Below, piece after piece: positions 1 to 41,563 of a stretch of 41,563 nucleotides of DNA. The notes beneath the pieces were generated by a model. The model saw only the letters and a program-made list of their open reading frames with translations. It did no database searches and had not been told where the DNA came from. The number at the start of each line of letters is the position of its first letter. Position 1 is the first letter of the stretch. Source of the stretch: Spirochaetota bacterium (GTDB taxonomy: Bacteria; Spirochaetota; Spirochaetia; Treponematales; UBA12059); assembly GCA_022703215.1 (NCBI GenBank), contig JAKLEE010000001.1, positions 1 through 41,563 of the forward strand, read 5' to 3'. Both the position numbers and the translations under genes were made by a program.

Positions 1-1212
1 GAAGGCTTCGCGCCCGAACTCGCGGTCGTCACGCACGGCGGCGGCGAGGAGCTCGACGAGCCCCTCGTGCTCAGGCCCACCAGCGAGACCATCATCTGGG
101 ACAAGTACCGCGACTGGATCCAGTCCTGGCGCGACCTGCCGCTCCTCATCAACCAGTGGGCCAACGTGGTCCGCTGGGAGAAGCGCACCCGCCTCTTCCT
201 CCGCACCGCGGAATTCCTCTGGCAGGAAGGCCACACCGCCCACGAGACCTCGAAGGAAGCCGAGGAGGAAACCCTCCGCATGCTCGAGGTGTACCGCTCG
301 TTCGCCGAGGAATTCCTCGCGCTGCCGGTCGTGGCCGGCATCAAGAGCGAGAGCGAGAAGTTCGCCGGCGCGGTGCGGACCTACACCATCGAGGCCATGA
401 TGCAGGACCGGAAGGCCCTGCAGGCGGGCACCTCGCACTTCCTCGGCCAGAACTTCGCCAAAGCCTTCGACGTCAAGTTCCAGTCGCGGGAGGGCAAGCT
501 CGAGCACGTCTGGGCGACCAGCTGGGGCGTCTCGACGCGGCTCGTGGGCGCCATCATCATGACCCACTCCGACGACAAAGGCCTCGTGCTGCCCCCGACG
601 CTCGCGCCCGAGCAGGTCGTCATCGTCCCCATCTACAAGGGCGAGACCAAGGCGGCCGTGCTCGCGTACGGCGAAAAGCTGCTCGAAGCCCTCAAGGGCC
701 TCGGCCTCCGCGCGGTCTTCGATTCGGACGACTCGAACAGCCCGGGCTGGAAGTTCGCCGAATGGGAAATGCGCGGCACGCCGGTGCGCGTCGAGCTCGG
801 CCCCCGCGACATGGAGGCCGGCAAGGTGGTCATCGTCCGCCGCGACTCGGGCGAGAAGGAAATCGTCGCCGTCGAGGCGGCGCCTGCGCGCGTCCAGGAG
901 CTGATGGGCGTCATCCAGTCGGGCCTGCTCGAACGCGCCCGCTCGTTCCGCGTCGCCAACACGAAGCCGATAGCCACCCGCGAGGAAATGCTCGCGTTCT
1001 TCTCGAAGGAAGGCGCGGGCACGGCGGACGCCACGGGCGGCTTCGCCGAGGCGCTCTGGTGCGGCTCCGCGGAATGCGAGGCCGGCCTCAAGGCCGAGAC
1101 CAAGGCCACCCTCCGCTGCATGCCGATGGACCGCCAGGAAGGGATTTCGGGTTCCTGCGCGCTCTGCGGCGCCCCCGCGAAGCACCGCGCGGTCTTCGCC
1201 CGTAATTACTGA
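1..1212 (+). CDS. proS: Prolyl-tRNA synthetase, archaeal/eukaryote-like class II type, 5'-truncated at window edge
   Basis: Frame 1 is open from base 1 ([23 protein letters not shown]). Class II ProRS-like stretches are present ([31 protein letters not shown]). The C-terminal domain is Cys-rich and ends ..FARNY. Stop TGA at 1210-1212. Confidence 0.93.
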
Positions 1213-1277
1213 GAACGGCCCGCACGGCCCCGGGGTTCCGATATGGAAGGTGGCCGCAGCGATGCTTCGGATCAGCC

Positions 1278-2408
1278 ATGACCGGTCCTGAGGGTAGCCG
1301 CGGTCGACAGGCCGCCGCGGGAATGGCCATTCTCGCGGCGGCGGTTTTAGCCGGCTTCGCGCTCGCGGCGTGCGGCAAGCCCGCCCCGCGGTCGACTGAA
1401 GCCGTGTCCGATCCTTCCTACGCGGATGGCCTCATCCTGTACCTCACGGGCGCCGGCCTGGAGAATTCCGCCGACCTGGACGCCCGGACCTTCGCGCCGG
1501 CCCATGAGGCGGGCTTCATCGCGGCCCTGGCCTCCGCCGACGGCGGCGCCGCCCTCGCCATCAACCGCGCGGGAGCCGTACTCCTCGAGCTCGACGCGCG
1601 GACCCGTACGCTCAGGAAGAGGGAATACCCCACCCCCGAATTCGAGGGCAGGACGGTCGGCTCCATGTTCGTCGACGACGGGGGCGACATCCTCGTTTCC
1701 CTGTACCGGCATCCCGACGAAAACAGTCCCGACTCAGGCGGATCCTTGCTCAGGCTGGACCCTGGCTCCGGCATCTGGAGCGACGAAGGACTGCCGGCCC
1801 CCATCGACGCGGCGAGCGTCTACGCGATGCATCGCCTTGAAGACGGCCGCATCCTCGTGGCGACGCGGCGGGCCGAAGGCGATCGGATCGAGGCCGCCCG
1901 CTGGCTCGTCCGGCCCGACGGCAAGGTCGAGCCGCTGTCCCTGGCGGATTTCGAGAGCCTGCTCGCGCCCCGCCCGGCCCGACTGGCGCCACCGGCGCTT
2001 CGCGCCGCGCTCGGCAGCCTGGTCGAAGAGACCGGCGGCGCGCGGATTCTGGCCTACGCCCGGAATCCGCGCGGGGACGGAACCTGGTACGCCCTCGGCG
2101 ACGGAGCTCCCGAATCCACCGTGGAGGTCGTCGCCGCGATCGACGCATCGGGCACCGTCGCCTTCGCGGCGTTTCCCGAAGGCCCCGCCAAGACGGCGAG
2201 CTTCAAGGACGGGCTCGTGGAACTTTCCGATGTTTCGCTCGTCGCGCCGTCGCCGGGCGCCACCTGGAACGGCGCCCTGATCCATGGCGATTCGGAAGAT
2301 ACCCTCGTGCTCCTGCTCTCCTGGTGGGTGGAGCGCTTCCCCGACTCCGCGGGGAGCGGCTTGCTGGTCCGGCCGCTCGCTGGCCCCGGACGCGCCTCCG
2401 CGCTATAG
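1278..2408 (+). CDS. Hypothetical lipoprotein
   Basis: The N-terminus MTGPEGSRGRQAAAGMAILAAAVLAGFALAACGK has a charged n-region, a hydrophobic core and an L-A-A-C lipobox. Codon third-position GC bias is consistent with coding. No recognisable catalytic motif. An alternative start lies at 1323. Confidence 0.55.
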   Translation: MTGPEGSRGRQAAAGMAILAAAVLAGFALAACGKPAPRSTEAVSDPSYADGLILYLTGAGLENSADLDARTFAPAHEAGFIAALASADGGAALAINRAGAVLLELDARTRTLRKREYPTPEFEGRTVGSMFVDDGGDILVSLYRHPDENSPDSGGSLLRLDPGSGIWSDEGLPAPIDAASVYAMHRLEDGRILVATRRAEGDRIEAARWLVRPDGKVEPLSLADFESLLAPRPARLAPPALRAALGSLVEETGGARILAYARNPRGDGTWYALGDGAPESTVEVVAAIDASGTVAFAAFPEGPAKTASFKDGLVELSDVSLVAPSPGATWNGALIHGDSEDTLVLLLSWWVERFPDSAGSGLLVRPLAGPGRASAL

Positions 2409-2427
2409 TCGTAGCCGAGGTGTCCCG

Positions 2428-3180
2428 ATGAGCCCTTCCCGCGAGCGGATCGTCCTGTCGCTGCTGCTGGCCTCGTCCATGGCCGCGCACGCCATCGAGT
2501 TCGAAGCGCTGACGCCCCGTTTCGGCGTCGCGCTGGTCGCCAACGGCGTCCCCACGACCGACAGCGCGGCGGGTCCGATCGCCGGAACCGTCGGACTCGG
2601 GTTCCCGATGCCGATCGCAGCCGGATCCGCCTTGTCGTTCGAACCCGGCTTCGACGTGTTCTCCTACCACTCCGGGCTGCTCGAAACCCAACCCGCCACC
2701 GGACCCGTCCTCGAGCTCCCCCGCGCGGTTCCGGTCCCCGCGGAATCCGCGTCCTCCTCCTGGACCGCGGGACTGCTCCTGCAAGCGCCCTTCGTCTTTT
2801 CGCCGCGCCTGACGGGGACCTTCATGCCCGCCTTCGGCCTCGGACCGGCCATCCTCGTCCGCGTGGCCGCGGGGGGACCGACTCCGCTCGAGCTCAACGC
2901 CTGGTTTTTCGGGAAGGCCAGATGGCTATATGGAGAAGCGCTGATCGGCTTCGAAGTGGAGCTGGCGCCGCGGATGTCGCTGGCCGGAGGAATCCGGGGA
3001 CTCTACCCGCTCGCCAATCTCTGGACGGACGGCGATCCGGCGATGGCCCTCGACGGAGCCATCCTGCACCTGAGCCTCGGCATGCGCCTTTCATTCGGAA
3101 GTCCGGACGAAGAAGCGCCTCCGCCCGGGGGCGGCTCCGTCGAGGATGGCGGTTCCGCCGCGGACTCCGCCGCGCCATGA
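2428..3180 (+). CDS. Hypothetical secreted protein, possible outer-membrane beta-barrel
   Basis: The ATG at 2428 gives a signal peptide (MSPSRERIVLSLLLASSMAAHA). The body has alternating hydrophobic stretches, with a late strand LHLSLGMRLSF followed by an acidic, Gly/Pro-rich tail. The stop overlaps the next start (ATGA at 3177-3180). Confidence 0.5.
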   Translation: MSPSRERIVLSLLLASSMAAHAIEFEALTPRFGVALVANGVPTTDSAAGPIAGTVGLGFPMPIAAGSALSFEPGFDVFSYHSGLLETQPATGPVLELPRAVPVPAESASSSWTAGLLLQAPFVFSPRLTGTFMPAFGLGPAILVRVAAGGPTPLELNAWFFGKARWLYGEALIGFEVELAPRMSLAGGIRGLYPLANLWTDGDPAMALDGAILHLSLGMRLSFGSPDEEAPPPGGGSVEDGGSAADSAAP

Positions 3181-3965
3181 AGAGGCCCGAAGATCCCGAT
3201 GCCGACTCGGCGCTCCGCGTCGCGGCGGATGCCGGACGCCTCGTGCTCGAGAGCGGCGGCGAAACCTACCGCTCGGAAGAGGCCATGCTCGCCTTCCTTA
3301 CCGCGTTCGGGGTCTGGAACGGTGAGAGCTTCGCGACGCCGACAGGCTTCATGCTCTCGTGCGACGGGGAGGATGGAAGATCGCGCGCGCTCGTCCGACG
3401 CGTGCGCACGCGCCAGATGAACCTGGAGCGGATTTCGGCCATCGACTCGCTCGCCAGGAAAGCCACCGCGGGCGAGCTCGGATTCGACGCGGTCGAGGCG
3501 GAGCTCTGCGCCCTCGAGACCCGGAGCTCGTATCCAGCCTGGCTGGCGATTCCCGGGGCGGCGCTCGGAGCCGGCTTTTTTTCCCTGCTTTTCGGCGGGT
3601 CGTGGAAGGACGCGCTGGTCGCGGGATTCGTCGGCATCGCACTCGGCCGGATGGTTCAGAGGATACAGCGCGCGCGCGTCTCCGACTTCTTCGCGAACAT
3701 CGCGGGCGGCGCCTTCACCGCCTTCCTCTGCATGGCCGCCGCGCACTGGAACATCGCGGATGCCGCCGACAAGGCGATCATCGGCGCCATCATGCTCCTC
3801 GTGCCGGGCGTAACCATCACCAACGGCATTCGCGACATCATAGCGGGCGACCTGGTGGCGGGAATCGCGAGGATGACCGACGCGTTCATGTCGGCCGCCG
3901 GCATCTCCATCGGGGCCGGCGTCGGCCTCGAGACCTGGATGCTGCTGACCGGAGTGCTCGCGTGA
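3177..3965 (+). CDS. Threonine/serine exporter family protein, ThrE N-terminal type (YjjP-like)
   Basis: MKRPEDPDADSALRVAADAGRLVLESGGETYRSEEAM.. matches the hallmark GGETxR region of the ThrE/DUF1212 family. Multiple TM segments follow. ATGA overlap upstream and GTGA overlap downstream. Confidence 0.8.
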   Translation: MKRPEDPDADSALRVAADAGRLVLESGGETYRSEEAMLAFLTAFGVWNGESFATPTGFMLSCDGEDGRSRALVRRVRTRQMNLERISAIDSLARKATAGELGFDAVEAELCALETRSSYPAWLAIPGAALGAGFFSLLFGGSWKDALVAGFVGIALGRMVQRIQRARVSDFFANIAGGAFTAFLCMAAAHWNIADAADKAIIGAIMLLVPGVTITNGIRDIIAGDLVAGIARMTDAFMSAAGISIGAGVGLETWMLLTGVLA

Positions 3966-4444
3966 ACGGCGCCGCGCAGGTCGCGGTTTCCGCGGTCGCC
4001 ACCTTCGGCTTCGCGCTCATTTTCCGCGTCAAACCCCGCGACCTGCCGCTCGCGGCCGCCGGCGGCGCGATGGCGTGGGGCGTCCGCTTGCTCGCTGGCG
4101 CCTGGTCCGGCTCCGACCCCATGGCGTACTTCATCGCGGCCATCGCGGTAGGGCTGTATGCCGAGCTCGTCGCCACCATGATGCGGACGCCGGCCACCGT
4201 CATCATCGTCGCGTCGATCATCCCGCTCGTGCCCGGCGGGGGCATGTTCTATACGATGAGCCAGGCGACGGCGGGTGACGCGATCGCGGCGGCGACGACA
4301 GGCTTCGCGACGCTTATGCTCGCCGGCGCCATAGCCGCCGGCCTGGCCGTGGCGGCGGCGATCGCACGACTGGCGCCGAGGGGGCTCAGGCAGCGGGCCA
4401 GGCTCCGACGTCCCGCCACCCCGCGCGACCGAAACGCCGTCTAG
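3962..4444 (+). CDS. Threonine/serine exporter family protein, ThrE_2 type (YjjB-like) membrane subunit
   Basis: The GTG at 3962 overlaps the upstream TGA. The product is a small polytopic membrane protein (VSAVATFGFALIF.., IIPLVPGGGMFYTM), the usual partner of the preceding gene. Confidence 0.72.
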   Translation: MNGAAQVAVSAVATFGFALIFRVKPRDLPLAAAGGAMAWGVRLLAGAWSGSDPMAYFIAAIAVGLYAELVATMMRTPATVIIVASIIPLVPGGGMFYTMSQATAGDAIAAATTGFATLMLAGAIAAGLAVAAAIARLAPRGLRQRARLRRPATPRDRNAV

Positions 4445-7140
4445 CGCCCGAGCAGGCTGCCGAGCGCCACGCTCAGGGCTTCGATGCCGAACGGCTTCCT
4501 CAGGAATTTGAGCTTCGGCAAGGCCCGGGCGCGCTCGATGCGCTCGTCCTCGTCGTAGCCGGAAACCAGCAGGATGGGCAGGTCGGATCGGTGGGCCCGG
4601 AGCGCCAGTGCCAGGTCGAGGCCTGACATTCCGGGCATGGCCAGGTCCAGCACGGCCGCCACATACTCGTCCGTGGCCGCCTCGAAACGCCGGATGGCCG
4701 ACTCGCCGCGGCTCTCGCCGAAGGCCTCGTACCCGCAAACCTTCAGCATGCGTCCGAGGCTTTCCAGCATCACCGCGTCATCCTCGACCACGAGCACGCG
4801 GCCCAGGCCCTTGCCGGAGACCATCGGGCGGCCCGTCGGCTCCGGCGCGGCCTCGGCGCTCGCGACGGCCGCGAGGGCGGGCAGCCGCAACTCGATCCTC
4901 GTTCCCCGGCCCAGCGTCGATTCCACGTGCACCGAACCGCCATGCCGTTCGGCGATGCCATAGACCATGGTGAGCCCGAGGCCGGAGCCCTTGCCGCCGA
5001 TCTTGGTGGTGAAAAACGGGTCGAAGATGCGTTCGATCGTCTCGGGTCGGATACCGACGCCCCGGTCCGTCACGGAAATGGCCCACAGCGCGGCGGCGCC
5101 ACCTTCCGGCTCCCCGTCGACGGATTCGGGACGCAGCCGCTCAAGGCCGACCGTGACCAAACCGCCGCGCGATTCGCCCTCGGCCCTCATGATGGTCATG
5201 GCGTCGCGGGCGTTGACGAGCAGGTTGAGCAAGGCCTGTTCCAGCTGGACAGCCTCGCCCATGGCCATGCAGGAGGAAGCCGGCCGCTCGAAGGCTATCT
5301 CGACCGACGGATCGAAGGTCCGCCGGCAAAGCTTGACCGTGGAATCCACGATTGATGCCAGGTCCACGGGGGCGAGAGTCATCTCCTGCCGTCGCGACAG
5401 GACGAGGAGCTGCCGGACCACCTCGGCTGCGTGGCGGGACGAGCGGAGTATCGACTGCACCGCCTCCTGCACCTCGGCCCTGTCCGGCGGCCTCGGGTCG
5501 TCGGCGGACAGTCCGAGCACGCTGGCGGTGCCGACGATGCCCCCGAGCACGTTGTTGAGGTCGTGTGCGAGACCGGCCGCCAGCGTGCCGACGGTCTCCA
5601 GCTTCTGCGAGCGCCGGAGCTGCCGCTCGAGCCGGTCGATATCAGCCAGGTCGAAAAACGAGATCACGACGCTCGTCGCCGAGGCCGGTCCCAGGGGCTC
5701 GAGCACCACGGAGAACGCCTTCCGTCCCGGCATGTCGAATTCCCTGCGGATGAAGGACTGCCGTTCCCGCAGGGACCGTGTCCGCTCCACGTCGGAACCG
5801 AGCTCCGCGAGCGCCGGACAGGCCTGCGCCAGGCCGCGTCCCATCAAGTCTTCCGGCTCGCGTCCGAACGCGTCGATGGCGGCCTCGTTCCAGGCTTCGA
5901 TGCGTCCCTTCGGATCCACCACGAGGATCGGCGTCGGCAGGGCATCGAGGAGTCCGCTCTGGAAGGCGCGAAGGTCGTCGAGGCGGTTCTCGCGATCACC
6001 GATGGCGGCCGCCATGGCGTTGACGGCCCTCGCGATGTCCCCGAGCTCGTCGCGCCAGGTTTCAGGCAGGCCGGGAAGGTAGGACCCCCGCTCCACGGCG
6101 CTGATCCCGCCTACCAGGGTCTCGATCCGCCGCACGAACCAGGTGAGCGTCGCGCGATAGGCCAAGGCTGCCGTCGCCAGTCCGAAAACGAGCACCGAGA
6201 GGGTGAGGAATATCCTCACGGTCCGGAGCGGCGCGAAGAACTCGTCGCGGTAGAGGCCGGCCGCGACGGTCCAGTTCCAGGGGCGGTAGTAAGCGACAAA
6301 GGTCAGCTTGGACCGCGGCCGGGCTTCCCCCGGATTCACCCAGCTGTATTCCGTCCAGGCCAGTTCGCCCTCGGGCCGCGAGACGAGCGTGCCCGCGAGC
6401 GCGACGAGACCGCGTGCGATCGCTTCGCCTTCGTCGTTCAGGATGTCCGAGGCGTCCACCGCCGCGAGGCGCGGGTGGAAGATCTCGTGAACCTTCCCGT
6501 TCCCGGAATCGTCCTCCGTCGAGCTCAGCGCGAAGACGTAGCCAGAGGTCCTCAGTCGCACCGCGGCCTTCGCGAGGTCGTAGACGAGCCTGAGCTGCAT
6601 CGGTCCGTTGGCGAATTCCTGCTGCCGCCGGAACGGAATGGTCTCGAGCGCGGTTTCGAGGGCACGCACGAGCTCCGCGTCGTCCACGACGTAGGCGCCC
6701 GATTCGATCCGCCCGATCTTGCGGGAGGACCACGACAGGCTTGAATCCAGGGGGGACACAACCAGCTCGGATGCGTCGATTCCCAGCTCCACGAACAGGC
6801 GCACCAGGAACGTGACGCTGAAGGACGCGACGCGGAATTCCGAGAGACGGCCGGCGTAGACCCGCCTCAGGCGCGCGATGGCAGACTCGATCGTCTCCTC
6901 GCCGCGCTCCACCCGCAAGCGGTGCTCGTCCACGAGCTCGAGCGCGCCGAGCACCGCGTCCTGCACCTGGCCGCGGGCGCTCGTCTCGAAGGAGTAGGCC
7001 GCGAGCCGGTACGCGAGGAAGCCCGTCACCGCGAGCGGCAGTATCGTCGCCGCGGCGACCGCCCCCGCGGCGCGCGCCGCGAGGGTCCCCCTGAAAGTCC
7101 GCGCGATGTGGGAGAACGGGCGGAAGCGGGCGTTGTTCAT
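4441..7140 (-). CDS. Hybrid sensor histidine kinase (periplasmic sensor, HAMP, PAS, HisKA, HATPase, C-terminal receiver)
   Basis: Two TM segments flank a roughly 270-aa extracytoplasmic region. H-box LAAGLAHDLNNVLGGI, N-box LLNLLVNARDAM and G-box GKGSGLGLTMVYGI are present. The receiver domain reads VLVVEDD...VLDLAMPGMSG...LRKPF. Confidence 0.9.
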   Translation of the reverse strand: MNNARFRPFSHIARTFRGTLAARAAGAVAAATILPLAVTGFLAYRLAAYSFETSARGQVQDAVLGALELVDEHRLRVERGEETIESAIARLRRVYAGRLSEFRVASFSVTFLVRLFVELGIDASELVVSPLDSSLSWSSRKIGRIESGAYVVDDAELVRALETALETIPFRRQQEFANGPMQLRLVYDLAKAAVRLRTSGYVFALSSTEDDSGNGKVHEIFHPRLAAVDASDILNDEGEAIARGLVALAGTLVSRPEGELAWTEYSWVNPGEARPRSKLTFVAYYRPWNWTVAAGLYRDEFFAPLRTVRIFLTLSVLVFGLATAALAYRATLTWFVRRIETLVGGISAVERGSYLPGLPETWRDELGDIARAVNAMAAAIGDRENRLDDLRAFQSGLLDALPTPILVVDPKGRIEAWNEAAIDAFGREPEDLMGRGLAQACPALAELGSDVERTRSLRERQSFIRREFDMPGRKAFSVVLEPLGPASATSVVISFFDLADIDRLERQLRRSQKLETVGTLAAGLAHDLNNVLGGIVGTASVLGLSADDPRPPDRAEVQEAVQSILRSSRHAAEVVRQLLVLSRRQEMTLAPVDLASIVDSTVKLCRRTFDPSVEIAFERPASSCMAMGEAVQLEQALLNLLVNARDAMTIMRAEGESRGGLVTVGLERLRPESVDGEPEGGAAALWAISVTDRGVGIRPETIERIFDPFFTTKIGGKGSGLGLTMVYGIAERHGGSVHVESTLGRGTRIELRLPALAAVASAEAAPEPTGRPMVSGKGLGRVLVVEDDAVMLESLGRMLKVCGYEAFGESRGESAIRRFEAATDEYVAAVLDLAMPGMSGLDLALALRAHRSDLPILLVSGYDEDERIERARALPKLKFLRKPFGIEALSVALGSLLGR

Positions 7141-7203
7141 GGGCTTTCCGAGCGAGGATATAGCGAATCGCCGATCGCGGCAAGCCGCGGATCGTCCCGC
7201 GGC

Positions 7204-8676
7204 CTAGTCGGCCAGGGTGACGGCTCCCGCGGCCGTACCGGCGCCCGCCGCGGCTATCGCCTCCGACTCGATGCCTGGCAGGGCCTCGGCGGCGTGCTCC
7301 CGGGTCAGGTTGCGAACCCAACGCTCGCCGCGAAGCCAGAGCCAGGCCGCCAGCCACTTCACGAAATCGGTCGTCTTGAGCAGCGCGAACATGGGCACGG
7401 GCCCCATGGGGGTGAGCAGGGCGAGCGCGAAGGCGCCCGGCAGGAACAGCAGCATATTCACGCCCACGTCCACCACCATGCCCATCATCGTGTCACCGCC
7501 CGCGCGGGAGACGGCGAACTGAGCGTTGAGCAAAGCCCAGAGGGGCAGGTACGCGGAGATGACGAAGAGGAGCCCCCGGCTCACCTCGCGCGCATCGGCG
7601 CTCAGGTTCCCGAATACTATGGGTATGCCGAGCGTGGAAAGCGCCTCGAGCGCGCCGAGCGCCGCTCCGGCGATGACCGCCCCGGATTGGATCCAGCGGG
7701 CCCGTTCGCGGGCTTCGTCGAGCCGGTCCGCCCCGAGCGCGCCGCCCACGGTCACGCCGGTGGCGGTGTGGATGCCCGTGAACACGAGGAAGAACACGTT
7801 GGCGATAGTCCAGCCGGCCGCCATGCCGGCCACGACCTCCGCGCCGCCCCGCCCGTTGTAGAGCGCGGTGATGACCGTCTCCGAAACCACCCAGGTGGTC
7901 TCGGACAGCAGCATCGGACCGGACTTGCGCACCACCTCGATGAAAAGCTTGAGGTTCACGCGCGCGAGCGCCCGCAGCTTCGGGATGAAGACCGTCCGGT
8001 CCATGCGGATGAACGCGAGGAAAGCCGCGAACTCGACGAGCCGCGCGATCACCGTCGCGATGGCCGCTCCGTTCACGCCGAGCCGAGGCGCCCCGAGCGA
8101 ACCGTAGATCAGCAGCCAGTTGAAGAAGGTGTTGACCAGGGTCGCCGCCACGGAGATGTACAGCGGAGGGCGGGCCCTTCCGATCTCGCGCAGCCCGGTC
8201 GCGATCGAGGTGGAAACGGCCATCGGAATCCAGGCGATGGACACGATGCGCAGGTAGCCGGCCGCCTCGCGGATGATCTCGGGCCCCTGCGGATTACCGC
8301 CCAGCATGAGGGCGACCATGCGCTCGGGAATGGCGAGCGTCAGGAAGAGCCAGATCCCGGAAACGGCCAGCGAGGCCGCCAGCTTGAAGCGGTAAGCCTG
8401 GCGCATCCCCTCTTCGTCGCCCGAGCCCTTGAACTGCGACAGGTAGATGCCGCCCGCGCCGCACAGGGTGAACAGCACGACGAAGTAGACGAAGTTCACC
8501 TGGTTGGCAACGTTGACCGCGGCCATGCGCGCGTCGCCCAAGCCGGCCACCATGAAGTTGTCCACGAGGGACACGAGGCTCATGACGGCCTGCTGGAGCA
8601 TCACCGGGACGGCGACGCCGAGCGCGGTTCGGTAGAACGACCAGGGGCCGAGGAGCGGAATCCGGTTACGCGCCAT
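7204..8676 (-). CDS. MATE family efflux transporter
   Basis: The product has about 12 predicted TM segments and a typical MATE N-terminus (YRTALGVAVPVMLQQAVMSLVSLVDNFMVAGLG). ATG at 8676; an in-frame GTG at 8679 is an alternative start. Confidence 0.88.
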   Translation of the reverse strand: MARNRIPLLGPWSFYRTALGVAVPVMLQQAVMSLVSLVDNFMVAGLGDARMAAVNVANQVNFVYFVVLFTLCGAGGIYLSQFKGSGDEEGMRQAYRFKLAASLAVSGIWLFLTLAIPERMVALMLGGNPQGPEIIREAAGYLRIVSIAWIPMAVSTSIATGLREIGRARPPLYISVAATLVNTFFNWLLIYGSLGAPRLGVNGAAIATVIARLVEFAAFLAFIRMDRTVFIPKLRALARVNLKLFIEVVRKSGPMLLSETTWVVSETVITALYNGRGGAEVVAGMAAGWTIANVFFLVFTGIHTATGVTVGGALGADRLDEARERARWIQSGAVIAGAALGALEALSTLGIPIVFGNLSADAREVSRGLLFVISAYLPLWALLNAQFAVSRAGGDTMMGMVVDVGVNMLLFLPGAFALALLTPMGPVPMFALLKTTDFVKWLAAWLWLRGERWVRNLTREHAAEALPGIESEAIAAAGAGTAAGAVTLAD

Positions 8677-8685
8677 CACGGATGC

Positions 8686-9036
8686 CTAGTTCCGTCCGAA
8701 GCGGGCCATGAACCCGGGGATATCCGTGTAGTTGCTTTCCGCGACGAGAGCTCCGTCGCGGTAGTAGCGGACGTAGGGCACCTCGCGGTTCCCGAGGAAG
8801 TCTTCCTTCCAGTTCATGAATTCGTCGAAAAACGGCTCCGTGTCGTACTCGACCCAGAACACGGCCGGGTCGTCCGGAGCGGCAAGGCCTTCGAGCTTGC
8901 GTCGCAGATGGATCCACTGCGGACACCAACCCTGGGTCAGCACGACGGCCACGCGCGGCGCGGCGCCGAGGATATCCTTCCCGAATTCACCCGCGGCGAT
9001 GGCCGCCAGGCACTGATCCTTCGAAAGCTTCGTCAT
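8686..9036 (-). CDS. Thioredoxin-fold protein with single-Cys W-C-P-Q-W motif (hypothetical)
   Basis: The ATG at 9036 gives MTKLSKDQ... The stretch VAVVLTQGWCPQW sits where thioredoxins carry WCxxC. The gene ends 7 nt before the MATE gene start, so the two likely share an operon. Confidence 0.45.
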   Translation of the reverse strand: MTKLSKDQCLAAIAAGEFGKDILGAAPRVAVVLTQGWCPQWIHLRRKLEGLAAPDDPAVFWVEYDTEPFFDEFMNWKEDFLGNREVPYVRYYRDGALVAESNYTDIPGFMARFGRN

Positions 9037-9043
9037 GGACGCA

Positions 9044-9072
9044 AGGATATCGACGCGCGCACGTTTGGCCAA
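9044..9072 (-). promoter_or_regulatory. Putative sigma70-like promoter, leaderless type, for 8686-9036
   Basis: On the minus strand: TTGGCC (9067-9072), a 17-nt spacer, then TATCCT (9044-9049). Only 7 nt separate the -10 from the ATG at 9036, and there is no Shine-Dalgarno. Confidence 0.35.
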
Positions 9073-9190
9073 TGGGGACGGAGCCGGCGCTCTGGCTTTT
9101 CGGATCAAGCCGCCTTGTGGACAGGGCCCTTGGTGACAGTGATGGGCCATTGGGGACAGGGACGGTCCGCGCCAAAAATCTTGTCCGATG

Positions 9191-9219
9191 CTGACCCGAG
9201 CGTCCTCATGGGGTATGCT
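9191..9219 (+). promoter_or_regulatory. Putative promoter, leaderless type, for the omptin-patatin operon
   Basis: CTGACC (9191-9196), a 17-nt spacer, then TATGCT (9214-9219). Nine nt separate the -10 from the ATG at 9229, and there is no Shine-Dalgarno. Confidence 0.3.
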
Positions 9220-9228
9220 TCCGCCATC

Positions 9229-10209
9229 ATGAGCAAGTTCCACGGCGCCCGGTGCGCATCGTTCGCGTTGGTATCAGTGATGACGCTGCTCGCACCCAGC
9301 CTCGCCCCGGCCCAGGAATCGCCGTCCGCATCGGCCGCGCTACCATCCGCGGAGGACCCCGGGACAAGCGCCCCGATCCTCACGCTCGCGACGGGACCCG
9401 TGCTGGTCGTCGGCTACATGGACGAGCTCGTCTACCGCGACTCGAAGACGACCGAGCTGCTCTCGAAGCTCCGCTGGCAGCTCATGCCCGCCGCGGGCCT
9501 CAGGCTCGACGCGGTCCTGAGCCCCCGCTGGAAGGCGCCGGTATCTTTCGCTCTCTCTGTCACGACACTGTTTCCTACGATCACGGGGACCATGGTGGAC
9601 GAGGACTGGGATACCGGCACCCTGGTCTACGGACGCTCGGAGCATCAGGCGCAGCTGGCTCGGGCGATCGACGCCGCGCTGCTCGCGTCGTGGAGCTGGC
9701 CAAGCCTTGGATTGAGGCTCGGCGCCGGCGCGGCCGTTTCGGATCTATCGTGGGAAGGATGGGACGGTTCCGCGGTCTACGAATACTCGACCTACACCAG
9801 CACTCCCGCATTCTTCGGGATCGTCATCGCCTACCGGGCGCTCAGGCTCGGCCCCGCCCTCGCGGCGGACTGGGAGCGCTCGCTTGGCGGGTTCGATTTC
9901 CGGATCGGTATCGAACTTCGCTACCACGCACTCCAGTGGGGCGTGGACTCCCACCTCGCACGAAATCCGGACGTAACTTTTTTCGACGTCATGGCGGGTG
10001 GCTTCGCGCTCAATCCATCCGTTTCCGCCTCGCGCGAGCTCGCGCCCGGACTCACGACGAGCGTCCACGCCGCCGCTTCCGTCGAGCGCTGGGCGCGCGG
10101 AGACGACTACGCGATCGAGGACGACGGGACGATCACGCTCTACGAGGGCATAGCGGGCCAGGAATTCACAGCCTTCTCCCTCTCATTCCTGGTAAAGGTC
10201 GAGCGATGA
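9229..10209 (+). CDS. Omptin-family outer-membrane aspartyl protease-like beta-barrel
   Basis: Signal peptide MSKFHGARCASFALVSVMTLLAPSLAPAQE. Landmarks match OmpT/Pla by eye: DELVY..LSKLRW (OmpT ERVY..VSQLDW), GTMVDEDWD (GNMVDQDWMD, Asp83/Asp85), GVDSH (NDEH, Asp210/His212), and the C-terminal strand FTAFSLSFLVKVER. An alternative start lies at 9208. Confidence 0.72.
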   Translation: MSKFHGARCASFALVSVMTLLAPSLAPAQESPSASAALPSAEDPGTSAPILTLATGPVLVVGYMDELVYRDSKTTELLSKLRWQLMPAAGLRLDAVLSPRWKAPVSFALSVTTLFPTITGTMVDEDWDTGTLVYGRSEHQAQLARAIDAALLASWSWPSLGLRLGAGAAVSDLSWEGWDGSAVYEYSTYTSTPAFFGIVIAYRALRLGPALAADWERSLGGFDFRIGIELRYHALQWGVDSHLARNPDVTFFDVMAGGFALNPSVSASRELAPGLTTSVHAAASVERWARGDDYAIEDDGTITLYEGIAGQEFTAFSLSFLVKVER

Positions 10210-11285
10210 GCCGGCTCCGCGGCCCGATACGGGTGCTCTCGATCGACGGAGGCGGCATACGCGGCTATGCGCCCGCCCTGGTGCTGGCCGACCTCGAGCG
10301 GCGGCGGCAGAAGCTGGGGAAATCCGGGAGCCTCGCCTCGCGCTTCGATCTGGTCGCGGGAACCTCGACGGGTGCGCTCATCGCCCTGGCCCTGCAGGCC
10401 CAGTCCGGCGAGCCGGGTTCCGGGAGGGCCATCGGAAGCGCGCGGGGCGCCGGCTCGGTTTTCGGGCGGCCGGCTTTCGGCGCGCCGCGGCGCTTCACCT
10501 GCTCCCAAATCGCCGAGCTGTACGAACGCCGCGGAGGGGAGCTCTTCCCCCGGCATCGGCACGAGAGCATCGGCCTCGTGCGGCAGGCCCTCTCCTCGAA
10601 GTACGACGCCGAGCCCCTCGAGCGCTTCCTCCGGGAAACCCTCGGCGAGACGAGGCTCTCGCAGGCCGCGGGTCCCGTCCTCGTGACCGCTTACGATCCG
10701 GAGCGCGACGAGTCGCTCGTCATGAAGAACCTCGGCGACGGCCCCGACTTCCTCGCCCGCGACGCCGCCCGCGCCTCGAGCGCGGCCCCCACCTACTTCC
10801 CCGCCGCCCGGATCCGGGAATTGCCGCCTCCGGGCGCTCCGGAGCTCGCCGCGGGTCAAGTCCGGATGCGAACGCTCGTCGACGGCGGACTTTTCGCCAA
10901 CAACCCGGCCATGTGCGCCTGGGTGGAGGCGCGCAAGCTCAGGCCGGACGCGCGCCGCTTCCTCGTCGTCTCGCTCGGCACGGGCGGCGCCGTCAGGGCG
11001 TGGAACATCGGCAAGCTCGCGCGCTGGGGCTACCTGGACTGGATCGACCCCGGCAAGGGCTCTCCGCTCCTGGCCATGATGGGCCGCGCCCAGTCGGAAT
11101 CGGTCGACTGGATGCTCGCGCACCTGCCGGGCATCGACTACGTGCGGCTCGATCCGAACCTTTCGGCGGAAACCTCGGCCATCGACGATGCCTCGCCCGC
11201 AAACCTGGCCAGGCTGCGGACCGCCGCCCTCGACCTCATCGCCGACAACGAAGCCCTGCTCGAGGATTTGGCCGAGAAGCTCTAG
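10206..11285 (+). CDS. Patatin-like phospholipase
   Basis: Oxyanion motif DGGGIRG, nucleophile elbow GTSTG and catalytic Asp in VDGGLFANNP are all present. The ATG at 10206 overlaps the omptin-like stop (ATGA). No signal peptide is evident. Confidence 0.9.
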   Translation: MSRLRGPIRVLSIDGGGIRGYAPALVLADLERRRQKLGKSGSLASRFDLVAGTSTGALIALALQAQSGEPGSGRAIGSARGAGSVFGRPAFGAPRRFTCSQIAELYERRGGELFPRHRHESIGLVRQALSSKYDAEPLERFLRETLGETRLSQAAGPVLVTAYDPERDESLVMKNLGDGPDFLARDAARASSAAPTYFPAARIRELPPPGAPELAAGQVRMRTLVDGGLFANNPAMCAWVEARKLRPDARRFLVVSLGTGGAVRAWNIGKLARWGYLDWIDPGKGSPLLAMMGRAQSESVDWMLAHLPGIDYVRLDPNLSAETSAIDDASPANLARLRTAALDLIADNEALLEDLAEKL

Positions 11286-11301
11286 CGCGCGTCGCGGCGA
11301 G

Positions 11302-11871
11302 TCACCCTACCCTCGGTCCCGGAGCCGCGTCCCCCCGGTCGCCGGTGGCGTTCGCCGGCCTTTTCCGGCTCGAGCCCGCGATCGTGTCCTGCAAAGTGCC
11401 CATCGGGCAGACGACGCACCAGGCGCGCGGCCTGAAGAGGAGGCCGAGCAAGAGCCCGCCGGCCAGGCTGGCGACGCAGAGCCCCCAGAAGATCCGTCCC
11501 GCCGCCGCGAACGCCGGGTGGCCCTCGAGACCGGACAGGGCGCGGACCAGGCTGCCAGCGACACAGAACATCATGAAACCACAGAGCCCGCGCCGGAGGG
11601 AAAGATCCGTGAAGACCCGCGGCAAGGTCTTGCCGCGGGTGAAGGGCTTGAGCGCGAAGCCCAGGGCGCGCCCCCGGGGACAGACCCCGTTGCAGAAGGC
11701 GCGTTGTCGCGCCATCCCCAGGCGGGCGAGCACGGACAGTGCGACGGCCGTCGCCATCAGGCCAGCGAGCGCGAGCCCCACCACCGGGTAAAACCAGCCG
11801 CCGACCGCGACGGCGAACACGAAGAGCAAGGCGAGGGTGTCGAGGACACGCCGAGTCCGGAGTGGCTGCAT
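11302..11871 (-). CDS. Membrane protein with 4Fe-4S-binding-like Cys motifs
   Basis: About 5 TM segments plus two C-x-x-x-C-P-x-G motifs (CNGVCPRG, CVVCPMGT), as seen in NapH/MauN-like membrane ferredoxin domains. Confidence 0.55.
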   Translation of the reverse strand: MQPLRTRRVLDTLALLFVFAVAVGGWFYPVVGLALAGLMATAVALSVLARLGMARQRAFCNGVCPRGRALGFALKPFTRGKTLPRVFTDLSLRRGLCGFMMFCVAGSLVRALSGLEGHPAFAAAGRIFWGLCVASLAGGLLLGLLFRPRAWCVVCPMGTLQDTIAGSSRKRPANATGDRGDAAPGPRVG

Positions 11872-11879
11872 GTCGTGAT

Positions 11880-11907
11880 AATATAGGTTTTTCTCTATCT
11901 ACGACAA
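11880..11907 (-). promoter_or_regulatory. Putative promoter, leaderless type, for 11302-11871
   Basis: On the minus strand: TTGTCG (11902-11907), a 16-nt spacer, then TATATT (11880-11885). Eight nt separate the -10 from the ATG at 11871. The element sits in an AT-rich island within GC-rich DNA. Confidence 0.35.
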
Positions 11908-11929
11908 GGCCGCCGGTCTCCCGGCGGCC
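11908..11929 (-). terminator. Stem-loop downstream of pckG (possible terminator)
   Basis: GGCCGCCGG-tctc-CCGGCGGCC forms a 9-bp perfect stem about 30 nt after the pckG stop. There is no clean U-tract. Confidence 0.35.
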
Positions 11930-11959
11930 GTGGCGTCACAATCGGCCTAAGGCGCCTTA

Positions 11960-13816
11960 TCAGTCCTCGGTCGGCTCCAGCTTCCCCCTGGAAAATTCCC
12001 AGTGCTCGGGGGCGCTCCACAGCGCGGAGAGCGTCAGCTCCTTGGTGAAGACGAGCTCCTTCGGCAGGCGGTCGTAGAGTTTCATGAAGAGCTCTTCGTG
12101 CGAAAGGAGCTCCGCCATCCACTGGTCGCGGTCGACGGCCATCAGCTCCTTGAAGCGGGACTCGGGGAAGTCCTCGAGCCCCTTCCAGCTCAAGTCCTGG
12201 TAGCGCGGCATCCAGCCGATGGGGCTCTCGATGGCCTTGGCGTGGTTGTTCGCGCGCTCGACGATCCATTTGAGCACGCGGATGTTCTCGCCGAAGCCGG
12301 GCCACAGGAAGTTGCCGTCCTTGTCCTTGCGGAACCAGTTGACGCCGAAGATGCGCGGCGTGTTCTCGATGTTCCGCCCGAAGCGCAGCCAGTAGTTGAA
12401 GTAGGCGCCCATGTGGTAGCCGCAGAAGGGCAGCATGGCGAAGGGATCGCGCCGCACCAGACCCACCGCGCTCTGGGCGGCCGCGGTCGTCTCCGAGCCC
12501 ATGGTGGCGGCGAGGTACACGCCGTAGGTCCAGTTGAAGGACTGGTAGACGAGCGGCATCATGGTCGAGCGGCGGCCGCCGAAGACGAAGGCCTTGATCG
12601 GCACGCCGGCCGGATCCTGCCAGCGCGGATCGATGGCGGGGTTCTGGCCCGCGGGCGCCGTGAAGCGAGCGTTCGGGTGGGCCGCGGGCGTCTTGGCCTC
12701 GGGAGTCCAAGGGCGGCCCTGCCAGTCGATGAGGCCCGCCGGGGCCTCTTTCGTCATGCCTTCCCACCAGACGTCGCCGTCGGGCGTCATCGCGCAGTTC
12801 GTGAAGATGGTGTTGGCGCGGATGGACGACATGGCGTTCGGATTGGATTTCTCCGAGGTGCCCGGCGCGACGCCGAAGTAGCCCGCCTCGGGGTTGATGG
12901 CCCTGAGCGTACCGTCGTCGGCGGGCTTGATCCACGCGATGTCGTCGCCGACCGTGGTCACCTTCCAGCCCTCGAACGATCCGGGCGGGATCAGCATGGC
13001 GAAGTTGGTCTTGCCGCAGGCGCTCGGGAAGGCCGCGGTCACATAGGTCTTCTCGCCCTCGGGCGACTCGACACCGAGTATCAGCATGTGCTCGGCGAGC
13101 CAGCCGTGGTCGCGCGCCATGACGCTGGCGATGCGGAGCGCGAAGCACTTCTTTCCGAGCAGTGCGTTACCGCCGTAACCCGATCCGTAGGACCAGATGG
13201 AACGTTCCTCGGGGAAATGGACTATGTACTTGTTGTCCTTGTCGCATGGCCAGGGAACGTCTTTCTGCCCTTGATCCAGCGGCGCGCCGACGGAGTGCAT
13301 GCAGGGCACGAATTCTGCGTCCGAATTCATGGCCTCGACGACCTGCCTGCCCATTCGCGTCATGATGCGCATGTTCGCGACGACGTAGCCGGAGTCCGTT
13401 ATCTCGACGCCGAATTTGGAGAGGGGAGATCCGAGCGGTCCCATGCAGAACGGGATGACGTACAGGGTTCGGCCGCGCATGCAGCCGTCGAAGAGCCTGT
13501 GGAGGATAGCCTTCATCGCTTTCGGGTCCATCCAGTTGTTGGTGGGCCCCGCGTCGACCTTGGTCTTCGAGCAGATGAAGGTGCGGTCCTCGACGCGCGC
13601 CACGTCGGCGGGGTCGGAGCGCGACAGGAAACTGTTCGGCCGTTTCTCTGGATTCAACCGGATGAAGGTGCCCGACTCGACAAGCCCCTCGCAGATGGCG
13701 CGGTACTCGCCATCGGAACCGTCGCACCAGTGGACGCGATCGGGCTTGGTCAGCGCCACCATCTCGGCCACCCATTTCTTCATCTTCTCGTGCTTCACCC
13801 ACACGGGCGTTTCCAT
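11960..13816 (-). CDS. pckG: Phosphoenolpyruvate carboxykinase (GTP)
   Basis: A GTP-PEPCK signature is visible along the whole length (FPSACGKTN kinase-1a motif, WMxxxxG.., [25 protein letters not shown]). The ATG at 13816 is preceded by AAGGAGAG. The longer ORF reaching 13906 lacks an RBS. Confidence 0.94.
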
Positions 13817-14001
13817 GCGCGTCTCTCCTTTTTCGCCGCATGATGATCGGGACCATATAGTGATACGGCCATTTTCCGGTTCCGTGTTGCGAAAACGGAA
13901 TGCCATCGATGGCGAGACCGGCCTTGCGGAGCGCTCGGACGCGACGACATATCGGCGGCCCGGGCGGCGCGAAGCCCGGCCGGAAACCGTCGCCGCCAGT
14001 C

Positions 14002-14029
14002 TTGAAATGGAGCCCGTCTCGACTAGACT
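14002..14029 (+). promoter_or_regulatory. Putative sigma70-like promoter for 14065-14427
   Basis: TTGAAA (14002-14007), a 16-nt spacer, then TAGACT (14024-14029). The leader carries GAAGGAG before the ATG at 14065. Confidence 0.35.
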
Positions 14030-14064
14030 AATGGTTTGCGGACATTCCCGCAGAAGGAGTTCAA

Positions 14065-14427
14065 ATGAAGCGTATTCTCCTCGCCTTGATCGTCGCCGCG
14101 ATCGTACTTCCCGCCGCCTCGGCGCTCGACCTCGGAGACTTCCCCCTCGGCTCTTGGTTCGACCCGAACTGGAACGCCATCTGGGAATTCTCTTCCGGCA
14201 ATATCCGCATCCTGCTCGCGGACGGAACGGTCAAGGCCGATTTCGACGCGCTCACGGTCCAGAACTGGAAGTTCGGCGCCGGCGCCGACGGCCCCTACGT
14301 CGAATTCGACTGCGAAGCCACCGGCAAGCACTACAAGATCTCGAAGCCCCTCCTCAAAGCCCAGGTCGTGCTCGAGATCATGCGCCCGGACGAACCGGAT
14401 TACCGCGTGGAGATGCCGAAGCGCTGA
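14065..14427 (+). CDS. Small secreted hypothetical protein
   Basis: A strong RBS (GAAGGAG) lies 6 nt upstream. The signal peptide reads [20 protein letters not shown]. An intrinsic terminator follows the gene. Confidence 0.6.
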
Positions 14428-14449
14428 TAGCGCCGACAGCTGACGGAAA

Positions 14450-14478
14450 GGCCGCCCCGAACGGGACGGCCTTTTTTT
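14450..14478. terminator. Rho-independent terminator between convergent genes
   Basis: GGCCGCCCC-gaac-GGGACGGCC forms a 9-bp stem with 1 mismatch, followed by TTTTTTT on the plus strand. The complement also gives a hairpin for the minus-strand gene. Confidence 0.65.
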
Positions 14479-14538
14479 GCCTGGATCCGACGCCCGGCGC
14501 GCGGCCTCGCGGAGGTCCGGGCCTGTCGAGAGGGAATC

Positions 14539-14949
14539 TCAGCGGGTTTCGGAGCGCCAGAGGGCCCAGAGGCCGCTCGCGATGACCAGGTCGGTCGACA
14601 AGGTGAGCGCCCAGGTCCAGAAATTCGGCGAGAAGCGGATTCCGTCGTTCCGGAAGCTGATGGCCTGGTAGACCTCGGTGTACCCCACGCGCGCCAGCCA
14701 GAGGATCAGGATGACCATGAGCACGGTGGCGCTGGTGCGGTCGGGGATGCGGAGGAAGACGTCCGCGAGCAGGAAGAGGCCGCAGAGGATCTCCACCACG
14801 CCGAACACCACCTCGACGGTCGTATGGCCGCGGGAAAAGCCGAAGAAACTTTCTCCGGCGGACGGCAGGACCCCGGTCAAACCGAGTACCACGAAAAAGA
14901 TGCCCAATGCGAAACGCTGGAATCCGACGGCAGAAACGCCTTTGGCCAT
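14539..14949 (-). CDS. Small integral membrane protein (about 4 TM), hypothetical
   Basis: The ATG at 14949 is preceded by GGGAGG. The hydrophobic segments are FALGIFFVVLGLTGVL, VVFGVVEILCGLFLLADVFL, VLMVILILWLARV and WALTLSTDLVIASGLWAL. Confidence 0.5.
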   Translation of the reverse strand: MAKGVSAVGFQRFALGIFFVVLGLTGVLPSAGESFFGFSRGHTTVEVVFGVVEILCGLFLLADVFLRIPDRTSATVLMVILILWLARVGYTEVYQAISFRNDGIRFSPNFWTWALTLSTDLVIASGLWALWRSETR

Positions 14950-15072
14950 GTATCGCCTCCCTGGAAAGGAATTTAACTTCAGTATACGCCGGAAACGGCC
15001 CGGCGTCCCGCGCGGGTCAGGCGCCCGCCGTGCGCGGCCGCTGGACCGAGCCCGCTTCCCCCTAGGAGTGAA

Positions 15073-15094
15073 GGGCGGCCCCGGAAGGCCGCCC
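15073..15094 (-). terminator. Stem-loop downstream of the AOR gene
   Basis: GGGCGGCC-ccggaa-GGCCGCCC forms an 8-bp perfect stem about 30 nt after the AOR stop. The U-tract is weak. Confidence 0.3.
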
Positions 15095-15120
15095 CGATTC
15101 AAGACTCCGCTTCCGGGCCG

Positions 15121-17283
15121 CTACGCGCGGCCGGCGATTCGCGCGTTCACCACCTCGAGCACCTCGGGAAGGTCCATGCCGATATCCTTGAGGTGCTCGG
15201 GCCTCGGGCAGCCGTCCATGGTCCAGCCGCGGCGCTTGAACACCGCGTCGAGCAGCGACTCGTACTGTTTGGTCCGGTACTCGCGGGTGATGCGCATGCG
15301 TTCGGCGACGCTCTTGCCCGCGGGGTCGACGCCGATCTTCTCCTTCATCTGCTTGTCGTAGCGCTCCTCGCGCGCGAGGTACTCGTCCTCGAGCACGGGA
15401 CCCATGGCGCGGTAGGGCGGCCAGTCGTCCTCGCGGCGGCCCTTGCCCATGCGCACGTTGAAGGCGCGCTGGAAGTTGTACACGCGCTCGCTCTGCCGGA
15501 TCAGGCCGGGCGGGTCGAGCTTCTCGCCGGTGATGGCGGTGTACATGTCGCAGTAGTTCTGCACATGCTCGGGCACCTTGTTCGGTTCCGGGTGCTTGGC
15601 GTTGTCCGCAGGTTCCACGTCGTTCCAGGGCAGCTTGCACAGGCCCTGGAGGCCGAACCAGGTGCGGAACATGGGGAAGTAATGGAGCGCCTCGGCCTTG
15701 TTCTCGAAGGTCGGGATCCGGTTGTTCACCATGTCCATGAAGATGAGCCAGGCTTCGTCGTGCTGGGGGCCCTTGTTGGTCATGTAGTAGCCGCCCTGCT
15801 GCGCGAGCGACTCCTTCGAGATGTACTCCGACTGCTCGAGACCCTTGCCGTGGAGCGCTATGTCCTTCATGAGCTGCGGGTCGGCGCCGTACTCCTTCGA
15901 GAAGTATCCGGCCAGGAATTTGACGCCCTTGCCGGCCAGAGTGCCGAAGCGCTCGCCACGCGACATGGAGTGGAGCACCTCGCAGGCGCCCTTCCAGTTC
16001 CCCCAGGAAAGGTCTATGCCGTCGGTGCGCTCGCGGTTCAGCACGCCGAGTTCCTGGCACTCCATGAGGAAGCTGGTGATGGTGCCGAAGCTGATGGTGT
16101 CGACGCCGTAGGTGTCGCAGTAGAAGTTGATCTCGAGGACGCCCTCCGGGTCGAAGACGCCGAGGTTGGACCCGCAGCCCGCGGCAGTCTCGTACTCGGG
16201 CCCGTCGACGCAGACCTTGTGGCCCTTGTACGGGCCGGTCTTGAGCTCGAAGCCGTCGACCGCGTGGGCGCACGCCATCGTGCAGCCGAACCAGCAGCCG
16301 TCCGGCAGGCCCTGGGTGAAGTACTTCTCCCAGACCCAGCTCGCGAGCTCGTTGCCCTTCTCGTGGCGGCCGTACTTGTGGTTGTTGGTCGGCAGGAGGT
16401 CGTAGTCGTTCATGACCTCCATGAGGTGCGCGGTGCCCTGCCTGCGCATCTTGCACTGCTTGTCGTCGTTCTTGATGATCTCGCGGTGCAGCTTGAGGCC
16501 GGTGCGCTGCACGAGGGCCGGGTCGGCGGCCTTGTTCGAGTCCTGCACGACGCCCTTGTAGCGCACGACGAGCGCCTTGATCCGCTTGTCGCGGAGCACG
16601 GTGCCGATGCCGCCGCGGCCCGCCTGCTTGACGCGCACGCCGCCGCGCCGCTTGTCCCAGAGGCTGAAGTTGAGGAGCCCGATGAAGGAGTGCTCGGCGG
16701 CCGAGCCCGCGCTGACCACCGACACGTTCTGGCGCTCGGCCTCGTTCGCGGCGAAGGCTACAGTCAGCTGTTCGGCAAGTACGTGCGTGTCGACGCCGAG
16801 GGCGGCCGGCGCCTCGAACAGCTGGACCGTGCCCTCGTTCGAGTCGAAGAAGAGCACCACGTCCTTCGCGGCCTTACCCTGCAGCTCGAGGGCGTCCCAG
16901 CCGCCGAACTTGAAGTAGGGGCCGAAGTAGCCGCCGACGTTCGAGTCGATCGGGATGCCGGTAAGCGGCGAGATCGACACCACGAGGCTCTTGCCCGAGC
17001 CGGGGTAGTTGGTGTTGCCGCAGATCGGCCCCATGCCGATGACGATCTCGTTCTCCGGATCGTTCCATTTCGTGGTCGGCTTGACGGCGTCCCAAAGAAG
17101 CTTGAGGCCGAAGCCCTTGCCGCCGGTGAAGCGCTTCTTCATGTCCTCGGAGACCGGCTTTTCGGTCGCCTTCCCCGAGCCGACGTCGACGTGCATGGTG
17201 CGCATCGCGTAACCGCGCTCGATTTTCCGCGGCTCGAAGCGGGACTCGGACAGCAGCTTGAAATCTTCCCTCTTCACGCTCAT
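15121..17283 (-). CDS. Aldehyde:ferredoxin oxidoreductase family enzyme (tungsto/molybdopterin), long about 720-aa form
   Basis: The AOR N-terminal domain is recognisable (GGKGFGLKLLWD, PICGTNYPGSGK-like, GGYFG), as are the pterin and 4Fe-4S ligand regions (EYETAAGCGSNLG, CDTYGVDTISFG). The ATG at 17283 overlaps the ferredoxin stop (ATGA). Confidence 0.9.
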   Translation of the reverse strand: MSVKREDFKLLSESRFEPRKIERGYAMRTMHVDVGSGKATEKPVSEDMKKRFTGGKGFGLKLLWDAVKPTTKWNDPENEIVIGMGPICGNTNYPGSGKSLVVSISPLTGIPIDSNVGGYFGPYFKFGGWDALELQGKAAKDVVLFFDSNEGTVQLFEAPAALGVDTHVLAEQLTVAFAANEAERQNVSVVSAGSAAEHSFIGLLNFSLWDKRRGGVRVKQAGRGGIGTVLRDKRIKALVVRYKGVVQDSNKAADPALVQRTGLKLHREIIKNDDKQCKMRRQGTAHLMEVMNDYDLLPTNNHKYGRHEKGNELASWVWEKYFTQGLPDGCWFGCTMACAHAVDGFELKTGPYKGHKVCVDGPEYETAAGCGSNLGVFDPEGVLEINFYCDTYGVDTISFGTITSFLMECQELGVLNRERTDGIDLSWGNWKGACEVLHSMSRGERFGTLAGKGVKFLAGYFSKEYGADPQLMKDIALHGKGLEQSEYISKESLAQQGGYYMTNKGPQHDEAWLIFMDMVNNRIPTFENKAEALHYFPMFRTWFGLQGLCKLPWNDVEPADNAKHPEPNKVPEHVQNYCDMYTAITGEKLDPPGLIRQSERVYNFQRAFNVRMGKGRREDDWPPYRAMGPVLEDEYLAREERYDKQMKEKIGVDPAGKSVAERMRITREYRTKQYESLLDAVFKRRGWTMDGCPRPEHLKDIGMDLPEVLEVVNARIAGRA

Positions 17284-17690
17284 GACGCCGCCCCTTCTTC
17301 CTTCCTGACGATCTCGAGCGCCTGCTTCGGGCATTCCTTGGCGCAGGCTCCGCAGGCGACGCACTTGAACGTAGTCGAGTCGCCGGGGTAATAGCGCATG
17401 GCGCCGATCGGGCAGACCGCCACGCAGGCCAGGCAACCGACGCACAGCTTTTTGTCGATCATGACGACGCCGGCGGCGCTCACGCGGATTGCCTGGACGG
17501 GGCACTCGGCCACGCACTTGCGGCATTCCTGGTCGCAGGCGATCAGGTGGAACTCATTGTTACCGCGGTCGAGCACCTGGATGGCGGAGCGGGCCGGGTT
17601 GTCTTCCTTGAAGTACAGGCGGCTGCATACGGACGTACAGGTCATGCAACCGACGCATTTGGAATCGTCGGTCTTGAGGTACTTGATCAC
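17280..17690 (-). CDS. 4Fe-4S polyferredoxin-like protein
   Basis: Three or four Cys clusters are present (CVGCMTCTSVC, CRKCVAECP, CVGCLACVAVCP, CVACGACAKECP). The GTG at 17690 lies 10 nt after AGGAGG. The extension to 17828 has no coding support. Confidence 0.82.
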   Translation of the reverse strand: MIKYLKTDDSKCVGCMTCTSVCSRLYFKEDNPARSAIQVLDRGNNEFHLIACDQECRKCVAECPVQAIRVSAAGVVMIDKKLCVGCLACVAVCPIGAMRYYPGDSTTFKCVACGACAKECPKQALEIVRKEEGAAS

Positions 17691-17807
17691 GATGGGGCAT
17701 CCTCCTCGCTCGGTCGCGAACCGGGAACGCGGTCGTCCGGCGGGGCGCGGACCTGTCCGCCTCGCGCCGGAAGCGCGTTCCTGTCGATCAGCTATCGGGG
17801 TGGAGCC

Positions 17808-17836
17808 AGTATAGGGGAGGTTCCGCAAAGCGGCAA
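17808..17836 (-). promoter_or_regulatory. Putative sigma70-like promoter of the ferredoxin-AOR operon
   Basis: On the minus strand: TTGCCG (17831-17836), a 17-nt spacer, then TATACT (17808-17813). This predicts a leader of roughly 110 nt. Confidence 0.4.
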
Positions 17837-17873
17837 CGCGGAATCGGCGCTGACTGCGGTCCGACGCCGCGCT

Positions 17874-19763
17874 TCAGGCGAAGCGCACGCGCACGGTGAC
17901 TCCTCCGTTTGAACTGACCGTTTCGACCCCTCCCAGCTGCGCCACCAGGCTCGCCACGAGGTGTCGGCCGATTCCACCCTCACGGCCGGAAGCTCCGCTC
18001 ATTCCGACGCCGTCGTCCGCGACCTCGAGCTCCAGGACGCCATCCCGCTCCCGGCGTATGCCCACGCGGATCGATCCCTGGCGTCCCGACGGGAAGGCGT
18101 GCTTGAGCGCGTTGGTGACCAGCTCGTTGACCACAAGCCCGCAGGGTATCGCTTTCTCAAGCGGCAGGCGTACCTCCCCCGGAACGAGGTCGAGCGCCGC
18201 CTGTCCGGTGACGCCGACCGTGGCCTGGAGCCCCTCGAGGATCCGGCCGAGATAGGAATCCATCGAGATGTCCGCGAAGCTTCCGCTCTGGTACAGATCC
18301 TCGTGGACGTACGCCATGGTCTGGATTCGGTCCTGGCAGACCGCGAACGATTCGCGGGCGCGCTCGTCATCGAGCTCGGAAGCCTGTATCGAAAGGATGC
18401 TCGAGATCACCTGGAGATTGTTCTTCACGCGATGATGCACCTCGCGGAGCAGGACCTCCTTTTCCTCGAGGCTGCGATTCAGCGAGGCGAAGCTTTCCTC
18501 GAGGCGTCGCTCGAGGTCGACGAAAGAGCTGGCCAGGCTGCCGATTTCGTCCGGTCGCCGCGCGAGGCCCTCGACCGCGGCCGCGGCGCCGGTCTCGCCC
18601 GGCACGAGTTTCGCGGCGGTCGCGGAGAATAGCAGGATGGGACCGACGAACCGGTCGGCTACGGCCCACGCGGAGGCGACCACGCCGACCAGGGCGAACG
18701 CGAGGAGGATGAGGTTCTGGCGGTCGGCGAGTTCGAGGGGCGCCATGAACGACGTTTCCGAAAGGGCGACGAGGATGGTCCAGACGCTTCCCGCCGTTTC
18801 GATCTCGGCGCAAGAGCCCAGGTAGCCCGAAGCGCCGGATTCGAAGCGCGAGACGCCGCGCGCCGACGGCTCGTCCGCGGCGATGGCGCAGGCGCGGGCC
18901 AGATCCGCCACCAGGGTGCTCGGGCTATCGACGGCGAGGATACGCTCGGCCGAATCGCCAGAGCCCCGGAGGGTCGGCGATCCATCCGTCACCGCCAGGA
19001 GGAATCCCGCGTCGTCGGCGATGGCCACGCAACCGTCCACGCCCCCTCCCACGCCGCCGATCAGTCCGCCCAGCCCGTCCAGCGCGAGGTCGACGGTCGC
19101 GACGCCGACGAACTCACCCCCGGAACATACCGGCACGCTCGCCGCGATGGCGAAGCTGCCGTCGGAAACCAGGGCGTACGGCTCCGACCAGGCCGTCCGT
19201 CCGGCTGCCACCGCGCGTTGGTACCATGGACGCTTCCGTGGATCGTAGGCGGGAATCGAACGGGCCAGCTCGGTCCGGTTCCCCTGGGCATCCGATTCCC
19301 AGAGCTCGAGGGCGCCCGCGGAAAGCGCTCCGGCCCGCCCCACGCGGAGCGTGCCGTCGGCGAGCCGCTGGCTTTCGACATACTCCCCGTCGGAGAATCC
19401 GACGCTGACGAGGTTGATCTCCGGGAACAACGCGAGCATCGCCCGCAGCGAAGCGCCCAGCCGATCCATCGCCGCGCCGTCCCCGGCGGCGCCGCGCTGC
19501 AGGGGCGCCCAGGCCGCGACAGCCTCCCCGACGGCGAGCGGCCTGGCAAGGAAGTCCGTCACCCGTTCGGCCGCATGCGCCCCAATCTCCTCAGCAAGCT
19601 GCAACGCGGTCGCCCTCATGGCGTTGCGGCTGTTCATGATCGAAAGCGTCCATGAAACGCCGAGCGTCAGGGCGAACAGCGAGAGCATGGGGACGATGAG
19701 GGCGTAATGGAGCTTGGTGAAGCCGCGAGTCCGCCCGGCACGGCGCTTTCCTGGGTGCTGCAT
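17874..19763 (-). CDS. Sensor histidine kinase, HisKA_2 type (Cache-like sensor, HAMP)
   Basis: A TM segment is followed by an extracytoplasmic region (WYQRA.., Cache-like), a second TM and a HAMP domain. The H-box is HHRVKNNLQVISSILSIQ; the ATPase motifs are VNELVTNALKHAF and DDGVGM. The ATG at 19763 gives MQHPGKRRAG... Confidence 0.85.
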   Translation of the reverse strand: MQHPGKRRAGRTRGFTKLHYALIVPMLSLFALTLGVSWTLSIMNSRNAMRATALQLAEEIGAHAAERVTDFLARPLAVGEAVAAWAPLQRGAAGDGAAMDRLGASLRAMLALFPEINLVSVGFSDGEYVESQRLADGTLRVGRAGALSAGALELWESDAQGNRTELARSIPAYDPRKRPWYQRAVAAGRTAWSEPYALVSDGSFAIAASVPVCSGGEFVGVATVDLALDGLGGLIGGVGGGVDGCVAIADDAGFLLAVTDGSPTLRGSGDSAERILAVDSPSTLVADLARACAIAADEPSARGVSRFESGASGYLGSCAEIETAGSVWTILVALSETSFMAPLELADRQNLILLAFALVGVVASAWAVADRFVGPILLFSATAAKLVPGETGAAAAVEGLARRPDEIGSLASSFVDLERRLEESFASLNRSLEEKEVLLREVHHRVKNNLQVISSILSIQASELDDERARESFAVCQDRIQTMAYVHEDLYQSGSFADISMDSYLGRILEGLQATVGVTGQAALDLVPGEVRLPLEKAIPCGLVVNELVTNALKHAFPSGRQGSIRVGIRRERDGVLELEVADDGVGMSGASGREGGIGRHLVASLVAQLGGVETVSSNGGVTVRVRFA

Positions 19764-19836
19764 TCCAGTATCGTACAACACGATCACCCGGCGGTCGAGC
19801 GCCCGTGCTGGCTTTACCCCGGAACAGCGCTTCGGT

Positions 19837-20445
19837 ATGGTAGAGGCGATGCGGAACCAAACAAGGGAACGGCTGGCGACAACCCGCGTCGGCATAGCTG
19901 GCGCAGGCGGGCTCGGATCGAACTGCGCTGTCGCGCTCGCCCGCGCCGGAGTCGGCCACCTGGTCGTGGCGGACTTCGACCTCGTGCAGAGGTCGAACCT
20001 CGACCGCCAGTACTACTTCGCCGACCAGATCGGCCGGCCGAAAGTCGAGGCGCTCCGCGACAACATCGGGCGGATCGACCCGGAGGTCCGCGTGGAGGCT
20101 GTAAGCCTGAGGCTCGACGCGGACAAGGCGGTCGCGACGTTCACGGGCTGCTCCGTGGTGGTGGAAGCCTTCGACGACGCGGCCGCCAAGGCCATGCTGA
20201 TCGAGACCATCCTCGAGCGCCTTCCGGAAGCCGCGATAGTCGCGGCATCGGGGATAGCGGGCTGGGGCCGCGTCGAGGACCTGAGCGTGCGCCGCATGGG
20301 CAGGCTGATCCTCGTGGGCGACCTCGAGAGCGCCGTCTCGGACGAGCTGCCGCCGATGGCCCCGCGTGTCGGCGTCGCCGCGTGCATGGAAGCCGACCTG
20401 GTCCTCGAGCTGCTGCTCGGCGGTCCTTCGCCCAAGGGAGCGTGA
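19837..20445 (+). CDS. thiF: ThiF/MoeB-family E1-like adenylyltransferase (short ThiF type)
   Basis: Rossmann motif GIAGAGGLGSNCAVALARAGVG, DFDLVQRSNLDRQ and RPKVEAL are present. The gene is followed 1 nt later by the thiS-like gene. An alternative start lies at 19849. Confidence 0.8.
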   Translation: MVEAMRNQTRERLATTRVGIAGAGGLGSNCAVALARAGVGHLVVADFDLVQRSNLDRQYYFADQIGRPKVEALRDNIGRIDPEVRVEAVSLRLDADKAVATFTGCSVVVEAFDDAAAKAMLIETILERLPEAAIVAASGIAGWGRVEDLSVRRMGRLILVGDLESAVSDELPPMAPRVGVAACMEADLVLELLLGGPSPKGA

Positions 20446-20446
20446 G

Positions 20447-20650
20447 ATGCGCGTCACCGTGAATTTCGAGCCGGAGGAAATTCCGGGGGATTCGATCAGC
20501 GTCGCCGACCTGCTGAAGATGCGGCGCTACTCGTTCCCGCTCATCATAGCGCGCATCGGCGGGCGGCTCGTGGAACGGACCGACTACGAAACCACCTTCG
20601 TCCGCGAAGGCGACGAGGTGGAGCTCTACCATCTGGTATCCGGGGGATAG
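20447..20650 (+). CDS. thiS: ThiS/MoaD-family sulfur carrier protein
   Basis: The 67-aa product ends ..GDEVELYHLVSGG, the C-terminal Gly-Gly typical of beta-grasp sulfur carriers. Confidence 0.8.
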   Translation: MRVTVNFEPEEIPGDSISVADLLKMRRYSFPLIIARIGGRLVERTDYETTFVREGDEVELYHLVSGG

Positions 20651-20655
20651 CCGGG

Positions 20656-21060
20656 TTACGCCCTTTCGTAGCTCGCGTCGATCTCCACGCACTTGCCGAT
20701 GGTGCCGCAGACGGGACAGGTCTTTCCCTCCGCAACGATCCGCTCGTAGTCGGCCTGGCTCGCGGTGCCCCGGATGGTGAACTTCACCGTCAGCTTCGCG
20801 ATGCGACGGGGATTGGCGGCCATCTCCTTGACGAGCTCGAAGTCGATGCCGCCGAGCGCGATGCCGTTATCGCGCGCGTAGAGCGACATGACGGTGGTCG
20901 CGCAGGTCCCCAGCGAGACCGCGCAGAGATCGGTCGGGCTGAAGGTCGACCCGTCGCCCCGATTGTCCTTCGGCGCTACCGTGCGGATGACCGAGCCCGA
21001 CTCGTGGACGAGCTCTACCGTGGTCGGGTTGATCAAGCGACCCTTCATGTGTACGGCCAT
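20656..21060 (-). CDS. OsmC/Ohr family peroxiredoxin-like protein
   Basis: The ATG at 21060 follows AGGAGG. The two family Cys regions are present (DLCAVSLGTCATT and KTCPV). Confidence 0.82.
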   Translation of the reverse strand: MAVHMKGRLINPTTVELVHESGSVIRTVAPKDNRGDGSTFSPTDLCAVSLGTCATTVMSLYARDNGIALGGIDFELVKEMAANPRRIAKLTVKFTIRGTASQADYERIVAEGKTCPVCGTIGKCVEIDASYERA

Positions 21061-21142
21061 GCCTGCCTCCTGCGACGCGGATGACCCCGGACGGACCGGA
21101 GCCGTTCGAATATACCACGGGGCGGGAAACCGCCGCCGGGCG

Positions 21143-21727
21143 TCAGCCTGCGACGACCTCGTCGACGCGGCGGTCGCGCGGATCCATCGGCACGGCGGCC
21201 ACGAGCTGTTCCTCGAGGCAGACACCGACGACCGAGACCGCGCCGGGTCCGGGCCCCAGGGCCTGGAGCGAGGCGAGGAAACGGTCGTAATAGCCCTTGC
21301 CCCGTCCGAGCCGCGCGCCCGAGCGGTCGAAAGCCAGACCCGGCGCCACGACCAGGGTCGGTCCCGCCGCGAGCTCCTCGAGTCCGAACGGCCGCGTGTC
21401 GACGGGAGGAACGGGAATGTCGAAACGGTCCCGCGGCCAGTCACGCCAATCCCGGCCGAGCGGCACGAACGCGAGCTCGTCGCCTTCGATCCTCGGCACG
21501 CCCACGATCTTGCCGTCTGAAAGCGCCGACTCGACGAGGGGGACCGTATCGATTTCGCGCGGCATCGGCAGGAAGGCGAGCACCACCCTGGCGTTCCGAT
21601 ACGTCGCGAAGCCGGATAGGACCGCGCCGATCGCGCGCCCCGCTTCCCCAAAGCGCGAAACGGGCAGCGATTCCAGCTTCGCCCGTATCGTGCGCCGCAA
21701 CGCCCGCTTGTCCGTCTGGTCCATCAT
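21143..21727 (-). CDS. 5-formyltetrahydrofolate cyclo-ligase
   Basis: KRALRRTIRAKL.., a VVLAFLPMPREID-like stretch, and LVVAPGLAFDRSGARLGRGKGYYDR are all characteristic of the family. Confidence 0.85.
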   Translation of the reverse strand: MMDQTDKRALRRTIRAKLESLPVSRFGEAGRAIGAVLSGFATYRNARVVLAFLPMPREIDTVPLVESALSDGKIVGVPRIEGDELAFVPLGRDWRDWPRDRFDIPVPPVDTRPFGLEELAAGPTLVVAPGLAFDRSGARLGRGKGYYDRFLASLQALGPGPGAVSVVGVCLEEQLVAAVPMDPRDRRVDEVVAG

Positions 21728-21798
21728 TCCAAAATGCCGCCCGTTCGGTACCGGGGTCAAGGGCGCTTCAGCCCCCACTCCGCGCCCGCGCGCAAGTA

Positions 21799-23985
21799 TC
21801 AGGCGCCCGGCAGTTCATCCGGATTTTCGGCCCGGCGGTGCTCCGCGGCACCCGCCGCGGCCCCCGCCTCGGCTTCGCCCGAATACGCCGGAAGGCGCGC
21901 GGTGAAGACCGTCCGCCCCGGACGGCTTTCGAACTCGAGCGTTCCCCCGTGCGACTCGATGATGCGCCGGCAGATGTCGAGGCCGAGCCCGAGTCCCAGG
22001 CCCTCGGATTTCGTCGTGAAGAACGGTTCGAACACCCGGGGCCGGACTTCCTCCGGGATGCCCTTGCCCGTGTCCTCGATCAAAACGAGGGCGGAGGATC
22101 CTTCGCGGAGGGTGCGGACGGTCAGCCGGCCCGCTCCGTCCATGGCGTCGATCGCGTTGTTGGCCAGGTTGATCCAGACCTGGTCGAGCTCGTCAGGACG
22201 GCCGTAGACCCGCACGTCGGTCCCGTAATCGCGCTCGACCTCGATCCCGCGTTTCAGCCGGTTGTTGAGCAGGGTCAGCACGGTCTCGAGGTCGGAAGGC
22301 AGATCCACCCTGACGGACTTGCCCCGCTCTTCCTGGCGCGAATAGGTCCGGAGGGCGTTGACGGTCCAGGCCGCCCTTTCCGCCGCCTGCACGACGACCC
22401 GCCCCGACCGGACCGCGCCGACGAGCGCGCAGGCGGTTTCGACCAGGTCGACCGCGCGCGGACGGGCAGCTATCTTGCCGACCAGGGGCTCGTCGGGATC
22501 GTGCACGCCGAGTTCCTGGAGGCCGTCGGCCAGCACGGAGGGCCCCGGGCTACCCGCGGCTTCGAACGCGGCCCGCATCTTCTTGAGCGCCGAGCGCCGG
22601 CCCGAGAACCCGGGATCCGGCGTCTCGGCAAAGCCACGCCGGAGGAGCTCCTCCAGCAGGGCCAAGTCCTCCGGGGACAGCGAGGCCATCAAGGCGGGCA
22701 GGGCGGCGAGGTGGACAGGCAAGGTTCCCGCCAGGAACTCGGCGCTCGAGCGGAGCGCGCCGAGCGGGGTGTTGAGCTCGTGCGCCGTGCCGGCCGCCAG
22801 GCGCCCGAGTGCCGCCATCTTCTCGGAGAAGACCAGCCGGTCCCGGGTGGCGGTCAATTCCTCGACTGCGCGTGAAAGCTCGAGGTTCGCGGCCCCGAGG
22901 CGCAGGTTGGCCTTCTCGAGCTCGGCGGTCCGTTCCGAGACTCTGGCCTCGAGCCCGGCGTTGAGCGCACGCACCTCCTCGTCCATGCGGCGGAGCTCCG
23001 CCAGGGCGTCCCGGATCCGGGCGCTCTTCTCGACGAAGGCGCTGGCCAGGGCGAAGACTTCCCTGAAGTCGGTGTCGACGGCGGCAAGGGCGACCGGATC
23101 CTGCCGGTCGGGATCCCAGACCGCGACGAGCGCCGACAGCCGTTCGAGCGGACGGAGGAAGCGGTTTCGCATGCGCGACGAACGTATCACGGCGCCGAAC
23201 AGGAAGAGCGCGGCCATCGACGAGCCGAGTACGGGAAACGCCGCGAGGAGCCTGTCGAGTTCGGCGCGCGGCGTGAACACGACAACCCGGTCGCGCAGCA
23301 AGGGACTCTCGGCCTCCCCGACCATCCACCGTTCGCCGTCGGCGACCGTCTCCGCGCCGAGCCGTTCGGGCAGGATGTCGATGCCGATGCCGGCGCGGGT
23401 GGACGTGAGCACGCGCCCGTCAGGAGCCACGATCAGGATGACCGAACCCGCGTACTCCGCGATGCGCGCGAGCTCCCTGGTGATGGCGTCGACCTCGAGG
23501 CGGCCCAGCAACCAGGATTCGCCCGTCCTCCACGCGAAATAGACGCTGGGCCGCTCGTCCTCCACGCCGCGCACTATGCCCGAGCTGGCCAGTTCCCCTT
23601 CGTCGGCCTCGATGAGCAAGCCGCCCGCGACGCTCGAGCCGAGGTCGAAACCCGGAAAAACCGCGGAGCCCGGGGAGGAGCGCAGGACGCGGCGCACGAC
23701 CAGGCCTGGCCCGACTTCGTACAGGTCCGAAAAATCCTCGAAGTACGCCGCGGCCTCGCGGGCCGCGGGATCGGCCGCGAGCACCCCGAAGCGGCTCGCC
23801 GCCCGCTCGAGGAACACGTTGACGAGGGCGCTCGCCTTCCGGGCCTCGGCGGCCCGGTCCCGCCGGTAATGCGCCTCGATCCGGCCCGCGGCCAGCGCTA
23901 GAGCCGCGGCCATCATGACCAGGGTGACGGCGAGGGTCGTCGCCTCCACAGCGAAGGCGAAACTCCGGAGGGTACGGCGCGTCAT
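21799..23985 (-). CDS. Sensor histidine kinase (two TM segments, periplasmic sensor, coiled coil, HisKA, HATPase)
   Basis: H-box AAGTAHELNTPLGAL, N-box WINLANNAIDAM and G-boxes DTGKGIP and GLGLGLGLDICRRIIESHGG. The ATG overlaps the upstream binding-protein stop (ATGA at 23982-23985). Confidence 0.9.
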   Translation of the reverse strand: MTRRTLRSFAFAVEATTLAVTLVMMAAALALAAGRIEAHYRRDRAAEARKASALVNVFLERAASRFGVLAADPAAREAAAYFEDFSDLYEVGPGLVVRRVLRSSPGSAVFPGFDLGSSVAGGLLIEADEGELASSGIVRGVEDERPSVYFAWRTGESWLLGRLEVDAITRELARIAEYAGSVILIVAPDGRVLTSTRAGIGIDILPERLGAETVADGERWMVGEAESPLLRDRVVVFTPRAELDRLLAAFPVLGSSMAALFLFGAVIRSSRMRNRFLRPLERLSALVAVWDPDRQDPVALAAVDTDFREVFALASAFVEKSARIRDALAELRRMDEEVRALNAGLEARVSERTAELEKANLRLGAANLELSRAVEELTATRDRLVFSEKMAALGRLAAGTAHELNTPLGALRSSAEFLAGTLPVHLAALPALMASLSPEDLALLEELLRRGFAETPDPGFSGRRSALKKMRAAFEAAGSPGPSVLADGLQELGVHDPDEPLVGKIAARPRAVDLVETACALVGAVRSGRVVVQAAERAAWTVNALRTYSRQEERGKSVRVDLPSDLETVLTLLNNRLKRGIEVERDYGTDVRVYGRPDELDQVWINLANNAIDAMDGAGRLTVRTLREGSSALVLIEDTGKGIPEEVRPRVFEPFFTTKSEGLGLGLGLDICRRIIESHGGTLEFESRPGRTVFTARLPAYSGEAEAGAAAGAAEHRRAENPDELPGA

Positions 23986-25100
23986 TCGAATTCCCGTCTC
24001 GGATCCTCGATCATGACGAGCGGCGTATTGGAGTCGCCGAAGCGGTCGAACACGGAAACGCCGAAGCTGGTCGGTACTTCGCCGCGCCCGAGTATCCAGC
24101 GCTTGAACTCGGCGGGAGTGCGCGCGCCCGAGTCCCAGGCCGCGGCCAGGGTCTCGAGCCCCGCGTACACGTTCAGGCTGATGAAGGTGGGCACGTATCC
24201 GAAGCGGGCCTCGAAGCGTTCGATGTAGCCGTCGACCCGCGGATCCTGTCCCTTGGCCGGGTAATGCGAGGGAAGCGTGGAGCGCTCCAGGGCCGGCCCC
24301 GCGGAAGCCGCGAGGGCGGGCGTCTTGAGCCAGGGCGTGAAGACGATGCGGACCGAAGGGTTGATCGAGGCGGCCAGCTGCGCGAAGGTTCCCGCGGAGG
24401 CCTGGTATCCGCCGACCAGGATGTAGAGGACGTCGAACGGCTTCTCGAGCATCGCGGCGCGTGCGGCCTCGAGGTCGAGGGCGGACATGCGGATGTCGTG
24501 GAGCCGGAGGTTCTTGCCGGCGACCTCCGCCGAGAAGCTCCAGAACGCCGGCTCCGTGTAGGCGCCGTTGTCAAGGTCGCGGAGCACGAGCACCTCCGTC
24601 CCGGGCAAGGTCGAGACGTACTCCGCTACGCGCGCCTGCTCGTAGGCGAGGTCGGGGATGTTGCGCAGGATGAGATCGTCCTTGCCGCTCAGCGCGGTCG
24701 TCGCCGAGCCGGTCACCATCGCCAGGACCCCGTCCCTTCGCATCGACGGTTCGAGGCCGATGGCGCAGGTGGACGTGTGGCTGGTGACGAAGAACTCGTA
24801 GCCGTCCGCGCGCGCCCGCTCGTAGGCCATGAGCGCCTTTTCCGGCAACCAGGCGTCATCGTAGGGCTTCACCTCGATGTCGGATTTCCTGCCCGCCCTT
24901 GCGCGCTCCTCGAGGAAGAGCGTCGCGGCATTGGCCTCGCTGGCGCCCACGAGCGAACCGGATTCGAGCTTGGTGAGCAGCGCGATCCGCAGGACCGGTC
25001 CCGCGCACCCGGGAAGGGCCGCAATGAGGGTCAGCGAAAGGGCGGCGCCCGCCATGAGGGCGCTCGGTCGCCGGCGCCGGCCACGATGGGTATCCTCCAT
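23982..25100 (-). CDS. Periplasmic substrate-binding lipoprotein (type I PBP, Leu/Ile/Val-binding-protein-like fold)
   Basis: The ATG at 25100 follows GGAGG. The signal peptide carries the lipobox LPGCAG. The alternating beta-alpha pattern and length are typical of amino-acid/amide-binding PBPs. Confidence 0.75.
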   Translation of the reverse strand: MEDTHRGRRRRPSALMAGAALSLTLIAALPGCAGPVLRIALLTKLESGSLVGASEANAATLFLEERARAGRKSDIEVKPYDDAWLPEKALMAYERARADGYEFFVTSHTSTCAIGLEPSMRRDGVLAMVTGSATTALSGKDDLILRNIPDLAYEQARVAEYVSTLPGTEVLVLRDLDNGAYTEPAFWSFSAEVAGKNLRLHDIRMSALDLEAARAAMLEKPFDVLYILVGGYQASAGTFAQLAASINPSVRIVFTPWLKTPALAASAGPALERSTLPSHYPAKGQDPRVDGYIERFEARFGYVPTFISLNVYAGLETLAAAWDSGARTPAEFKRWILGRGEVPTSFGVSVFDRFGDSNTPLVMIEDPRREFE

Positions 25101-25247
25101 GGCTCGCCTCCAAGCATTCACTCTAGGTCGGAGCCGCGCCGGACGCAAGGCGCGGGCCGGCCAGATCCGCGCGTCCGTTTCCTCCGCGCGTCCGGCTCCC
25201 GGTGTGTGGCCTAAGCTCTGTACCCGTCGGACTGTCGGGTCGGCGCC

Positions 25248-26972
25248 TTACCGGGCGCGGGCGCGCCGATCCGGGCCGCCCCGCCCCAGAGGTCCCTCGA
25301 TGGAGGCGCCGCCGCCGCTCGACGGCTTGATCCGGTAGCGGCGCCGCTCGGCGGGGAACGCGGCGGCGAAGGCGCGGAGCTCGAAGGCCTCCGGACCCAT
25401 CAGCAGGTCCGGGTCGTGGCCGAGCTCGGTCTCGGACGTCTCGCCCTCGGCGAGCGCGCGCCCCCAGGCGCCATTGAAGCGGACCAGGTCAAGGATGACG
25501 GGAAGCACCTTCCGATATCGGGGCTCGTCGAAGCGCTCCGACAGGAAGCCGGCCTGCGCGTCCTCGATGGCCATCGGGCCCGTGATGGCGTCGAGACCGC
25601 CGCGCCCGTCAGCCCAGCCCGCGAAGTCGTCGAGGAAGGCCACGGGCTTCGCGCCGAGCGCCTTGAGGGCCCGGGCGAACCAGGCGACCGCCCTGCCTTT
25701 GATATAGAAGACGTCGAGCGCCTTCGCCAGTTGTTCCGCGTCGTCCAGATCCGCCGCCGGAAAGGTCGGGGTCGAAAGCACCCGGTACGGCGGTGCCGTC
25801 TCGCGCACCATGCCGAAGCCGTCTGCCTGGTCGAAAAGGAGGGTCCCCGGCAGCACGGACAGGCGGAACACGTCCAGATGGTTCGGCTCGAGCGCCATCA
25901 CCCATTCGAGGCTCGCGCGGAAACCGGCCAGGTCGTCGCCGGGCAATCCGTAGATCAGGTCGATGCCGAAGACGGCTCCGGTCTCGTTGAGCAAGCCTAC
26001 CTTGCGGATGAACAGCTCCGGGTCGAGCGCCCGGCCGACCAGCTTCGAAACCTCGGGACGGGCCGTCTGGAGGCCGATCTGCACGGAACACGCCAGCTCC
26101 GAGAAAAGTCGCGCCTGGGTCCGGTCCAGGAACTCCGCGCGCACCTCGATGACGTAGTGCAGGCCCGGGCCGCGCTCGCGCAGGAGCTTGAGCAGCCTGG
26201 CGGCCCGCTCGCGGTCGGCGTTGAAGGTCGGATCGAGCACGAGCGCCTGCCCTATCCCCGAGCGGACGAAGAGCTCGAGCTCGGCTTCGATCCGTTCCAC
26301 CGAAAAGCGCCGTACTCCGCGATGCCCCCGCGACTCGTAGCAGAAGGCGCAGCCGAAGGGACAGCCCCGCGCCATTTCCCAGAGCGCGCCGCCGTAGGGC
26401 GCCGGGTCGAGCGTGCCGTCGAGCCAGGGCGAGGGAAGCTTCGCGAGGTCCTCCGGGGGCGCCCTGCGTGGCGCCGTCCGCGGCGCCGCCTCGTCCGGCA
26501 CGAAAACGCCCGCTGCCACGGAAGCCGCCCCGCGCGCGAGCAGTTCGGCGATCGTCGCGACCCCGGCGCTTTCGCCTTCGCCGGCCACGATCGCGTCGAA
26601 GGGCGCCGCGGACAGCAGGCCCTCGGGATCGGCGGTCGCTTCCGCCCCGCCCGCGACCAGTCTGAGGCCGGGAGCGATCGAACGGAGTTCCCGCGCGCAC
26701 GCGACGGCCAGGTCGCGGTTCCAGACATACACGGAGAAGCCCACCAGGTCCGGAGCGAGCGCGTGGATCCGCTTCGCCAGCTCCGGCCCCGTTTCCGTCA
26801 CGTACGCGTCGACGAGGACGGGCTCGACCGTAGCGCGCGTCGCCTCCGCATGCCTGAGCGCGCTCGCGACGCAGGCGGCGCCGAGCGGCACATTCTGCGG
26901 CGATTTGGCGAGGTGGATCGACACGAGGACGACGCGATATCCGCGCTGGTCCGGGACGCTGCCTGGTTTCAT
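25248..26972 (-). CDS. B12-binding-domain radical SAM protein
   Basis: The N-terminal domain is Rossmann-like and cobalamin-binding-like (RVVLVSIH..). The radical SAM cluster motif is GCPFGCAFC (CxxxCxxC). A long C-terminal extension follows. An alternative start lies at 27011. Confidence 0.82.
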   Translation of the reverse strand: MKPGSVPDQRGYRVVLVSIHLAKSPQNVPLGAACVASALRHAEATRATVEPVLVDAYVTETGPELAKRIHALAPDLVGFSVYVWNRDLAVACARELRSIAPGLRLVAGGAEATADPEGLLSAAPFDAIVAGEGESAGVATIAELLARGAASVAAGVFVPDEAAPRTAPRRAPPEDLAKLPSPWLDGTLDPAPYGGALWEMARGCPFGCAFCYESRGHRGVRRFSVERIEAELELFVRSGIGQALVLDPTFNADRERAARLLKLLRERGPGLHYVIEVRAEFLDRTQARLFSELACSVQIGLQTARPEVSKLVGRALDPELFIRKVGLLNETGAVFGIDLIYGLPGDDLAGFRASLEWVMALEPNHLDVFRLSVLPGTLLFDQADGFGMVRETAPPYRVLSTPTFPAADLDDAEQLAKALDVFYIKGRAVAWFARALKALGAKPVAFLDDFAGWADGRGGLDAITGPMAIEDAQAGFLSERFDEPRYRKVLPVILDLVRFNGAWGRALAEGETSETELGHDPDLLMGPEAFELRAFAAAFPAERRRYRIKPSSGGGASIEGPLGRGGPDRRARAR

Positions 26973-27035
26973 GTGCCCTCGAGTATGGCGGGACTCGACT
27001 TCCCGCATCAATCACCGGAATTCCGTCTTTCCCCC

Positions 27036-27066
27036 TTGAGCATGACGCAACGTGAGGGTTTATGCT
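27036..27066 (+). promoter_or_regulatory. Putative MerR-type promoter with 19-bp spacer
   Basis: TTGAGC (27036-27041), a 19-nt spacer containing the partial dyad CCCTTGAGC..ACGTGAGGG, then TATGCT (27061-27066). The ATG lies only 6 nt downstream. Confidence 0.4.
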
Positions 27067-27072
27067 CCACGC

Positions 27073-27831
27073 ATGAACTACCGAGTCAAGGAGCTGGCCG
27101 GGCTCGCGGGGGTCAGCGTGCGCACGTTGCACCACTACGACGCGATCGGCCTCCTCGCTCCCGCGCGGCGCAGTCCCTCAGGCTACCGTCTGTACGGTCC
27201 TGAGGACCTCCTGCGCCTCCAGCAGATCCTCTTCTACCGCGAGCTCGAAATGCCGCTCGAGGGGATAGCGCGGGAACTCGGGCGTCCCGACTTCGATCCT
27301 GAAGCCGCGCTCGTCGCGCACCGGGCACGGCTGGAGGAGAAGCTCGGGCGCCTGCGGAGGCTCGTAGCCACCATCGACACGACGCTCGCCCGACTGGGCG
27401 GCGGGGAGAGAGAATTGAAACCGGAAGAACTGTATGAAGGCTTCCCGAAGGAAACCGCGGAGCGCTGGGAGCGCGAAGCCGCCGAAAACTGGGGCGATAC
27501 CGACGCGTACCGCGAGTCGCGGAAACGGGTCGCGCGCATGAGCAAGGAACGGTGGGCCGAGGTGAAAGCCGAGGGCGGGGCGGTGGACGAGGCCCTGGCC
27601 GACGCGATGCGGAGGGGCGTCGCGCCCGGCTCCGCCGAGGCGCTCGTCCTGGTCGAGCGCAAGGTGGCGCACCTCAGGAATTTCTACGAGCCGTCGCCCG
27701 AGCTGGTGAAAGGGCTCGGCGAGATGTACGTCCAGCACCCCGAATTCCGGGCGCACTACGAGAAGCAGGCGCCCGGGCTCGCTGAATACCTGCGGGACGC
27801 CATGGCGGCCTGGGCGGCCGGCCGAGCCTAG
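27073..27831 (+). CDS. MerR family transcriptional regulator with TipAS-like C-terminal domain
   Basis: The N-terminal HTH reads YRVKELAGLAGVSVRTLHHYDAIGLL..SGYRLY, followed by a coiled coil. The C-terminal region (WGDTDAYRES.., HPEFRAHYE) resembles TipAS/Mta drug-binding domains. Confidence 0.88.
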   Translation: MNYRVKELAGLAGVSVRTLHHYDAIGLLAPARRSPSGYRLYGPEDLLRLQQILFYRELEMPLEGIARELGRPDFDPEAALVAHRARLEEKLGRLRRLVATIDTTLARLGGGERELKPEELYEGFPKETAERWEREAAENWGDTDAYRESRKRVARMSKERWAEVKAEGGAVDEALADAMRRGVAPGSAEALVLVERKVAHLRNFYEPSPELVKGLGEMYVQHPEFRAHYEKQAPGLAEYLRDAMAAWAAGRA

Positions 27832-27851
27832 GCCTGGATTGAGGCCGGGGT

Positions 27852-27873
27852 CCGTGCCGCGGCCCCGGCACGG
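27852..27873. terminator. Stem-loop between convergent merR-like and arfB genes
   Basis: CCGTGCCG-cggccc-CGGCACGG forms an 8-bp perfect stem. There is no U-tract. Confidence 0.3.
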
Positions 27874-27877
27874 CGAA

Positions 27878-28327
27878 TCAACCCTCGGCGGGACGCGAGG
27901 AGCGCAGGCGCTTCGTCTCGCCGCGGGTTTTCTTCGATTGGAGGCGGCGCTCCTTCGAGGCGCGGGTCGGCTTGGTGGCGACCCGCCGCTTCGGGCGCTT
28001 CGCCGCCTTGGCGATAGCCGCGACGAGGCGGCCCAGCGCCGCCTGCCGGTTGAGCTCGCGCGTGCGTTCGTCCTCGGCGGAAACGGCAAGCTCGCCATCC
28101 CCTACAAGACGGCCCGCCAGCCGCTCGAGGGCGTGCGCCCGCTCGGCGTCCGAAAGCCCTTCGACAAGGACGAGGCGCACGCGGGCCCTCGCCTTCGTGT
28201 CGCGCTTGTTCACGTTCTGGCCGCCGGGGCCGCCGGAGCGCGCGTAATCGAATTCGGCGTGTTCCCCGACCGAGCGCCTTATCAGCTCGAGATCCATTCC
28301 GGAAGCTCCCGGCGCAGCCCGCGCCAT
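27878..28327 (-). CDS. arfB: Alternative ribosome-rescue factor ArfB (peptidyl-tRNA hydrolase, RF-1 domain)
   Basis: The GGQ motif sits in SGGPGGQNVNK, and the C-terminal tail is strongly basic (KAAKRPKRRVATKPTRASKERRLQSKK). The alternative start at 28297 (MDLELI..) is preceded by GGGAG and may be the true start. Confidence 0.85.
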   Translation of the reverse strand: MARAAPGASGMDLELIRRSVGEHAEFDYARSGGPGGQNVNKRDTKARARVRLVLVEGLSDAERAHALERLAGRLVGDGELAVSAEDERTRELNRQAALGRLVAAIAKAAKRPKRRVATKPTRASKERRLQSKKTRGETKRLRSSRPAEG

Positions 28328-28371
28328 GCAGGACCGAGGTCCGTCCGTGGACGAGCTCGCGATCCTTTCGG

Positions 28372-28377
28372 TATATT
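28372..28377 (+). promoter_or_regulatory. Putative -10 element (TATATT), leaderless type, for 28388-28729
   Basis: TATATT lies 10 nt upstream of the ATG at 28388, with no Shine-Dalgarno. No convincing -35 element was found. Confidence 0.3.
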
Positions 28378-28387
28378 GTGCCTACAA

Positions 28388-28729
28388 ATGGAAACCAACA
28401 TCGAACATCCCCAGATCGTCCGGGAGAACATTTCCGAGCTCGCCCGTCTCTTCTCCTCGGGCGACGCCGCCCTGGTCGAGGAGTTCCTCTACGGCCTCTT
28501 CACCCCGAGCGAGGCGGACGACTTCGCCAAGCGCTGGGCCCTGGTGAAGGAGCTCGCGCAGGGCGTGCCGCAACGGACCATCGCCGCCGAGCTCGGGCTC
28601 TCGCTCTGCAAGATCACCCGGGGCTCGCGCGAGCTCAAGGATCCGGACGGCGCCTTCCGGCGCATGCTCAAGCTGGCGGGAGTCGCCCTCGACAGGCGCG
28701 TCGCCGAGCGGACGGTCCAGAAGGCCTGA
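28388..28729 (+). CDS. TrpR-related YerC/YecD family protein
   Basis: LFTPSEADDFAKRWALVKEL..GVPQRTIAAELGLSLCKITRGSREL matches the Trp-repressor-like HTH of the YerC/YecD family. Confidence 0.75.
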   Translation: METNIEHPQIVRENISELARLFSSGDAALVEEFLYGLFTPSEADDFAKRWALVKELAQGVPQRTIAAELGLSLCKITRGSRELKDPDGAFRRMLKLAGVALDRRVAERTVQKA

Positions 28730-28779
28730 AGCGAGGCGACGCGAATCGCCCGCGCCGGGTGAAGGGAATCGACGGCACA

Positions 28780-28807
28780 GGGCAGGACCGGCATCCCGGT
28801 CCCGCCC
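28780..28807. terminator. Stem-loop between convergent genes (possible bidirectional terminator)
   Basis: GGGCAGGACCGG-catc-CCGGTCCCGCCC forms a 12-bp stem with one mismatch. There is no U-tract. Confidence 0.4.
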
Positions 28808-28813
28808 CAAGTC

Positions 28814-29320
28814 TCAGCCGACGATCGAAGCCTTCAATACGACCACATCCTGCTTCGGAACGTCGCCGTGGGGCGGCCGCATGCCGGTCGGCACCTTGGC
28901 GATGGCGTCCACGACATCCATGCCCTCGACGATCTTGCCGAAGACCGCGTAGCCCCAGCCGGCGCCGACTGGCGACTTGTGGTCCAATCCGGCGTTGTCC
29001 ACCAGGTTGATGAAGAACTGGCTGGTGGCGCTGTGCGGGTCGCTCGTGCGGGCCATCGAAAGCGTGCCGCGGAGGTTCTTGAGGCCGTTGGTCGCCTCGT
29101 TCCGGATGGGCTCGCCATTGTCCTTCTCGACCATGCCGGGGAGCATGCCGCCGCCCTGCACCACAAAGCCGGGGATGACCCGGTGGAAAATGGTACCGTC
29201 GTAGAAGCCCGAGCGGGCGTAATCGGCGAAGTTCTTCGCGGTAAGCGGTGCCTTCGCGTCGTCCAGCTCGATGAGCAGGTCGCCGAGGCTCGTCTCGAAT
29301 TTCACGCGCGTATTGGCCAT
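28814..29320 (-). CDS. ppiB: Peptidyl-prolyl cis-trans isomerase, cyclophilin type
   Basis: [36 protein letters not shown] and [16 protein letters not shown] are present. AGGAGG precedes the ATG at 29320. Confidence 0.95.
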
Positions 29321-29512
29321 GCGCGCCTCCTTGTCGTCAAGGTTGTCCGGGAACTGGACCCGGCGCGTCCGAAGATACCCGTTTTCGGGCGCCCGGGGAA
29401 GCGGTCGGCCCGCCGTCCACCTCGCAAGCAGGCCCTGGGCCGGCCCCGCCTGGCTTCACTGCGCATCGTGCCGAGCTTTCCGGTGGTCGTTACCCTCGTC
29501 CTGACCGGAAAA

Positions 29513-29541
29513 TTGACGCCGTCCGTCCGGACCGGTATCCT
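29513..29541 (+). promoter_or_regulatory. Putative sigma70-like promoter of the resB-ccsA operon
   Basis: TTGACG (29513-29518), a 17-nt spacer, then TATCCT (29536-29541). The leader is about 65 nt and carries GGAAGGAA before the GTG at 29614. Confidence 0.4.
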
Positions 29542-29613
29542 CGAGCGAGCTTCCGCCGACTTCCGGGCGGGCTCGAGGCGCGACGTCGGAGCGCCCGGGG
29601 AAGGAACCGGTAC

Positions 29614-30525
29614 GTGAGGAAATTGATCGAAGCGCTTTCATCCCTGAAACTCGCCGCGGGACTCATCGTCTATCTCGCGATCGCGGGAATCGTCGCCACG
29701 CTCCTTCGGCCCGGCTCCGCGGGGCCGGCCGGCGCCGGGCTGCCGGGTCGATCCGCCGCCGCGGCCCTGCTGGTCATCCTTCCGCTCCTCCTCTTCCTGG
29801 CCAACCTCTCCACCTGCGCCGCTCGCCGCTTCCTGCGCCAGCTTCGCGCGAAGGGCCGGAAACGCTTCGGCCCCGACGTCCTCCACCTCGGCCTGGTCCT
29901 GCTCGTGGTCGGAGGGCTCTGGTCCTGGGTCGCCCGGGTGGAGCGCGTCGCGACGCTCGAACCAGGCGAAGGCGCCACGCTGCCGGACGGATCGACGCTC
30001 GTCGTCCGGGACCTGCGCTTCGAGGCGTACGACGACGGCCGCCCGCGCGAGTGGGTATCTGTCGTGGATCTGACCAAGGACGGCGCGACGCTGGTCGAGG
30101 CTTACGAGCTGCGCGTCAACGCGCCCCTGCGCCACGCCGGACTCACGTTCTTCCAGGCCTCCTTCATCGACGAATGGATCCTGACGCTCCGCGACGCCGC
30201 GGGAGCCGAGCTCAGGCTGGGCACCGGCGACGGGCTGGAATTCGGAACTTCGAACTGGACCTTCCTCGGCGTCGAGAACCCCGCAGGTCCGGAACCGGGG
30301 CGCGCCGCGGTGCGGGCATCGGACCCTGAGGGTGGCGTCATGACGCGGTTCGTCCGGGCCGGAGAACCGCTGGATGGTCTCGAAGTCGCGGGAATCAGCC
30401 GGATCAGGGCCACGGGGATCGGCGCCGTTTCCGATCCCGCCTACCCGCTCGCATTCGCCGCGCTCGCGCTCGTCGCCATCGGCACGGCGTGGACCTTCCT
30501 CGGCAAACTCAAGGAGGCCGCATGA
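29614..30525 (+). CDS. Cytochrome c biogenesis protein, short ResB/CcsB-like
   Basis: The N-terminus MRKLIEALSSLKLAAGLIVYLAIAGIVATLL resembles ResB. Topology is TM, soluble loop, C-terminal TM. The gene is translationally coupled to ccsA (ATGA at 30522-30525). Confidence 0.6.
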   Translation: MRKLIEALSSLKLAAGLIVYLAIAGIVATLLRPGSAGPAGAGLPGRSAAAALLVILPLLLFLANLSTCAARRFLRQLRAKGRKRFGPDVLHLGLVLLVVGGLWSWVARVERVATLEPGEGATLPDGSTLVVRDLRFEAYDDGRPREWVSVVDLTKDGATLVEAYELRVNAPLRHAGLTFFQASFIDEWILTLRDAAGAELRLGTGDGLEFGTSNWTFLGVENPAGPEPGRAAVRASDPEGGVMTRFVRAGEPLDGLEVAGISRIRATGIGAVSDPAYPLAFAALALVAIGTAWTFLGKLKEAA

Positions 30526-31322
30526 GTCCCGGCGCCACTTTCGCGAACATCGCCTTCCTCACGCTCCTCGCCGCCGCCGCGATCCAGGCGCTCCGGCTGC
30601 TCCGCAAGGGCGCCGCGCCGGATCCCGTTTCGCATTGGCTGCTGCTCGCCGCGTCGACCCTGCTCGTCGCGGCGCTCGCGGTCCGTTCGTTCGCGATTTC
30701 CTTCGTCGCGCTCACCGGTACCTGGGAATCGCTCTCGTTCTGGGCGGCGGCCGTGGGCCTCGTGATCTTCGCCTGGCGCCTGCGGGGAAAGCCGGCGTTC
30801 CGGCCCGGCATCGCCTTCGGCGCGACGCTCGCGGCCATCGTCATGCTTTCGATCGCCTCCTCGCCGCTCATCCCGAAGGACGCGCTTCCCCCCATCCCGG
30901 CCCTCCGCTCCGCCTGGCTCCTCCTCCACGTCGGTTTCGCCTTCGTCGGCGAGGCCTTTTTCGTGGCGTCCTTCGTCGCGGCACTGCTCCTGCTCGCCGC
31001 GAAGGACGAGCGCCGCCGCGTCGAGCTCGACCGCGTCGTCTACACCGCGATCGCCATCGGCTACCCGATCTTCACGGCCGGCGCTCTGGTATTCGGGGCC
31101 ATCTGGGCCGAGCGCGCCTGGGGCCGCTGGTGGAGCTGGGATCCGAAGGAGACCTGGGCCTTGGTGACCTGGCTCGTCTATTCGGCCTACCTGCACGTCC
31201 GGCTGGTCATGAAGCGGAAGGACTCGCTGCCGGCCGTCCTCGCCGTCGCGGGCTTCCTCTGCGCGCTTTTCACGTTCTTCGGGGTCAACTACCTGCTACC
31301 AGGGCTCCATTCCTACGGTTGA
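30522..31322 (+). CDS. ccsA: Cytochrome c biogenesis protein CcsA/ResC (system II heme handling)
   Basis: The Trp-rich WWD-type motif WGRWWSWDPKETWALVTW and conserved His-containing TM segments are present. AAGGAGG lies upstream of the ATG at 30522. Confidence 0.9.
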   Translation: MSPGATFANIAFLTLLAAAAIQALRLLRKGAAPDPVSHWLLLAASTLLVAALAVRSFAISFVALTGTWESLSFWAAAVGLVIFAWRLRGKPAFRPGIAFGATLAAIVMLSIASSPLIPKDALPPIPALRSAWLLLHVGFAFVGEAFFVASFVAALLLLAAKDERRRVELDRVVYTAIAIGYPIFTAGALVFGAIWAERAWGRWWSWDPKETWALVTWLVYSAYLHVRLVMKRKDSLPAVLAVAGFLCALFTFFGVNYLLPGLHSYG

Positions 31323-31456
31323 TCGCCCCGGGCCCGCGCGTTCCCCGTGACGCTTTCGCCTCGCGAGCGCTGGCGGTCGGGCCCCCCGCCGCCTATCATT
31401 GAGGGAGGAAAGCCCGAGATCGAAGCCCATCGCGGGCGCGGCAGGGACGTTCAAGG

Positions 31457-32383
31457 ATGAAAGTCAGGAAAGAACTGGTCCAGCTCGCCAGGAAAACGCT
31501 CCTCGAATCGGTGCCGCCCGACATGCACCACCGCCTGGCTCGGGAACTGTTCGAGGGTTACGACCTCCACGAGGCCACCGGATTCCCGGCCACGGTGCCG
31601 ATCCCGCCCCAGGTATCGGCGCAGGTCATCGTCGACGACGCCCTGCGCCGCGACCGCTTCCTCGAACTCGTCGAGCTGTACGTGCGCCTCGAGAAGTCGG
31701 GCTTCATGGGCCGGAGCTACCCCATCCCGCAGCTTCGCGAGATCTTCCACCTGGTAGGGCTCGAGGGCTTCACCTGGGACCAGCACACCGGCATGTTCAT
31801 GGAGGATCCCCGCATGCGCCGCACCGCCGGGTGGGGACGCATCCTGCCGGGCGAGGAGCGGCGCTACTCGCTCCTGCGCATCGACATCGCGCGGAACTCG
31901 CGCCTCGTGCGCACCCACAAGCCGACGGAAGTCCGACGCGCGTTCGCCGACCTCCGCGAGATGCTGACCCGCTCGGTCGAGGACCGCGGAGGCCGCATCT
32001 GGGCCTGGGAGGGGGACGGCGCGCTCGCCGCCTTCCATTTCGGCCACGCGACCACCTCCGCGACGCTGGCCGGAATGGCCCTGCTCCACGACCTCTTCCT
32101 CTACAACCGCTTCGACAACCCGCTCGAGGAGCCGCTCAGGATTCGCTCCGCCGTCCACACCGGCCCCTTGCGCTTCACGGAGGACCAGGTCGAGATCCGC
32201 CGGCAGGAAACCTGCAAGGAGGCCGTCGAGCTCGAGGAACGCTGCGCGCCCCCGGACTGGCTGGCGATCTCCGCCGCGGTAGCGCCGACTCTCGACCGGG
32301 TGCTGCTCGACCGCTTCAAACCCATCGAGACCAAGAACGCCTGGCTCGTGTACGGCTATACCGTGAAAATGGAGGGCTCGTGA
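31457..32383 (+). CDS. Hypothetical protein with divergent class III nucleotidyl cyclase-like C-terminal domain
   Basis: About 135 aa of unknown N-terminal region is followed by cyclase-fold landmarks seen by eye: SLLRIDIARNS, WAWEGDGALAAF, LRIRSAVHTGPL and APPDWLAIS. Confidence 0.55.
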   Translation: MKVRKELVQLARKTLLESVPPDMHHRLARELFEGYDLHEATGFPATVPIPPQVSAQVIVDDALRRDRFLELVELYVRLEKSGFMGRSYPIPQLREIFHLVGLEGFTWDQHTGMFMEDPRMRRTAGWGRILPGEERRYSLLRIDIARNSRLVRTHKPTEVRRAFADLREMLTRSVEDRGGRIWAWEGDGALAAFHFGHATTSATLAGMALLHDLFLYNRFDNPLEEPLRIRSAVHTGPLRFTEDQVEIRRQETCKEAVELEERCAPPDWLAISAAVAPTLDRVLLDRFKPIETKNAWLVYGYTVKMEGS

Positions 32384-33324
32384 GGATCGTCGTGTACGGC
32401 GGCTATGCCGGCGCGGCCGACTGGTCCGAGCTCCTGCCGGCCAAGGTCGAGGTGGAGACGATGGCCTTCTCCAGCCTCAAGCGCAGCGTCGAGCGCCGCG
32501 CCGAGCGCTTTATCTACCTCGACGCCCGCGGCATCGAAAAGGAGGCGATCCTCGAGGCCGCCGCCTGGCTCTCCGGCCGCCCGGGCCTGGCCTGGGGCAT
32601 TCTGGATCCCGACGGGGCGGTCGACGACCCGGCGGCGCTCTTCTTCGCCGGCGCGGGCGACTATCTCGGGCCGGGCACGCTGCCGGTGGGCGAGACGCGC
32701 CTGCGGTGCGCGCTCGCGAGGGCGCACCGGGATGACGAAACGCCGGAACCCGAACAGGCGCGGAGCTTCCCGGGCTGGGCAAAGCTCCGCGAGGGGAAGG
32801 AATACGACTTCCTGTTCTGCCACGCCGCCATCGGCGCCGCCGAGCGGCTCAGGGAGGCCATAGGCGAAAAGAGGCTGGCGAAGCTCCGGGAGTCGTTCGC
32901 GGCGCACATGGCCGAGATCGCGGAGGGACTCGACGGCAAGGCGTGGATCATGGATTCGCACGGCCTGCTCTTGGTCTTCCCGCCGAGAGGACTCGCGGAT
33001 TCGCCCCTCCTGGCCGCCTTCGAACTGCTTCTCGACCGGGCGCTCGTCGGTTACGAAGTGTTCAAGCTCGAGGTTCCGCTCACTTTCCGCTTCGCCTTCC
33101 ACGCCGGATCGGCGCCCTGGCGTCCGCCGGGAGCGACCGGCACCGTCGTCTCGGAAGATGTCAACTTCATCTTCCATCTTGCCAATCGCGGTGGCCACGA
33201 CGGCCGGATCACCATGTCGGCGGCCTGCGCGGACGCCATACCGCCGCAGCTAGCGGACCTCTTCCAACCCGCTCCGGCCTTCGAAGGCCACGAAATCCTC
33301 ATCTCGCGCCGCTTCCAGGACTAG
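32380..33324 (+). CDS. Hypothetical protein: pseudo-receiver domain plus degenerate class III cyclase-like domain
   Basis: The GTG at 32380 overlaps the upstream TGA (GTGA) and is preceded by GGAGGG. REC-like landmarks: RIVVYGG, FIYLDARG, FFAGAGDYLGPG. Cyclase-like landmarks: DFLFCHAAIG, FRFAFHAGSAP, EDVNFIFHL, GRITMS. Confidence 0.5.
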   Translation: MRIVVYGGYAGAADWSELLPAKVEVETMAFSSLKRSVERRAERFIYLDARGIEKEAILEAAAWLSGRPGLAWGILDPDGAVDDPAALFFAGAGDYLGPGTLPVGETRLRCALARAHRDDETPEPEQARSFPGWAKLREGKEYDFLFCHAAIGAAERLREAIGEKRLAKLRESFAAHMAEIAEGLDGKAWIMDSHGLLLVFPPRGLADSPLLAAFELLLDRALVGYEVFKLEVPLTFRFAFHAGSAPWRPPGATGTVVSEDVNFIFHLANRGGHDGRITMSAACADAIPPQLADLFQPAPAFEGHEILISRRFQD

Positions 33325-33325
33325 C

Positions 33326-33452
33326 GTGAATGGCGCTGCGCGCCATTCACGGCGACGAAGCTTGTGCTTCGTCGATCCACTCCGGAGGACGCTTCGCGCC
33401 ATTCACGGCGACGAAGCTTGCGCTTCGTCGATCCACTCCGGAAGACGCTGCG
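33326..33452. repeat. Composite palindromic repeat element (11-bp inverted repeat plus two 56-bp direct repeats, each with an internal hairpin)
   Basis: GTGAATGGCGC-tgc-GCGCCATTCAC lies at 33326-33350. The unit GCGCCATTCACGGCGACGAAGCTTG(T/C)GCTTCGTCGATCCACTCCGGA(G/A)GACGCT recurs with a 56-bp period (starts about 33340 and 33396). Each unit holds the hairpin CGACGAAGC-ttgy-GCTTCGTCG. A partial third start, GCGCGCTATTC, abuts the sbcC stop. Confidence 0.85.
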
Positions 33453-33454
33453 CG

Positions 33455-36400
33455 CTATTCTTCTTCGAGGCCGTCCGCCACGACGATCCGGGAGCCTTCG
33501 CGCTCGCGCACCACCTCGATGCGCGAGGCGACGCGCGAACGAAGCGCCGCCACGTGCGACACGATGCCGATTACGCGCGCGCCCCTGATGGACTCGAGCG
33601 CGCCGATCGCCCGGTCGAGGGCTTCCTCGTCGAGCGACCCGAAGCCTTCGTCGATGAAAACCGCCTCGAGCGAAGCGCCGCCCGAGCGTTCGCGGATGGC
33701 GTCCGCGAGGCCGAGGGCGAGCGAGACCGACGCGAGGAAGCGTTCGCCGCCGGACAGGGTTCCGGTCGGTCGGGACGTACCCGTGTAGGCATCCCGGACC
33801 GTCAGATCGAGCCCTCCGTAACCCCGCCCGCCCTGGTCCTCCACCGCGAGGCTGTACCGACCTCCCGACATCTCCCGGAGCCTCAGGTTCCCCCGTTCCA
33901 CCACGGCGCGGAACCAGGCCGAGAGCGCGTAGTTCTTGAACGGCAGCCTGCGCTGGTTGATGGTTCCCGATAGCAGCTGGGAAAGGTTGGAAAGCCTCGC
34001 GTGTTTCGCGTCGAGGTCCTGCCGCTCGGCTTCCAGCCGGGTCCGGTCGTCGACGAGCGCGCGCAGCCGGGCCGCCTCGTCACGGGCCCGGTCGCGATCG
34101 CCTTCGGCGAGGTCGCGCCGTCCCTCGGCTTCGGCGAGCTTTCGGGCGAGCTGGTCGACATCGGGGAGCGGCCCTTCGGCGGCGTGAAGCGCTTCTTCTG
34201 CGGCGGCGCGCGCCGCGGCGAGCTCCAGTTCCCAATCGGCCCGGGTCTTCTCCATCCCGGCGAGAGCGCCCGGCTCTACGAAGGCGGCCGAGGCAGCGGC
34301 CTCGTCGCCGAATCCGCAGCCGACGAGGGCGGCAGCGCACAGTCCCCGCGACTTATCGAACTCCGGCCGGAGCGCTTCGAGGCGCTTGACGGTCTCATCC
34401 ATGGCGCTGGCTACGCGGGACCGCGCTTCGGCATGCGCGGCGCGATCGCCTTCGAGCTTCGCGCGGCGCGTCTCGGCGATGGAACGCTCCCTTCGCGCCT
34501 CCGTGAGCCGAGGCCGCGGGTCCGACCCTCCCGCCGCCCTGGAATTCTCGGACGCCTCGGCGTCCAGCCGCGCGAAGTTCTCGCGCGCGGCGGCGAGACC
34601 TTCGTTCGCGGTTCTGAGCTCTCTGCGGGCGGCTTCGACTGCCCTCGCCGCCTCGTCACGCTTCCGCCGCAACACGGCAAGGTCGCGGAGCGCGGTCGCG
34701 GCCGCCTCATCGGCGCGAACTGCCTCCGCAAGCGCCGCCGCCGCCACGGACGGCTCGAGTTCCGTCGAGGCGGAATCGGCGAGCTTGCCCCGCGCGACGG
34801 CATCCGCGAGCTGACCGGCTTCGGCCACGGCTTTCGAAACGGCCTCGAGCGCGGAGCGGCGCTCGGCCTCGAGGCCCCGGAGCGCGTCGGCGTCGGGAGC
34901 ATCGTCTCCTGTCGGCCGGGCAGGAGCGGGGTGCGCGGTCGAACCGCAGACCGGGCACGGGGCGCCGGGAACGAGGGCTGCCGCGAGAGAGGCTGCAGCC
35001 GAGGCGTCGCGTCGCGCCGACGCCTCGAGCATGCGCGCGTCAAGCGCGGCCAGCCCGGCTTCCGCTTCCGCGCGCGCGGCTTCGGCCCGAGCCAGTTCCC
35101 CGGCGGCACGCTCCAGCGCCGCGCGTTCCGCCTCATGCGCGTCCGCGCGGGCCTTCGCGTCGCGGGCGGCCTCATACGCGGCTCGGGCCGCGTCACGAGC
35201 CAGCTGCCGCCGTTCATCCTCGCCGTCTTCGACCGCCAAGGTCGCGAAGGCGCGCTCCGCCTCTTCCAGCGCCACTCCGCACGCGGCGGCGGCCGCCAGG
35301 GCGGCGTCACGCCCGATGGCGGCCCGGTCCCGACGCGACGACAAATCGAGCGTCCTGTCCCATGCCTCGAGCGCCGCCGTCAGGGTGCCGATGACTCCGT
35401 CGAGCGAGGCGAGCCGCTCGGCGAGGGCAGCCGATTCGGCCAGCCCGGCTTCGATTGCCGCCTCGTTCGACTCGATCTCGCGCGCCTGGGCGCGGAACCC
35501 TTCGAGGCGGGACTCGACCGAGGCCAGCTCGGCCGCGGCCCGTTTCGCTTCGCGGATGGCAGGCGCCGCTTCCGCTGCCCGACGGGCGGCGTCGATGCGC
35601 CCCTCGAGCGCGATCAGCTCCGGCCGACGCGCCTCGAGCGCCGCCAGGCGCTTCCCGGCCTCTTCCGCGCGCCTGGCCGCGAGCTGTTTCGCTCGGGCCG
35701 CCTCGAGCGCGAGCGCCAAAGCGGTCGCCTCCGCCGCGGCGGCCTGCCGTTCGGTCTCGGCGGTTTCGAGCGCCGCGACGGCCGCCACGAGCGCGGCCGC
35801 GGCACCGCCCTCGGGTTCGGCCGCAGCGATGCGTGCGAGCTCGGCGCCGACCCGGGCGGAGGCGTCCTCGGCCGCCTTCGCCCGATCGCGGGCGAGGCGG
35901 GCGCTCGCCTCGTGCAGTTCGACCGGAAAGAGCTTTTCGAGCACCGCGGTCCGGTCCCTGCTGTTCATCCGCAGGAAATTCTCGAACTCGCCCTGGGGCA
36001 GAAGTACCACCTTGGAAAACTCGTCGGCGCTCAGGCCGAGCAGGGCCGTGACCGCGGCTCCGACCTCGGACACCATCCCGGCGACGGGCACCCACGCTCC
36101 GTTCTCGAAACGTGAAAGCGCGGCCGATGCCGGCGTGTAATCGATTTCGCCGTTACGCTTGAGGCGCCTGGAAGGCGGATTGCGCTCCGCCAGGTAGCGC
36201 TTGCCCGAGGCGAGAAATTCGAACGAGACGCTCGACTCATCGCCGGGTTCCGCCCAATGCGAGGCCAACTGCTTCTCGAAGCTGCTCCGAGAACCTGGAG
36301 CCTCTCCGTAGAGGGCGTAGGTCATGGCGTCGAACAGCGTGGTCTTTCCCGACCCGGTCTTGCCATGCACCAGGAACAGTCCTCCGAGCTTCTCGAAATC

Positions 36401-36460
36401 GACCTCGACCGGAGCGCGGTAGGGTCCGAAATTCTCGAGCCTAAGCCTGACGGGCCGCAT
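33455..36460 (-). CDS. sbcC: Exonuclease SbcC (SMC-like ATPase subunit of SbcCD)
   Basis: The N-terminus reads MRPVRLRLENFGPY with Walker A GKTGSGKTT. A very long Ala/Glu/Arg coiled coil carries the zinc hook CPVCGS. The C-terminal signature is LSGGERF and Walker B is VFIDEGFGSLD. Confidence 0.92.
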   Translation of the reverse strand: MRPVRLRLENFGPYRAPVEVDFEKLGGLFLVHGKTGSGKTTLFDAMTYALYGEAPGSRSSFEKQLASHWAEPGDESSVSFEFLASGKRYLAERNPPSRRLKRNGEIDYTPASAALSRFENGAWVPVAGMVSEVGAAVTALLGLSADEFSKVVLLPQGEFENFLRMNSRDRTAVLEKLFPVELHEASARLARDRAKAAEDASARVGAELARIAAAEPEGGAAAALVAAVAALETAETERQAAAAEATALALALEAARAKQLAARRAEEAGKRLAALEARRPELIALEGRIDAARRAAEAAPAIREAKRAAAELASVESRLEGFRAQAREIESNEAAIEAGLAESAALAERLASLDGVIGTLTAALEAWDRTLDLSSRRDRAAIGRDAALAAAAACGVALEEAERAFATLAVEDGEDERRQLARDAARAAYEAARDAKARADAHEAERAALERAAGELARAEAARAEAEAGLAALDARMLEASARRDASAAASLAAALVPGAPCPVCGSTAHPAPARPTGDDAPDADALRGLEAERRSALEAVSKAVAEAGQLADAVARGKLADSASTELEPSVAAAALAEAVRADEAAATALRDLAVLRRKRDEAARAVEAARRELRTANEGLAAARENFARLDAEASENSRAAGGSDPRPRLTEARRERSIAETRRAKLEGDRAAHAEARSRVASAMDETVKRLEALRPEFDKSRGLCAAALVGCGFGDEAAASAAFVEPGALAGMEKTRADWELELAAARAAAEEALHAAEGPLPDVDQLARKLAEAEGRRDLAEGDRDRARDEAARLRALVDDRTRLEAERQDLDAKHARLSNLSQLLSGTINQRRLPFKNYALSAWFRAVVERGNLRLREMSGGRYSLAVEDQGGRGYGGLDLTVRDAYTGTSRPTGTLSGGERFLASVSLALGLADAIRERSGGASLEAVFIDEGFGSLDEEALDRAIGALESIRGARVIGIVSHVAALRSRVASRIEVVREREGSRIVVADGLEEE

Positions 36461-37661
36461 GTTCCGCCTCCTCGACCAGGCCGGCCATCAGGGCAAGCGT
36501 ATCCGCGTCCGCTTCCTTCCCCAGCACTTCCTTATGGAAGGCCGAAAAATCGCCGAGCACGCCGGCGGCATCCGCTCGCTCGATCCGGACCGGCGCGGCA
36601 TCCTGCGCGCCTGCCACGGACTCGAACGCCGCCTGGCGCACCGAAAGCAGGTTCGGCAAGCGCTCGCGCAGGCGTTCCACCGGATTCAGCACCGGCGCCG
36701 GATCCTCGATCACCGCCTCGATATAATCGTCGGGGTTCGCGTCAAGGGCGGCGGCCGACATGATCCTGTCCCAGGTTCCGATGATCCGCCGCAGCGCCCG
36801 CTTCGGGCGTATCGGGACGAAATCCATCGTGGCGGGAGCGCCCGGATCGACGTCCACGACCAGGAAACCGCGCTCCTGCCCCGATTCGTCGAAGGAGTAG
36901 GCCAGCGGCGCGCCTGAGTAGCGCCCCTTCCCGCCCGCCGCCTGGGGGCGGTGCAGATGACCGAGCGCCGCGTAATCGAAGGCGTCGAAGAGTCCCGAGT
37001 CCACTTGTTCCGCGGTTCCCACGAAGGCGCGCTCCGATTCGCTCGCGAGCCCTCCCTTGGCGAACAGGTGGGCGACGAGGATGTTGGCGGCGCCCGGCAA
37101 AAGTCGCGGCGCTATCGCCGAAAGTGCGGCGACGCAGAGATCCTCCTGCGATCTGAGCCGTTCAGGCGGCTCCTCGCCGAAGTCCAGTTCGCCGAGCGCC
37201 GTTCCGGCCTTTCCGTCCGCGCGCTTTCCTCCGAAATCCGGAGGAAGGCAGCCCGGCGTCAGGAAGGGCAGGGTCCAGAACGCCGCCCGTTCCCCCCCGC
37301 GCTCGACCACGACAGGGACGACACACGAAAGCGCGTCGGTCCTGATGTGTACGCCGGCCCCTTCGAAAAAGCGGGCGCCGAAGGAGAGCCTCGCGGCCGA
37401 ATCGTGGTTGCCGGGTATGGCGATGATGGCCAGGTCGGGTCGCGCCGCCCGGAGCCCCGCCAGGAAACCGTCCAGCAAGGCGACCGCGTCGGGCGGAGGC
37501 ACGCCACGGTCGTAGATGTCGCCCGCGATCACGAGGGCGGATATCGACGGGTCGCGGGCGGCCAAGGCGATGGCCTCCAGCATCGCGGCCTGCTCGTCGC
37601 AGAGCGGGCGCTCGCGGAGCGTCCTTCCCAGATGAAGGTCGGAGACATGGATGAAGCGCAT
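36441..37661 (-). CDS. sbcD: Exonuclease SbcD (Mre11-family nuclease subunit)
   Basis: MRFIHVSDLHLG, GDIYDR, GNHDS and the HLF motifs of calcineurin-like phosphoesterases are present. There is a 20-nt overlap with the sbcC start. ATG at 37661; an in-frame TTG lies at 37670. Confidence 0.92.
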   Translation of the reverse strand: MRFIHVSDLHLGRTLRERPLCDEQAAMLEAIALAARDPSISALVIAGDIYDRGVPPPDAVALLDGFLAGLRAARPDLAIIAIPGNHDSAARLSFGARFFEGAGVHIRTDALSCVVPVVVERGGERAAFWTLPFLTPGCLPPDFGGKRADGKAGTALGELDFGEEPPERLRSQEDLCVAALSAIAPRLLPGAANILVAHLFAKGGLASESERAFVGTAEQVDSGLFDAFDYAALGHLHRPQAAGGKGRYSGAPLAYSFDESGQERGFLVVDVDPGAPATMDFVPIRPKRALRRIIGTWDRIMSAAALDANPDDYIEAVIEDPAPVLNPVERLRERLPNLLSVRQAAFESVAGAQDAAPVRIERADAAGVLGDFSAFHKEVLGKEADADTLALMAGLVEEAEHAARQA

Positions 37662-37862
37662 GGCCGGCAAGCCTAGCCCCGCGCGCGACCGGGGTCAAGC
37701 GAAGCCCTGCGCCCGCCTCGTCGCCCCGTCGCCTCGTCGCCGCCTCGACGGCCATTCCCGGCTAAGCCCTTAGCCCAAACACGGCGCACGACGCCGCGCC
37801 GGTCTGCGACGGCGTCTACCCGAGGGTCCGAGCTTGGCCCACAGCGATCTGGGACCTTCTCC

Positions 37863-37914
37863 GGCACTCAGGCACTCAGGCACTCAGGCACTCAGGCACT
37901 CAGGCACTCAGGCA
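37863..37914. repeat. Perfect 8-bp tandem repeat (GGCACTCA) x6 plus partial GGCA
   Basis: Read directly from the sequence: ccGGCACTCAGGCACTCAGGCACTCAGGCACTCAGGCACTCAGGCACTCAGGCAgg. It lies in the intergenic region between divergent sbcD and the sugar dehydrogenase gene. Confidence 0.95.
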
Positions 37915-37968
37915 GGAAAGATCGCGCGATAGCCGGGTCGATCCGATCCGCGCAAAAGCCCAATGCGC

Positions 37969-37999
37969 ATGACACCATCTACGGAATTTTGATTATATT
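37969..37999 (+). promoter_or_regulatory. Putative promoter, leaderless type, for 38007-39194
   Basis: ATGACA (37969-37974), a 19-nt spacer, then TATATT (37994-37999). Seven nt separate the -10 from the ATG at 38007. The local sequence is an AT-rich island (AATTTTGATTATATTTTTAC). Confidence 0.35.
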
Positions 38000-38006
38000 T
38001 TTACTC

Positions 38007-39194
38007 ATGAATACCAACGTTCGCATCCATCGATACTGGCGACCGTTCCTGGTCGCCGCACTGCTACTGCTTGCTTCGCCTTGGTCCGTCCGGGCTGAGA
38101 CGGTGCGCCTGGGATCCCCCCGGGCCGTGCGGGCGCTCAATCCCGGCACGGCCGGAGCAGTCGTCCTCGCGGAGCTTCCCTACGTCTTTTCCAATCCCTG
38201 GTCCCTCGCCTTCCTGCCTGACGGCCGAGTTCTCGTCACCGAGCGCGAAGGCAGGCTCCTGTTGGTGGACGGCGCCAGCTCTGTCCCCGTTGCCGGGCTG
38301 CCGAAGGTCGCGCCTGCCGGACAGGGCGGACTGCTCGACATCGCGCTCCACCCGCGCTTCGCCGGGAATCGGTTCGTGTACTTCTCCTTTGCAGAACCCG
38401 GAGCAGGTGGTGCTTCGACCGCCGTGTATCGCGCAAGGCTCGAGGAAGGTCCCGGCGCGGCGCCGGCCCTCGTCGAGGGTCGCGTAATCTGGCGGGCATC
38501 GAGGAAGACGGGAGCGGGCGTCCACTTCGGTTCCCGGCTCGCGTTCGACGCGGCGGGCTACCTGTTCGTCACCACCGGAGAGCGCGGCGACGGCAAGCGC
38601 GCGCGCGATCCCGCCGACGGCCAAGGCAAGGTGATCCGGCTCCGCGACGACGGCTCCGTCCCCGCGGACAACCCCTTCGCGGGCGGCCCAGGCGACGCGC
38701 CGGCGGTCTGGTCCCTCGGCCACCGAAACGCGCAAGGCCTCGCCATCAACCCCGCCGACGGCCTGCCTTGGCTGACCGAGCACGGCCCGAAAGGCGGCGA
38801 CGAGGTGAACGTCGTGTTCCGCGGCGCGGATTACGGCTGGGACCTGGTAACCTACGGCGTGGCGTATTCGGGGGCGAAGGTCGGCGTCGGCGCGACGGCT
38901 CCGGGCGTGACGGACCCGATCCTGCACTGGACCCCATCCATCGCGCCTTCGGGCCTGGCCTTCTACGCGGGTGACGCATTTCCGCACTGGAACGGCAGCC
39001 TGCTCGCGGGCTCGCTCGCCGGGCAGAAGCTCGTCAGGTTGGTCTTGGACGGACGCCGGGTGACGTCGGAGGAGGTCCTGCTCGACGGCGATATCGGCCG
39101 CATCCGCGACGTGCGCGTCGGACCCGACGGACTCGTGTACCTGCTTTCCGACGGACCGGCAGGGAAGCTCTGGCGGCTCCAGCCCCGACCCTAG
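38007..39194 (+). CDS. PQQ-dependent soluble sugar dehydrogenase (YliI/GSDH beta-propeller family)
   Basis: A signal peptide is followed by family motifs: LPDGRVLVTEREGRLLLV, GGLLDIALHPRF, HFGSRLAFD, GHRNAQGLA, EHGPKGGDEVN and GWD. An in-frame TTG at 37989 is an alternative start. Confidence 0.88.
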   Translation: MNTNVRIHRYWRPFLVAALLLLASPWSVRAETVRLGSPRAVRALNPGTAGAVVLAELPYVFSNPWSLAFLPDGRVLVTEREGRLLLVDGASSVPVAGLPKVAPAGQGGLLDIALHPRFAGNRFVYFSFAEPGAGGASTAVYRARLEEGPGAAPALVEGRVIWRASRKTGAGVHFGSRLAFDAAGYLFVTTGERGDGKRARDPADGQGKVIRLRDDGSVPADNPFAGGPGDAPAVWSLGHRNAQGLAINPADGLPWLTEHGPKGGDEVNVVFRGADYGWDLVTYGVAYSGAKVGVGATAPGVTDPILHWTPSIAPSGLAFYAGDAFPHWNGSLLAGSLAGQKLVRLVLDGRRVTSEEVLLDGDIGRIRDVRVGPDGLVYLLSDGPAGKLWRLQPRP

Positions 39195-39342
39195 GGCCGG
39201 CCGCCGTCGATGCGGCGGGCGGGTAAAGCGAGCTATCCGGTGCGCGCGATGACGGCGGCGCCAGAGCGGGCGGAGGCGGACGAGTTGCCTTTTCCCCGAG
39301 ATCCCGGATTACGGCTTCCCGAAGGCAGGCTCCCCTTTCCGG

Positions 39343-40206
39343 CTAGGCGTCCCCGAGCCAGGTGGCATGGTAGGCGAACGGGGCGGCGGGTTTTGCGGCG
39401 TCCTCGCCCAGGCGCGCCCAGGCGCCGGTCCGGCCCGTGGCGGCGCATGCTTCGGCGAGGTGGCGCATCGCGATGCCGAGGTCGAGCTCCTGAACGCGCA
39501 CGGGATCGAGCGCCCGGTTGTAGGCGCGGTTTTCCGCGAAGAGCAGCCGGACCCTTCCCGGAGCGTCGAGGACCAGGCGCCAGGGCTGCCGGTTCGACGC
39601 CGAGGGTGCGCGCCTGACCGCCTCGAATATGCCGGCCCAGTCGCCGAGTCCGGATGCGGGCAAGGGCCGGCCGGGTTCGCCCTCGAAAAACAGCTCGCGC
39701 CACGGCTTGCGTCCGTCGGAGCCGGCCCCGAGGCGGAACGCGGCGTCGACCAAGGTGCGCCGGTCCGCGGGATACCCTACGGGAGAAATGGCTGGAAGGA
39801 GTTCGCCCTCCGCGAGCCCGACGGCCCGCGCCGCGGCCCCGCGCGAGAAGGTACCGCCGAGCCAGCAGGTGCCGAGTCCGCGCGCCGTCGCTTCCAATAA
39901 GATACTTTCGAAGACGTAGCCGAAATCGGCGCAGGCGTCGGGAGACTTCCCGATGGCGCCGACCAGCCAGGCGCGGGCGCCCGAAACCACGCCGTAGGCG
40001 CCGATGCGTGTCGGCGCCCGGTCCGTATCTCCGAGGCCGGCCTGCGCCGCGTCGAGGAGCCGGATCCTGGGCGTGGCCCCGAACGGGCCGGGACCGGCTT
40101 CGGCCAAAACGGCCTCGAGCGCGTCCTGGTCCGCCGCCACGAGCGGCCGACCGTCGAACGAACGCACCGAACGGCGTAAAAGCAGGGTATCCAGGGTGAT
40201 GTTCAT
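39343..40206 (-). CDS. Nitroreductase family protein (atypical long form)
   Basis: LLRRSVRSF lies at the N-terminus, GLGTCWLGG mid-protein, and RRAPSASNRQPWR only around residue 200. The ATG overlaps the upstream kinase stop (ATGA at 40203-40206). Confidence 0.75.
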   Translation of the reverse strand: MNITLDTLLLRRSVRSFDGRPLVAADQDALEAVLAEAGPGPFGATPRIRLLDAAQAGLGDTDRAPTRIGAYGVVSGARAWLVGAIGKSPDACADFGYVFESILLEATARGLGTCWLGGTFSRGAAARAVGLAEGELLPAISPVGYPADRRTLVDAAFRLGAGSDGRKPWRELFFEGEPGRPLPASGLGDWAGIFEAVRRAPSASNRQPWRLVLDAPGRVRLLFAENRAYNRALDPVRVQELDLGIAMRHLAEACAATGRTGAWARLGEDAAKPAAPFAYHATWLGDA

Positions 40207-41495
40207 GCGGAATACCTCAGGACGAACCCCGGAGCGGGGCCGTCGGCCAGGGCCAGCTCGCCGTGGAGCTGGCGCGCGAGTTCGCCGACCATCCGGAGCC
40301 CGAAGCCGGTTGCGGCGGCCGGATCGAAGTCCGGGGGGAGGGGCTTGCCATCAGTGAGGACCGCGAGCTCCCGCCGCCCGGGCGCCGAGTCGCCGAAGCG
40401 TACCGTGATCGAGCCCGAGGCTCCAGCCGCGAACGCGTGCTTGTACGCGTTGGTGAGCAATTCGTTGAGCACCAGGCCGACCGCCGACGCTTGCCGGGCA
40501 TCGAGGGAGACGGGAGCCAGGTCGAGGGCGAGCTCGATGTCCGCGCACGAGGTGCCGCACGCGTCATGGGCGGAGCGCGCCACCGCTTCCAGGTAGCGGG
40601 CTGCGTCCACCTCGCCGATGCTGCCGCTTTCATGGAGGATGCGGTAAAGCGAGGCGACCGTTCCTATCCGGGCGCCGATGGCCGAAAGAGCCGTCCGCGC
40701 CTCCCCGCCCTCGGCGCGCGCGGTCTCGATGGCGACCAGGGCCGCGATGGTCGACAGAGAATTCTTGACGCGGTGCTGAAGTTCCTTGTAGAGGTTCGTA
40801 CGCTCGGCCAGGGCTGCCTCCGCGTGGAGGGCGGCGCGCTTACGCACCGCGACCGCGTGGGCGAGCGCCACAGTCGCGACGATGGCCACGGCCAAGGCCG
40901 CCGCCACCAAGGCGACGCTGCCCCGCGCGCGGGACAGCTGGTTGGCCCGCGTCTCGGCGAGCGCCGAGAGGCGCGCCTGGTATTCCGCGACGTCGTCAGG
41001 CGCCACCGCCTTGCCCGTTATGTCGTGGATGATCGAAAGCAGCAGCTCGCCGTCCGCGGTACGCACCGGGGAGGAATAGACTTCGACGGCGTGCACGGAT
41101 CCGTCGGAATGACGGTGCGGAAAGATGAAATACGAACGCCGCTCGGCCGCGGCGCGTGCACGTTCCTCGTCGACGGCCCCGGGTTCGAATGCGTTGATGT
41201 CAGTGATGTTCATCGTCTCGAGTTCGCCGGACGGATAGCCGTAGAAGCGGTCGGCTGCCGCGTTGGCCGCGACTATCCTTCCGGACCCGGGTTCGATGAG
41301 GAGCATGACCGCCGAATGCTCCTCGACGAGGGCAAATCCCGCGGGTCCTCCGGTCTGGGCGAAAGCCCGGGCGCCGAGAACGAGGACGAGCGCGAGGGCC
41401 AGGGCGAGGGCGATCAGGGCCGCCAGGAGGGACTTCAAAATCGAGCTCGAGGTTGGAGTGCTCATCGGGTGGTACTGTAGAAAGCCTTCGGGCAT
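40203..41495 (-). CDS. Sensor histidine kinase, PAS plus HisKA_2 type
   Basis: An N-terminal TM or signal segment is followed by PAS (RFYGYPSGEL..SYFIFPHRHSDGS) and a second TM. The H-box is HRVKNSLSTIAALV; the ATPase motif is LNELLTNAYKHAF. An alternative start lies at 41465. Confidence 0.85.
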   Translation of the reverse strand: MPEGFLQYHPMSTPTSSSILKSLLAALIALALALALVLVLGARAFAQTGGPAGFALVEEHSAVMLLIEPGSGRIVAANAAADRFYGYPSGELETMNITDINAFEPGAVDEERARAAAERRSYFIFPHRHSDGSVHAVEVYSSPVRTADGELLLSIIHDITGKAVAPDDVAEYQARLSALAETRANQLSRARGSVALVAAALAVAIVATVALAHAVAVRKRAALHAEAALAERTNLYKELQHRVKNSLSTIAALVAIETARAEGGEARTALSAIGARIGTVASLYRILHESGSIGEVDAARYLEAVARSAHDACGTSCADIELALDLAPVSLDARQASAVGLVLNELLTNAYKHAFAAGASGSITVRFGDSAPGRRELAVLTDGKPLPPDFDPAAATGFGLRMVGELARQLHGELALADGPAPGFVLRYSA

Positions 41496-41563
41496 TAGAC
41501 CAGCGCGCGCGCGACGAGCCCCTCGCGCCAGCCGCGGCGTGGTATGGTCGCCATCGATGGACG
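41495..41563 (-). CDS. 3' end of an unidentified upstream gene (truncated by window edge)
   Basis: The open minus-strand frame reads ..RPSMATIPRRGWREGLVARALV and ends at a TAA that overlaps the kinase ATG (TAATG). Only 22 codons are visible, so no function can be assigned. Confidence 0.25.
   Translation of the reverse strand, partial: RPSMATIPRRGWREGLVARALV

Follow-up and report, generated by a model that had tools for sequence, protein, structure and literature searches.

Within a 41,563-nucleotide stretch of DNA from an uncultured spirochaete (Spirochaetota bacterium, assembly GCA_022703215.1, contig JAKLEE010000001.1, positions 1 to 41,563; hereafter the window), a gene for an omptin-family outer-membrane protease overlaps the start of a gene for a patatin-like phospholipase by 4 bp. 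Both proteins are new members of known families. The pair is, in our judgement, probably a lineage-specific, co-translated bicistronic operon of high-GC uncultured Spirochaetales, whose two enzymes act independently on the envelope or its lipids. As the pair is confined to one narrow lineage and each gene occurs alone elsewhere, it probably represents an ordinary operon and not a new protease–lipase system. The features on which this reading draws are collected in Table 1.

Table 1. Features of the omptin–patatin locus, in window coordinates.
Feature	Position	Strand	Details
Intergenic stretch separating the omptin gene from a divergently oriented, conserved 116-aa gene (minus strand)	9038..9228	.	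Motif repeats and candidate promoter
GGGGACRGRGC copies	9074..9162	+	9074-9084, 9117-9127 and 9152-9162; degenerate copy near 9132
Candidate sigma-70-type promoter	9191..9219	+	CTGACC (9191-9196), 17-nt spacer, TATGCT (9214-9219); proposed from conservation only
Omptin-family outer-membrane aspartic protease gene	9229..10209	+	326 aa; profile, alignment, model, dN/dS
Predicted Sec signal peptide	9229..9312	+	Residues 1-28, ending SLAPA/QE; n-h-c pattern read by eye
Codons D124-E125-D126, first catalytic Asp pair (Pla D84/D86)	9598..9606	+	hmmalign, relatives
Codons D240-S241-H242, catalytic Asp-His pair (Pla D206/H208)	9946..9954	+	hmmalign, relatives
ATGA overlap of omptin stop and patatin start	10206..10209	+	Shine-Dalgarno-like AAGG at 10195-10198
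Patatin-like phospholipase / acyl hydrolase gene	10206..11285	+	359 aa, no export signal
Codons G15-G16-G17-I18-R19-G20, oxyanion hole / phosphate-binding loop	10248..10265	+	Sequence, homologues
Codons G52-T-S54-T-G56, nucleophile elbow with catalytic Ser54	10359..10373	+	Sequence, homologues
Codons D226-G-G, catalytic Asp of the Ser-Asp dyad	10881..10889	+	Sequence, homologues

Judged by its sequence and its predicted structure, the upstream product is a genuine omptin in family, fold and catalytic residues, and would be expected to act as a protease. The Pfam Omptin profile (PF01278) matches it at 44.8 bits (cut-off 22.6, E 1.1e-11) over profile positions 9-276 of 283, and likewise matches 40 of 40 omptin relatives. 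An exhaustive homologue search yielded 110 representatives at E <= 1e-3, while a word-indexed search returned 5 close relatives. A single-sequence phmmer search of the PDB found neither OmpT nor Pla, only chance matches to gp41, so that a family profile is required to show the omptin relationship; the profile built from 40 omptin sequences retrieves Pla (2x55, E 1.3e-38) as well as OmpT (1i78, E 2.5e-30). The AlphaFold2 model (pLDDT 89.8) is a ten-stranded antiparallel beta-barrel with ten long strands across residues 50-325, preceded by a helix at residues 5-25 and a low-confidence segment at 25-40, and the PDB entries closest to it are those of Pla (TM 0.82-0.83) and OmpT (TM 0.81-0.85). Alignment to Pla with hmmalign places D84, D86, D206 and H208 on D124, D126, D240 and H242, the pairs numbered D83/D85 and D210/H212 in OmpT. 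Three of these (D126, D240 and H242) are invariant among the 40 omptin relatives, and conservation of D124 is 90% or more; in addition, Pla E29, S99 and H101 recur as E66, S137 and H139. The first-pass annotation had recognized by eye an omptin with all four catalytic positions, and this assignment is borne out by profile, alignment and barrel fold alike. Its terminal aromatic beta-strand is right as regards the aromatics held by the last strand, but the final residue is Arg (..FLVKVER), whereas OmpT and Pla end in Phe.

Both genes are under purifying selection, with dN/dS against relatives of 0.17-0.37 for the omptin and 0.12-0.15 for the patatin. The nonsynonymous rate of the omptin is 1.5- to 3.6-fold above that of the patatin, as expected of a surface protein.

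With OmpT of E. coli and Pla of Yersinia pestis (MEROPS A26), the window omptin has in common the full-length profile, the barrel, the catalytic pairs and a predicted N-terminal signal peptide. On the other hand, it is only 18-20% identical to the solved omptins, belongs to a spirochaete, carries some 20 Pro/Ser/Ala-rich residues as a linker between signal peptide and barrel (to about residue 49), and is encoded by a gene translationally coupled to a lipase gene. OmpT and Pla require LPS for activity. The LPS-binding residues of Pla, Y134, E136, R138 and R171, are not conserved in the window omptin, where hmmalign places A168, V170, D172 and L205; these residues are a trait of the enterobacterial enzymes and do not define PF01278. 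Specificity for basic residues is conferred by an acidic S1 pocket formed by E27/D208 in OmpT and E29/D204 in Pla. Its Glu is kept as E66, and the second acidic position is G238, a replacement that is likely to have altered the specificity. On these sequence grounds, the window omptin probably needs no LPS and probably differs from the enterobacterial enzymes in lacking dibasic specificity. Among other omptin-like proteins of spirochaetes, LIC20019 of Leptospira has been modelled as Pla-like (PMC5406399). This protein, the omptins of a TrmH-omptin-ROK-Ppx-PPK locus and other spirochaete omptins belong to the same barrel family and keep the catalytic residues, but are 25-35% identical to the window omptin and lie in other contexts with no patatin partner.

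The downstream product matches PF01734 at 86.9 bits (cut-off 27.7), and the triad of motifs reported for it in the first-pass annotation (GGGIRG, GTSTG and DGG) is intact, with G15-G17, R19, G20, S54 and D226 invariant in 64 patatin homologues. Its model (pLDDT 87.9, pTM 0.90) is most similar to plant patatin-17 (TM 0.78) and CapV (TM 0.75-0.78), and a profile of spirochaete patatins scores plant patatin-17 at 199 bits against 134-151 bits for CapV-type CBASS lipases. The lipid acyl hydrolase patatin-17 (PDB 1oxw / 4pk9) has in common with it the Ser-Asp dyad, the Gly-rich oxyanion loop, a single domain and a similar length. The two are 26% identical, however, and the window protein is bacterial, predicted to be cytoplasmic and equipped with clade-specific loops at residues ~66-100 and 205-221, which are Gly/Ala/Arg-rich and Pro-rich; the first is of low model confidence. 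Patatin-17 is not known to require activation by a nucleotide. Patatins of the pair-bearing clade are otherwise collinear in alignment with their stand-alone relatives, and the catalytic pocket residues are identical to those of unpaired ones.

As the earlier annotation had noted, the patatin has no obvious export signal: the patatin fold starts at its very N-terminus, with the first strand and the Gly loop. Solely because it lacks a signal peptide, we predict a cytoplasmic or inner-membrane location; patatins of the ExoU and VipD type are exported without Sec signals. Those proteins are large and multidomain, with a C-terminal targeting domain and delivery by T3SS or T4SS, whereas the window patatin is a single 359-aa domain, and they are poor structural matches to its model (TMq 0.30-0.39). 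PlpD of Pseudomonas aeruginosa (type Vd) likewise associates a patatin domain with an outer-membrane beta-barrel. However, PlpD has a signal peptide and joins patatin, POTRA and a 16-stranded Omp85 barrel in one polypeptide, while the barrel in the window is a separate omptin and the patatin consists of the patatin domain only, with no signal peptide, POTRA or Omp85 fusion; PlpD is a weaker structural match (TMq 0.53).

The two reading frames are joined as first described. The omptin frame ends in GTC GAG CGA TGA and the patatin ATG begins at 10206, so that positions 10207-10208 are common to both codons. The identical ATGA overlap is found in four related loci (L001, L002, L032 and L012). Longer open reading frames across the locus (6922-10209, 9252-11285 and, antisense, 10140-11123) were rejected as read-through artefacts of 65-73% GC. 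Upstream, the region previously described as motif-rich contains the repeated motif in the three copies of Table 1; in relatives the number ranges from 2 to 7, with some of the copies forming an 18-bp tandem array. TRF detected no tandem array upstream of the omptin in the window, though one is present in relatives, and across the whole window the motif, with one mismatch allowed, shows no significant enrichment (18 occurrences against 10.5 expected). Three relatives keep the segment directly before the omptin ATG almost unchanged, while the middle of the intergenic region varies in length. In an alignment of the relatives' upstream regions, the TGAC and GTATGCT positions of the candidate promoter are invariant, and L012 has TATACT 7 nt ahead of its omptin ATG. 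A consensus promoter scan upstream of the omptin found nothing because the candidate site matches the consensus at only 8 of 12 positions. The candidate promoter ends 9 nt before the ATG at 9229, which would make the mRNA leaderless or give it a very short leader. An Rfam scan of the window gave no match.

Adjacency of the two genes recurs in related genomes. A locus search with a subset of 15 omptin sequences gave 5 genome loci and 13 metagenome loci. The pair is adjacent in L001, L002, L007, L019, L020 and L032, with omptins 71-99% identical to that of the window, and in L012, where the omptin is merely 44% identical and the overlap is still present. A search with the omptin P0126 recovered that protein alone, on a 1185-bp contig that still shows the overlapping patatin start. 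Throughout one clade of uncultured Spirochaetales, the pair is retained in each member. With a single exception, the loci that carry it belong to close relatives in full synteny, which leaves about two independent observations, too few for a statistical choice between functional and incidental pairing. The flanking genes are housekeeping genes in stable synteny. Neither a cyclase nor a POTRA domain nor a secretion gene lies within ~8 kb of the pair, in agreement with what had been noted for the adjoining genes, and neighbours without annotation produced no relevant match to PADLOC or NCBIfam. A scan of viral contigs found no relatives, and GC around the pair is not anomalous.

Outside this clade, the partners part company. 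No patatin gene lies within 4-5 kb of ten distant spirochaete omptins, and the eight distant loci examined show a conserved methyltransferase (TrmH) / ROK kinase / Ppx / PPK context. Patatin relatives of 41-47% identity are common among other Spirochaetes, and seven of them lie in seven differing contexts, with neither omptin nor cyclase. The idea that the patatin habitually follows a membrane-protein gene was suggested by four relatives, whose upstream neighbours encode MatE, MFS, ArsP and a multi-TM protein, and was dropped, as two further contexts are unlike.

These distributions bear directly on the dedicated protease–lipase module proposed at first, in which the omptin would cleave, activate or release the patatin. 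A precedent is offered by secreted bacterial phospholipases, some of which need a partner protease for their activation. Translational coupling is retained down to 44% omptin identity, and the low-confidence patatin loop could in principle be cleavable. Nevertheless, each protein is found without its partner in other Spirochaetes, the catalytic pocket is the same in unpaired patatins, and the neighbourhood has no secretion genes. The products are predicted in different compartments, which makes it unlikely that the protease activates the lipase directly: the patatin lacks a signal peptide, while the active sites of omptins point outward. We therefore consider cleavage or release unlikely, and the proposal of a dedicated module is not supported: an outcome named in advance as speaking against it, a patatin standing alone elsewhere, is seen in the relatives from seven omptin-free settings. 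A broader formulation, that of an interdependent envelope module made of an LPS-independent protease and a lipase, or of a cyclase-less suicide or defence effector pair, unique to this spirochaete clade, appears improbable to us as well. Under it, envelope damage might lead to release and proteolytic activation of the lipase, or the lipase might provide the lipid surroundings that the protease needs. The last of these versions, in which products of the patatin such as lysolipids or free fatty acids condition the membrane for the omptin, has some appeal, as an omptin without LPS-binding residues may need a different lipid environment and co-translation would deliver both enzymes together. However, distant spirochaete omptins also appear to lack the LPS triad (alignment by eye) and yet are unpaired, it is not obvious how a cytoplasmic lipase could alter the outer leaflet of the outer membrane, and the idea is purely inferential; we hold it to be very unlikely.

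A defence role, likewise raised at first, is also very unlikely. It would make the patatin an orphan nucleotide-activated suicide lipase of abortive infection, with the omptin as an accessory or sensor. What speaks for it is likeness to CapV at the level of the family: the PADLOC CBASS phospholipase effector model matches at 201.5 bits, NCBIfam CBASS_lipase (NF041079) matches at 157.4 bits, which is below its equivalog cut-off of 200, and the patatin superposes on AbCapV. AbCapV (PDB 8zr9) belongs to the same patatin subclass and is also a single domain without export signal, but CapV is a cGAMP-activated CBASS lipase, with F147, K149, D159, E207 and R279 contacting cGAMP in AbCapV (PMC12480259), whereas the window patatin has no CD-NTase or other CBASS gene nearby. 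No CD-NTase or PADLOC match occurs among its neighbours in the window, at the syntenic loci or next to the seven patatin relatives. The housekeeping surroundings, the unremarkable GC and the closer fit of the spirochaete patatin profile to the plant enzyme also count against defence, and PADLOC contains no omptin. We know of no defence system that includes one.

The favoured reading, two independently acting enzymes encoded by one operon, may be set out as follows. Transcription would start at the sigma-70-like promoter. The omptin would be exported via Sec, cut after Ala28 and inserted in the outer membrane as a roughly ten-stranded barrel, where the outward-facing Asp124/Asp126 and Asp240/His242 are predicted to activate water for the cleavage of surface or external peptides. 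Ribosomes ending at the omptin UGA could re-initiate at the overlapping AUG and translate the patatin, a putative Ser54-Asp226 lipid acyl hydrolase of the patatin-17 / CapV structural class that would act inside the cell, in the cytoplasm or on the inner membrane. The enzymes would be linked by co-expression, plausibly in a common programme of envelope maintenance, and neither would act on the other. The patatin would be an ordinary, vertically inherited spirochaete gene, directly upstream of which the omptin gene may have arrived in one lineage. Preservation of the 4-bp overlap despite omptin divergence to 44% identity suggests selection for co-expression. Such selection could be a sign of real functional dependence, which would count against independent action.

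For both families, the locus has implications that go beyond the operon itself. Catalytically intact omptins of environmental Spirochaetales that lack the LPS-binding residues bear on the usual view of the family, which is that of LPS-dependent enterobacterial enzymes. The patatin comes from a widespread family of stand-alone spirochaete lipases, and it shows that sequence resemblance to CapV is not by itself evidence of a defence system. Should the pairing prove functional, an omptin and a lipase would be linked for the first time, and the locus would also provide an example of an omptin working without LPS.

Two real genes, both on the plus strand, lie across 9229-11285: an omptin gene and, directly 3' of it, a patatin gene. 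The patatin ATG (10206-10208) shares bases with the omptin stop TGA (10207-10209), and AAGG stands 7-8 nt upstream of that ATG. GC content around the pair is 62-73% in the window, which produces many long spurious ORFs; three of them, overlapping the real genes or running antisense to them, were rejected as high-GC artefacts and should not be annotated.

Coordinates of the gene pair, its flanking features and comparison loci (L-numbers, homologous loci; other positions refer to the window)
Feature	Position	Strand	Details
Omptin gene	9229-10209	+	326 aa
Patatin gene	10206-11285	+	359 aa
Omptin codons A168-D172	9730-9744	+	
Omptin codon L205	9841-9843	+	
Omptin codon G238	9940-9942	+	
GGGGACRGRGC copies	9074, 9117, 9152 (span 9074-9162)		
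GGGGACRGAGC in relatives	L002 7772-7888, 10701-10820; L007 4714-4867; L020 1529-1645; L001 7888-7934, 10754-10764		
Candidate promoter	within 9191-9231		CTGACC, 17-nt spacer, TATGCT ending 9 nt before ATG 9229; from conservation
-10-like TATACT	L012 121-136		7 nt before omptin ATG
Sigma-70-like site	11907-11878	-	TTGTCG, 16-18 nt, TATATT/TATTAT; within 11872-11959, just upstream of Fer4_5 membrane-protein gene
116-aa protein	8686-9036	-	WCPQW motif
MatE gene	7204-8679	opposite to pair	two genes upstream
376-aa and about 250-aa proteins	1278-3180	+	5' of ThrE genes
Distant-omptin block	L009 4144-10435; L010 4209-10494; also L024, L025, L028, L030, L022, L027		
P0009 patatin with MatE gene	L013 3495-5917		4-bp overlap
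Artefact ORF	6922-10209	+	1095 aa
Artefact ORF	9252-11285	+	677 aa
Artefact ORF	10140-11123	-	327 aa

The assignment of the first product to the omptins, proposed in the first-pass annotation from motifs, was borne out by profile and structure. Pfam Omptin (PF01278) matches it at 44.8 bits (cut-off 22.6) over nearly the whole model, and 40/40 aligned relatives match as well. The NCBIfam enterobacterial omptin subfamily model gives no meaningful match (13 bits) and single-sequence phmmer recovers no solved omptin, which together mark it as a distant family member. When 1.84 billion representatives were searched exhaustively by HMM, 110 relatives reached E <= 1e-3 and just 23 reached E <= 1e-10; the close ones are from Spirochaetales/Spirochaetes MAGs, and one of them, P0003, is already named 'omptin family outer membrane protease' at NCBI. 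A profile built from the 40-relative alignment reaches Yersinia pestis Pla (E 1.3e-38) and E. coli OmpT (E 2.5e-30) end to end, and the AlphaFold2 model is the expected confident barrel (pLDDT 89.8, pTM 0.81), whose top PDB matches are Pla and OmpT (TM 0.81-0.85), with OpcA and other barrels far behind. All four catalytic positions claimed earlier align with the Pla pairs (D124/D126 with D84/D86; D240/H242 with D206/H208), as do E66, S137 and H139 with Pla E29, S99 and H101, and all of them show little or no variation in the aligned family. The N-terminus reads as a basic n-region, hydrophobic core, APA|QE site and Pro/Ser/Ala-rich linker; the protein ends in Arg rather than in an aromatic residue.

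In contrast to Pla, the LPS-binding residues Y134/E136/R138/R171 are replaced by A168/V170/D172/L205, and the second acidic S1 residue, D204, by G238. These losses hint that the enzyme works without LPS and cleaves with an altered specificity. Judged by eye, other spirochaete omptins likewise lack the OmpT/Pla LPS-binding residues and that S1 acid. Omptin-like barrels have previously been noted in Leptospira (PMC5406399).

The second product begins MSRLRGPIRVLSIDGGGIRG, the first strand and glycine loop of the patatin domain; with the domain starting right at the N-terminus, an export signal is absent. This agrees with the earlier reading, as does the intactness of the catalytic motifs: PF01734 scores 86.9 bits, and the oxyanion loop (G15-G17/R19/G20), nucleophile S54 and D226 are invariant in 64 homologues. 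The predicted structure (pLDDT 87.9, pTM 0.90; low confidence only at loops 81-87 and 120-127) superposes best on plant patatin-17 (TM 0.78), then on AbCapV (0.75-0.78), a CBASS phospholipase. Purifying selection acts on both genes (dN/dS 0.17-0.37 for omptin, 0.12-0.15 for patatin), and nonsynonymous changes are 1.5- to 3.6-fold faster in omptin, as expected of a surface-exposed protein.

The motif-rich upstream region described at first pass was also recovered. The divergent intergenic region 5' of omptin is 190 bp long and carries 3-4 copies of GGGGACRGAGC. L001 has 2, and in L002, L007 and L020 an 18-bp tandem array brings the number to 6-7; in L012 a similar sequence, GGGGGACGG, precedes the omptin ATG by about 35 nt. 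Relatives have a second site, missing from the window, flanked by the PEPCK terminator on one side and the promoter of the convergent Fer4_5 gene on the other. The motif could be a variable (dispersed) intergenic repeat or a regulator site. Aligned with relatives, the final ~40 nt leading up to ATG 9229 hardly vary. A conserved -10-like hexamer 7-9 nt from the ATG, with no Shine-Dalgarno sequence before it, suggests a leaderless or very short-leader omptin transcript, and suggests start 9229 over ATG 9208, chosen by some gene callers (P0001, P0002). The sole consensus sigma-70-like site in the region is on the minus strand, following a GC-rich hairpin, GGCCGCCGGGAGACCGGCGGCC, that resembles the PEPCK terminator.

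Neighbouring genes include ThrE-family genes, a hybrid histidine kinase, MatE and a conserved 116-aa protein before the pair, and a Fer4_5 membrane protein, GTP-PEPCK and aldehyde:ferredoxin oxidoreductase after it. The 116-aa protein, divergent from omptin, occurs in all syntenic relatives, and the order of the two proteins 5' of the ThrE genes is kept in L001 and L002; none of the three matches Pfam, NCBIfam or PADLOC. An Rfam scan of the window found nothing, the composition of the pair region is not anomalous, and no relatives of the locus were found in viral contigs.

Conservation of the pairing is confined to one clade. Patatin lies directly 3' of omptins 71-99% identical to the window's in L001/L008, L002, L007, L019, L020 and L032, with the 4-bp overlap wherever gene calls exist (L001, L002, L032); given their shared synteny, these loci amount to about one observation. 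P0126 is more telling: this omptin, on a 1185-bp contig (L012), is 43-44% identical to the window's, and its stop overlaps (ATGA) the start of a second gene. That gene begins MSARIRGPIRILSIDGGGIRGYIPALVLADLERRR and encodes a patatin fragment 78% identical to the N-terminus of the window patatin. The adjacency held within the clade and failed outside it: at ten loci with spirochaete omptins of 29-35% identity, no patatin lies within 4-5 kb. All eight distant loci examined have instead a TrmH/SpoU-like methyltransferase, omptin, ROK kinase, Ppx-GppA and polyphosphate kinase, a second, distinct conserved omptin context in Spirochaetes.

A dedicated protease-lipase module is not supported from the patatin side either. 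Seven relatives (41-47% identity) from Rectinemataceae, Alkalispirochaeta and other Spirochaetes have neither omptin nor cyclase nearby; their contexts are all unlike (one has a MatE gene that overlaps the start of the patatin; the rest include an MFS transporter, trehalase, ArsP and DUF6657), and the pair-clade patatin is collinear with them except for two loop insertions. The nearest, P0009 (44-45% identity), is itself translationally coupled to a MatE efflux gene, and the window MatE gene may be left over from an ancestral MatE-patatin neighbourhood.

A suicide or defence effector was one role suggested for the pair. The PADLOC CBASS phospholipase model matches it at 201 bits; NCBIfam CBASS_lipase gives 157, under the equivalog cut-off of 200, and the family profile matches patatin-17 at 199 bits and CapV-type CBASS lipases at 134-151. 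Its context does not support a CBASS-like role: as first reported, no cyclase, POTRA domain or secretion gene lies in the neighbourhood, and a PADLOC scan of the neighbouring genes gave zero matches. Activation or release of the lipase by the protease, also proposed, is improbable, since the omptin is predicted in the outer membrane with its active site outward and the patatin in the cytoplasm or inner membrane. Persistence of the overlap despite substantial omptin divergence leaves room for genuine functional dependence, which, all forms taken together, we regard as unlikely.

Each protein adds a new, divergent member to a known family, and public annotation already names it accordingly. In the literature searched, omptins and patatins are linked only within autotransporter reviews; the arrangement, of putative functional meaning at most, is new yet phylogenetically narrow. 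On the simplest account, the patatin would be a vertically inherited, stand-alone spirochaete lipid acyl hydrolase, directly upstream of which an omptin gene came to sit in one lineage, the adjoining genes then becoming translationally coupled.
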